A program made the position numbers and the translations under genes. Of a stretch of DNA of 64,000 bases, positions 1-64,000 are shown in pieces. The DNA is from Eledone cirrhosa. Taxonomy: Eukaryota. Where the stretch lies: contig OZ024741.1 in the NCBI GenBank assembly GCA_964016885.1, positions 34,410,001-34,474,000 on the forward strand, in the 5' to 3' direction. Below the pieces are notes generated by a model. It searched no databases. It saw only the letters and a list, made by a program, of their open reading frames with translations, and was not told where the DNA came from. Every line of letters starts with the position of its first letter. Within the stretch, counting starts at the first letter, position 1.

Positions 1-9
1 GAACATATT

Positions 10-190
10 GGCAAGGAATTCCTTACAATTACAGTTCTTTTGCTCTGGGTTCAGATCCCTCTGAGTTCGACTTTGCCCTTCATCCTTCCAAAGTCAATAG
101 AATATAATACTATTGGGCTGAGCTTAACCCTTTCCCCTCATGTTTGTGCTTTGTACTTTAGGTTAGAAGTTATTTATGGCAACAGACTAC
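10..190 (+). mobile_element. Degenerate tRNA-derived SINE, family A (Meta-core-like)
   Basis: B-box-like gggttcagatcc followed by the core gactttgcccttcatccttcc, which matches the better-preserved copies at 1410, 32713 and 34486. Confidence 0.6.
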
Positions 191-418
191 TGGGCTGAGC
201 TTAACCCTTCCCCCTCATGTTTGTGCTTTGTACCTAGGTTAGAAGTTATTTATGGCAACAGACTACTGGGCTGAGCTTAACCCTTTCCCCTCAAGTTTGT
301 GCTTTGTACTTTAGGTTAGAAGTTATTTATGGCAACAGACTACTGGGCTGAGCTTAACCCTTCCCCCTCATGTTTGTGCTTTGTACCTAGGTTAGAAGTT
401 ATTTATGGTAACAGACTA
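112..418. repeat. Tandem repeat, ~76-77 bp unit, 4 copies, derived from the SINE 3' region
   Basis: Unit tactgggctgagcttaaccctttcccctcatgtttgtgctttgtactttaggttagaagttatttatggcaacagac repeated head-to-tail. Confidence 0.95.
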
Positions 419-424
419 TAAGAC

Positions 425-575
425 TCGTAAAGTTGCAGTCAGTATTTTCTTACTGTTCTTTATATTCTGACTTCTAATCCTGCCAAATTCAACTTTGCCC
501 CCTCTCGCATCTCTACAGGATTGATAAAATAAGTACCAGTCATATACTGGGATCAACTCAATAGTAATGCCAATT
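425..575 (+). mobile_element. Degenerate SINE family A copy
   Basis: caactttgcc...gataaaataagtaccagt core motif. Confidence 0.6.
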
Positions 576-754
576 ATTATTGTTATTAATATTGACAAAT
601 GGTACATTGGATAGGAATATTCTTGTAGATCTGAATCATGTCATCTCCTTCACCCCCATTTCTGAGGCTCTTGGTAAAGGCATGAACAACATAACATCTC
701 CCTTTGATTGAATATCTAAATTCAAAATCTCTGCTGTCTATCCATGTCTGCAGT

Positions 755-900
755 TATCATCATCGTCATCATCATAAACATTACTATATCACCATCATTA
801 ATCTAAATCAGAAACCATTATTATCACCATCACCATTATCATTATCACCACCACCATCAACATCACTACCACCACTACTGCCATCATCATCATCATTACT
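755..900. repeat. Degenerate (CAT/CAC)n trinucleotide low-complexity tract
   Basis: Runs of catcat, caccac and ccatta. Confidence 0.8.
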
Positions 901-1409
901 ATTCTCTATTATTGATGTTGCTAATGCCTCAAGGATAGTCATGAAAGTCTTCACATCCTTCTGTGTATTAACTCTAAGGCTTCCCTAATTAACAAACTAA
1001 TTATGATTAATAATAATAATAGGGCAGTGGCTAAACAATTGATTCACTAATTAGTTTCCACCCCCACCACTTCTTCTTAGTTTAAGTCATGCTTGGGATT
1101 CTCACACTGCCTTTCCTTTTTATCCTGGAGTGTCTAGATACAATGGATACCAGTCATATACTGTGTTTGAGAAGGCAAGAACACCATGCACCACTTACAT
1201 CTATGTAGTTACTTGAGCTGCAAGGAAAAGCAGCCAAATCTCTCTTGTATCACAAAGAACACAGTAAATAATATAGTCTTAGATACACTAGTGCTTCAAA
1301 AACAAAGCAAAACCCCAAAATAGGCAAGTTGGTCACAGCTGGAATGGTGAGAGTTACTACATCATTCCCTATTACAAACATTGGCATTCTACTGAGTAAA
1401 AATGAAAAT

Positions 1410-1640
1410 AAGGGCTGTGGATTGACAGTATCAGTAGAGTATCAGACATTATACTTTACGACACAGAGTTACGGCCCTTTACGATCTGAATTTGAATCCT
1501 GCCGAGGTTAACTTTGCCTTTCATCCTTACAGTCATAAGGATAAAATAAAGTACCAGTAATGCATTGGGGTCAATTTAATCAACTTTTCCCCCTCCCAAA
1601 ATTGTTGACCTTGTGCCTAAATCTGAAACCATTATTATTA
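1410..1640 (+). mobile_element. SINE family A, near full length
   Basis: A-box-like gtggattgacagtatcagtag, B-box-like gaatttgaatcc, core ttaactttgcctttcatcc...ataaagtaccagt and an (ATT)n tail. Confidence 0.85.
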
Positions 1641-2365
1641 TCATGTTATAAAAAGGAGAGTCGAGAAGTATAATATAGTGGAAGAAGAAGAGGGAAAGAG
1701 AGAGAATAAGGGTTAACTAACAACTGAAGTGTAGAACTCTGAGTGGGTGAGGTTGGAAAGTGTGGAGGTATTACTACTTACTTGACTTGTGGTGGTGTTC
1801 ATCTGGGAGGGGTTAAGCCAGCTCCATTGAAGGAATTCATGGTGTAAGTTCATTTCAGTGTAGTTTCTTCAGGTGTTTGGTTTCACAAGTGGTGCCCATC
1901 CACAAGTATATCTACTTTAGGATAGTGCAATCTAAGCATTACATTGGTTATAGTGCTGAGCTCTCGTTTTCACACAACTCAATTTGGTGGAGCCAGTCTG
2001 GTGACGGGGATGCATGGGAGGGAGTTTGGCCAGCAGAGGCAATAAACACAACCTATTTGAGCCATTTTGTAGGCCAGCAGGAGCTCACCCCACAGCCCAG
2101 CTCAGGCATATCAACCCTGGGCATCAGGTATTGAGTGCTACTGATAATCTTAAGAAGACACAGGCTTCCTTTGGCACCTTGTTCTTTGGTACAGTACATG
2201 TTATTGTATGTTGGTAGAACGGATGTCTATGCCAGAGGGGGAGAAGGGCTGAGAAAATACTCTATGATACACTTTAGTTAAGGCTCTCTCACATACTCAC
2301 GTGAGAGATCTATAATCAATATTTACAAAACTGAAAAGCAAATATTGATTTCTTTGTTAATAATA

Positions 2366-2559
2366 ATTGTTTCTACTTTTGGCACCAGGCCAGCAATTAT
2401 TCCAGTGCATTACTGGTACTTTATTTTATCAACCCCATAAGGATGAAAGGCAAAGTTAACCTCGGTGGGATTTGAACTCGGATCATAAAGGGAGGTAACT
2501 CTATGCTTCAAAGTTTGGCGCTCGACCCTCTACCGATACTGCCAATCCACCGCCCTAAC
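2366..2559 (-). mobile_element. SINE family A, full length with 17-bp TSD
   Basis: Reverse-complement copy flanked by identical tttctttgttaataata at 2349-2365 and 2560-2576. Confidence 0.92.
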
Positions 2560-3227
2560 TTTCTTTGTTAATAATAGTGATTAATAATTAGAAATGATGA
2601 AAGCAGACTAATATAGCATTAATTAATTAGTATTAGGCACTTATGTGACTGATTCAGGGATAAGAGACAGCACATCTAGGAAGATTTCCTCATCATTTGT
2701 GGCTGTTTACAACCACATCATATTAAAACCACATGTTTTCAGCTGATCAACAGTATTAAACAATGGCAAACCTAGTTAGCACTTACATGGGAGAATGCTT
2801 TGGAAGCAAGCACCACCACCTTGTACTTGGAGAACAGTTAGCAGAGCCCACTCTGTTGCAACTCTTTGGTCTGGGGATATCCAAAATACTTTCCTTGCTC
2901 CTTTCCCAGCTTCCAGGCTTCTTTAAAGTAATAAATAAAAGAGACAACTTGGAGCAAAGTAGCGTGATGGTTTTCTTGCTTCTCCAACTCTTTATTATTA
3001 GGATGATTTCAATATCTCACTGCTGTCTAAAGAAACATTTAACAACACAGTCGACAATAGTTTCTTTTTATCTTGGCGTCAGACCTAATGTTTTTAGTTC
3101 CTATAATTCTTGGACTCCCAGGTGTTTATACTTCTCCTCCTCCATCCTGGACTGAAGTGAAGTCAAGAGCTCCTGGAGTTGAAGATAAACATGTTTACAG
3201 GATTCTGTGAGGTATCTTTTATTTAAA

Positions 3228-3325
3228 TAATGGTTTCTGATTTAGGCACAAGGCCAGCAAATTTGGCAGAAAGAGAAATATGCTTAAATCAACTCCAGTG
3301 CATTACTGATACTTTTATTAACCCC
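3228..3325 (-). mobile_element. SINE family A, 3' fragment
   Basis: ggtttctgatttaggcacaaggccagcaa...cagtgcattactgatactttt. Confidence 0.7.
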
Positions 3326-4199
3326 TTTTTTAATAGTGCTAGTGAAAACATGCAAGTTTTCTTTTCTAAGGTCCAGAGTTAGGGAAAATGTGTTTGCTGG
3401 GAAGGAAAGAATAGGGTTAATTCATGAATTTAATTTAAAATATGAACAAAACTCTGTTTCTCCTCACAAAAGAGGAAGATGGCTTTGCTGAAGAAGAAAA
3501 CATTACTACACGGGAGGTGGGGTAGTGTGTGGGTGGGGTAAGGACTTGCAGTGTTACTATATGGACAAGAAAAATATATTAGGAGGAGATGGAGGTAAGT
3601 CATTTCACTGCCACTGCCACACCTCCAATCATTTTCCAACATCCCCTCTATATACATGTGTATATATATATATATACATACATAAATATGTATATACATC
3701 ATGTACACCAAATTTATAGGATCAATAAGGAGACAGACAATGAGACCTCAGTCACCACTACCCCCATCCCACTACCACCGCCACCATTATTATTACTATT
3801 ACATCTCCCCTCCTTCCACTATGACTATGATTAAGATAAAGACAAAAGTTAGCAGAAGACTTTAAATGTAGATGTTTCTCAAACTGTTGCACTTATTCAA
3901 AGTGAAAGGAAAAAAAGACTAAGAATTGGATATAAAACAAAATAATAATAATAATAATAATAAATACATGAAAACAACTGTCTATCTTTTTTTTTTATTT
4001 TTTTGTTTGTTTTTTTGTGTAAAAGAACTTTGTCTATAAAACAAATGAGCTATCAATACTGTTGTTTGTTGTTAATTAACTGTTGTATTTTTGTTGTAGA
4101 TGTTGTTGTACTGGTCAGCCAAACATACATTCATCATACATTAGTGTGTGGCAACCTAGGTATGCTGTGGGCAAATAGAAATGTGTTTCGTTGGGAAGT

Positions 4200-7100
4200 G
4201 GGGTAGTGTAGGAAGTCACGGTATGTGGTGAGGGGTGTAGCATAGTAAGTTAAGGTATGTTGTGTGAGGTGTAGTAAGTGAAGGTATGTTGTGTGAGGTG
4301 TAGTGTAGTAAGTCAAGGTATGTGGTGGAGGTGTAGTAAGTTAAGATCTGTGGTGGGGGTCTAGTGTAGTAAGTCAAGGTATGTTGTGTGAGGTGTAGTG
4401 TAGTAAGTGAAGGTATGTTGTGTGAGGTGTAGTGTAGTAAGTCAAGGTATGTGGTGGAGGTGTAGTAAGTTAAGATCTGTGGTGGGGGTCTAGTGTAGTA
4501 AGTCAAGGTATGTTGTGTGAGGTGTAGTGTAGTAAGTCAAGGTATGTTGTGTGAGGTGTAGTGTAGTAAGTCAAGGTATGTGGTGGAGGTGTAGTAAGTT
4601 AAGATCTGTGGTGGGGGTCTAGTGTAGTAAGTCAAGGTATGTTGTGTGAGGTGTAGTGTAGTAAGTCAAGGTATGTGGTGGAGGTGTAGTAAGTTAAGGT
4701 CTGTGGTGGGGGTCTAGTGTAGTAAGTCAAGGTATGTTGTGTGAGGTGTAATGTAGTAAGTCAAGGTATGTTGTGTGAGGTGTAGTAGGTCAAGGTATGT
4801 TGTGTGAGGTGTAGTAGGTCAAGGTATGTTGTGTGAGGTGTAGTGTAGTAGGTCAAGGTATGTTGTGTGAGGTGTAGTGTAGTAAGTGAAGGTATGTTGT
4901 GTGAGGTGTAGTGTAGTAAGTCAAGGTATGTTGTGTGAGGTGTAGTGTAGTAAGTCAAGGTATGTTGTGTGAGGTGTAGTGTAGTAAGTGAAGGTATGTT
5001 GTGTGAGGTGTAGTGTAGTAAGTGAAGGTATGTTGTGTGAGGTGTAGTGTAGTAAGTCAAGGTATGTTGTGTGAGGTGTAGTGTAGTAAGTCAAGGTATG
5101 TTGTGTGAGGTGTAGTGTAGTAAGTCAAGGTATGTGGTGGAGGTGTAGTAAGTTAAGGTCTGTGGTGGGGGTCTAGTGTAGTAAGTCAAGGTATGTTGTG
5201 TGAGGTGTAGTGTAGTAAGTCAAGGTATGTGGTGGAGGTGTAGTGTAGTAAGTCAAGGTATGTGGTGGAGGTGTAGTAAGTTAAGGTCTGTGGTGGGGGT
5301 CTAGTGTAGTAAGTCAAGGTATGTTGTGTGAGGTGTAATGTAGTAAGTCAAGGTATGTTGTGTGAGGTGTAGTAGGTCAAGGTATGTTGTGTGAGGTGTA
5401 GTGTAGTAGGTCAAGGTATGTTGTGTGAGGTGTAGTGTAGTAAGTCAAGGTATGTTGTGTGAGGTGTAGTGTAGTAAGTCAAGGTATGTGGTGGAGGTGT
5501 AGTAAGTTAAGGTCTGTGGTGGGGGTCTAGTGTAGTAAGTCAAGGTATGTTGTGTGAGGTGTAGTGTAGTAAGTCAAGGTATGTTGTGTGAGGTGTAGTG
5601 TAGTAAGTCAAGGTATGTTGTGTGAGGTGTAGTGTAGTAGGTCAAGGTATGTTGTGTGAGGTGTAGTGTAGTAGGTCAAGGTATGTTGTGTGAGGTGTAG
5701 TGTAGTAGGTCAAGGTATGTTGTGTGAGGTGTAGTGTAGTAAGTCAAGGTATGTTGTGTGAGGTGTAGTGTAGTAAGTCAAGGTATGTTGTGTGAGGTGT
5801 AGTGTAGTAGGTCAAGGTATGTTGTGTGAGGTGTAGTGTAGTAAGTCAAGGTATGTTGTGTGAGGTGTAGTGTAGTAAGTGAAGGTATGTTGTGTGAGGT
5901 GTAGTGTAGTAAGTGAAGGTATGTTGTGTGAGGTGTAGTGTAGTAAGTCAAGGTATGTTGTGTGAGGTGTAGTGTAGTAAGTCAAGGTATGTTGTGTGAG
6001 GTGTAGTGTAGTAAGTGAAGGTATGTTGTGTGAGGTGTAGTGTAGTAAGTGAAGGTATGTTGTGTGAGGTGTAGTGTAGTAAGTCAAGGTATGTTGTGTG
6101 AGGTGTAGTGTAGTAAGTCAAGGTATGTTGTGTGAGGTGTAGTGTAGTAAGTCAAGGTATGTTGTGTGAGGTGTAGTGTAGTAAGTGAAGGTATGTTGTG
6201 TGAGGTGTAGTGTAGTAAGTGAAGGTATGTTGTGTGAGGTGTAGTGTAGTAAGTCAAGGTATGTTGTGTGAGGTGTAGTGTAGTAAGTCAAGGTATGTTG
6301 TGTGAGGTGTAGTGTAGTAAGTGAAGGTATGTTGTGTGAGGTGTAGTGTAGTAAGTCAAGGTATGTTGTGTGAGGTGTAGTGTAGTAAGTGAAGGTATGT
6401 TGTGTGAGGTGTAGTGTAGTAAGTCAAGGTATGTTGTGTGAGGTGTAGTGTAGTAAGTCAAGGTATGTTGTGTGAGGTGTAGTGTAGTAAGTGAAGGTAT
6501 GTTGTGTGAGGTGTAGTGTAGTAAGTCAAGGTATGTTGTGTGAGGTGTAGTGTAGTAAGTGAAGGTATGTTGTGTGAGGTGTAGTGTAGTAAGTCAAGGT
6601 ATGTTGTGTGAGGTGTAGTGTAGTAGGTCAAGGTATGTTGTGTGAGGTGTAGTGTAGTAAGTGAAGGTATGTTGTGTGAGGTGTAGTGTAGTAAGTGAAG
6701 GTATGTTCTGTGAGGTGTAGTGTAGTAAGTCAAGGTATGTTGTGTGAGGTGTAGTGTAGTAAGTGAAGGTATGTTGTGTGAGGTGTAGTGTAGTAAGTCA
6801 AGGTATGTTGTGTGAGGTGTAGTGTAGTAAGTGAAGGTATGTTGTGTGAGGTGTAGTGTAGTAAGTCAAGGTATGTTGTGTGAGGTGTAGTGTAGTAAGT
6901 CAAGGTATGTTGTGTGAGGTGTAGTGTAGTAAGTCAAGGTATGTTGTGTGAGGTGTAGTGTAGTAAGTCAAGGTATGTTGTGTGAGGTGTAGTGTAGTAA
7001 GTCAAGGTATGTTGTGTGAGGTGTAGTGTAGTAAGTCAAGGTATGTTGTGTGAGGTGTAGTGTAGTAGGTCAAGGTATGTTGTGTGAGGTGTAGTGTAGT

Positions 7101-10100
7101 AAGTCAAGGTATGTTGTGTGAGGTGTAGTGTAGTAAGTCAAGGTATGTTGTGTGAGGTGTAGTGTAGTAAGTGAAGGTATGTTGTGTGAGGTGTAGTGTA
7201 GTAAGTCAAGGTATGTTGTGTGAGGTGTAGTGTAGTAAGTCAAGGTATGTTGTGTGAGGTGTAGTGTAGTAAGTCAAGGTATGTTGTGTGAGGTGTAGTG
7301 TAGTAAGTGAAGGTATGTTGTGTGAGGTGTAGTGTAGTAAGTCAAGGTATGTTGTGTGAGGTGTAGTGTAGTAAGTCAAGGTATGTTGTGTGAGGTGTAG
7401 TGTAGTAAGTGAAGGTATGTTGTGTGAGGTGTAGTGTAGTAAGTGAAGGTATGTTCTGTGAGGTGTAGTGTAGTAAGTCAAGGTATGTTGTGTGAGGTGT
7501 AGTAAGTCAAGGTATGTTGTGTGAGGTGTAGTGTAGTAAGTCAAGGTATGTTGTGTGAGGTGTAGTGTAGTAAGTCAAGGTATGTTGTGTGAGGTGTAGT
7601 GTAGTAGGTCAAGGTATGTTGTGTGAGGTGTAGTGTAGTAAGTCAAGGTATGTTGTGTGAGGTGTAGTGTAGTAAGTGAAGGTATGTTGTGTGAGGTGTA
7701 GTGTAGTAAGTCAAGGTATGTTGTGTGAGGTGTAGTGTAGTAAGTGAAGGTATGTTGTGTGAGGTGTAGTAAGTCAAGGTATGTTGTGTGAGGTGTAGTG
7801 TAGTAAGTGAAGGTATGTTGTGTGAGGTGTAGTGTAGTAAGTCAAGGTATGTTGTGTGAGGTGTAGTGTAGTAAGTCAAGGTATGTTGTGTGAGGTGTAG
7901 TGTAGTAAGTCAAGGTATGTTGTGTGTAGTGTAGTAAGTGAAGGTATGTTGTGTGAGGTGTAGTGTAGTAAGTCAAGGTATGTTGTGTGAGGTGTAGTGT
8001 AGTAAGGCAAGGTATGTTGTGTGAGGTGTAGTGTAGTAAGTCAAGGTATGTTGTGTGAGATGTAGTGTAGTAAGTCAATGTATGTTGTGTGAGGTGTAGT
8101 GTAGTAAGTGAAGGTATGTTGTGTGAGGTGTAGTGTAGTAAGTCAAGGTATGTTGTGTGTAGTGTAGTAAGTGAAGGTATGTTGTGTGAGGTGTAGTGTA
8201 GTAAGTCAAGGTATGTTGTGTGAGGTGTAGTGTAGTAAGTCAAGGTATGTTGTGTGTAGTGTAGTAGGTCAAGGTATGTTGTGTGAGGTGTAGTGTAGTA
8301 AGTCAAGGTATGTTGTGTGTAGTGTAGTAAGTCAAGGTATGTTGTGTGAGGTGTAGTGTAGTAAGTCAAGGTATGTTGTGTGAGGTGTAGTGTAGTAAGT
8401 CAAGGTATGTTGTGTGTAGTGTAGTAAGTGAAGGTATGTTGTGTGAGGTGTAGTGTAGTAAGTCAAGGTATGTTGTGTGAGGTGTAGTGTAGTAAGGCAA
8501 GGTATGTTGTGTGAGGTGTAGTGTAGTAAGTCAAGGTATGTTGTGTGAGATGTAGTGTAGTAAGTGAAGGTATGTTGTGTGAGATGTAGTGTAGTAAGTC
8601 AATGTATGTTGTGTGAGGTGTAGTAGGTCAAGGTATGTTGTGTGAGGTGTAGTGTAGTAAGTCAAGGTATGTTGTGTGAGGTGTAGTGTAGTAAGTGAAG
8701 GTATGTTGTGTGAGGTGTAGTGTAGTAGGTCAAGGTATGTTGTGTGAGGTGTAGTGTAGTAAGTCAAGGTATGTTGTGTGAGGTGTAGTGTAGTAAGTCA
8801 AGGTATGTTGTGTGAGGTGTAGTGTAGTAAGTCAAGGTATGTTGTGTGAGGTGTAGTAGGTCAATGTATGTTGTGTGAGGTGTAGTGTAGTAAGTCAAGG
8901 TATGTTGTGTGAGGTGTAGTGTAGTAGGTCAAGGTATGTTGTGTGAGGTGTAGTGTAGTAAGTGAAGGTATGTTGTGTGAGGTGTAGTAAGTCAAGGTAT
9001 GTTGTGTGAGGTGTAGTGTAGTAGGTCAAGGTATGTTGTGTGAGGGGTAGTGTAGTAAGTGAAGGTATGTTGTGTGAGGTGTAGTGTAGTAAGTCAAGGT
9101 ATGTTGTGTGAGGTGTAGTGTAGTAGGTCAAGGTATGTTGTGTGAGGTGTAGTGTAGTAAGGCAAGGTATGTTGTGTGAGGTGTAGTGTAGTAGGTCAAG
9201 GTATGTTGTGTGAGGTGTAGTGTAGTAAGTGAAGGTATGTTGTGTGAGGTGTAGTGTAGTAAGTCAAGGTATGTTGTGTGAGGTGTAGTGTAGTAAGTGA
9301 AGGTATGTTGTGTGAGGTGTAGTGTAGTAGGTCAAGGTATGTTGTGTGAGGTGTAGTGTAGTAGGTCAAGATATGTTGTGTGAGGTGTAGTGTAGTAAGT
9401 GAAGGTATGTTGTGTGAGGTGTAGTGTAGTAGGTCAAGGTATGTTGTGTGAGGTGTAGTGTAGTAAGTGAAGGTATGTTGTGTGAGGTGTAGTGTAGTAA
9501 GTCAAGGTATGTTGTGTGAGGTGTAGTGTAGTAAGTGAAGGTATGTTGTGTGAGGTGTAGTGTAGTAGGTCAAGGTATGTTGTGTGAGGTGTAGTGTAGT
9601 AGGTCAAGATATGTTGTGTGAGGTGTAGTGTAGTAAGTCAAGGTATGTTGTGTGAGGTGTAGTGTAGTAAGTCAAGGTATGTTGTGTGAGGTGTAGTGTA
9701 GTAAGTCAAGGTATGTTGTGTGAGGTGTAGTGTAGTAAGTGAAGGTATGTTGTGTGAGGTGTAGTGTAGTAGGTCAAGATATGTTGTGTGAGGTGTAGTG
9801 TAGTAAGTCAAGGTATGTTGTGTGAGGTGTAGTGTAGTAAGTCAAGGTATGTTGTGTGAGGTGTAGTGTAGTAAGGCAAGGTATGTTGTGTGAGGTGTAG
9901 TGTAGTAAGTCAAGGTATGTTGTGTGAGGTGTAGTGTAGTAAGTCAAGGTATGTTGTGTGAGGTGTAGTGTAGTAAGTCAAGGTATGTTGTGTGAGGTGT
10001 AGTGTAGTAAGTGAAGGTATGTTGTGTGAGGTGTAGTAGGTCAAGGTATGTTGTGTGAGGTGTAGTGTAGTAAGTCAAGGTATGTTGTGTGAGGTGTAGT

Positions 10101-13100
10101 GTAGTAAGTGAAGGTATGTTGTGTGAGGTGTAGTAGGTCAAGGTATGTTGTGTGAGGTGTAGTGTAGTAAGTCAAGGTATGTTGTGTGAGGTGTAGTGTA
10201 GTAAGTGAAGGTATGTTGTGTGAGGTGTAGTAGGTCAAGGTATGTTGTGTGAGGTGTAGTGTAGTAAGTCAAGGTATGTTGTGTGAGGTGTAGTGTAGTA
10301 AGTCAAGGTATGTTGTGTGAGGTGTAGTGTAGTAAGTGAAGGTATGTTGTGTGAGGTGTAGTGTAGTAAGTCAAGGTATGTTGTGTGAGGTGTAGTGTAG
10401 TAAGTCAAGGTATGTTGTGTGAGGTGTAGTGTAGTAAGTCAAGGTATGTTGTGTGAGGTGTAGTGTAGTAAGTGAAGGTATGTTGTGTGAGGTGTAGTGT
10501 AGTAAGTCAAGGTATGTTGTGTGAGGTGTAGTGTAGTAAGGCAAGGTATGTTGTGTGAGGTGTAGTGTAGTAAGTCAAGGTATGTTGTGTGAGGTGTAGT
10601 GTAGTAAGTCAAGGTATGTTGTGTGAGGTGTAGTGTAGTAAGGCAAGGTATGTTGTGTGAGGTGTAGTGTAGTAAGTCAAGGTATGTTGTGTGAGGTGTA
10701 GTGTAGTAAGTCAAGGTATGTTGTGTGAGGTGTAGTGTAGTAAGTCAAGGTATGTTGTGTGAGGTGTTAGTGTAGTAAGTGAAGGTATGTTGTGTGAGGT
10801 GTAGTAGGTCAAGGTATGTTGTGTGAGGTGTAGTGTAGTAAGTCAAGGTATGTTGTGTGAGGTGTAGTGTAGTAAGTGAAGGTATGTTGTGTGAGGTGTA
10901 GTAGGTCAAGGTATGTTGTGTGAGGTGTAGTGTAGTAAGTCAAGGTATGTTGTGTGAGGTGTAGTGTAGTAAGTGAAGGTATGTTGTGTGAGGTGTAGTA
11001 GGTCAAGGTATGTTGTGTGAGGTGTAGTGTAGTAAGTCAAGGTATGTTGTGTGAGGTGTAGTGTAGTAAGTCAAGGTATGTTGTGTGAGGTGTAGTGTAG
11101 TAAGTGAAGGTATGTTGTGTGAGGTGTAGTAGGTCAAGGTATGTTGTGTGAGGTGTAGTGTAGTAAGTCAAGGTATGTTGTGTGAGGTGTAGTGTAGTAA
11201 GTCAAGGTATGTTGTGTGAGGTGTAGTGTAGTAAGTGAAGGTATGTTGTGTGAGGTGTAGTAGGTCAAGGTATGTTGTGTGAGGTGTAGTGTAGTAAGTC
11301 AAGGTATGTTGTGTGAGGTGTAGTGTAGTAAGTCAAGGTATGTTGTGTGAGGTGTAGTGTAGTAAGTGAAGGTATGTTGTGTGAGGTGTAGTGTAGTAAG
11401 TCAAGGTATGTTGTGTGAGGTGTAGTGTAGTAAGTCAAGGTATGTTGTGTGAGGTGTAGTGTAGTAAGTCAAGGTATGTTGTGTGAGGTGTAGTGTAGTA
11501 AGTGAAGGTATGTTGTGTGAGGTGTAGTGTAGTAAGTGAAGGTATGTTGTGTGAGGTGTAGTGTAGTAAGTCAAGGTATGTTGTGTGAGGTGTAGTGTAG
11601 TAAGTGAAGGTATGTTGTGTGAGGTGTAGTGTAGTAAGTCAAGGTATGTTGTGTGAGGTGTAGTGTAGTAAGTCAAGGTATGTTGTGTGAGGTGTAGTGT
11701 AGTAAGTGAAGGTATGTTGTGTGAGGTGTAGTGTAGTAAGTCAAGGTATGTTGTGTGAGGTGTAGTGTAGTAAGTGAAGGTATGTTGTGTGAGGTGTAGT
11801 GTAGTAAGTGAAGGTATGTTGTGTGAGGTATAGTGTAGTAGGTCAAGGTATGTTGTGTGAGGTGTAGTGTAGTAAGTCAAGGTATGTTGTGTGAGGTGTA
11901 GTGTAGTAAGTCAAGGTATGTTGTGTGAGGTGTAGTGTAGTAAGTCAAGGTATGTTGTGTGAGGTGTAGTGTAGTAGGTCAAGGTATGTTGTGTGAGGTG
12001 TAGTGTAGTAAGTCAAGGTATGTTGTGTGAGGTGTAGTGTAGTGTAGTAAGTGAAGGTATGTTGTGTGAGGTGTAGTGTAGTAGGTCAAGGTATGTTGTG
12101 TGAGGTGTAGTGTAGTAAGTGAAGGTATGTTGTGTGAGGTGTAGTGTAGTAAGTCAAGGTATGTTGTGTGAGGTGTGTAGTAAGTCAAGGTATGTTGTGT
12201 GAGGTGTAGTGTAGTAAGTCAAGGTATGTTGTGTGAGGTGTAGTAGGTCAAGGTATGTTGTGTGAGGTGTAGTGTAGTAAGTGAAGGTATGTTGTGTGAG
12301 GTGTAGTGTAGTAAGTGAAGGTATGTTGTGTGAGGTGTAGTGTAGTAAGTGAAGGTATGTTGTGTGAGGTGTAGTGTAGTAAGTCAAGGTATGTTGTGTG
12401 AGGTGTAGTGTAGTAGGTCAAGGTATGTTGTGTGAGGTATAGTGTAGTAAGTCAAGGTATGTTGTGTGAGGTGTAGTGTAGTAAGTGAAGGTATGTTGTG
12501 TGAGGTGTAGTGTAGTAAGTGAAGGTATGTTGTGTGAGGTGTAGTGTAGTAAGTCAAGGTATGTTGTGTGAGGTGTAGTGTAGTAAGTCAAGGTATGTTG
12601 TGTGAGGTGTAGTGTAGTAAGTGAAGGTATGTTGTGTGAGGTGTAGTGTAGTAAGTCAAGGTATGTTGTGTGAGGTGTAGTGTAGTAAGTCAAGGTATGT
12701 TGTGTGAGGTGTAGTGTAGTAGGTCAAGGTATGTTGTGTGAGGTGTAGTAGGTCAAGGTATGTTGTGTGAGGTGTAGTGTAGTAGGTCAAGGTATGTTGT
12801 GTGAGGTGTAGTGTAGTAAGTCAAGGTATGTTGTGTGAGGTGTAGTGTAGTAGGTCAAGGTATGTTGTGTGAGGTGTAGTGTAGTAAGTGAAGGTATGTT
12901 GTGTGAGGTGTAGTGTAGTAAGTCAAGGTATGTTGTGTGAGGTGTGTAGTAAGTCAAGGTATGTTGTGTGAGGTGTAGTGGAGTAAGTGAAGGTATGTTG
13001 TGTGAGGTGTAGTGTAGTAAGTGAAGGTATGTTGTGTGAGGTGTAGTGTAGTAAGTGAAGGTATGTTGTGTGAGGTGTAGTGTAGTAGGTCAAGGTATGT

Positions 13101-16100
13101 TGTGTGAGGTGTAGTGTAGTAAGTCAAGGTATGTTGTGTGAGGTGTAGTGTAGTAGGTCAAGGTATGTTGTGTGAGGTATAGTGTAGTAAGTGAAGGTAT
13201 GTTGTGTGAGGTGTAGTGTAGTAGGTCAAGGTATGTTGTGTGAGGTGTAGTGTAGTAAGTCAAGGTATGTTGTGTGAGGTGTAGTGTAGTAAGTGAAGGT
13301 ATGTTGTGTGAGGTGTAGTAAGTCAAGGTATGTTGTGTGAGGGGTAGTGTAGTAAGTCAAGGTATGTTGTGTGAGGTGTAGTGTAGTAAGTGAAGGTATG
13401 TTGTGTGAGGTGTAGTGTAGTAAGTCAAGGTATGTTGTGTGAGGTGTAGTGTAGTAAGTGAAGGTATGTTGTGTGAGGTGTAGTGTAGTAAGTCAAGGTA
13501 TGTTGTGTGAGGTGTAGTGTAGTAAGTCAAGGTATGTTGTGTGAGGTGTAGTGTAGTAAGTCAAGGTATGTTGTGTGAGGTGTAGTGTAGTAAGTGAAGG
13601 TATGTTGTGTGAGGTGTAGTGTAGTAAGTCAAGGTATGTTGTGTGAGGTGTAGTGTAGTAAGTCAAGGTATGTTGTGTGAGGTGTAGTGTAGTAAGTGAA
13701 GGTATGTTGTGTGAGGTGTAGTGTAGTAAGTCAAGGTATGTTGTGTGAGGTGTAGTGTAGTAGGTCAAGGTATGTTGTGTGAGGTGTAGTGTAGTAAGTC
13801 AAGGTATGTTGTGTGAGGTGTAGTGTAGTAAGTGAAGGTATGTTGTGTGAGGTGTAGTGTAGTAAGTCAAGGTATGTTGTGTGAGGTGTAGTGTAGTAAG
13901 GTCAAGGTATGTTGTGTGAGGTGTAGTGTAGTAAGTCAAGGTATGTTGTGTGAGGTGTAGTGTAGTAGGTCAAGGTATGTTGTGTGAGGTGTAGTGTAGT
14001 AAGTCAAGGTATGTTGTGTGAGGTGTAGTGTAGTAAGTCAAGGTATGTTGTGTGAGGTGTAGTGTAGTAAGTCAAGGTATGTTGTGTGAGGTGTAGTGTA
14101 GTAAGTGAAGGTATGTTGTGTGAGGTGTAGTGTAGTAAGTCAAGGTATGTTGTGTGAGGTGTAGTGTAGTAAGTGAAGGTATGTTGTGTGAGGTGTAGTG
14201 TAGTAAGTCAAGGTATGTTGTGTGAGGTGTAGTGTAGTAAGTCAAGGTATGTTGTGTGAGGTGTAGTGTAGTAAGTCAAGGTATGTTGTGTGAGGTGTAG
14301 TGTAGTAAGTGAAGGTATGTTGTGTGAGGTGTAGTGTAGTAAGTCAAGGTATGTTGTGTGAGGTGTAGTGTAGTAAGTCAAGGTATGTTGTGTGAGGTGT
14401 AGTGTAGTAAGTGAAGGTCTGTTGTGTGAGGTGTAGTGTAGTAAGTCAAGGTATGTTGTGTGAGGTGTAGTGTAGTAGGTCAAGGTATGTTGTGTGAGGT
14501 GTAGTGTAGTAAGTCAAGGTATGTTGTGTGAGGTGTAGTGTAGTAAGTGAAGGTATGTTGTGTGAGGTGTAGTGTAGTAAGTCAAGGTATGTTGTGTGAG
14601 GTGTAGTGTAGTAGGTCAAGGTATGTTGTGTGAGGTGTAGTGTAGTAAGTCAAGGTATGTTGTGTGAGGTGTAGTGTAGTAGGTCAAGGTATGTTGTGTG
14701 AGGTGTAGTGTAGTAGGTCAAGGTATGTTGTGTGAGGTGTAGTGTAGTAAGTCAAGGTATGTTGTGTGAGGTGTAGTGTAGTAAGTCAAGGTATGTTGTG
14801 TGAGGTGTAGTGTAGTAAGTGAAGGTATGTTGTGTGAGGTGTAGTGTAGTAAGTCGAAGGTATGTTGTGTGAGGTGTAGTGTAGTAAGTCAAGGTATGTT
14901 GTGTGAGGTGTAGTGTAGTAGGTCAAGGTATGTTGTGTGAGGTGTAGTGTAGTAAGTCAAGGTATGTTGTGTGAGGTGTAGTGTAGTAAGTCAAGGTATG
15001 TTGTGTGAGGTGTAGTGTAGTAAGTGAAGGTATGTTGTGTGAGGTGTAGTGTAGTAAGTCAAGGTATGTTGTGTGAGGTGTGTGTAGTAAGTCAAGGTAT
15101 GTTGTGTGAGGTGTAGTGGAGTAAGTGAAGGTATGTTGTGTGAGGTGTAGTGTAGTAGGTCAAGGTATGTTGTGTGAGGTGTAGTGTAGTAAGTCAAGGT
15201 ATGTTGTGTGAGGTGTAGTGTAGTAAGTGAAGGTATGTTGTGTGAGGTGTAGTGTAGTAAGTCAAGGTATGTTGTGTGAGGTGTAGTGTAGTAAGTGAAG
15301 GTATGTTGTGTGAGGTGTAGTGTAGTAAGTCAAGGTATGTTGTGTGAGGTGTAGTGTAGTAAGTGAAGGTATGTTGTGTGAGGTGTAGTAAGTCAAGGTA
15401 TGTTGTGTGAGGTGTAGTGTAGTAAGTCAAGATATGTTGTGTGAGGGTGTAGTAAGTGAAGGTATGTTGTGTGAGGTGTAGTGTAGTAGGTCAAGGTATG
15501 TTGTGTGAGGTGTAGTGTAGTAAGTGAAGGTATGTTGTGTGAGGTGTAGTGTAGTAAGTCAAGGTATGTTGTGTGAGGTGTAGTGTAGTAGGTCAAGGTA
15601 TGTTGTGTGAGGTGTAGTGTAGTAAGTCAAGGTATGTTGTGTGAGGTGTAGTGTAGTAAGTCAAGGTATGTTGTGTGAGGTGTAGTGTAGTAAGTCAAGG
15701 TATGTTGTGTGAGGTGTAGTAAGTCAAGGTATGTTGTGTGAGGTGTAGTAAGTGAAGGTATGTTGTGTGAGGTGTAGTGTAGTAAGTCAAGGTATGTTGT
15801 GTGAGGTGTAGTGTAGTAAGTGAAGGTATGTTGTGTGAGGTGTAGTGTAGTAAGTCAAGGTATGTTGTGTGAGGTGTAGTGTAGTAAGTCAAGGTATGTT
15901 GTGTGAGGTGTAGTGTAGTAAGTCAAGGTATGTTGTGTGAGGTGTAGTGTAGTAAGTCAAGGTATGTTGTGTGAGGTGTAGTGTAGTAAGTCAAGGTATG
16001 TTGTGTGAGGTGTAGTGTAGTAAGTGAAGGTATGTTGTGTGAGGTGTAGTGTAGTAAGTCAAGGTATGTTGTGTGAGGTGTAGTGTAGTAAGTGAAGGTA

Positions 16101-19100
16101 TGTTGTGTGAGGTGTAGTGTAGTAAGTCAAGGTATGTTGTGTGAGGTGTAGTGTAGTAAGTCAAGGTATGTTGTGTGAGGTGTAGTGTAGTAAGTCAAGG
16201 TATGTTGTGTGAGGTGTAGTGTAGTAAGTCAAGGTATGTTGTGTGAGGTGTAGTGTAGTAAGTCAAGGTATGTTGTGTGAGGTGTAGTGTAGTAAGTCAA
16301 GGTATGTTGTGTGAGGTGTAGTGTAGTAAGTCAAGGTATGTTGTGTGAGGTGTAGTGTAGTAAGTCAAGGTATGTTGTGTGAGGTGTAGTGTAGTAAGTG
16401 AAGGTATGTTGTGTGAGGTGTAGTGTAGTAAGTGAAGGTATGTTGTGTGAGGTGTAGTGTAGTAAGTGAAGGTATGTTGTGTGAGGTGTAGTGTAGTAAG
16501 TCAAGGTATGTTGTGTGAGGTGTAGTGTAGTAAGTCAAGGTATGTTGTGTGAGGTGTAGTGTAGTAAGTCAAGGTATGTTGTGTGAGGTGTAGTGTAGTA
16601 AGTCAAGGTATGTTGTGTGAGGTGTAGTGTAGTAAGTCAAGGTATGTTGTGTGAGGTGTAGTGTAGTAAGTCAAGGTATGTTGTGTGAGGTGTAGTGTAG
16701 TAAGTCAAGGTATGTTGTGTGAGGTGTAGTGTAGTAAGTCAAGGTATGTTGTGTGAGGTGTAGTGTAGTAAGTCAAGGTATGTTGTGTGAGGTGTAGTGT
16801 AGTAAGTGAAGGTATGTTGTGTGAGGTGTAGTGTAGTAAGTGAAGGTATGTTGTGTGAGGTGTAGTGTAGTAAGTCAAGGTATGTTGTGTGAGGTGTAGT
16901 GTAGTAAGTCAAGGTATGTTGTGTGAGGTGTAGTGTAGTAAGTCAAGGTATGTTGTGTGAGGTGTAGTGTAGTAAGTCAAGGTATGTTGTGTGAGGTGTA
17001 GTGTAGTAAGTCAAGGTATGTTGTGTGAGGTGTAGTGTAGTAAGTCAAGGTATGTTGTGTGAGGTGTAGTGTAGTAAGGTCAAGGTATGTTGTGTGAGGT
17101 GTAGTGTAGTAAGTGAAGGTATGTTGTGTGAGGTGTAGTGTAGTAAGTGAAGGTATGTTGTGTGAGGTGTAGTGTAGTAAGTCAAGGTATGTTGTGTGAG
17201 GTGTAGTGTAGTAAGTCAAGGTATGTTGTGTGAGGTGTAGTGTAGTAAGTCAAGGTATGTTGTGTGAGGTGTAGTGTAGTAAGTCAAGGTATGTTGTGTG
17301 AGGTGTAGTGTAGTAAGTCAAGGTATGTTGTGTGAGGTGTAGTGTAGTAAGTCAAGGTATGTTGTGTGAGGTGTAGTGTAGTAAGTCAAGGTATGTTGTG
17401 TGAGGTGTAGTGTAGTAAGTCAAGGTATGTTGTGTGAGGTGTAGTGTAGTAAGTCAAGGTATGTTGTGTGAGGTGTAGTGTAGTAAGTCAAGGTATGTTG
17501 TGTGAGGTGTAGTGTAGTAAGTCAAGGTATGTTGTGTGAGGTGTAGTGTAGTAAGTCAAGGTATGTTGTGTGAGGTGTAGTGTAGTAAGTCAAGGTATGT
17601 TGTGTGAGGTGTAGTGTAGTAAGTCAAGGTATGTTGTGAGGTGAGTGTAGTAAGTGAAGGTATGTTGTGTGAGGTGTAGTGTAGTAAGTGAAGGTATGTT
17701 GTGTGAGGTGTAGTGTAGTAAGTGAAGGTATGTTGTGTGAGGTGTAGTGTAGTAAGTGAAGGTATGTTGTGTGAGGTGTAGTGTAGTAAGTGAAGGTATG
17801 TTGTGTGAGGTGTAGTGTAGTAAGTCAAGGTATGTTGTGTGAGGTGTAGTGTAGTAAGTCAAGGTATGGTGTGTGAGGTGTAGTGTAGTAAGTCAAGGTA
17901 TGGTGTGTGAGGTAGTGTAGTAAGTCAAGGTATGGTGTGTGAGGTGTAGTGTAGTAAGTCAAGGTATGTTGTGTGAGGTGTAGTGTAGTAAGTCAAGGTA
18001 TGTTGTGTGAGGTGTAGTGTAGTAAGTCAAGGTATGTTGTGTGAGGTGTAGTGTAGTAAGTGAAGGTATGTTGTGTGAGGTGTAGTGTAGTAAGTGAAGG
18101 TATGTTGTGTGAGGTGTAGTAGTAGTCAAGGTATGTTGTGTGAGGTGTAGTGTAGTAAGTGAAGGTATGTTGTGTGAGGTGTAGTGTAGTAAGTCAAGGT
18201 ATGTTGTGTGAGGTGTAGTGTAGTAAGTCAAGGTATGTTGTGTGAGGTGTAGTGTAGTAAGTCAAGGTATGTTGTGTGAGGTGTAGTGTAGTAAGTCAAG
18301 GTATGTTGTGTGAGGTGTAGTGTAGTAGGTCAAGGTATGTTGTGTGAGGTGTAGTGTAGTAAGTGAAGGTATGTTGTGTGAGGTGTAGTGTAGTAAGTGA
18401 AGGTATGTTGTGTGAGGTGTAGTGTAGTAGTCAAGGTATGTTGTGTGAGGTGTAGTGTAGTAGGTCAAGGTATGTTGTGTGAGGTGTAGTGTAGTAAGTG
18501 AAGGTATGTTGTGTGAGGTGTAGTGTAGTAGGTCAAGGTATGTTGTGTGAGGTGTAGTGTAGTAGGTCAAGGTATGTTGTGTGAGGTGTAGTGTAGTAAG
18601 TGAAGGTATGTTGTGTGAGGTGTAGTGTAGTAAGTCAAGGTATGTTGTGTGAGGTGTAGTGTAGTAAGTCAAGGTATGTTGTGTGAGGTGTAGTGTAGTA
18701 AGTCAAGGTATGTTGTGTGAGGTGTAGTGTAGTAAGTCAAGGTATGTTGTGTGAGGTGTAGTGTAGTAGGTCAAGGTATGTTGTGTGAGGTGTAGTGTAG
18801 TAAGTGAAGGTATGTTGTGTGAGGTGTAGTGTAGTAAGTGAAGGTATGTTGTGTGAGGTGTAGTGTAGTAAGTTCAAGGTATGTTGTGTGAGGTGTAGTG
18901 TAGTAAGTCAAGGTATGTTGTGTGAGGTGTAGTGTAGTAAGTGAAGGTATGTTGTGTGAGGTGTAGTGTAGTAAGTCAAGGTATGTTGTGTGAGGTGTAG
19001 TGTAGTAAGTCAAGGTATGTTGTGTGAGGTGTAGTGTAGTAGGTAATGGTATGTTGTGTGAGGTGTAGTGTAGTAAGTCAAGGTATATTGTGTGAGGTGT

Positions 19101-22100
19101 AGTGTAGTAAGTCAAGGTATGTTGTGTGAGGTGTAGTGTAGTAGGTAAAGGTATGTTGTGTGAGGTGTAGTGTAGTAAGTGAAGGTATGGTGTGTGAGGT
19201 GTAGTGTAGTAGGTCAAGGTANNNNNNNNNNNNNNNNNNNNNNNNNNNNNNNNNNNNNNNNNNNNNNNNNNNNNNNNNNNNNNNNNNNNNNNNNNNNNNN
19301 NNNNNNNNNNNNNNNNNNNNNNNNNNNNNNNNNNNNNNNNNNNNNNNNNNNNNNNNNNNNNNNNNNNNNNNNNNNNNNNNNNNNNNNNNNNNNNNNNNNN
19401 NNNNNNNNNNNNNNNNNNNNNTATGTTGTGTGGAGGTGTAGTGTAGTAAGTCAAGGTATGTTGTGTGAGGTGTAGTGTAGTAAGTGAAGGTATGTTGTGT
19501 GAGGTGTAGTGTAGTAAGTCAAGGTATGTTGTGTGAGGTGTAGTGTAGTAGGTCAAGGTATGTTGTGTGAGGTGTAGTGTAGTAAGTCAAGGTATGTTGT
19601 GTGAGGTGTAGTGTAGTAGGTCAAGGTATGTTGTGTGAGGTGTAGTGTAGTAAGTCAAGGTATGTTGTGTGAGGTGTAGTGTAGTAAGTGAAGGTATGTT
19701 GTGTGAGGTGTAGTGTAGTAAGTCAAGGTATGTTGTGTGAGGTGTAGTGTAGTAAGTCAAGGTATGTTGTGTGAGGTGTAGTGTAGTAAGTCAAGGTATG
19801 TTGTGTGAGGTGTAGTGTAGTAAGTCAAGGTATGTTGTGTGAGGTGTAGTGTAGTAAGGTCAAGGTATGTTGTGTGAGGTGTAGTGTAGTAAGTCAAGGT
19901 ATGTTGTGTGAGGTGTAGTGTAGTAAGGTCAAGGTATGTTGTGTGAGGTGTAGTGTAGTAAGTCAAGGTATGTTGTGTGAGGTGTAGTGTAGTAAGTTCA
20001 AGGTATGTTGTGTGAGGTGTAGTGTAGTAAGTCAAGGTATGTTGTGTGAGGTGTAGTGTAGTAGGTCAAGGTATGTTGTGTGAGGTGTAGTGTAGTAAGT
20101 CAAGGTATGTTGTGTGAGGTGTAGTGTAGTAAGTCAAGGTATGTTGTGTGAGGTGTAGTGTAGTAAGTCAAGGTATGTTGTGTGAGGTGTAGTGTAGTAG
20201 GTCAAGGTATGTTGTGTGAGGTGTAGTGTAGTAAGGTCAAGGTATGTTGTGTGAGGTGTAGTGTAGTAAGTCAAGGTATGTTGTGTGAGGTGTAGTGTAG
20301 TAAGTCAAGGTATGTTGTGTGAGGTGTAGTGTAGTAAGTCAAGGTATGTTGTGTGAGGTGTAGTGTAGTAAGTGAAGGTATGTTGTGTGAGGTGTAGTGT
20401 AGTAAGTCAAGGTATGTTGTGTGAGGTGTAGTGTAGTAAGTCAAGGTATGTTGTGTGAGGTGTAGTGTAGTAGTCAAGGTATGTTGTGTGAGGTGTAGTG
20501 TAGTAAGTGAAGGTATGTTGTGTGAGGTGTAGTGTAGTAAGTGAAGGTAATGTTGTGTGAGGTGTAGTGTAGTAAGTGCAAGGTATGTTGTGTGAGGTGT
20601 AGTGTAGTAAGTGAAGGTATGTTGTGTGAGGTGTAGTGTAGTAAGTGAAGGTATGTTGTGTGAGGTGTAGTGTAGTAAGTCAAGGTATGTTGTGGTGAGG
20701 TAGAGTGTAGGTAGTGTAGTAAGGTCAAGGTATGTTGTGTGGTGAGGTGTAGTAGTGTAGAGTAGGTAAGTTGTTGTGTGAGGTGTAGTGTAGTAGGTCA
20801 AGGTATGTTGTGTGAGGTGTAGTGTAGTAAGTCAAGGTATGTTGTGTGAGGTGTAGTGTAGTAAGGTCAAGGTATGTTGTGTGAGGTGTAGTGTAGTAAG
20901 TCAAGGTATGTTGTGTGAGGTGTAGTGTAGTAAGGTCAAGGTATGTTGTGTGAGGTGTAGTGTAGTAAGTCAAGGTATGTTGTGTGAGGTGTAGTGTAGT
21001 AAGTCAAGGTATGTTGTGTGAGGTGTAGTGTAGTAAGTCAAGGTATGTTGTGGTGAGGTGTAGTGTAGTAAGTCAAGGTATGTTGTGTGAGGTGTAGTGT
21101 AGTAAGGTCAAGGTATGTTGTGTGAGGTGTAGTGTAGTAAGTCGAAGGTATGTTGTGTGAGGTGTAGTGTAGTAAGTGAAGGTATGTTGTGTGAGGTATG
21201 TTGTGTGAGTGAAGGTATGTTGTGTGAGGTGTAGTGTAGTAGTGAAGGTATGTTGTGTGAGGTGTAGTGTAGTAAGTCAAGGTATGTTGTGTGAGGTGTA
21301 GTGTAGTAAGTGAAGGTATGTTGTGTGAGGTGTAGTGTAGTAAGTAGGTATGTTGTGTGAGGTGTAGTGTAGTGTAAGTAGTGTGAGGTGTGTAGTTGTG
21401 TGAGGTGTAGTGTAGTAAGGTATGTTGTGTGAGGTGTAGTGTAGTAAGTGAGGTATGTGTGTGAGTGTAGTGTAGTAGTAAGGTATGGTTGTGTGAGGTG
21501 TAGTGTAGTAAGTCAAGGTATGTTGTGTGAGGTGTAGTGTAGTAAGTCAAGGTATGTTGTGAGGTGTAGTGAGTAGGTGTAGTGTAGGTAGTGAAGGTAA
21601 GGTTGTTGTGAGGTGTAGTGTAGTAAGTCAAGGTATGTTGTGTGAGGTGTAGTGTAGTAAGTCAAGGTATGTTGTGTGAGGTGTAGTGTAGTAAGTCAAG
21701 GTATGTTGTGTGAGGTGTAGTGTGAGTAAGTCAAGGTATGTTGTGTGAGGTGTAGTGTAGTAAGTCAAGGTATGTTGTGTGAGGTGTAGTGTAGTAAGTC
21801 AAGGTATGTTGTGTGGTGAGGTGTAGGTAGTGTAGTAAGTGTAGTGTAGTGTAGTGAGTTAGTAGGTAGGTGTAGTAGTGTAGTAAGGTATGTTGTGTGA
21901 GGTGTAGTGTAGTAAGTCAAGGTATGTTGTGTGAGGGTGTAGGTAGTAAGTCAAGGTATGTTGTGTGAGGTGTAGTGTAGTAAGTGAAGGTATGTTGTGT
22001 GAGGTGTAGTGTAGTAAGTCAAGGTATGTTGTGTGAGGTGTAGTGTAGTAAGTGAAGGTATGTTGTGTGAGGTGTAGTGTAGTAAGTCAAGGTATGTTGT

Positions 22101-25100
22101 GTGAGGTGTAGTGTAGTAAGTCAAGGTATGTTGTGTGAGGTGTAGTGTAGTAAGTCAAGGTATGTTGTGTGAGGTGTAGTGTAGTAAGTCAAGGTATGTT
22201 GTGTGAGGTGTAGTGTAGTAAGTGAAGGTATGTTGTGTGAGGTGTAGTGTAGTAAGTCAAGGTATGTTGTGTGAGGTGTAGTGTAGTAAGTGAAGGTATG
22301 TTGTGTGAGGTGTAGTGTAGTAAGTCAAGGTATGTTGTGTGAGGTGTAGTGTAGTAAGTCAAGGTATGTTGTGTGAGGTGTAGTGTAGTAAGTGAAGGTA
22401 TGTTGTGTGAGGTGTAGTGTAGTAAGTCAAGGTATGTTGTGTGAGGTGTAGTGTAGTAAGTCAAGGTATGTTGTGTGAGGTGTAGTGTAGTAAGTCAAGG
22501 TATGTTGTGTGAGGTGTAGTGTAGTAAGTGAAGGTATGTTGTGTGAGGTGTAGTGTAGTAAGTCAAGGTATGTTGTGTGAGGTGTAGTGTAGTAAGTGAA
22601 GGTATGTTGTGTGAGGTGTAGTGTAGTAAGTCAAGGTATGTTGTGTGAGGTGTAGTGTAGTAAGTCAAGGTATGTTGTGTGAGGTGTAGTGTAGTAAGTG
22701 AAGGTATGTTGTGTGAGGTGTAGTGTAGTAAGTCAAGGTATGTTGTGTGAGGTGTAGTGTAGTAAGTCAAGGTATGTTGTGTGAGGTGTAGTGTAGTAAG
22801 TCGAAGGTATGTTGTGTGAGGTGTAGTGTAGTAAGTCAAGGTATGTTGTGTGAGGTGTAGTGTAGTAAGTCAAGGTATGTTGTGTGAGGTGTAGTGTAGT
22901 AAGTCAAGGTATGTTGTGTGAGGTGTAGTGTAGTAAGTCAAGGTATGTTGTGTGAGGTGTAGTGTAGTAAGTCAAGGTATGTTGTGTGAGGTGTAGTGTA
23001 GTAAGTCAAGGTATGTTGTGTGAGGTGTAGTGTAGTAAGTGAAGGTATGTTGTGTGAGGTGTAGTGTAGTAAGTCAAGGTATGTTGTGTGAGGTGTAGTG
23101 TAGTAAAGTGAAGGTATGTTGTGTGAGGTGTAGTGTAGTAAGTCAAGGTATGTTGTGTGAGGTGTAGTGTAGTAAGTCAAGGTATGTTGTGTGAGGTGTA
23201 GTGTAGTAAGTCAAGGTATGTTGTGTGAGGTGTAGTGTAGTAAGTCAAGGTATGTTGTGTGAGGTGTAGTGTAGTAAGTGAAGGTATGTTGTGTGAGGTG
23301 TAGTGTAGTAAGTCAAGGTATGTTGTGTGAGGTGTAGTGTAGTAAGTGAAGGTATGTTGTGTGAGGTGTAGTGTAGTAGGTCAAGGTATGTTGTGTGAGG
23401 TGTAGTGTAGTAAGTCAAGGTATGTTGTGTGAGGTGTAGTGTAGTAAGTCAAGGTATGTTGTGTGAGGTGTAGTGTAGTAAGTGAAGGTATGTTGTGTGA
23501 GGTGTAGTGTAGTAAGTCAAGGTATGTTGTGTGAGGTGTAGTGTAGTAAGTCAAGGTATGTTGTGTGAGGTGTAGTGTAGTAGGTCAAGGTATGTTGTGT
23601 GAGGTGTAGTGTAGTAAGTCAAGGTATGTTGTGTGAGGTGTAGTGTAGTAAGTGAAGGTATGTTGTGTGAGGTGTAGTGTAGTAAGGTCAAGGTATGTTG
23701 TGTGAGGTGTAGTGTAGTAAGTCAAGGTATGTTGTGTGAGGTGTAGTGTAGTAAGTCAAGGTATGTTGTGTGAGGTGTAGTGTAGTAAGGTCAAGGTATG
23801 TTGTGTGAGGTGTAGTGTAGTAAGTCAAGGTATGTTGTGTGAGGTGTAGTGTAGTAAGTGAAGGTATGTTGTGTGAGGTGTAGTGTAGTAAGTCAAGGTA
23901 TGTTGTGTGAGGTGTAGTGTAGTAAGTGAAGGTATGTTGTGTGAGGTGTAGTGTAGTAAGTCAAGGTATGTTGTGTGAGGTGTAGTGTAGTAAGTCAAGG
24001 TATGTTGTGTGAGGTGTAGTGTAGTAAGTGAAGGTATGTTGTGTGAGGTGTAGTGTAGTAGGTCAAGGTATGTTGTGTGAGGTGTAGTGTAGTAGGTCAA
24101 GGTATGTTGTGTGAGGTGTAGTGTAGTAAGTCAAGGTATGTTGTGTGAGGTGTAGTGTAGTAAGTGAAGGTATGTTGTGTGAGGTGTAGTGTAGTAGGTC
24201 AAGGTATGTTGTGTGAGGTGTAGTGTAGTAAGTCAAGGTATGTTGTGTGAGGTGTAGTGTAGTAAGTGAAGGTATGTTGTGTGAGGTGTAGTGTAGTAAG
24301 TCAAGGTATGTTGTGTGAGGTGTAGTGTAGTAAGTGAAGGTATGTTGTGTGAGGTGTAGTGTAGTAGGTCAAGGTATGTTGTGTGAGGTGTAGTGTAGTA
24401 AGTCAAGGTATGTTGTGTGAGGTGTAGTGTAGTAAGTGAAGGTATGTTGTGTGAGGTGTAGTGTAGTAAGGTCAAGGTATGTTGTGTGAGGTGTAGTGTA
24501 GTAAGTCAAGGTATGTTGTGTGAGGTGTAGTGTAGTAAGTGAAGGTATGTTGTGTGAGGTGTAGTGTAGTAGGTCAAGGTATGTTGTGTGAGGTGTAGTG
24601 TAGTAAGTCAAGGTATGTTGTGTGAGGTGTAGTGTAGTAAGTGAAGGTATGTTGTGTGAGGTGTAGTGTAGTAGGTCAAGGTATGTTGTGTGAGGTGTAG
24701 TGTAGTAAGTCAAGGTATGTTGTGTGAGGTGTAGTGTAGTAAGTGAAGGTATGTTGTGTGAGGTGTAGTGTAGTAGGTCAAGGTATGTTGTGTGTGAGGT
24801 GTAGTGTAGTAAGTCAAGGTATGTTGTGTGAGGTGTAGTGTAGTAAGTCAAGGTATGTTGTGTGAGGTGTAGTGTAGTAAGTGAAGGTATGTTGTGTGAG
24901 GTGTAGTGTAGTAGGTCAAGGTATGTTGTGTGAGGTGTAGTGTAGTAAGTCAAGGTATGTTGTGTGAGGTGTAGTGTAGTAAGTGAAGGTATGTTGTGTG
25001 AGGTGTAGTGTAGTAGGTCAAGGTATGTTGTGTGAGGTGTAGTGTAGTAAGGTCAAGGTATGTTGTGTGAGGTGTAGTGTAGTAAGTGAAGGTATGTTGT

Positions 25101-28100
25101 GTGAGGTGTAGTGTAGTAAGGTCAAGGTATGTTGTGTGAGGTGTAGTGTAGTAAGTCAAGGTATGTTGTGTGAGGTGTAGTGTAGTAAGTCAAGGTATGT
25201 TGTGTGAGGTGTAGTGTAGTAAGTGAAGGTATGTTGTGTGAGGTGTAGTGTAGTAGGTCAAGGTATGTTGTGTGAGGTGTAGTAAGTGAAGGTATGTTGT
25301 GTGAGGTGTAGTGTAGTAGGTCAAGGTATGTTGTGTGAGGTGTAGTGTAGTAAGTGAAGGTATGTTGTGTGAGGTGTAGTGTAGTAAGTGAAGGTATGTT
25401 GTGTGAGGTGTAGTGTAGTAAGTGAAGGTATGTTGTGTGAGGTGTAGTGTAGTAGGTCAAGGTATGTTGTGTGAGGTGTAGTGTAGTAAGTGAAGGTATG
25501 TTGTGTGAGGTGTAGTGTAGTAGGTCAAGGTATGTTGTGTGAGGTGTAGTGTAGTAAGTGAAGGTATGTTGTGTGAGGTGTAGTGTAGTAAGTGAAGGTA
25601 TGTTGTGTGAGGTGTAGTGTAGTAAGTGAAGGTATGTTGTGTGAGGTGTAGTGTAGTAAGTCAAGGTATGTTGTGTGAGGTGTAGTGTAGTAAGTCAAGG
25701 TATGTTGTGTGAGGTGTAGTGTAGTAAGTGAAGGTATGTTGTGTGAGGTGTAGTGTAGTAGGTCAAGGTATGTTGTGTGAGGTGTAGTGTAGTAAGTGAA
25801 GGTATGTTGTGTGAGGTGTAGTGTAGTAGGTCAAGGTATGTTGTGTGAGGTGTAGTGTAGTAAGTCAAGGTATGTTGTGTGAGGTGTAGTGTAGTAAGTG
25901 AAGGTATGTTGTGTGAGGTGTAGTGTAGTAAGTGAAGGTATGTTGTGTGAGGTGTAGTGTAGTAGGTCAAGGTATGTTGTGTGAGGTGTAGTGTAGTAAG
26001 TGAAGGTATGTTGTGTGAGGTGTAGTGTAGTAGGTCAAGGTATGTTGTGTGAGGTGTAGTGTAGTAAGTCAAGGTATGTTGTGTGAGGTGTAGTGTAGTA
26101 AGTGAAGGTATGTTGTGTGAGGTGTAGTGTAGTAAGTGAAGGTATGTTGTGTGAGGTGTAGTGAAGTAAGTGAAGGTATGTTGTGTGAGGTGTAGTGTAG
26201 TAAGTGAAGGTATGTTGTGTGAGGTGTAGTGTAGTAAGTGAAGGTATGTTGTGTGAGGTGTAGTGTAGTAAGTCAAGGTATGTTGTGTGAGGTGTAGTGT
26301 AGTAAGTGAAGGTATGTTGTGTGAGGTGTAGTGTAGTAAGTGAAGGTATGTTGTGTGAGGTGTAGTGTAGTAAGTGAAGGTATGTTGTGTGAGGTGTAGT
26401 GTAGTAAGTGAAGGTATGTTGTGTGAGGTGTAGTGTAGTAAGTCAAGGTATGTTGTGTGAGGTGTAGTGTAGTAAGTGAAGGTATGTTGTGTGAGGTGTA
26501 GTGTGTAGTAGGTCAAGGTATGTTGTGTGAGGTGTAGTGTAGTAAGTGAAGGTATGTTGTGTGAGGTGTAGTGTAGTAGGTCAAGGTATGTTGTGTGAGG
26601 TGTAGTGTAGTAAGTCAAGGTATGTTGTGTGAGGTGTAGTGTAGTAAGTGAAGGTATGTTGTGTGAGGTGTAGTGTAGTAAGTGAAGGTATGTTGTGTGA
26701 GGTGTAGTGTAGTAGGTCAAGGAATGTTGTGTGAGGTGTAGTGTAGTAAGTGAAGGTATGTTGTGTGAGGTGTAGTGTAGTAGGTCAAGGTATGTTGTGT
26801 GAGGTGTAGTGTAGTAGGTCAAGGAATGTTGTGTGAGGTGTAGTGTAGTAAGTGAAGGTATGTTGTGTGAGGTGTAGTGTAGTAGGTCAAGGTATGTTGT
26901 GTGAGGTGTAGTGTAGTAGGTCAAGGTATGTTGTGTGAGGTGTAGTGTAGTAAGTGAAGGTATGTTGTGTGAGGTGTAGTGTAGTAGGTCAAGGTATGTT
27001 GTGTGAGGTGTAGTGTAGTAAGTGAAGGTATGTTGTGTGAGGTGTAGTGTAGTAAGTGAAGGTATGTTGTGTGAGGTGTAGTGTAGTAGGTCAAGGTATG
27101 TTGTGTGAGGTGTAGTGTAGTAGGTCAAGGTATGTTGTGTGAGGTGTAGTAAGTGAAGGTATGTTGTGTGAGGTGTAGTGTAGTAGGTCAAGGTATGTTG
27201 TGTGAGGTGTAGTGTAGTAGGTCAAGGAATGTTGTGTGAGGTGTAGTAAGTGAAGGTATGTTGTGTGAGGTGTAGTGTAGTAGGTCAAGGTATGTTGTGT
27301 GAGGTGTGGTGTAGTAAGGCAAGGTATGTTGTGTGAGGTGTAGTGTAGTAGGTCAAGGTATGTTGTGTGAGGTGTAGTAAGTCAAGGTATGTTGTGTGAG
27401 GTGTAGTGTAGTAAGTCAAGGTATGTTGTGTGAGGTGTAGTGTAGTAAGTCAAGGTATGTTGTGTGAGGTGTAGTGTAGTAAGTCAAGGTATGTTGTGTG
27501 AGGTGTAGTGTAGTAAGTCAAGGTATGTTGTGTGAGGTGTAGTAAGTGAAGGTATGTTGTGTGAGGTGTAGTGTAGTAAGTGAAGGTATGTTGTGTGAGG
27601 TGTAGTGTAGTAAGTGAAGGTATGTTGTGTGAGGTGTAGTGTAGTAAGTGAAGGTATGTTGTGTGAGGTGTAGTGTAGTAAGTCAAGGTATGTTGTGTGA
27701 GGTGTGGTGTAGTAAGTGAAGGTATGTTGTGTGAGGTGTAGTAGGTCAAGGTATGTTGTGTGAGGTGTAGTAAGTGAAGGTATGTTGTGTGAGGTGTAGT
27801 GTAGTAGGTCAAGGTATGTTGTGTGAGGTGTAGTGTAGTAAGTCAAGGTATGTTGTGTGAGGTGTAGTGTAGTAAGTCAAGGTATGTTGTGTGAGGTGTA
27901 GTGTAGTAGGTCAAGGTATGTTGTGTGAGGTGTAGTGTAGTAAGTCAAGGTATGTTGTGTGAGGTGTAGTGTAGTAAGTCAAGGTATGTTGTGTGAGGTG
28001 TAGTGTAGTAAGTCAAGGTATGTTGTGTGAGGTGTAGTGTAGTAAGTGAAGGTATGTTGTGTGAGGTGTAGTGTAGTAAGTGAAGGTATGTTGTGTGAGG

Positions 28101-28457
28101 TGTAGTGTAGTAGGTCAAGGTATGTTGTGTGAGGTGTAGTGTAGTAGGTCAAGGTATGTTGTGTGAGGTGTAGTGTAGTAAGTGAAGGTATGTTGTGTGA
28201 GGTGTAGTGTAGTAAGTGAAGGTATGTTGTGTGAGGTGTAGTGTAGTAAGTGAAGGTATGTTGTGTGAGGTGTAGTGTAGTAAGTCAAGGTATGTTGTGT
28301 GAGGTGTAGTGTAGTAAGTGAAGGTATGTTGTGTGAGGTGTAGTGTAGTAAGTGAAGGTATGTTGTGTGAGGTGTAGTGTAGTAAGGCTAGGTATGTTGT
28401 GTGAGGTGTAGTGTAGTAAGTCAAGGTACGTTGTGTGAGGTGTAGTAAGTCAAGGTA
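4200..28457. repeat. Large satellite array, 34-bp unit GGTATGTTGTGTGAGGTGTAGTGTAGTAAGT(C/G)AA, roughly 700 copies
   Basis: Continuous head-to-tail repetition with point variants (aagtcaa/aagtgaa/aggtcaa) and 29-bp deletion variants. The + strand is almost C-free. Copy number is estimated as length/34. Confidence 0.99.
19222..19421. other. Assembly gap (200 N) inside the satellite
   Basis: Exactly 200 N; the true array length is therefore unknown. Confidence 0.99.
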
Positions 28458-28659
28458 ATTCTGACACCAACACTGACACAAATGCTAAGACTAACTCTGA
28501 CACAAAGTCTAACGAAAAAGCCAATTCAAACGCTAACAGTAATGGTACCGGTGGCAATAACAGCAATGCTAACAGTGGTAGTACCACTGACACTGGCAAT
28601 AAACTTAACATAACAGTAAAACCTATCCTAACACTAATCCAGTTTCGTTAAAATGTCAT

Positions 28660-29375
28660 TTGAAAGCATCTTTGCGATGATATTTCATGTTAGGGAGGAT
28701 AGGCATTACATTTTAAATATTTGAAGTTAGAGGGAATCACACAACACAATAACACACCACACCACACTAACGCACACTACACCCAACCAGATTATACCAC
28801 AATCCGGTAAATTTATAGAACACCAGGTTTTCTGTTTGAAAAGTTTTTTTCTATTTTCCTTTTGTGCTATCACACAATATGACTGCCAAGATGCCAAGAT
28901 GCTATTTTTTTTCATATATCATCAATGAATATGATTTTGATACCTGACGTATACCATACTTTGTAGAAAAATGAAGGAGGAGAGTTGCGAAGAAAAACTA
29001 TTCACAAAACATTTTTGGTTGCAGTGGAAGTCATATTTGTTGTTAATATGCTAAAAAATATTCGATTGTGAGCAACTTGGAGGTCCGATTCGTTGATAAC
29101 AGATGAAAAAAAAAAAGGAATGTTTTTCTGATTTAAATAAAAGTCCTTATATTAGTTAGAAACACATTATAACTAAGCACACCACGCACACAAAACTACA
29201 CCAATGCACACCATACTACATCACATGGTAAATTTATTGAAGAACACCTACTCCTTGACCTCATTGTGTATAATTTTCTGCCACGTTTTTTTTTTTTTGT
29301 GTGTGTGTGCTTACCACCCAATCTGCCCTCCAAGATAATCGCAATTGACTATTCATTGCACGTATTATCAATGAA
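28660..29375 (-). repeat. Diverged inverted copy of the foldback repeat family amplified at 58390-64000
   Basis: ggataggcattacatttt...ccagattataccac...atttatagaacacc...ctgtttgaaaagtttttt...tttgtagaaaaatgaagg...gcagtggaagtcatatttgttgttaatatgctaaaaaata is the reverse complement of 58390-58865. Confidence 0.85.
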
Positions 29376-29490
29376 GAATTCTTCTCAGGAAACCAGATGT
29401 GTGTAGATGAGTTGGGAGACCAAATGTCATACTAAATAATGTGCTCAATGATGACAGCAGGTTGAAGGCAAGAGAACTTTACATGGCAAT

Positions 29491-29678
29491 GCTGGACAGG
29501 GTGAGCCAGACACAGTGAGCTGGATAAGGTGAGCCGGACAGTGTGAGTTAGATAGGGTGAGCTGGACAGGGTGAGCCGGACAGGGTGAGCTGGACAGGGT
29601 GAGCTGGGTAGTGTGAGCTGGGCAGGGTAAGCTGGATAGGATGAGCCAGACAGTGACATGGGCAGGGTGAGCTGGATG
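29491..29678. repeat. G-rich minisatellite, 14-bp unit CTGGACAGGGTGAG, ~13 diverged copies
   Basis: Direct inspection of the tandem units. Confidence 0.9.
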
Positions 29679-29799
29679 AAAAACTTTGTCATGGCACCAG
29701 TAACAGATGTAGGATACTTATATATAATATATTTCCACAGATTTTTAGGTTTTGTGCTTATGTTTTTAAAAACATGATTATCATTATTGATTCTTTCTT

Positions 29800-29892
29800 T
29801 ACATTCTGAGTTAAATCCTACTGAGGTCAACTTTATTTTATCTCAGAAGGGGTAAAGACAAAATGTCTGGCAAGCACTACGGTCAATATATT
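29800..29892 (+). mobile_element. Degenerate SINE family A remnant
   Basis: tctgagttaaatcctactgaggtcaacttt matches the B-box/core junction of family A. Confidence 0.5.
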
Positions 29893-31028
29893 TGGTACAA
29901 TGTCATAAACTTCATGAATGTACTAAGACTGACCTCCATGACTGGTACAATGTCATAATCTTCATCATTGTACTAAGACTGACCACCATGACTGATACAA
30001 TATCATAATCTTTATCATTGTACTAAGACTGACCACCATGACTGGTACAATGTCATAATCTTCATTATTGTACTAAGATTGACTACCATGACTGGTACAA
30101 TGTCATAATCTTCATCATTGTACTAAGACTGACCACCATGACTGATACAATATCATAATCTTTATCATTGTACTAAGACTGACCACCATGACTGGTACAA
30201 TGTCATAATCTTCATCATTATACTAAGACTGACCACCATGACTGGTACAATGTCATAATCTTCATTATTGTACTAAGACTGACCACCATGACTGGTACAA
30301 TGTCATAAACTTCACCATTGTACTAAGACTGACCACCATGACTGGTACAATGTCATAATCTTCATCATTGTACTAAGACTGACCACCATGACTGGTACAA
30401 TGTCATAAACTTCATCATTGTACTAAGACTGACCACCATGACTGGTACAATGTCATAATCTTCATTATTGTACTAAGACTGACCACCATGACTGGTACAA
30501 TGTCATAAACTTCACCATTGTACTAAGACTGACCACCATGACTGGTACAATGTCATAAACTTCATCATTATACTAAGATTGACCACCATGACTGGTACAA
30601 TGTCATAATCTTCATCATTATACTAAGATTGACCACCATGACTGGTACAATGTCATAATCTTCATCATTGTACTAAGACTGACCACCATGACTGGTACAA
30701 TGTCATAATCTTCATCATTATACTAAGACTGACCACCATGACTGGTACAATGTCATAAACTTCACCATTGTACTAAGACTGACCACCATGACTGGTACAA
30801 TGTCATAATCTTCATCATTGTACTAAGACTGACCACCATGACTGGTACAATGTCATAAACTTCACCATTGTACTAAGACTGACCACCATGACTGGTACAA
30901 TGTCATAATCTTCATCATTGTACTAAGACTGACCACTATGACTGGTACAATGTCATAATCTTCATTACTGTACTAAGACTGACCACCATGACTGGTACAG
31001 TGTCATAAACTTCATCATTGTACTAAGA
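29893..31028. repeat. Tandem repeat, 50-bp unit, ~23 copies
   Basis: Unit actggtacaatgtcataatcttcatcattgtactaagactgaccaccatg with an exact 50-bp register. Confidence 0.98.
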
Positions 31029-31579
31029 ATGCATTAGTTAGTAGTTATATCTCTTTTGTTGCGGTTGGGGTTATGTCATGGTTATTTCTAGGACATCAGA
31101 ACTTTAGAGCGGTCCTAGGTTTACTGGTTTATAGTTAGTGTTAATGTTTGCCAGGATTTGCATTTGGGGTTAGGTGTTTACTGCTAGGTTTAGTCCTCCC
31201 CCTTCTATAATAATATGGTATTTTTACAGAGATCGTATGTGTGTATTTAATGTGTCTGTATTTATATTGAAGTCAGTGTTAAGAGTATAGAAAAACCATT
31301 TGCATGTTTTCCGCTTCATAGTAGTTATATATCTTGAATTAGAAGTTTAGGTAGTCTTGTGTTTGTGTGTACAAAACTGTCTTAGAAAATCATAGAAATT
31401 AACGTTTAAAAGGAGATAACAAATATAGTTTTTTTTTTTAGCTGTAGGCTTTTCGAATTAGCTTCCCTGCTTGTGGAATATAAAAATATGGGACATATAT
31501 CATATTATTAAATTTAATTTAACCCTTTAGCATTTACATTACTCATTATTTTTTCTATATTTTCATGATAAGGCTTTAT

Positions 31580-31850
31580 CACACCATACCACTACATCGT
31601 ACTACATCACACCATGGAATTGATATCAGTGTGAACATTTTTCTTCTTTTTTTGTGCCCCCCTCAATCTGACATCAAAGATGCTCGCCATAGAATGAATA
31701 TGACATGGAAACCTAAAAAATGACTAACTTTGTAGAAAAAAGAGGGTGGAAAGTGGTCGGAAATACCATTAACAAAGCAGTCCCCTTTGATTGGAGTTAT
31801 TTGATTGTTGTTATTATGCTAAATGAATAGTTGACTGCGAGCATCTTTGT
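31580..31850 (-). repeat. Further copy of the foldback repeat family
   Basis: caatctgacatcaaagatgctcgc...aaaatgactaactttgtagaaaaaagaggg...tagttgactgcgagcatcttt matches the 59-64 kb unit in reverse orientation. Confidence 0.8.
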
Positions 31851-32712
31851 AGTGCCATTACTATGTTTTCTACTGCATTAGTTAGTAGTTATATCTCTTA
31901 TGTTGCGGTTGGGGTTATGTTATGGTTATTGCTAGAACATCGGAAGGTTTTAGTGTGGTCCTAGGTTTATTGGTTTATGGTTAGTGTTAATGTCTGCCGG
32001 GGTTAGCTGTTTACTGATAGATTCAGGGCTTCCCCTTCTATAATAAATATGGTATTTTTACAGCGATCGTGTGTGTGTGTGTGTGTGTGTGTACACATAA
32101 ATACAAAAATTATTTTGTTCATAAGCCCTGCCAATTAATTTTAGGACGGGGAGTTATCTCTTAAAACATACAGTTAAAAAAACTGGAGGATTACTCTCCA
32201 TTTCATTTAAATATATCTGTTATTCCTAAATTTGATTTCATACATTGTCAATTATCCATGTTATGATTAGTGCTAGGACAGCGGATGGCTTTGGGGGTTA
32301 GTTTAAACTTAATGTTATGGTCTGTTTTGGTTTGCTGTTAAGGTTAGAATTAATGTTAGCCTGACACAGAATTTGATTTGATACATGGGCAATTATATAT
32401 GTTATGGTTATTTCTAGGACATTGGAGACTGTTAGTACTTAGGTTTGCCGGTTTAAAGTTAGGCTTAATGTCCGTGGTCATGGTTAGGGTTTACGGTTAG
32501 CATTAGTGTTTGTTGGGTTTGAACTTAGGGGTTAGCTGTTAAGTTTAAAGTCAATATTTAGTGCTAGGCTTTTGTGCTCCACCTTCTATTGTGAAAATAG
32601 TATTTTTATAGATTAAATTTAATTTAATGTGTCTGCATTTATATAGAAGTTAGTGTTGAGAGTGTAGATCTATTACTTCTATGTTTTCCACTTCATTAAT
32701 TAGTAGTTACAT

Positions 32713-32894
32713 TTGGATTGGCAGTATCGGTAGAGGGTTGGACGCCATGCTTTGAAGCATAGAGTTGCCTCCCTGTATGATCTGAGTTCAAATCCCGCCG
32801 AGGTTAACTTTGCCTTTCATCCTTACGGGGTCGATAAAATAAAGTACCAGTAATGCACTGAGTAATTGCTGGCCTAGTGTCAAAAGTAGAAACA
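32713..32894 (+). mobile_element. SINE family A with 18-bp TSD
   Basis: attaattagtagttacat at 32695-32712 and 32895-32912; a paralogous empty site lies near 31315. Confidence 0.93.
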
Positions 32895-34227
32895 ATTAAT
32901 TAGTAGTTACATACCTTGAATTAGAATTTCGGGTAGTCTTGTGTGTGTACAAAACTTTAAAAAAAATCATACAAATTAACGGTTAAAGGGAGATTACTAA
33001 TATAGTTTTTAGATGAAGGCTTTTCGAGTTGTATAAAAATATGGAATGTATTTGATGATATTAAATTCAATTTAAGAATTTATGTTAGACTTGAGACAAT
33101 ATTTATTTGATGCATGAGACAGTTAGATATTTTATGGTTATTTCTAGGGTATCGGCAGAATTTGGGACTTAAGGACGCTGGTTTAGTCTTAATTTTCATG
33201 AAAGATTCAAGGTTACCATTAGAGTTTGTTGGGATATGAATTTAGGGGTTAGCAATTACGTTCAGTGAATATTTACTACTGGGTCTTACTGATTCCCCTT
33301 CTATTATAAATATGGTATTTTTATAAACAAAGTTTAAATTAATCCATTTGTATACCTTTTATTAAGATTGGGGTTAGGGCTGGGGTTATGTTATGGTTAT
33401 TGCTAGGACATTGGAGGATTTTAGGGTGGGCTTAGCTTTGTTGGTTTAAAGTTAGTCCTAAAGTTCATGGACATGTTTAGGGTATAAGTTTAGCGTTAGT
33501 GTTTGGCGGCGTTTGAATTTAGGGGTTAACTCTTAAGTTCAGTCACTATTTATTGCTAGGTTTTTGTACTCTCCTTTCTATCAAATATGTGGTATTTTTA
33601 TAGACTAAATTCAATGTGCAATGATATAGTAGTCAATGTTAAGATTGTAGAGTAATTACTATAATTTCTACTGCATTAGTTAGTAGTTATATCTCTTTTG
33701 TGGTAGTTGGGGTTATGTCATGGTTATTGCTAGGACTTCAGAGGGTTTTAGAGCTGTCATAGGATTACTGGTTTATGGTTAGTGGTAATGTTTGCCGGAA
33801 TTTGTATTTAGGGGTTAGCTGTTTACTGCTAGGTTTTAGTGCTCCCCCTTCTATAATAAATATGGTATTTTTACAGAGATTTTGTGTGTCATTCCAATGT
33901 GGACTGTCTCCACTGCCCCCCACCTAGTTATATTACTGACCATACAGTATTCCATTAAGGGTGAGCATGCTATCTGAGCTTTTTAGAGTTTTAACACTTT
34001 TTAGGAAGTGATGTATTTTCTGACTTTAAAGAGAAATATCAATCTTTGGAATGTAGTTTTCCACTGTTAAAATTATAGGAGGTGTCATAATAACACACAG
34101 CATGTCTTGGGCATTTTAGAACATAGCAGACTCTTCAAGTTTGAGCACAGCAGATTTCTTGCAGGGAAGGATAAATAATGAGAAGGATAGAAAGTGAGAG
34201 AAAGGAAGTGAGAAAGAAATATAGAAG

Positions 34228-34365
34228 AAGAATTGACCCCAGTACTAGACTGGTATTTTTCTGTCGCCCTCGGTGGGATTTGAACTCAGACAGCAGAAAG
34301 CCAGAATGAATACTATAAAGCATTCTATCAGATGTTCTAATGACTCTACCAATTTGCTGTCTTAG
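34228..34365 (-). mobile_element. Degenerate SINE family A copy
   Basis: ttgaccccagtactagactggtatt...ctcggtgggatttgaactcag. Confidence 0.65.
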
Positions 34366-34485
34366 ATGTGAGATTACCAGGACAGATTATTTGTGATTAT
34401 GATGTATTTGTATAAGGGTTGTTCAGGACTGGTTGGAATACGAAACCACTTCTTTCATATGACCAGTGATTATTATATTTAGTAA

Positions 34486-34668
34486 GGTGGATTGGCAGTA
34501 TCGGTAGAGGGTCGGACGCCATGCTTTCCAGCATAGTTACGTCCCTTAACGATCTGACTTCAAATCCCACTGAGGTTGACTTTGCCTTTCATCCTTACGG
34601 GGGTCGACAAAATAAAGTACCAGTAATGCACTGGGTAATTGCTGGCCTTGTGCCTAAAAATAGAAACA
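34486..34668 (+). mobile_element. SINE family A with 17-bp TSD
   Basis: attattatatttagtaa at 34469-34485 and 34669-34685. Confidence 0.93.
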
Positions 34669-34685
34669 ATTATTATATTTAGTAA

Positions 34686-34905
34686 TGCTTTCTAATTTAG
34701 GCATAAGGCCAACAATTTTGGGGAAGAGGAAAGTCGATTAAATTGACCCCAGTGTATTACTGGTACTTTATTTTATGGACTCTGTAAGGATGAAAAGTAA
34801 AATTAACTTCAGCAGGATTTGAACTCAGAACATAAAATGACATAACTATATGCCACAAAGCATGTAGTCCGACACTCTACCGATACTATCAATCCATTGT
34901 GCTAA
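34686..34905 (-). mobile_element. SINE family A copy, tail-to-tail with the preceding copy
   Basis: Reverse complement of the 1410-1640 type, including the longer 3' region. Confidence 0.88.
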
Positions 34906-35017
34906 TAATAATAATAACTATTATTATCTATAATATAATGGAGGGAGGAGTGCGGGACAGCGTCTGTTTTATAATGTTTTATCCCGTTAGTAAAATAAGT
35001 TGGATTACTTTGAATAA

Positions 35018-35185
35018 ATAATTGTTTCTAATTTTGGCACAAGGCCAGCAAATACCCAGTACATTACTGGTACTTTATTTTATTGACCCATAAGGATGAA
35101 AGGCAAAGTCAACCTTGGCGGGATTTGAACTCAGACCATAAAGGGACGTAACTTACCTGGAAAGCCTGGCACCCGGCCCTCTACT
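35018..35185 (-). mobile_element. SINE family A copy
   Basis: ttgtttctaattttggcacaaggccagc...gatgaaaggcaaagtcaaccttggcgggatttgaactcag. Confidence 0.88.
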
Positions 35186-35199
35186 AAATCTCATTGCTC

Positions 35200-38100
35200 T
35201 TGATTAAACATAAATATTCTTATACATATTGGCCGCCAAGTGCAAATGATTTCCTTGAGTTAGTGGACTTGAACTGGTCCCAAGTAGTCACCTCTCCAAC
35301 AAGTGCTGGACTTGAACTGGTTCCAAGTAGTCACCTCTCCAACAAGTGCTGGACTTGAACTGGTCCCAAGTAGTCACCTCTCCAACAAGTGCTGGACTTG
35401 AACTGGTCCCAAGTAGTCACCTCTCCAACAAGTGCTGGACTTGAACTGGTCCCAAGTAGTCACCTCTCCAACAAGTGCTGGACTTGAACTGGTCCCAAGT
35501 AGTCACCTCTCCAACAAGTGCTGGACTTGAACTGGTCCCAAGTAGTCACCTCCCCAACAAGTGCTGGACTTGAACTGGTCCCAAGTAGTCACATCTCCAA
35601 CAAGTGCTGGACTTGAATTGGTCCCAAGTAGTCACCTCTCCAACAAGTGCTGGACTTGAACTGGTCCCAAGTAGTCATCTCTCCAACAAGTACTGGACTT
35701 GAACTGGTCCCAAGTAGTCACCTCTCCAACAAGTGCTGGACTTGAATTGGGCCCAAGTAGTCACCTCTCCAACAAGTGCTGGATTTGAACTGGTCCCAAG
35801 TAGTTACATCTCCAACAAGTGCTGGACTTGAACTGGTCCCAAGTAGTCACCTCCCCAACAAGTGCTGGACTTGAATTGGTCCCAAGTAGTCAACTCACCA
35901 ACAAGTGCTGGACTTGAACTGGTCCCAAGTAGTCACCTCTCCAACAAGTGCTGGACTTGAACTGGTCCCAAGTAGTCACCTCTCCAACAAGTGCTGGACT
36001 TGAACTGGTCCTAAGTAGTCACCTCCCCAACAAGTGCTGGACTTGAACTGGTCCCAAGTAGTCACCTCTCCAACAAATGCTGGACTTGAACTGGTCCCAA
36101 GTAGTCACCTCTCCAACAAGTGAGAAGTATAGCCTATCCACATAACCATTGATGTTAAAGTTTTCAGTAACACTGAAAAGCTTGCGAGTTCTTATATCCA
36201 CCTCACTTAGTTCTTGCAATGACCAGTTCAGAAGACCAAATGTTGGTGTTAGAATTGGCACAGCATAAGTATTGTGGACAATGTATTTGTTGTACACCGA
36301 TAGTTCTGATGACCATATTTTCTTTACTCTCCTACAGTATTCAGTTCTGGTTCTCTCCTTATTTAGGGGTCCATCATATCTGACATTCTCATCTTGTTCA
36401 AGATATCTGTAGTGGTCACCTGACTGTAGAGGTTATATTGTCAAGCCGTTCATCTCTAGATTTCCAGAGAGGGGAACAATCCTTCCATGTTTTACTGTCA
36501 AATATGAACAACACTCACCAAATTTCATTCTGATGTCTGCAGAAAATTGTGTAATGAGGTCCAATTGTTTTTTAATATAGTTGGTATTTGTCCCATACAA
36601 CTTCAGGTCATCAACAAAGAAAAGATGAGAGATACTTCTGGGCCTACTTCTATGACCACTTTGTTTTGTGAGCAGGTATGATAGTGGGTTTAGTGTGAGG
36701 ATGAAGAACAGCTCTGATAAACTATCACCATGAAAGATGCCTTTCTGGTACTGTATTGTATCAGTCTCAATTTGCTCCTTCTCACCCCTGAGGAGTTAAC
36801 TGGTGTACCAGTTCTTGGTCAGACATTCAACAGCAGCTACTAGTGGTTGTGGGACTTTGGTTAACTGTAAAGCCTTAATAATCCAGCCATGAGGTACACT
36901 ATCGAAGGCCTTCTGATAGTCCAGCCATACTACAGTCATGTTCCTGCGATTCTTTGCTGTTATTTCCGCTATCATTTTATTTGTTAGTAGGTGATCTATG
37001 CAGCCCCACACTTCCTTCTTTCCACCAGCTTGTCCAGGTGTTATAATATTGTTGGTGGAAAGAACAGATTAAGGCACCCAGTGTATAATTTGTACATAAT
37101 GTTATGGCAGGCTATTGGGTGGTAATTTTTAGCAAGGGTGGCTTGGATATTTTGGGGGATGAGGAGAGTAGTGGCAGTTCTTGTGTGCCTTTGATGCTTT
37201 TTCTAAACATCCGTCTGAGATCTTGCTGATTAGAAGGTAAAATTCTTCAGCTAGTATCCTGTTATCGGTCTGGGCCTGGTGATTTCCTATTCAACATTTT
37301 CTGTTGGGCTGTTTCCAGTATTGACCCATCTATGTCATATTGTTTTGTCTGGACATGCTGGCAGTATTCCTGTTCCAGTTCTTTTAACCATTTAGTTTGT
37401 TTGTTAAATCCGTCAATTGTTTCTAAGAAAGATCTCCAGTTGCCCTCTCAACCTGTTCGTTTGTCATTTACAGAGATTGAGCTTTTCCCATTGAAGCTGC
37501 GATAAACTTATTTAGGATCTCTGGCAAATAATCTATTTAGCACTTGCCGTTTATGTGCTGTTGACTTATATTTTAATCATTCTGCTGCAGCTGTGAGTTG
37601 TTGTTTTAGCTGGTTTAGTTTGAAGTTTAGAGTTTTAAATCTTGTATCTCCAAACCACATCTTTAGTTTTTTTCTTAAGTCTTCCTGATGTCGCGTGAAG
37701 TTGTTCTCTATGTTGCATTTTATAACTACAGGTATCTGTGAGATATTTAGTCTAGGGACAGCATTTTATTTTTTAAATTATACGTCCACGCTGGTTGAGT
37801 TTGTATCTTGGTTGCATGGTTTTAGGTGTTTACAATAGGATAGCAATGTGATAACAGAAAACATATATCAAAATCTTAATCATTTGTGGTTTTTTTTTTT
37901 TACTGATTCCGGTGTTGTATGGTCCATTACTCACATTAAGGCTGTGTATCTCTTGACACATATCATCCCATATCACTTGTAACGTGCCCACAAGCTTTTG
38001 GTGTACTTTTTGTACAGTAGGAGTATGGATTTCAGCTACATTGTTGATGTGCTGTTTACTGCTAGATTTAGCTGACCATTCTCTCTGTCCATCAGTGGAA

Positions 38101-38390
38101 GTGGGATGATTGTCTTCAATGGCTGTCTTTATAGTGTCACCCAGTTCCATTAGATGTATCAATTTACATTTAATGATACGTTTTGCCTGATCATTTAAAT
38201 GTTTTGGGGTAAAGGCTAATTCTGGGTATTTGGAGTTCCACAAAGTTTTGAGCCTCTGCATAAAACTGAACTTTGGGGAGCCAGATTGTTTATATGCTTT
38301 ATATACATCTTTGTTGAGATCTTAGTTCCATTGTATACAATGGTTGTAGTTGCGATTTGGTCGAAGGAGACTTATATGTTTAGCCATGAT
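35200..38390 (-). pseudogene. Decayed non-LTR retrotransposon, Dong/R4 clade (reverse transcriptase ORF with stops and frameshifts; endonuclease-bearing 3' part not seen)
   Basis: Minus-strand motifs: N-terminal W-x-x-DLNKDVYKAY...MQRLKTLWNSKYP...LNDQAKRI (R4/Dong-type), WLDYQKAFDSVPHGWI, QKGIFHGDSLS, ISHLFFVDDLKLY, NTYAVPILT...DIRTRK...VDRLY. Probable ATG at 38387. Confidence 0.88.
35263..36123. repeat. Tandem repeat, 43-bp unit, ~20 copies, embedded in the LINE ORF
   Basis: Unit gtgctggacttgaactggtcccaagtagtcacctctccaacaa; period 43 (e.g. 35303 to 35346). Confidence 0.98.
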
Positions 38391-38606
38391 GAGTTTGTCA
38401 TTCACTAATATTTGAATTTATTTTTCAAAATTAACGATGATCTTCTTAAAAAATTTCGACAAAATTTTGTCAGAATTAAATTTAAAGTTGTTCACAGCTT
38501 GGGTAATATTTCGTTATATAAATAAATATTTTAGGCATTACATATGTATATATGCAGCGCGCGATTTTCACTCAGTCATTTAGCTCGTTCTGGTCAGACC
38601 CGATTA

Positions 38607-40335
38607 CACCGTGTAACATATTTTTTGTTCCCCGGTTCTAAGTGTCATTTCATGGTTTGTTATATCCCATTATTATTAAAAAAAACCTAATATTTAATCA
38701 GAAGTTTGTGGCCAGGAGTTTGATATTTCGAAATTTTCATATTTTTCAAGAAAAAACACATTTAAAAAAAATTTATCAGTTCATATAATTAAATCAACAG
38801 AGTATATATTTATTTTATTACACAAGCTTATCAAAAGCAAACAAGTAAAAACAAATAACCCTTATAAAGCAACTTATACACGTCAGAAATGACTGGATTT
38901 CCTGGATTTGCGGTTGTAGTCCAGGTCGCATTCCTGCACTAGCCACCAGATATAGTCCTCCATCATTTTTTCATTGTAGTGGCCCTGGTACCTCCGCTCT
39001 ATCTCTTTCACATCTTGGTGGAATCGTTCGCCTTGTTCTTCTGAGTAGGCGCCCATATTGTCCTTGAATTTTTCCAGGTGAGCGTCCAGCATATGGAGTT
39101 TAAGCAACATCCTGCATCCCATGACGCCAAAAGCCTTTATTAGATCCTGCACCAGTTGATGGTAGTTTTCAGTTCTGTAGTTGCCCAGGAAGCCCTTAAC
39201 AACTGCCTTGAAACAGTTCCATGCTGTTCTATCAATCCTATTGAGCTTATTGGAGAACTCGGTAGACTCAAACACCTTCTTTATCTGAGGTCCAACAAAA
39301 ATTCTACCTTTGATTTTGGCCTCAGATAACTTGGGGAAGAACTCAAGAAGGTACTTAAAAGCGGCTGATTCCTGGTTGAGAGCTTTCACAAACTGCTTCA
39401 TCAACCCCAACTTGATGTGCAGTGGCGGCATGAGCACAATCCCGGGATCAACCAGTGGCTCCCACATGATGTTCCGGATCCCAACTACAAATTCTGTTCG
39501 TTGCTCCCAGTTCTTTCTTTTGTAGTGGTCAGAGGTGGCTCTGCTATCCCAAAGGCAGAGGAAGCATTGGAATTTGATAAAGTCTCCTTGGAGTCCAAGC
39601 AGGAAAGCCACCATCTTGAAGTCTCCAATGATTTCCCAATTGTACTGGTTGTATTGCAGAGCTTCCAAGAGGACTTTCACACTGTAGTAATCTTCCTTCA
39701 GGCAGACTGAATGAGCTAGGGGAAGTGTCGGGAACTTGATTCCATTGTGGAGGAGGACCTTCAAACTTGTGGTGGAGCTATCTATAAATAGCCGCCACTC
39801 CTTGGGCACAAATGGCACCCAATAATGTCAAACAGTCCAGGCATGTCATGGCAGAAGTAGAGGCCATCCCTAAGAGTGTAAAAGCCTGAGAAAGGTTTGT
39901 GTTGACTTCTCTGACTTGTCACCTGCACTTCCTCCTTGACCAAGTTCCACTTCTTCATCCTGGAGACGAATGCTTAAAACACAACTTACCCTTTATTCAG
40001 TGCGAAAATCCAGTATCAATAAATCTCTTTAATACATTTTTTAACAATTTTATACTTTATTGCACTTTTATAATTTTCTTTAGGTATTACTCTTTATTTT
40101 ATAATTTTAATTTAACCTGAAACATATATAAAAAATATCATTTAACCAAATTAAACTTACATACAACGTAAAATCCAGCATACAAATAATTCTAGTGAAT
40201 AGCTTAGAATTTTTACAAACCCCAACTTTTAACTGTTTAATAGCACTTTTTTTTTTATTATTTATTTGGGACCTAAGCAACATAAAAAAGTGATTACAAG
40301 CCAGGAACAGAGAAAAATATTTTTTTGTTACACTG
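38607..40335 (-). mobile_element. Chapaev3-type DNA transposon, internally deleted
   Basis: Left end tta|CACCGTGTAACATATTTTTTGTTCC at 38607. Right end GGAACA...TTTTTTGTTACACTG|tta at 40335 is an imperfect TIR. Putative TTA TSD. The ends enclose a transposase. Confidence 0.8.
38883..39968 (-). pseudogene. Chapaev3-type DDE transposase, catalytic core; N-terminus missing, frameshift near 39819
   Basis: 311-aa ORF with EWRLFIDSS, IIGDFKMV, CFLCLWDSR, PPLHIKLGLMKQFVKAL, FLGN and SEEQGERFHQD. The upstream frame SRMKKWNLV...FCHDMPGLFDIIG joins through a 1-nt deletion. Confidence 0.9.
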
Positions 40336-40446
40336 TTATTTGCCAACGTATGAAATAAACCAGGATAATATATATATATATATATATATATAAAAGACGT
40401 AAAATAAGAAAATTTAAAAAATTTTTTAAAAATTAACTTACTTACT

Positions 40447-40533
<87 letters not shown>
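40447..40533. repeat. (CT)n(AT)n microsatellite
   Basis: Direct inspection. Confidence 0.95.
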
Positions 40534-40536
<3 letters not shown>

Positions 40537-40596
40537 TGATATAAGAAATTAGGTTGGTGATTATTTATAAAGAGTCGAATATTATTATTAATATTC

Positions 40597-40695
40597 CACC
40601 GAGGTTAACTTTGCCTTTCATCCTTCCGGGGTCGATAGAATAAAGTACCAGTAATGCATTGGGTAATTGCTGGCCTTGTGCCAAAAGTAGAAACA
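40597..40695 (+). mobile_element. 5'-truncated SINE family A with 16-bp TSD
   Basis: attattattaatattc at 40581-40596 and 40696-40711. Confidence 0.9.
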
Positions 40696-40762
40696 ATTAT
40701 TATTAATATTCGAAAAACCCAGATTACATTCATTGTATTCAGCCATGTAGAGTGGTAACTTT

Positions 40763-40831
<69 letters not shown>

Positions 40832-41079
40832 CTGATGGTAGCTAAGATGCTTCCATAGGTGGTATGACGGCTGAGCACTTTATGCTCTTACAGAGCAGAA
40901 TATGATAGAATAGAAAATGAGAGAATATGCTCCGAAATCATTAGACGTGTCCGTCGAACCTGCGGTTCCAGAATCAGACAGATCCACACAATGATCGCGT
41001 CTCGAGCTGGTCGCCGGCGAAACAATTGTAACACACAATATATTGAGTTCAGATGCATCACTGATTTTTTGTTTTCTAT

Positions 41080-41110
<31 letters not shown>

Positions 41111-41284
41111 AATATAGAAAAGTTTCTACAGGACTAGAACTGTTTCATTCGTGAGAAATCCTATATATATGTATGTATTTATATATATATGTATGTATGT
41201 ATTTATGTATATGCATGTATTTAGATATATATATGTATGTATGTATTTATATATATGTATGTATGTATGTATTTATATATATGT

Positions 41285-41985
41285 AGAGCTACAACATACG
41301 TTAAAAGGCCATCCGCACAGCCATAGAAACGACCAAGTAATTCAGGTCAAACAAATAGAAAAAATGTGATTGAAAAATTTACCCGGACCCCTGGATGGTT
41401 GGTAAAATCCAGCATTTGGGTTTCTGTGACTCCTAAATCAAGTACTGTCCGCTTAGACAAATAATGTTAAGCTTTTGGTAAGATGATTAAACAAGGACGT
41501 CACTTTCTCAACAGGTTTTAGTTCAAGTGCCAGGCCAAGGATTGACCGTTACCAATACCCACGTGGGGCTCGACAAGGGAGGCAACCCTTATTTTTGGTG
41601 GAAGAATTCAGTGTGTAATATTGCAAAATTGAAAAATATCACAAAACGAATTAAGTTCTCAACAGAATGGTTTTAAATTTAACAAAAACTATTCATCAGT
41701 CAATAGAATCAACTAAAAAAATCAAGAAAATTAACTGGTCAATAGCTAGACTCTGGAGATTAATACAAATATAAATTAGTGAGAATCGTATTTCGGCTTT
41801 GGAAATTAGCGGAAAACAACTTCCGAGATGTGTGGCAAGCGCTCAATAAATTCTAACGAACCAGAGCTACAATATACGTTAAAAGGCCAAACACACTGAG
41901 ACGATGGTTAAACCATTATCCGCACAGCCATAGAAACGACCAAGTAATTCGGGTCAAACAAATAAAAAAATGTGATTGAAAAATT
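41285..41985. mobile_element. Unclassified element bounded by ~95-120 bp direct repeats
   Basis: agagctacaa(c/t)atacgttaaaaggcca...tgtgattgaaaaatt at 41285-41379 and 41863-41985; the second copy carries an extra ~29 nt. Confidence 0.65.
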
Positions 41986-41998
41986 ATATATATATATG

Positions 41999-42347
41999 TG
42001 GAGGCACATGGCTTAGTGGTTAGAGCATTGGCCTTGCAATCGAAAGGTTGTGAGTTCAATTCTCAGACCGGGTGATGTGTTGTTTCTTTGAGCAAGGCAC
42101 TTTATTTCACATTGCTCCAGTTTACTCAGCTGTAGAAATGAGATGATAGGGACTGGGGTCCATATCATTCCACTGCAAAGTGGTCGTGGAGGTGCCACGG
42201 CAAAAAAGCACCCAGCACTCACTGTAAATGAGGTTGGTGTTAGGAAGGGCATCCAGCTGTAGAAATCAAGCTAGAATCAGTTCCCGTCCCACCCTTGCAA
42301 GCAGGGAAAAATCGGACGTAAAATGAAATGATGATGATGATGATGAT
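41999..42347 (+). mobile_element. SINE family B: tRNA head, CORE-like domain, RTE-like 3' tail
   Basis: A box tggcttagtgg, B box gagttcaattc, core ttgagcaaggcacttta, tail ggttggtgttaggaagggcatccagctgtagaaa shared with the RTE 3' UTRs in this window, and a (GAT)n end. Confidence 0.9.
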
Positions 42348-42350
42348 ATA

Positions 42351-42405
<55 letters not shown>

Positions 42406-42470
42406 AATGAAGTAATTCCATCGGAAAAGTCCAGGAAAAAAGAGTGCTCTATGTATGCAACAGAGCTTAA

Positions 42471-42661
42471 TTATTATTATTATGTAATAAACAACATAAG
42501 GCAATTATTCCATTTACCAGTGGTTTCTTAAAAGCAAAAGGTTTTGCTTTCAATCCTCAGAATCCTACATTCTGAGGATTGAAAGTAAAACCTTTTGCTT
42601 TTAAGAAACCACTGGTAAATGGAATAATTGCCTTATGTTGTTTATTACATAATAATAATAA
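42471..42661. repeat. Long palindrome: 93-bp arms, 5-nt loop, 1 mismatch
   Basis: Centre ...aatcctcagaat-cctac-attctgaggatt... Confidence 0.95.
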
Positions 42662-42704
42662 ATATATATATATGTATGTATATATGTAGGTATATGTGTA
42701 TATG

Positions 42705-43317
42705 CTGGTGTCAGGTCACCAGTTAGTGCTACTGGTAACATGTATTTCAGTACAACCTGTCCCATGGTCGGGTCGTTTGCGACTAAACTGGCAACCCCAC
42801 CAAGGTTTCTTGGTGAGGAGGGTGACTTTGGACATCCTGCAGGACTAAAAACAAAACCTGTCAAAGGGCAAAGGAGCTCTTAAGAGTCAATGGCCATCCA
42901 AAATCACTGGGAGAGATGACCCCTTAGCCTTTGTCAAGGCAGAATTCTAGGAGAAGGAAAACTCTGATATAACACCTGCAACTCTGATGGTATCCAATGA
43001 TGTTGACTTGTTCTTCTTTTTGGTAAATATCATCTTGGTTAAGAGAGTGGGACTGGCTTTGTGCAGTGCCTTTGCTCACTATAAAAGCTTCACAGCACAG
43101 GCATTGCTTTATATCTGGAGATCTCTCTGCACTTGTCGTCACATGGTACCATGGGCCCAGCACTATGTGTCAATAATTGTCATAAGTTTAGTGTTTGTAC
43201 CAGAGTTTTCAAGTTGCTGGCTGGACTAAAAAGTCACACTCGTTCAGCGCATCGGTAGGGTTCTCCTACATGGATATAAAGTAGTGGCCGTACTCGAAAA
43301 CGAGTTGGCAGCCACCA
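42705..43317 (+). mobile_element. Non-autonomous RTE-derived element (5' UTR-like leader plus 3' stem-loop)
   Basis: Homologous to 53248-53870; contains ctaggagaaggaaaactctga and ends in tggccgtactcgaaaacgagttggcagccacca, like the LINE end at 53205-53243. Confidence 0.65.
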
Positions 43318-43518
43318 TATATGTGTGTATATATATGTGTATATATATATATGTGTGTATATATGTGTGTATATATATGTGTATATATATGTGTGTGTGT
43401 CTATGTATGTATATATGTGTGTCTATTTACGCATGTGTATGTATGTATGTGTATATATGTATATATATATGTGTATATATGTATGTATATATATTTATAT
43501 ATATATATATATATATAA

Positions 43519-43600
<82 letters not shown>

Positions 43601-43616
43601 ATATAAATATGTATAT
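43318..43616. repeat. (TA)n/(TG)n compound microsatellite
   Basis: Direct inspection. Confidence 0.95.
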
Positions 43617-45293
43617 CACCATCATCATCGTTTAATGTCCGTCTTCCAGGCTAGCATGGGTTAGACGGTTTTGTTCCATTTGATGCGGGATTGGTCGGGA
43701 GGCTGTGTCTTGCTTATACAGAAGTGTCCCTGGCAGGTTTTCTATGGCTGGATGCCCTTCCTTACACCAACCACTTTTACAGTGTGGACTGGTAGCCTAA
43801 ATACCGTGTCTCCTTCACGACCACATTACAGTGTGGACTGAGTGCTTTTTGTTGTGTCATTGACACAGTGGACAGAAATGGGAGGATGGGATAGGGTGTG
43901 TGGGTGGGGTGTATATTGGGTTAAGAGGTGGTTACTGACTGTAGGTTTGTATGCAAGTGAAGGTGGGTCTTCTGTACAACTTCATGGCACCAAAGATCTC
44001 AATCTAGTGACATCGTCTTAGAGAGGTGTAAATGAACAAGGTCAGTTTTTATCACCTTGTCCCAGCTTTTTCTTGGTCTACCCACTCCGTAGCTTCCATC
44101 AATTTTCATTGCTCTGCACTTTTTTTTATACAGCTGTCGTCCTTCATACGCATCACATGGTTATACCAACACAATCCCCTCTCCAGAACACATTTGATAC
44201 CTCTTATGCTTAGTCTCTCTCTTAATTCATTTATGCTTCGCTGTTCGCGCACATTACTATTACACATCCATCGGAGCATGCAAGCTTCATTTCTTTCTAA
44301 TCCACACAATTCTTCAGCACACAACACCTAGGTCTCACTACCATGTAATATCGTATACAAGCATCATACAATCTGCCTTTCACTTTTAGAGAAAAACTCC
44401 TTGTGGCCAACTGCGGTATTAGCTCTCTGAACTTTTTCTATTCCATTCTAACTCTGGCTACTACACTTTCAGAGCACCCTCCTCCACTACTGATTATGTC
44501 ACCCAGGTAACGGAAAGTGTCTACTATTTCTATAGAATCATCTGGGCAGTTGAAGGAGATAGCGTCCAGTGGGTCCTTGCTACTTAATGCACCTGAGCAT
44601 CGGCCACATATAAAATCTACATTCTTAGATAGCTTACCTGTGATCCCACTACATCTTTAATGTACCCATAGTTTGTATTTGGGACATAGATTCGAATTTC
44701 TACCTACTCCTTTCTTACACACTGAGCATGGCCATTTCCCAGAGGGCACCTGTGCCCTATTCTCCTTTCTACATACTAGAACTTTTGTCTTAGACAAGTT
44801 AACTCTAGGTTTTTTTTTATTCTAGTCTATGCATCCATGTTTGGTACTTCTTCTGTAGTAGCCGTACAAAGAGAAGAACATCCATAGTGCTTTTACCTGG
44901 CACAAACCCAAACTGCATTTCATCTAGATCAATTCAGTCTCTAATCAGTTGAGTAAGAACTCTTTCTGTGACTTTCATGACCTGGTCAACTAACTTAATG
45001 ACCCTATAGTTTCCTCTATCTAGGGCGTCTCCTTTGCCCTTGTAACATTTGACGATGGTAATGCTACACTAGTAATTTGGTATGACGCCCATTCTGTATT
45101 ACTTGGTTTACTATCTGGGAGTTCTCTACTATCTCCATCGTGCCATTCTTTCCAAGTCTCCATTTTTGCCCTTGATGGACTTCTCCACCTTACTGTTCCA
45201 CCACCCTGTCACTCTCCTCCTACCTAACTGTCTGCTCCACCCACAGATTTCATCAGCAGCCTTCAACAGGTTAACTTTCAGGAATTCCCACTG

Positions 45294-45297
<4 letters not shown>
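43617..45297 (-). pseudogene. RTE-clade LINE 3' portion with internal deletions
   Basis: Minus-strand WEFLKVNLLKAADEICGW...WWN; YKGKGDALDRGNYR- and QFGFVPGKST-type RT motifs; LERNEACMLRWMC...WYNHVMRM; 3' UTR and (GAT)n tail. Confidence 0.88.
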
Positions 45298-45385
<88 letters not shown>

Positions 45386-45395
45386 CAGTGGGAAT
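45284..45395. repeat. Foldback at the 5' truncation point of the RTE copy
   Basis: attcccactgttcc(tc)n(ta)n(ga)n ggaacagtgggaat; aggaacagtgggaatat recurs at 45404-45420. Confidence 0.9.
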
Positions 45396-45428
45396 ATATA
45401 TATAGGAACAGTGGGAATATATATATAG

Positions 45429-45756
45429 TGTAAGTATGTATGTATACGTACATACATATATGTATACAGACGTACAGTAGCATGTATATATATACATACA
45501 GGCACACATATATATATGCACGTATCAGTTTACCGAACATTTATTATAATGCTCGGTTTGTTCGTTTGTAAACAAACAAACAGCCTGAATTACGCCGTAC
45601 AGTGTTTGTTTGTTTACAAACGAACAAACCGAGCATTATAATAACTGTTCGGTAAACTGATACGTGCATATATATATGTGTGCCTGTATGTATATATATA
45701 CATGCTACTGTACGTCTGTATACATATATGTATGTACGTATACATACATACTTACA
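45429..45756. repeat. Long palindrome: 154-bp arms, 20-nt spacer, ~1 mismatch
   Basis: Arms 45429-45582 and 45603-45756 are reverse complements. Confidence 0.95.
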
Positions 45757-45817
45757 TTTAAGTAAGTGCCCTATATAGAGTGAGAAATGAAATTTCGTTT
45801 CATTCTATTCCATTTAT

Positions 45818-45918
45818 ATATATAGTAATAATAATAAATTTGAAGACTAAAATCCAAAGAGGGCTCGATAAGGATAAATATATATCAAATATATAAGAAC
45901 CGTAGAGCAAATATTTAT

Positions 45919-45920
<2 letters not shown>
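45818..45920 (-). mobile_element. Fragment of the Penelope-like terminal repeat seen at 57600-58281
   Basis: ataataataaatttgaagactaaaatccaaagagggctcgataaggataaatatatat...aagaaccgtagagcaaatatttat is near-identical to 57713-57805. Confidence 0.8.
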
Positions 45921-45954
<34 letters not shown>

Positions 45955-46557
45955 CTATATATATATATATATATTTATTGTTCATTTTTTGTCGATTCTA
46001 TTAAATGATGAATAGCTCCTGTTTATTTTAACATGTCTATTGAGCACTCTTATTCGATATGTGTTATTCCACATTTTCCCGAATATTTTTTGCGGATATA
46101 AAGGTTATCTCCCTTGCTGAAATCCATGTGCGTATTTTCAGCCTGGGTTTTTTCTTTTCATTCGTTCGGACTAAAGCTCGTTGAAGAAGTAAACTCCAGT
46201 CCGCCGTCATCTATAAGTCTTATATTTTTATGTGAGCTGATAGAGGACAGTTTAAGGATTTACAGAAACCCAAGAAGCTAGATATACCATCTCTCTAGTG
46301 GGTCCGGGTATGCTTTTTACATTCATTTGATTTATTGATTTATTGATAATTTATCTGAGTGTCCCGAATCTTCCATATCGCAATTTTTCGGTCGTTTGGT
46401 TGATTGTAGACATATTCTACGTGTGACGGTATTTTAACGATAGTTATAGCTCTGATTTATCTGAATTATGGAGCCCTCTGCCGCTCATCTCGAATTTTGT
46501 TTATCGTGAACTCGTGCGCCGATTTTTCGATACTCGATTATTCTACTATATATATAA

Positions 46558-46671
46558 GGAAAAGAGTCAGGAACCTGACGGCTGAGCTCCAGCCATTTCA
46601 ACAGCTAGGTCTTAACTGATCTAGCTGTCGAAAGAGCAGGAGCTCAGCCGTCGGGTTCCTGACTCTTTTCC
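46558..46671. repeat. 114-bp imperfect hairpin
   Basis: ggaaaagagtcaggaacctgacggctgagctcc pairs with ggagctcagccgtcgggttcctgactcttttcc; inner stem tttcaacagctag/ctagctgtcgaaa. Confidence 0.9.
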
Positions 46672-46752
46672 CTATTACCCACTCTACTACCCTAAGTATC
46701 GAGTACTCTGGTGCGTTATGGTCCACCTGGTATCTTACAACACCTTCTTTGT

Positions 46753-47251
<499 letters not shown>

Positions 47252-48248
47252 ATCATCATCATCATCATCATCATCATCGTTTAACGTCCATGTTCCACGC
47301 TTGCATGGGTTTGGACGGGAGTTTTCCCACTTGAGGCAAGAGTGGTTGTCTTGCTCGCATAGGACTGTCTGGCGGGTTTTCTACAGCTGGATGCCCTTCC
47401 TAACACCAACCACATTTACAGTGTGGGGCTGGCAGGTTTTTACCGTGTTGCCTACACGGCCACATTACAGCGTGGACTGTGTGTTTTTTTGTCGATCTCA
47501 TTTGTTTCGGCCTGGATGTTGTGGCACCAACATAACTTTACATTGAAAGGGGCAGTGTGGATGGGGTGGGGGTGGTGGGACGGGGTTGTATTTTGTTAGA
47601 GATGCCTACTGACTGTAGTAGGTTTTACTTTGTATTTAGGTAAGGCGGGTCTTCTCTATTACTGAGTACCGCCAAAGATCTCGGTCCAGTGACATTGTCT
47701 TGGAGAGGTGTAAGTGTGTGAGGTCGGAATTTATCAGGTCGTCCCAGGTTTTTCTGGGTCTGCCTACTCCGTGGCTACCGTCTATCTTTATTGCCCTGCA
47801 CTTTGTTATACAGCTGTCGTCTTTCATGCGCATCACGTGACCATACCAACGTAGCCTTCTCTCAAGTAAACAACATCTGATCCCTCTTATTTCTAATTTT
47901 TTCCTTAGTTTGTTTATGCTTTGCCGTTCACGTATATTACTATTACACATCCAGCGGAGCATGCAAGCTTCGTTCCTCTCTAGTCTGCGTATATCCTCTG
48001 CACACAATGCCCAGGTCTCACTGCCATGCAACATTGCTGTTCGTATGCAGGCATCATACAACCTGCCTTTCATTTTTAGGGAGAATCCTTTAGCGGCTAA
48101 TAGTGGTATAAGCTCTCTGAACTTTTTCCATCCAGTTCTGACTCTAACTACTGTACTTTCAGAGCACCCTCCCCCACTGCTGATTTTGTCACCCAGGTAA
48201 CGGAAGCTGTCCACTATTTCTATAGAACCCTCTGCACAATTGAAAGAG
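47252..48248 (-). pseudogene. 5'-truncated RTE-clade LINE (C-terminal 192 aa still open, 3' UTR, (GAT)n tail)
   Basis: ORF 47636-48214: FRYLGD...GWKKFREL...KGRLYDAC...MLHGSETW...RRLRWYGHVMRM...GRPRKTW. Confidence 0.92.
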
Positions 48249-48249
48249 C

Positions 48250-48292
<43 letters not shown>

Positions 48293-48299
48293 ATATGTA

Positions 48300-48346
<47 letters not shown>

Positions 48347-48404
48347 ATATATGTGTGTCTGTATTTATTTATGTATATATATGTGTGTGTCTATATATAT
48401 ATAT

Positions 48405-48500
48405 ATGTATGGGTTCAACTAGAAAAGCTCAAACTTTATTCTCTCCAACACCTCCATGAACGCTACATTATCTGCATGATGTGGAAAATTTCCTCACATA
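48405..48500 (+). pseudogene. Small CR1/L2-type LINE C-terminal fragment
   Basis: [24 protein letters not shown] resembles LKELKLYSLERRRKRYVVIYIWKI at 54204. Confidence 0.55.
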
Positions 48501-48709
48501 AAAAATCTTCAAGCATAGGCATCACTTGATATGTGCATCTTTTGTGATGCATGTTATTGCTGGCGATAGGGAAGTCCCTAGCAGGACTAAATAGCTACGT
48601 CTGTGATGCCCATGGTTATGTATCAATCGATGGCATTGCTTAAAATCAAGTTGCAGCCATCATCATTATATGTGTGTGTGTGTGTGTGTGTATATGCATA
48701 AATGCATAT

Positions 48710-49336
48710 CATCATCATCATTTTACGTCCGCTCTTCCCTGCTCGCAAGGGTGGGACAGGTCTTATTCAGCACAGCATCTCTCCACTCGTCACGGTCCTT
48801 CGTCATCTCCACCGTGAGCTTCAACGATCTGAGGTCTGTTCTCACTACCTCTGCCCATGTTTTTCGTGGTCTACCTCTACCACGTCTTCCTTCAACTGGC
48901 ATTTCCTGGCACTTCTTTACCCATCGGTCATCCTCCATGCGCATCACATGTCCATACCACCGCAGTCTTCTCTCCCACACACTGCAACTTATCCCTCTTA
49001 TACACAGTTTCTCTCTTCACACATTCATGCTGGGTCGTTCACGCACATTTACACTGCACATCCAATGGAGCATGCTTGCCTCATTTCTCTCCAGCCGTCG
49101 CATATCCTCTGCAGTTGCTGCCCATGTCACACTACCATGCAGCATTGCACTGCTCACACAGGCATCATATAACCGGCCTTTCGTACGCAGGGAGAAACCC
49201 TTCTTCATCAGCAGAGGAAGCAGCTCCCTAAACTTCTTCCAACCCGTCCTTATTCTAGATACTATGGCCTCGGAACACCCTCCTCCCATGCTAATCTGAT
49301 CTCCTAGGTACCGGAAGCTATCCACCACTTCTATAG
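48710..49336 (-). pseudogene. 5'-truncated RTE-clade LINE, distinct subfamily with a very short 3' UTR
   Basis: ORFs 49017-49370 and 48723-48980: FRYLGD...RRLERNEASMLHWMC; RRLRWYGHVMRM...GRGRPRKTW; (GAT)n tail. Confidence 0.92.
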
Positions 49337-49556
49337 CACATATATATAACATTAATTGAAAAGGTTCCAAGCGATAAGTGTATATGAATATTCGTAAAGT
49401 TGGAGTATTCTCATAGCGAGGGGTAGCTGTAAACCGTGGGATACTATTTGCATAGTAAAAAATTTAGTGGGGTTAAGATATAACCACAAATCAAAAGGAG
49501 TATGGGAGAAAGAGAATCTAAAGTATGAGTATATATATATGTATATATATATATAC

Positions 49557-50040
49557 AGACATGTGATGCATATGAAGGATGACAGCTGCATAAAAAGATG
49601 CAGAGCACTAGAAGTTGATGGAAGCCATGGAGTCAGGAGACCCAAGAAGACCTGGCATGACGTGATAAAAGCCGACCTTACCCAATTGTACCTCTCAAAG
49701 GCGATGACACCCACCGTGACCTCTGGCGTCACACAGTAATACAGAAGACCCGACTTCCCACAGGTACAAGCCAAAGCTGAAGCATATAGATAACATGCCC
49801 CCACCCACTCCCACTGCAAAGTGGTTGTGGAGGTGCCACGACAAAAAAGCACCCATCACTCATTGTAAAAGAGGTTGGTGTTAGGAAGGTCATCCAGATG
49901 TAGAAATCAAGCCAGAATCAGTTCCTGTATGAGCAAGTCAAGGTCAGCCAACCGGGCACTGCCCACAACAGGACAACCCATCTAACCCATGCTAGCATGG
50001 AAGAATGGACGTAAAGCAGTGATGAGGACGATGATGATCA
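49557..50040 (+). mobile_element. RTE LINE 3' fragment with 3' UTR
   Basis: HVMHMKDDSCIKRCRALEVDGSHGVRRPKKTW followed by the shared UTR and (GAT)n. Confidence 0.85.
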
Positions 50041-50106
50041 TATATATATATATTTAAAATGATGGAGAGAACAATACAAATTTATGAATACATATATATA
50101 TTTAAT

Positions 50107-50223
50107 GGCTCACAAGTTGTTTCAAATATTGCACAGTAAGAGTGGACATTGATGTGATATCGAATATAAATCGATATTAGTCCATTAAAAATAAATAAGT
50201 GTGTCAATATTATCCTCAGAACC
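50107..50223 (-). ncRNA. Degenerate type I hammerhead ribozyme with extended stem II
   Basis: Minus strand: ggtt-CUGAGGA-u-aauauugacaca...ugugcaauauu-u-GAAA-caacuug-U-G-agcc. Position 17 is G, so it is probably inactive. Confidence 0.55.
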
Positions 50224-50447
50224 TACAAAAAATACTGGCTAGTGATCTGTATAACTAATCACCTTTCTCTCCTCTTGATTAGCTTATTTGCTTTTTACCT
50301 TGTATATATATATATGCAGAAGTTATATTTAATTTGTTGGGATTCAACAAGCTTAAAAGTTTTATAACTGATATAAAGCACTCAACAGTTACTGGAGTAA
50401 ATATTCAATATATTAATGTATGGAAACTATATTTATAAAACCATAAT

Positions 50448-50512
50448 TATTTTATTATATATATTTCAAAGGCAACCAAGGCAGTTTTGGTGCGCTTTCA
50501 TCAGATAAAATA
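50448..50512 (-). ncRNA. Type I hammerhead ribozyme (left palindrome arm)
   Basis: Reverse complement of 50642-50706. Confidence 0.72.
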
Positions 50513-50641
50513 CAAAATTTGTTTTATAAATGTTGACATACTCGTAGAAAAACAACCTTGACGATTGAAGGTTCGCAGCGAACCTTGAACCGTCAAGGTT
50601 ATTTTTCTACGAGTATGTCAACATTTGTAAAACAAATTTTG

Positions 50642-50706
50642 TATTTTATCTGATGAAAGCGCACCAAAACTGCCTTGGTTGCCTTTGAAATATATATAAT
50701 AAAATA
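50642..50706 (+). ncRNA. Type I hammerhead ribozyme (right palindrome arm)
   Basis: Stem I uauuuuau/auaaaaua (8 bp), CUGAUGA, stem II aagcgcaccaa/uugguugccuuu, GAAA, palindromic stem III A-UAUAUA-U and an AUA cleavage triplet. Confidence 0.75.
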
Positions 50707-50748
50707 ATTATGGTTTTATAAATATAGTTTCCATTTATTAATATATTG

Positions 50749-50813
<65 letters not shown>

Positions 50814-51239
50814 TTTAGGTTTGTTGGTTCACCACTGGATAGAACTGGTCATTCTGTATGGTGGCCACCCGGACTGGCAACTGCTAATATTTTGGCCGCC
50901 TTCTCGTCTTGGGCATCTCTCTGCTTGCTTTCCACCCTCTTGGATTGTGTCTATTATATTCCTTTGTATAATCATCATCATCATCATCATCATAAGACCA
51001 TAATCATCTATATATATGTATATATAAATATATATATAGCTTTTAAGCTATTTTGTAGTATCTCTGTTCATGAGCACACCACTTATTATATTAAATTTAT
51101 CTCCTCGGTGCTTTGTAAAAGTCTGAGAGATTCGCTACATATATGTTTTATATTTTTTTTGTGTGTTTAGATGGAAGACAAAACAAGGACCATGAAGACA
51201 AAACAAAGGTGAAGAAGAGAAAGATAAAGATGAAGAACC

Positions 51240-52822
51240 TCACCACACCACACCACAACACCGCACTACACTACACCACACCACACCACATCATACAACA
51301 CCACACAACATCATATCACATTTCAACATATCACACCACACACCACTACATACCATCACACCACACCACACTGCACCACATCACATCTCAACACACTGCA
51401 TCACATCACACTGCACCACACCAATAAAAACACACCACACTACATTTTCATTCATTCATTTCATTTTATGTCCGCTTTTCCCTGCTTGCAAGGGTGGGAG
51501 CAGGAACTGATTCTGGCTTGATTTCTACAGCTGGATGCCCTTCCTAACACCAACCTCATTTACAGTGAGTGCTGGGTGCTTTTTTGCCGTGGCACCTCCA
51601 CGACCACTTTGCAGTGGAATGATATGGACCCCAGTCCCTATCATCTCATTTCTACAGCTGAGTAAACTGGAGCAATGTGAAATAAAGTGTCTTGCTCAAG
51701 GAAACAACACATCACCCGGTCTGAGAATTGAACTCACAACCTTTCGATTGCAAGGCCAATGCTCTAACCACTAAGCCATGTGCCTCCACATAAAAACGCA
51801 CCACACTACTCCACACCACATAACACCACACCACATAACACCACAACACAACACACAACACTACACCACTCCACATAAGAACACAACACTACACCACACC
51901 ACATAAGAACAAACAACACTACACCACACCAATAAAAACACACAACACTACACCACACCACATAAAAACATACCACACTACACCACACCACATAAAACAC
52001 ACCACACTACTCCACATAAGAACACACAACACAACACCACATAAGAACACACCACACTACTCCATATAAGAACACACAACACTACACCACACCACATAAA
52101 AACACACCACACTACTCCACATAAGAACATACAACACAACACCACACCACATAAAAACACACCACACTACACCACACCACATAAAAACACACCACACTAC
52201 ACCACACCACATAAAAACACACAACACTACACCACACCACATAAAAACACACCACACTACTCCACATAAGAACATACAACACAACACCACATAAAAACAC
52301 ACCACACTACACCACACCACATAAAAACACACAACACTATTCCACACCACATAAAAACACACAACACTATTCCACACCACATAAAAACACACTACACCAC
52401 ATAAGAACACACTACACAACACCACATAAGAACACACAACACTACACCACACCACATAAAAACACAAAACACTACACCACATAAAAACACACCACACCAC
52501 ACCACATAAAAACACACAACACTACACCACACCACATAAAAACACACAACACTACACCACACATAAAAACACACCACACTACTCCACATAAGAACATACA
52601 ACACAACACCACACCACATAAGAACACACCACCCTACACCACACCACACTACATCACATAAGAACACACAACACTACACCACACAACATAAAAACACACA
52701 ACACTACATTACACCACATAAGAACACACCACACTACTCCACACTACTCCGCACCACATAACACCACAACACAACACACCACTCCTCACTACATCACACC
52801 ACACTACTCCACACCACACTAC
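51240..52822. repeat. Degenerate (CACCA/CACTA/CAACA)n pentamer tract with ~25-30 bp higher-order units
   Basis: Recurrent cacataaaaacacaccacactacaccacac and cacataagaacacacaacac units. Confidence 0.9.
51446..51789 (-). mobile_element. SINE family B copy inserted in the pentamer tract
   Basis: Reverse complement is near-identical to 41999-42330; possible TSD ataaaaac(a/g)caccacactac at 51424-51443 and 51790-51809. Confidence 0.92.
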
Positions 52823-52825
52823 AAG

Positions 52826-53243
52826 TCAGGTGGTGAACACTTTGAAACTCGTCGGAGAGAACACCTAACACTGAAAAGGAAGGTTAGGAAAAGAGGCTGT
52901 TCTGAACTGGCTGCTGTTGAACATCATCTGGTTTGCCAGCTCTGTGGTTGAGTCAGCCTGAGCAAAGCTGGTTTGATTAGACATGAACAAAGTCATAACA
53001 GTAGACCTTATGTAGATTATGATCTGAAAAGATGTAAGGAATGTGCAAGCATGAGAGGTCTTAAAAGACACATGAGGACACACAGCCAGAACAAAGCAAT
53101 GGAAGGTTTCGGGGGAGCCTAAAGTTGACATGCGTGTGCCAGAGGGTCTTTGGCTGGTTTAAAGAGCCACATTTGTGCCTCACATTTTTGAACATTTTAT
53201 CGGGCGATGGCAATACTCGAACACGAGTTTGCAGCCATCATGT
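52826..53243 (+). pseudogene. 3' end of an RTE/BovB-like LINE with C2H2-like C-terminus
   Basis: Translates to GGEHFETRRREHLTLKRKVRK, ECASMRGLKRHMRTH and LAGLKSHI, and ends in the stem-loop gatggcaatactcgaacacgagtttgcagccatc. Confidence 0.65.
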
Positions 53244-53247
53244 AATA

Positions 53248-53870
53248 TGTCGGGTCACTCTTAAGTGCTACTGGTAACATGTAACCCAGTACAACCTGTC
53301 GCATGGTCGGGTCGTCGGTGACTAAACCGGCAACCCCACCAAGTTTAATTGGTGAGGAGGGTGATTTTGGACACCCTGCAGGACAAAAACCAAAACCTGA
53401 TAAAGGGCAGAAGAAGTCATAAGAGTCAACGGCCATCCAAAAGTGTGTAAATATGTATATACACATGTACATATGCATGTATATGTGTATATACATGGGT
53501 GCATGTGTATGTATATGCGTGGTGACATAGAAATAGTCGGGCTAGACACTCGATCGTGCGGTTAAACCACTGGGAATGAAGGATCCCTAGCCTTTGTCAG
53601 GGCATTCTTCTAGGAGAAGGCAACTCAGGAAACTGGAATAACTCCAATATAAAACCTGCGGCTCAGTAGTTACTGATGATGTTGATCTTTTCTTCTTTTC
53701 GAGTTATAGCTACTGTCGCTCAGAGAGTGGGATTGGCTCAGTGCACAGTCTTTCCTCATTTTAAAAAATATCTTCACGCACAGGCATTGCACAATAGAAT
53801 TAATTAATAATTATAAATAATGGTATATCGTGCAATGGCCATACTCGATAACGAGGGGGCAGCCATCATG
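53248..53870 (+). mobile_element. Second non-autonomous RTE-derived element
   Basis: Homologous to 42705-43317, with the same terminal stem-loop atggccatactcgataacgagggggcagccatc. Confidence 0.65.
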
Positions 53871-54104
53871 TATGCATGCATGCATGTATGCGTGTGTGTT
53901 TGAGTGTGTGTGTATATATATATGTGTGTGTGTATATATATCTCCATATTTATTCAGCTGATATAGGCTGGATTGGTTGGAATATTCTGACGCGAATTCT
54001 TTCTGCTCTGTTAAATCGAAACAAATCTTGACTTTTTATTTGAAGTTTTCTATATAAGAGACCGGGAGACCATGTTGATACTATGAAGGACATTTGTCCT
54101 AAGC

Positions 54105-54700
54105 CGCCTGGACTATTGCTCCCAGCTGTGGTCACCCCATAGTATCAAACTAACCACGGAACATGAGGCAATCCAATGAAGCTACACCAAGAGGATTGCC
54201 ACGATGAAAGAGATGAGCTACTGGGAGAGGCTAAAAGAACTGAAACTCTACTCCTTGGAACGAAGACGGAAGAGATATGTAGTGATATACATATGGAAAA
54301 TCCTGGAGGGACTAGTGCCAAACTTTCGCATTGAGAGCGGGACCAACCCCCGAACAGGATGTCACTGTGTGGTGACAAAGGTCCAGTCTTCCACATCTAG
54401 GATAAGAAGCAGATATTGCAATAGACTGGGGTTCAAAGGCCCTCAACTCTTCAACAAACTGCCTAGGGATTTGAAAGATCTACATGGTGTGGCCGTGGAT
54501 ATTTTCAAGAAACTTCTCGACACCCTGTTATCCAGGATCCCGGATGAGCCCACATCACGGTACGAAGGTAACCTAAGGGCAGCAGCAACAAACTCCCTCT
54601 TACATCAATGGCAAGCCAACACAGGCTGGAGATAGAATGTGTAGCAACAAGGACAGTGCCCAATCATGGTCTCAGCCAGATGGCTGGAACAACTAAAAGA
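54105..54700 (+). pseudogene. CR1/L2-type LINE 3' fragment
   Basis: ORF 54204-54635: MSYWERLKELKLYSLERRRKRY...GPQLFNKLP...FKKLLDTLLSRIPDEP. Confidence 0.88.
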
Positions 54701-54729
54701 GTATATATATATATATTTAATATAGAAAT

Positions 54730-54781
54730 GGCTTCAACAGGACTAGAACTGTTTCATTCGGAGGAAATCATCAGAAAAGCC
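54730..54781 (-). ncRNA. Type I hammerhead ribozyme downstream of a Penelope-like ORF end
   Basis: Minus strand: ggcuuuu-CUGAUGA-u-uuc cucc gaa-u-GAAA-cag uucuaguc cug-UU-gaagcc. A partial sibling with a GUA triplet lies at about 41120-41151. Confidence 0.65.
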
Positions 54782-54962
54782 GACTGTCAATGTAATATGG
54801 TGGTATTTATACATTTTCTGGTGGTAGGGGAGGGTAGTAAATTGATGCTAAGTAGACAAACACATACACACTGACAGACACTCCTAATGTTCAAGGTTCA
54901 TTTATTCCAAACAAAGAAAGGGTTTTCATTGAGTGGCAATATTAAAATGCTCTGCTAAAGGA
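54782..54962 (-). mobile_element. Penelope-like element 3' remnant (GIY-YIG C-terminus)
   Basis: Minus-strand PLAEHFNIA and KTLSLFGINE resemble the PVAxHFN and TLxPxGLN motifs at the end of PLE endonucleases. Confidence 0.55.
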
Positions 54963-54967
54963 TATAA

Positions 54968-54982
54968 ATATGTGTGTGTGTT

Positions 54983-55035
<53 letters not shown>

Positions 55036-55142
55036 TTTTGAGTATATATATATATATATGTGTGTGTTTGTGTATATATATAATATATATATGTGTGTGT
55101 TTGTGTATATATATAATATATATATGTGTGTGTGTGTTTGTG

Positions 55143-55210
<68 letters not shown>
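54968..55210. repeat. (TA)n/(TG)n compound microsatellite
   Basis: Direct inspection. Confidence 0.95.
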
Positions 55211-55211
<1 letters not shown>

Positions 55212-55214
55212 AAA

Positions 55215-55747
55215 TTTCAATAATATTAAGACTCCCTAATGGGGGTTAAACGCCCTATAGTGAAAATGTTGGCCAATAAATGGAACAAGATTTTTACGAA
55301 CTCCTCCTATGGTTTTGGAGATAGACCCCCATAACCATATATATTCTGAAACTTCATTGCCCAGGGTACTTGGATAAGTATATTTCATTTTGATCAAAGG
55401 GTTCACCGGGGGCACAAACCCCCGCTGAAAACTTTTTCCCTTCGATTTATATGAAACTTAAACCATAGGTAAATGACAAGATATGATGCCGATTCACAAA
55501 AGTTTTCAATTGATATTTTGAAAAAAATTATTTTCAAGAAACAAAATAAGAATAAGATTTAATAATGTAATTTTGATTTGATATATTACAAAAAATGATG
55601 TTTTCCAATTTTTCATGCAATATATTTTACATTGAGTAATATTGAAATGCAGAGTTTTTCTCCATAAATTACATCACTGATTTAAAATCAATCATTTTCT
55701 TACAAAAAAATGTGGGAAATGCAGCAAGGCGCTGGTAATTCGGCTAG
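55215..55747 (+). mobile_element. Probable non-autonomous Helitron, 3' portion
   Basis: Ends with the short GC hairpin cagc-aaggc-gctg about 10 nt before CTAG|T (55744-55748); the 5' end is not identified. Confidence 0.5.
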
Positions 55748-55791
55748 TATATATATATATGAGTGTGTGTATATATATATGTGTGTGTGTG

Positions 55792-56780
55792 TGTGCTCAT
55801 TATGTAGGAGAGGTGTAGGTAGAAACTCCATCCTCTGCCCCATATGCAAACTATGGGTACACAAGAGATGTAGTGGGATCTCAGGAAGTTTAGTTAAGAA
55901 TGTAGGCTTTACATGTAGCAGTTGCACCAGGACAGTAAGCAGCAAACAATCACTGAAAACAAGTGACATCAAAGTCTGGGAGGACTGGGTAAAAACTACC
56001 GAATTAGCAGCGGAGGTGGGTGTTCTGAAAGAACGGGATGGAAGAAGTTGAGAGAGCTACTGCCACAGCTGGATACAAAAGGCTTTTCCCTCAGAATAAA
56101 AGGTAGACTGTATGATGTGTGCATATGAACGGCAATGTTGCATGGTAGTGAGAGCTGGGCGCTGTGTGTAGAAGACTTGCGTAGATTAGAAAGGAATGAA
56201 GCTTGTATGCTCCGATGGATGTGTAATAGTAATATACGCGAACAGCAAAGTATAAACAAACTTAGAAAGAAACTAGGCATAAGAGGAATCAAATGTTGTG
56301 TGCAAGAGAGGAGATTATGTTGGTATGGACATGTGATGTGTATGAAGGATGACAGCTACATAAAAACCCAGGAAGACTTGAGATAAAGTGATAAAAGCCG
56401 ACCTTGCCCAATTGCACCTCTGAAAGGCAATGACACAGGACCAAGATCTCTGGCGTTATGAGGTAATACAGAAACCCCAACTTCCCACAGGCCCAGGCCA
56501 AGGCTGAAACATACATACGGTATGCACCATTCCATCCCACCCTCCCATATATCTTTCATGAGAACAGGCCGAAACACTGTAAAGTGGTCGTGATGGTGAC
56601 ATGGTAAAAAACACCCAGTCCACACTGTAAAGTAGTCGTGGAGATATCACGACAAAAAGCACCCAGTACTCATTGTAAATGAGCTTGGCATTAGGAAGGG
56701 CATCCAGCTGTAGAAACCTAGCCAAAATCAGTTCTTTATGAGCAAGAAATGGTCACCTGACCTAACATTGCCAACAACAG
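55792..56780 (+). pseudogene. RTE-clade LINE 3' portion with deletions
   Basis: CSLCRRGVGRNSILCPICKLWVHKRCSGI; MLHGSESW...RRLCWYGHV; shared 3' UTR. Confidence 0.88.
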
Positions 56781-56781
56781 A

Positions 56782-57172
56782 AGGCACATGGCTCAGTGGT
56801 TAGAGCATTGGGCTTGCAATTGAAAGGTTGTGAGTTCAATTCTCGGACCGGGTGATGTGTTGTTTCCTTGAGCAAGACACTTTATTTCACATTGCTCCAG
56901 TTTACTCAGCTGTAGAAACGAGATGATAGGACTGGGGTCCCTATCAATCCACTGCAAAGTGGTCGTGGAGGTGCCACGGCAAAAAAGCACCCAGCACTCA
57001 CTGTAAATGAGGTTGGTGTTAGGAAGGGCATCCAGCTGTAGAAATCAAGACAGAATCAGTTCCCGTATGAGCAAGACAAGGTCAGCCGACCGGACACTGC
57101 CCACAACAGGACAATCCGTCTAATCCATGCTAGCGTAGAAGAACTGACATAAAATGATGATGATGATGATAT
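56782..57172 (+). mobile_element. SINE family B copy
   Basis: ggcacatggctcagtggttagagc...gagttcaattc...ttgagcaagacacttta, RTE-like tail and (GAT)n. Confidence 0.92.
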
Positions 57173-57237
57173 ATAACAGTTTTATAGCTTGCTTGAAGCA
57201 TTGATGAATAGGAAACACAAATTTAAATTTTGAAAAC

Positions 57238-57572
57238 CAAGTTGAGGGCCTTTGTACCCCAGGCTATTGCAATAGCTGCTCCTTATTCTAGATGTGGAAG
57301 ACGGGACCTTTGGTACCACACAGTGACGTCCTGTTCGAGAATTGGTCCAGCTCTCAATGCGAAAGTTTGGTGTTAGTCCCTCCAGGCTTTTCCATATGTA
57401 TATCATTGCATATCTCTCCCGTCTTCATTCCAAGGAGTAGAGTTTCAGTTCTTTTAGACTCTCCCAGTAGTTTATCTCCATCATCGTGGCAATCCTCTTG
57501 GTGTAGCTTCGTTGGATAGCTTCAAGCTCCGTGGTTAGTTTGATACTATGGTGTGACCACAGCTGGGAGCAG
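57238..57572 (-). pseudogene. CR1/L2-type LINE fragment
   Basis: Reverse-complement homologue of 54110-54450 (IYIWKSLEGLTPNFRIESWTNSRTGRHC...GPQL). Confidence 0.85.
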
Positions 57573-57821
57573 ATTATATATATATATATATACACACATA
57601 TATATAGTAATAATAATACATGTGAAGACTAATATCCAAAGAGGACTCGATAGGGATAAATATATATCAATTGTATAAGAACCATAGAGCAAATATTAAT
57701 AAATATATATAGTAATAATAATAAATTTGAAGACTAACATCCAAAGAGGGCTCGATAAGGATAAATATATATAAAATATATAAGAACCGTAGAGCAAATA
57801 TTTATTAAAATAACAGATTAA

Positions 57822-57873
57822 AGTTTAAGCAAAGAATCGGCTGCTTTCACCCTTAACGGGATCTTCTGAAACT
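57822..57873 (-). ncRNA. Type I hammerhead-like motif (U4A core variant), copy 1
   Basis: aguuu-CAGAAGA-u-ccc guuaa ggg-u-GAAA-gca gccgauucuu ugc-UU-aaacu; all three stems pair. Confidence 0.62.
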
Positions 57874-58192
57874 AAAAAAATCAATCTGTGAACGCAGAAG
57901 TAAATATTTTGAAAAACGTTGCAACCAAAGGAAGACAGGAAGACGATACTTTGGTTTGTGGAGACGTAGTTTTGGGTATTTCTTCCTGCTTGGTACGAGT
58001 ATGTTCTTTGTAGAAATATTCAGATGTTGTTTCTGCATGATGAATATAAGTCAATAGAGTGCTCAACCGAGGGAGCTAAATAATAATAATAATAAATTTG
58101 AAGACTAACATCCAAAGAGGGCTCGATAAGGATAAATATATATAAAATATATAAGAACCGTAGAGCAAATATTTATTAAAATAACAAATTAA

Positions 58193-58243
58193 AGTTTCAG
58201 CAAAGAATCGCTGCTTTCACCCTTAACGGGATCTTCTGAAACT
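58193..58243 (-). ncRNA. Type I hammerhead-like motif (U4A core variant), copy 2
   Basis: Same fold 371 nt away; position 17 is G in this copy. Confidence 0.55.
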
Positions 58244-58281
58244 AAAAAAAAAATCAATGTGAACGCAGAAGTAAATATTTC

Positions 58282-58378
58282 GAAGCTGATCTTACCCAAT
58301 TGCACCTCTCAAGGGCAATGACAAACGACCATGACCTCTGGCGTCACGCAGTAATACAGAAGACCCGACTTTCCACAG
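58282..58378 (+). mobile_element. Short RTE 3' coding fragment
   Basis: aagctgatcttacccaattgcacctctcaagggcaatgac...agaagacccgactttccacag matches 49669-49762. Confidence 0.8.
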
Positions 58379-58904
58379 GAACATATAGACAATATTTGTT
58401 TTCCTTTGTTTTTTTATGTCCTATCAACTAATCTGACCTCCAAAATGCTTGCAATTGACTATTTTTTTTAGCATATTAACAACAAATATGATTTCCACTG
58501 CAATTAAAAATGACTAGCTTTGTGAATGGTTTTTCCGCCCACTTTCCGCCTTCATTTTTCTACAAAGCTAGTCATTTACGATAGGTTTCAAAGTCATATT
58601 CATTCATAATATGTGAAAAAAATAGTCAACTGCGAGCATCTTGTGTGATAGGACCTCCCCAAAAAAAGGAAAAAAACTTTTCAAACAGAAATCCCGGTGT
58701 TCTATAAATTCTCGGGGTGTGGTATAATCTGGTTTGATGTAATGTAGGTTAGTGTGGTGTGCTGAGTCATTGTGTTGTGTGGTATAGTATGATTCTCTCT
58801 AACTTAAAATCTTTAAAATGTAATGCCTATCCTCTCTAACTTAAAAAGTGACCTCAAAGATGCTTATAGTCAACTTTTTTCCTGGATTAGTGTTAGATAT
58901 ATAA

Positions 58905-59096
58905 ATAGCAAGGCAGGTAAATAAATACTTAGCTTGGTAGGTAGATAAGTAACTAGCTAAATAGAGGGAGATAGATAGATAGATAGATAGACTGATGCAC
59001 ACATAGCTAGATAGATTGATAGAGAGATAGATACATAGATATATAGACAGTAATATGTATATAGGTATATAATTGGGTAGGTAGGTAGATAGACAG
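58905..59096. repeat. Degenerate (GATA/GGTA)n tetranucleotide tract
   Basis: Direct inspection. Confidence 0.85.
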
Positions 59097-62000
59097 AAAA
59101 ATTTAAGCTGGAAAATTTGTTTTACTTTGTTTTTCATGTGCTTTCAACTTATCTGACCTCCAAGATGCACACAATCAACTATTCTTTTTGCAAGTTATCA
59201 ACGAATATGACTTCCACTGCAATCAAAAATGACTAGCTTCGTGAATGGTCTTTCCGCCCTCTTTTTTCTAGAAAGCTAGTTATTTACGACAGGTTTCAAA
59301 GTCATATTCATTGATATGTGCAAAAAATAGTCAATTGGAAGCACCTTTAATGTCAGTAAAATTATTATCAGAAAAAATAAAAAGCAGGTAGCCAATATGT
59401 CACACACAAAAAAAAGACAGCAAGAAAATTTTTCACACCGAGATAAATAGCTTGGTGCGATGTAGTATGGTGTAACTTGGTATGGTGTAGTGTGGTTTGG
59501 TTTGGTGAAGTTATGAAATGGAAACCAAAATGAATAGCTTTGTAAATGGTATTTCCACCCACATCCTCCCTCTTTTTTCTCATTTTCGTGAGGTTTCCAT
59601 GTCATAACCATTGATAATATGTGCAAAAAATAGTAATTTGCGAGCACCATTTATGTCAAATTGGGTGGTAAGCATAAAAAAAAAAGGCCTAAAAGAAAGT
59701 TTGTCATACCATGATGTAGTATGGTGTGGTTTGGTGAAGTTTCTACAAAGATAGTCATTTTCGACAGGTTTCCATGTCATAATGATTGATAATATGTGAA
59801 AAAAAATAGTCAATTGGGAGCACTTTTAATGTCAGATTGGGTGGTAAGCACACACACAAATAAAAAAAAAGGAAACGGGAAGAACATTTTTCAGACCAAG
59901 ATCAATACCTTGGTGTGATTTAGTATGGTGTGGTTTGGTTTGGTGAAGTTATGAAATGGAAACCAATTGTAAACGATAGGTTCCCATGTCATATTCACTG
60001 GTAATGTGTGGGAAAATAGTCATTTGCAAGCACCTTTGATGTTAGTTTGGGTGGTTACCACAAAAAAAAAAGCAGGTAGCAAATTTGTCACATTGATGTC
60101 CATACTATTGTGTGATGTAAATGGTAGTAGTAGGTGTTCTGTAATAAATTTACCATATGGTGAAGTATGGTGTAGTTTGATATGGTGCGGTTTGGGGTAG
60201 ATTAATGTGATGTGGTGTGCTTTGTTATAAGTAAGGATTTAAATTTTCACTTTGATTTATGTTAGAAAAAAATTTTTTCCTTCATTTTTGCATGTGCTAT
60301 CAACTTATACAACTGCTAAGATGCTCGCAGTGGACTATGCTTTTAGCATATTAACAAAAAATATGACTTCCGTTGCAATAAAAAAATGACTAGCTTCGTA
60401 AATGGTATTTCCACCCACATCCTCCCTCTTTTTTCTACAAAGATAGTCATTTTCGACAGGTTTCCATGTCATAATGATTGATAATATGTGAAAAAAAATA
60501 GTCAATTGGGAGCAACTATGTCAGATTGGGTGGCAAGCACACACACAAATAAAAAAAAAAGGAAACGGGAAGAAACTTTTTCTGACCAAGAACAATACCT
60601 TGGTATGATTTAGTATGGTATAACTTGGTATGGTGTGGTTTGGTTCGGTTTGATGAAGTTATGAAATGGAAACCAATTGTACACAATAGGTTCCCATGTC
60701 ATATTCACTGATACTGTGTGGGAAAATAGTCATTTGCAAGCACCTTTGATGTTAGTTTGGGTGGTAACCACAAAAAAAAAGCAGGTAGCAAATTTGTCAC
60801 ATTGATGTCCATACCATGGTGTCATGTAAATGGTAGGAGTAGGTGCTCTGTAATAAATTTACCATAATATGGTGAAGTATGGCTATGGTGAAGTATGGTG
60901 TAGTTTGATATGGTGTGGATTGGGGTAGATTAATGTGGTGTGGTGTGCTTTGTTATAAGTAAGGATTTAAATTTCCATTTTGATTTATGTTAGACAAAAA
61001 ATGTTTCCTTCATTTTTGCATGTGCTATCAACTATTACAACTTCCAAGATGCTCGCAGTGGACTATGCTTTCAGTATATTAACAAAAAATATGACTTCCG
61101 ACACAATAAAAAATGACTAGCTTTGTAAATGGTATTTCCACCCACATACTCCCTCATTTTTCTACAAAGCTAGTCATTTTAGTCGGGTTTCCATGTCATA
61201 ACCATTGATAATATGTACAAAAAATAGTAATTTCCGAGCACCTTTTATATCAAATTGGGTGGTAAGCACTAAAAAAAAAAGGCCAGGAGAAAGTTTGTCA
61301 CACCAAGATCAATAGCTTGGTGTGATGTAGTATGGTGTGGTTTGGTGAAGTTTCTACAAAGATAGTCATTTTCGACAAGTTTCCATGTCATAATGATTGA
61401 TAATATGTGGAAAAAAAAAGTAAATTGGGAGCACCTTTGTCAGATTGGGTGGTAAGCACACACAAATAAAAAAAAGGAAACAGGAAAAAATTTTTCAGAT
61501 CAAGATCAATACCTTGGTGTGATTTAGTATGGTATAACTTGGTATGGTGTGGTTTGGTTTGGTTTGGTTAAGTTATGAAATGGAAACCAATTGTACACGA
61601 TAGGTTCCTATGTCATATTCACTGATAATGTGTGGTAAAATAGTCATTTGCAAGCACCTTTGATGTTAGTTTGGGTGGTAACCACAAACAAAAAAAAAGC
61701 AGGTAGCAAACTTGTCACATTGATGTCCATACCATGGTGTCATGTAAATGGTAGGAGTAGGTGTTCCGTAATAAATGTACCATAATATGGTGAAGTATGG
61801 TTATGGTGAAGTACGGTGTAGTTTGATATGATGTGGATTGAGGTACATTAATGTGGTGTGGTGTGCTTTGTTATAAGTAAGGATTTAAATTTCCACTTTG
61901 ATTTGTGTTACAAACAAATTTTTTCCTTCATTTTTGCATGTGCTATCAACTATTACAACTTCCAAGATGCTCGCAGTGGACTATGCTTTTAGTATATTAA

Positions 62001-62313
62001 AAAAAAATATGACTCCCGCTGCAATAAAAAATGATTAGCTTTGTAAATGGTATTTCCACCCACATACTCCCTCTTTTTTCTACAAAGCTAGCCATTTTCG
62101 TCGGGTTTCCATGTCATAACCATTGATAATATGTGCAAAAAATATTAATTTGCGAGCACCATTTATATCAAATTGGGTGGTAAGCACTAAAAAAAAAAAG
62201 GCCAGGAGAAAGTTTGTCACACCAAGATCAATAGCTTGGAGTGATGTAGTATGGTGTGGTTTGGTGAAGTTTCTACAAAGATAGTCATTTTCGACAAGTT
62301 TCCATGTCATAAT

Positions 62314-62399
62314 TGTTTCTACGTTAGGCACAAGGCCAGCAATTACCCAGTGTATTACTGGTACTTTATTTTATCGACCCCGTAAGGATGAAAGGCAAA
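62314..62399 (-). mobile_element. 5'-truncated SINE family A inserted in one higher-order repeat unit, 8-bp TSD
   Basis: gtcataat at 62306-62313 and 62400-62407; neighbouring units show the empty site ttccatgtcataatgattg. Confidence 0.92.
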
Positions 62400-64000
62400 G
62401 TCATAATGATTGATAATATGTGTAAAAAAAAATAGTCAATTGGGAGCACATTTAATGTCAGATTGGGTGGTAAGCACACACACAAATAAAAAAAAAAGGA
62501 AACGGGAAGAAAATTGTTCACAGCAAGATCAATACCTTGGTGTGATTTAGTATGGTGTAACTTGGTATGGTGTGGTTTGGTTTGGTGAAGTTATGAAATG
62601 GAAACCAATTGTAAACGATAGGTTCCCATGTCATATTCACTGGTAATGTGTGGGAAAATAGTCATTTGCAAGCACCTTTGATGTTAGTTTGGGTGGTTAC
62701 CACAAAAAAAAGCAGGAAGCAAATTTGTCACGTTGATGTCCATATTATTGTGTGATGTAAATGGTAGAAGTAGGTGTTCTGTAATAAATTTACCATATGG
62801 TGAAGTATGGTGTAGTTTGATATGGTGAGGTTAGGGGTAGATTAATGTGATGTGGTGTGCTTTGTTATAAGTAAGGATTTAAATTTCCACTTTGATTTAT
62901 GTTAGACAAAAGATGTTTCCTTCATTTTTGCATGTGCTATCAACTTCCAAGATGCTCTCAGTTGACTATGCTTTTAGCATATTAACAAAAAATATGACTT
63001 CCGCTGCAATAAAAAATGACAAGCTTTGTAAATGGTATTTCCACCCACATCCTCCCTTATTTTTTCTACAAAGCTAGTCATTTTCGTCGGGTTTCCATGT
63101 CATAATGATTGATAATATGTGCAAAAAATAGTAATTTGCGAGCACCTTTTATATCAAATTGGGTGGTAAGGACTAAAAAAAAAAAAAGGCCAGGAGAAAG
63201 TTTGTCACACCAAGATAAATAGCTTGGTGTGTTGTAGTATGGTGTGGTTTGGTGAAGTTTCTACAAAGATAGTCATTTTCGACAGGTTTCCATGTCATAA
63301 TGATTGATAATATGTGAAATAAAATAGTCAATTGGGAGTACCTTTAATGTCAGATTGGGTGGTAAGCACACACAAAAATAAAAAAAAGGAAACGGGAAGA
63401 AAATTCTTCAGACCAAGATCAATACCGTGGTGTGATTTAGTATGGTATAACTTGGTATGGTGTGGTTTGGTTTGGTTTGGTTTGTTTGGTTTGGTGAAGT
63501 TATGAAATGGAAACCAATTGTACACGATAGGTTCCCATGTCATATTCACTGATAATGTGTGGGAAAATAGTCATTTGCAAGCACCTTTGATGTTAGTTTG
63601 GGTGGTAACCACAAAAAAAAAGCTGGTAGTAAATTTGTCGCATTGATGTCCATACCATGGTGTCATGTAAATGGTAGGAGTAGGTGTTCTGTAATAAATT
63701 TACCATAATATGGTGAAGTATGGTGTAGTTTGATATGGTGTGGATTGGGGTAGATTAATGTGGTGTGGTATGCTTTGTTATAAGTAAGGATTTAAATTTC
63801 CGCTTTGATTTGTGTTAGAAAAAAATGTTTTCTTCATTTTTGCATGTGATTTCTACTATTACAACTTCCAAGATGCTTGCAGTGGACTATGCTTTTAGTA
63901 TATTAACAAAAAATATGACTTCCGCCGCAATAAAAAATGACTAGCTTTGTAAATGGTATTTCCACCCACATACTCCCTCTTTTTTTAACAAAGCTAGTCA

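What the first reader, a model, noticed from the sequence alone, without database searches (positions are those of the whole stretch)
57600..58281. Mini-Penelope unit bounded by two hammerheads 371 nt apart: retrozyme/circRNA-like element
Seen: on the minus strand two ~200-bp direct repeats each contain a three-stem hammerhead fold (58243-58193 and 57873-57822). Between them is a short ORF, MQKQHLNISTKNILVPSRKKYPKLRLHKPKYRL. Known: Penelope-like elements carry type I hammerheads in their pseudo-LTRs, and metazoan retrozymes are small tandem units cut by hammerheads into monomers that circularise. Inference: the ORF looks like the PLE N-terminus fused directly to a (C)xHKxKYxL-type extreme C-terminus. 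That would make this a PLE stripped of RT and GIY-YIG, reduced to a ~371-nt self-processing unit, and a possible intermediate between PLE and retrozyme in a cephalopod. A further terminal-repeat fragment at 45818-45920 shows the family is dispersed. This particular copy may be dead, because one site has G17.
Basis: partly seen in the sequence, partly recalled or inferred. Interest (0 to 1): 0.75.

Follow-up and report, generated by a model that had tools for sequence, protein, structure and literature searches.

The report
Mini-Penelope riding a giant Merlin transposon
This 371-base repeat is a clipped piece of a very common jumping gene (its end repeat plus the first 71 bases of its protein gene), likely made by a copying slip and likely spread as cargo of a much larger cut-and-paste transposon that surrounds every copy I examined; its ribozyme-like fold has a core change that would likely cripple self-cutting, so it is probably not a self-made circular RNA.

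Summary
The two hammerhead-like folds 371 nt apart are real, and the unit is a Penelope-like element (PLE, Hydra-type) lacking 2.9 kb. It is not a free retrozyme. The junction has 100 exact matches. In 30 of 30 sampled matches it sits in the same flank, inside 20-48 kb Merlin DNA transposons with inverted ends and 8-bp target duplications (12 of 17 pairs perfect); some carry the transposase. The core reads CAGAAGA, not CUGAnGA, family-wide (95 canonical of 21,214). 'HKPKYRL' is non-coding repeat, not the C-terminus. New here: the parent PLE makes such mini-units repeatedly. Of 90 ORF-start loci, 13 jump back to the end repeat, 11 of them 30-83 nt after the ATG, each with its own junction. A further 1,451 copies start sharply at G plus the first hammerhead base, so they were likely copied across an uncut site. 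Self-cleavage and circles were not tested. The scan had already noted the giant Merlin family and the U4A core on other DNA.

The parts
57914..58284 (-). 371-nt mini-PLE unit: 5'-clipped pseudo-LTR + 5' leader + first 71 nt of the PLE ORF + start of the next pseudo-LTR
   Evidence: matches full-length copy L144 2382-2694, then 2328-2381
58193..58243 (-). hammerhead-like motif 1: core CAGAAGA (U4A), U10.1-U11.1, G17 at 58198 (most family members have U17)
57968..58038 (-). PLE ORF start (about 24 codons), cut at the junction 57968|57967; no microhomology seen at this junction
57853..58038 (-). 61-codon chance fusion frame (PLE N-terminus read on into non-coding pseudo-LTR)
57706..57913 (-). second pseudo-LTR (208 nt), ending at the family's second common 3' end
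57822..57873 (-). hammerhead-like motif 2: U4A core, U17 at 57827
57601..57707 (-). extra 107-nt 3' part of the pseudo-LTR, running into a TA microsatellite
52822..64000 (-). body of a giant Merlin carrier (SINE/LINE fragments, complex tandem repeats); continues about 13 kb beyond the window; this copy shows no terminal repeat and no transposase
   Evidence: 70-94% identity in blocks to complete carriers; no TIR within 3 mismatches in 60 kb
45816..45918 (-). solo 3' fragment of the parent PLE pseudo-LTR in a TA tract; no hammerhead, no junction

Best explanation
The unit is a Hydra-type Penelope-like element reduced to its end repeat plus 71 bases of ORF, likely made once by a template switch of the element's own reverse transcriptase and then likely copied to about a hundred sites as passive cargo of the giant Merlin DNA transposon that flanks every sampled copy; its U4A hammerhead likely cuts poorly or not at all. 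Steps: (1) SHOWN: an autonomous parent (RT + C-terminal GIY-YIG, about 3.3 kb between repeats, about 21,000 hammerhead-core matches) exists and inserts into TA tracts with two preferred 3' ends. (2) SHOWN: that parent repeatedly yields 170-410-nt pseudo-LTR/ORF-start tandems (rarely longer) with locus-specific junctions clustered 30-83 nt after the ATG. INFERRED: RT primes internally, copies 100-280 nt, then jumps to an RNA 3' end just inside the ORF, often helped by 1-3 nt of microhomology. (3) INFERRED: one such product landed in the ancestral carrier, probably as a multimer that later collapsed or re-expanded by recombination between its repeats. (4) SHOWN: carriers have GGC...GCC inverted ends, 8-bp target duplications and, in some copies, a cognate IS1595-family transposase. 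INFERRED: cut-and-paste moved the whole 20-48 kb block. (5) INFERRED: the unit now drifts neutrally.
For: Unit maps onto parent L144 in two blocks. Junction 100 matches versus carrier 5' junction 91 matches. 30 of 30 position-ordered junction matches (28 distinct loci) share at least 364 of 400 nt of upstream flank; 24 of 30 share over 500 of 800 nt downstream. Target duplications: 12 of 17 TIR pairs 8/8 and one 7/8, versus 0 of 272 non-cognate pairs at 7 or more; three more complete carriers 8/8, 8/8, 7/8. Open 300-aa transposase, PF12762 E 2e-19, about 0.4 kb from the TIR in a unit-bearing carrier; a second at 97% identity. Flank and unit have diverged alike (about 91-96% and 93-96%). 13 of 90 ORF-start loci jump to the pseudo-LTR with 13 different junctions; 11 of 15 exits to the 3' end fall in 54 of 1,070 nt (p about 7e-9 after correction). 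Five junction strings recur at unlinked loci; in 4 of 5 groups the loci carry different parent-subfamily variants, read by eye. Core: 95 of 21,214 canonical. 1,451 copies read G before the first hammerhead base versus 1,155 for A and C together; 30 of 30 checked begin there, and most run through the predicted cut site. PMC11167929 shows for another PLE that RT starts internally on pseudo-LTR/ORF-junction RNA, extends both DNA strands and does not need hammerhead cleavage.
Against: No cleavage assay and no RNA data, so inactivity is inferred; PLE hammerheads can be protein-assisted (PMC11167929) and U10.1-U11.1 cores can work (PMC3088659). The other core positions and all three stems are kept across about 21,000 copies, which suggests some function in the parent. 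By cell counts the core is less variable than its flank in carriers (6 of 636 versus 140 of 5,144, p 0.005; 3 of 636), although the gap vanishes when shared alleles are counted once. Junctions repeat identically in both arms or in tandem at 7 of 8 multi-junction loci, which a circular template explains as well as repeated jumps. One recurrent-junction group (3 of 4 loci) could be a single lineage. Only 30 of 100 junction matches were inspected, all on contigs C1-C2. 4 of 17 TIR pairs had no target duplication, one perfect pair lies in a TA tract, and the window's own carrier has neither TIR nor transposase.
Confidence: 0.8

Rival explanations
1. Mini-circle origin: the short tandems, including this one's ancestor, were copied from small circular RNAs spanning the pseudo-LTR/ORF-start region. 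They would be newborn retrozyme-like units, and this one was later frozen inside Merlin. This differs from the best explanation only in step 2.
For: Same junction in both separately primed arms or in tandem at 7 of 8 multi-junction loci. Dimers occur in carriers. Seamless parent tandems fit the circle model proposed in PMC4209133.
Against: Junctions lie 20-170 nt upstream of the hammerhead in nearly all cases, not at its cut site, so the ribozyme did not make them. One locus has a 1-nt variant among 4 junctions. A linear RNA with fixed ends and end-to-end jumps gives the same pattern. Many junctions have 1-3 nt overlaps.
Confidence: 0.25
2. One reading: an active non-LTR retrozyme. Tandem transcripts self-cleave at both hammerheads, circularise and are re-inserted by the PLE.
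For: Two motifs 371 nt apart, unit size within the 150-450 bp range of PMC7229834, low GC, dimers present, and the unit keeps both priming sites of the parent.
Against: 0 of 30 sampled junction copies have independent flanks; U4A core and U17/G17; circle z -0.64; no arrays above three units seen in the sampled loci or in the match list; no selection on the motif by allele count.
Confidence: 0.07
3. An ordinary DNA-level internal deletion of a full-length PLE after insertion (repair by end joining), then amplified by the carrier.
For: A pseudo-LTR-deletion-pseudo-LTR layout looks like this; repair deletions of PLEs are described in PMC3846280; 5 of 90 loci have ordinary deletions inside the ORF.
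Against: Break points of this type cluster in a 54-nt window and repeat in both arms of one insertion, which repair deletions would not do. The window's junction (ATG+71) falls inside that cluster.
Confidence: 0.08

Closest known systems
Hydra clade of Penelope-like elements (Craig et al. 2021, PMC8557442; section 11 and passages read)
   Same: Parent has one ORF with RT and C-terminal GIY-YIG, an RWR motif (RWK in the paper), DKT, a CxCX5C linker, CxxC and CxH around the conserved E and N, TA-tract insertion, and a hammerhead in the pseudo-LTR (motifs read by eye).
   Different: About 3.3 kb versus 'generally <3 kb'; the paper reports canonical hammerheads, here the core is U4A family-wide; no tree was built.
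Animal non-LTR retrozymes (PMC7229834, part 2 of 6 read; bioRxiv 10.64898/2026.07.22.740005, parts 1-3 of 5 read)
   Same: Short low-GC tandem unit with one type I hammerhead layout per repeat, derived from a PLE pseudo-LTR. The preprint already argues that origin.
   Different: No canonical core, no stable circle fold, no independent insertions, only 1-3 units; it keeps an ORF stub and its exact parent is in the same genome.
Merlin superfamily (PMC8101967, passages read)
   Same: 5'-GG terminal inverted repeats, 8-bp target duplication, DDE_Tnp_IS1595 transposase, internal tandem repeats.
   Different: 20-48 kb and mostly cargo. The giant-transposon review PMC6431247 has no occurrence of 'Merlin'. 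An extra internal TIR lies 0.3-0.45 kb from the right end.
Poseidon PLE of Anolis (Frangieh et al. 2024, PMC11167929, parts 1-2 of 4 read)
   Same: Two internal RT start sites near the pseudo-LTR/ORF junction, both strands extended, hammerhead cleavage dispensable.
   Different: There the starts are 111-118 nt inside the ORF; here the two common 3' ends lie before the ATG. In the parts I read the paper does not describe short jump-made tandems.

Membership tests
non-LTR retrozyme | short tandem unit (150-450 bp), low GC | tested here: met
   371 nt; 1-3 units per locus
non-LTR retrozyme | complete type I hammerhead core in consecutive units | tested here: not met
   U4A in both sites and family-wide, N17 = G/U; Rfam 0 hits
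non-LTR retrozyme | dispersal as independent insertions | tested here: not met
   30 of 30 sampled junction matches share the carrier flank
non-LTR retrozyme | stable, highly self-paired circle | tested here: not met
   -55.7 kcal/mol versus -52.0 +/- 5.9 for 60 shuffles, z -0.64
non-LTR retrozyme | self-cleavage; linear and circular monomer RNA in vivo | not testable with these tools
   needs bench work or RNA reads
Penelope-like element derivative (Hydra clade) | pseudo-LTRs flanking an RT + C-terminal GIY-YIG ORF in the parent | tested here: met
   L144, L141. Pfam found nothing on the parent itself; 2 of 18 homologues hit RVT_1 and 2 hit GIY-YIG, all below cut-off; 14,873 relatives at E <= 0.001
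Penelope-like element derivative (Hydra clade) | RWK, DKT, CxCX5C linker, CxxC/CxH; (TA)n targets | tested here: met
   RWR, DKT, CxCX5C, CxxC, CxH read by eye; TA-tract ends
Penelope-like element derivative (Hydra clade) | placement in an RT tree | not tested
   no reference set available
Merlin DNA transposon (carrier) | TIRs starting 5'-GG | tested here: met
   24-nt end motif, 389 exact matches; absent from the window's own copy
Merlin DNA transposon (carrier) | 8-9 bp target duplication | tested here: met
   12 of 17 perfect 8 bp, control 0 of 272 at 7 or more
Merlin DNA transposon (carrier) | IS1595-family DDE transposase between the same TIRs | tested here: met
   PF12762 E 2e-19 in carrier L075, 97% copy in L387; most carriers, and the window's, lack it

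The most novel reading that the evidence does not exclude
This PLE is a retrozyme nursery: it sheds small circular RNAs from its pseudo-LTR/ORF-start region without using its hammerhead cut site, and its RT writes them back as locus-specific 170-410-nt tandems (on the order of a hundred independent births here). The window's unit is one such birth, preserved about a hundred times by a giant Merlin. Retrozymes would then arise from these units whenever the parent has a working ribozyme.
Probability: 0.25. Interest if true: 0.75.

Novelty: new variant of a known kind. Interest (0 to 1): 0.5.

Why it matters
As a retrozyme the finding fails, and it is a clear case of copy number misleading: the junction family is multicopy because a 20-48 kb DNA transposon carried it. 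What remains is useful. First, a PLE whose RT makes retrozyme-sized tandems at a sharp hot spot gives a testable route from PLE to retrozyme, a link that the 2026 preprint supports by co-occurrence and trees only. Second, a family with about 21,000 hammerhead cores, nearly all U4A, and over a thousand copies apparently copied from the RNA's very 5' end across the cut site, bears on the open question of whether PLE hammerheads need to cut at all. Third, it adds a cargo item and target-duplication counts to the giant Merlin family.

Tried and rejected
Rfam scan of the window: 0 matches. Pfam and PDB sequence searches on the parent ORF: none. Sequence look-up in earlier findings: nothing. First idea that the unit is the 3' terminus of a giant Terminon-like retroelement: rejected when the downstream flank proved shared and ended in a TIR. 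The 14 alternative junctions picked from the peptide search were biased towards the window's junction, so clustering was retested on 90 loci chosen only by the ORF-start pattern (first 30, then 60 of the next 63 listed on C1; 3 known carriers and the last 7 of 100 listed were left out; 795 matches in all). One TIR pair was dropped because both ends faced the same way. Apparent conservation of the core in carriers did not hold when alleles were counted once in 25 junction-selected loci (5 of 30 dropped as duplicates or window lineage). A spliced mini-exon as source of the extra 5' G: no shared upstream sequence beyond a T in 20 of 30 copies, so a cap-derived G is preferred but unproven. No sharp peak of 5' ends at the predicted cut site among 90 ORF-start arms (2462, 2466, 2474 only). 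Literature searches without a matching paper: Merlin + transposon + cephalopod + giant, 3 papers; U4A hammerhead, 0; Penelope + hammerhead + octopus, 5 papers, 4 listed; Penelope internal deletion/pseudo-LTR, 16 papers, 12 listed. These were judged from listings unless stated. Supplements were not read; Figure 5/S6/S7 of PMC3088659 and file S2 of PMC8557442 may list a U4A core.

Full report
OBSERVATION. The minus strand holds a 371-nt unit (58284-57914), a second 208-nt repeat (57913-57706, 95% alike) and a third 107-nt piece (57707-57601) ending in a TA tract. Both long repeats have a type I hammerhead layout: 5-bp stem I, 3-bp stem II, 4-bp stem III. Both cores read CAGAAGA where the hammerhead consensus is CUGAnGA (established knowledge; PMC4209133), position 10.1-11.1 is U-U, and N17 is G and U. 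Rfam finds nothing and the fold is not favoured in isolation. The ORF is 61 codons long and does not end at KYRL.

THE PARENT. The core pattern has 21,214 exact matches in the genome, only 95 (0.45%) with canonical U4 and none for the reversed control. So U4A is the family state and the 95 look like scattered point changes. The first 30 matches are mostly 5'-truncated or inverted PLE insertions ending in TA tracts. L144 is a full-length copy: pseudo-LTR, ATG at 2624, RT and GIY-YIG regions, stop at about 4753, second pseudo-LTR 3,259 nt after the first (this copy has a late stop and frameshift). Its motifs match those given for the Hydra clade in PMC8557442 section 11 (read by eye, no tree). 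The window's unit equals L144 2382-2694 joined to 2328 (5587 in the 3' copy), a loss of about 2.9 kb. The KYRL stretch is therefore pseudo-LTR sequence 834 nt past the stop; the true C-terminus is different, and 26 of 28 junction copies have E for the K.

WHY IT IS MULTICOPY. A DNA search gave 46 near-full units at 91-100% among 40 candidate regions scored of 4,845. All 30 fetched loci shared upstream flank. In 19 extended loci the shared DNA ran about 9-20 kb upstream and, in most, 6-11 kb downstream and stopped at inverted ends beginning GGC. The junction has 100 exact matches and the carrier-unit boundary 91. The first 30 junction matches by position (28 loci) all have the carrier flank. 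The end motif has 389 matches that bracket the units. Of 17 outer pairs, 12 have a perfect 8-bp duplication, one 7 of 8, four none; 0 of 272 non-cognate pairs reach 7. Lengths with duplications are 20-48 kb. PF12762 matches lie next to the right end of several carriers; one has an open 300-aa ORF and another a 97% copy. GG ends, 8-bp duplication and this domain define Merlin (PMC8101967). The window's carrier spans 52822 to about 13 kb past the window end and has no TIR or transposase. With C2:16.5 Mb (L002) it forms a side lineage that shares G17 and keeps the parent's loop II. Flank and unit have diverged to a similar degree, so the unit was aboard before the carrier spread. In carriers the motif collects variant alleles at the flank's rate (core 5 in 12 columns, stems 14 in 22, flank 41 in 98). 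Raw cell counts show a less variable core, which I attribute to shared lineage variants in the flank but cannot fully exclude as selection.

HOW THE UNIT WAS MADE. Among 90 loci chosen only for the ORF start (of 795 matches), 69 run on for 1,100 nt or more, 13 jump back to the pseudo-LTR, 2 jump to the 3' UTR, 5 have ordinary internal deletions and 1 ends in flank. Eleven of the 13 leave the ORF 30-83 nt after the ATG (p about 7e-9); all 13 junctions differ. A gapped pattern lists 49 such junctions at 43 loci, one of them a carrier, forming a ladder of one-base steps. Five strings recur at unlinked loci, but in four of the five groups the loci belong to different parent subfamilies (by eye), which points to repeated microhomology-guided events rather than re-insertion. 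Where one insertion holds several junctions they are identical in 7 of 8 loci and differ by one base in one, and in most two-armed loci the arms end at the two different common 3' ends (L144 2496 and 2581). PMC11167929 showed for a Poseidon PLE internal RT initiation on junction RNA, extension of both DNA strands and no need for hammerhead cleavage. My reading: read-through RNA ends 30-90 nt into the next ORF; RT primes internally, copies a short stretch, jumps to that 3' end and may repeat. A small circular template explains the repeats equally well and is the main rival for this step.

DOES THE HAMMERHEAD CUT? Untested. Against: U4A, U17 or G17, and 1,451 copies that read G directly before the first base of stem I (versus 1,155 for A and C together). 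All 30 inspected begin there with no upstream parent sequence, and most continue through the predicted cut site. The simplest reading is a transcription start at that base with a cap-derived G, copied from uncut RNA (inference). For: the remaining core and stems are kept family-wide; PMC3088659 reports working U10.1-U11.1 cores and a weakened but viable U4C variant (passages); PLE hammerheads may need dimers or protein (PMC4209133, PMC11167929).

COMPARISON AND NOVELTY. It resembles a retrozyme in layout but fails three testable criteria (core, independent insertion, stable circle). That retrozymes derive from PLE pseudo-LTRs is already argued in bioRxiv 10.64898/2026.07.22.740005. My searches found no paper on giant Merlins in cephalopods, on a U4A core, or on a hot spot of short jump-made PLE tandems (listings, with passages as stated). 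Papers seen: preprint parts 1-3 of 5; PMC4209133 parts 1-2 of 4; PMC11167929 parts 1-2 of 4; PMC7229834 part 2 of 6; PMC8557442 section 11 and passages; passages of PMC8101967, PMC3846280, PMC6431247, PMC3088659, PMC13282606; no supplements. Earlier notes of this scan report the same giant Merlin family and the U4A core on other DNA; I had reached both before that call, and they are not independent support.

VERDICT. Real structure, right ancestry, wrong mechanism: a reverse-transcription by-product of a Hydra-type PLE, multiplied as cargo of a giant Merlin. New variant of known kinds; interest 0.5, mostly for the recurrent birth of such units and the U4A family.

Noticed in passing
G000 contigs C1-C4: 85 of 100 junction matches lie on the four largest contigs, which hold 54% of the genome (binomial p 5e-11; tandem and neighbouring copies inflate this), whereas 44 of 95 canonical-core parent copies do. 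Giant carriers seem to favour or persist on these chromosomes.
   Followed up: partly
L391-L420; L144:2422: At least 1,451 parent copies start at G plus the first hammerhead base; many are only 75 or 160 nt long and often paired head to head. Yet ORF-containing arms mostly start at 2570-2624 (40 of 90) and almost never at 2422. Unexplained.
   Followed up: partly
window 4203-28446: 24-kb array of a 34-bp GT-rich unit (719 copies), similar in make-up to the ACCAC-type repeats inside the giant carrier; window 28.5-31.9 kb also matches carrier sequence at about 70%.
   Followed up: no
window about 50640-50706, + strand: A second, unrelated minimal hammerhead with a canonical CUGAUGA core and palindromic AT-rich stem III, probably from another PLE family.
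   Followed up: no
window 51006-52823, + strand: A fragment of the 5' region of another carrier in opposite orientation abuts and truncates the window's carrier.
   Followed up: partly
L058 about 8590-9090; also L060, L218: Near the left end of many carriers sits a different pseudo-LTR-like repeat with a canonical hammerhead (long stem II, GUA site) and weak likeness to this unit's leader.
   Followed up: no
carrier right ends, e.g. L206/L207, L209/L210: An internal copy of the TIR lies 0.3-0.45 kb inside the right end, always after the same flank, so the end looks like a nested short element; such short pairs have no target duplication.
   Followed up: partly
G000:C211 (4 matches) and C5:12.4-13.0 Mb (4 matches): Junction matches recur at 155-215 kb spacing, suggesting carriers inside very large tandem duplications.
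   Followed up: no
L032 (carrier 5' region, about 17 kb upstream of the unit): A 31-bp tandem with CCCTAAA-like telomere-type motifs inside the carrier cargo.
   Followed up: no
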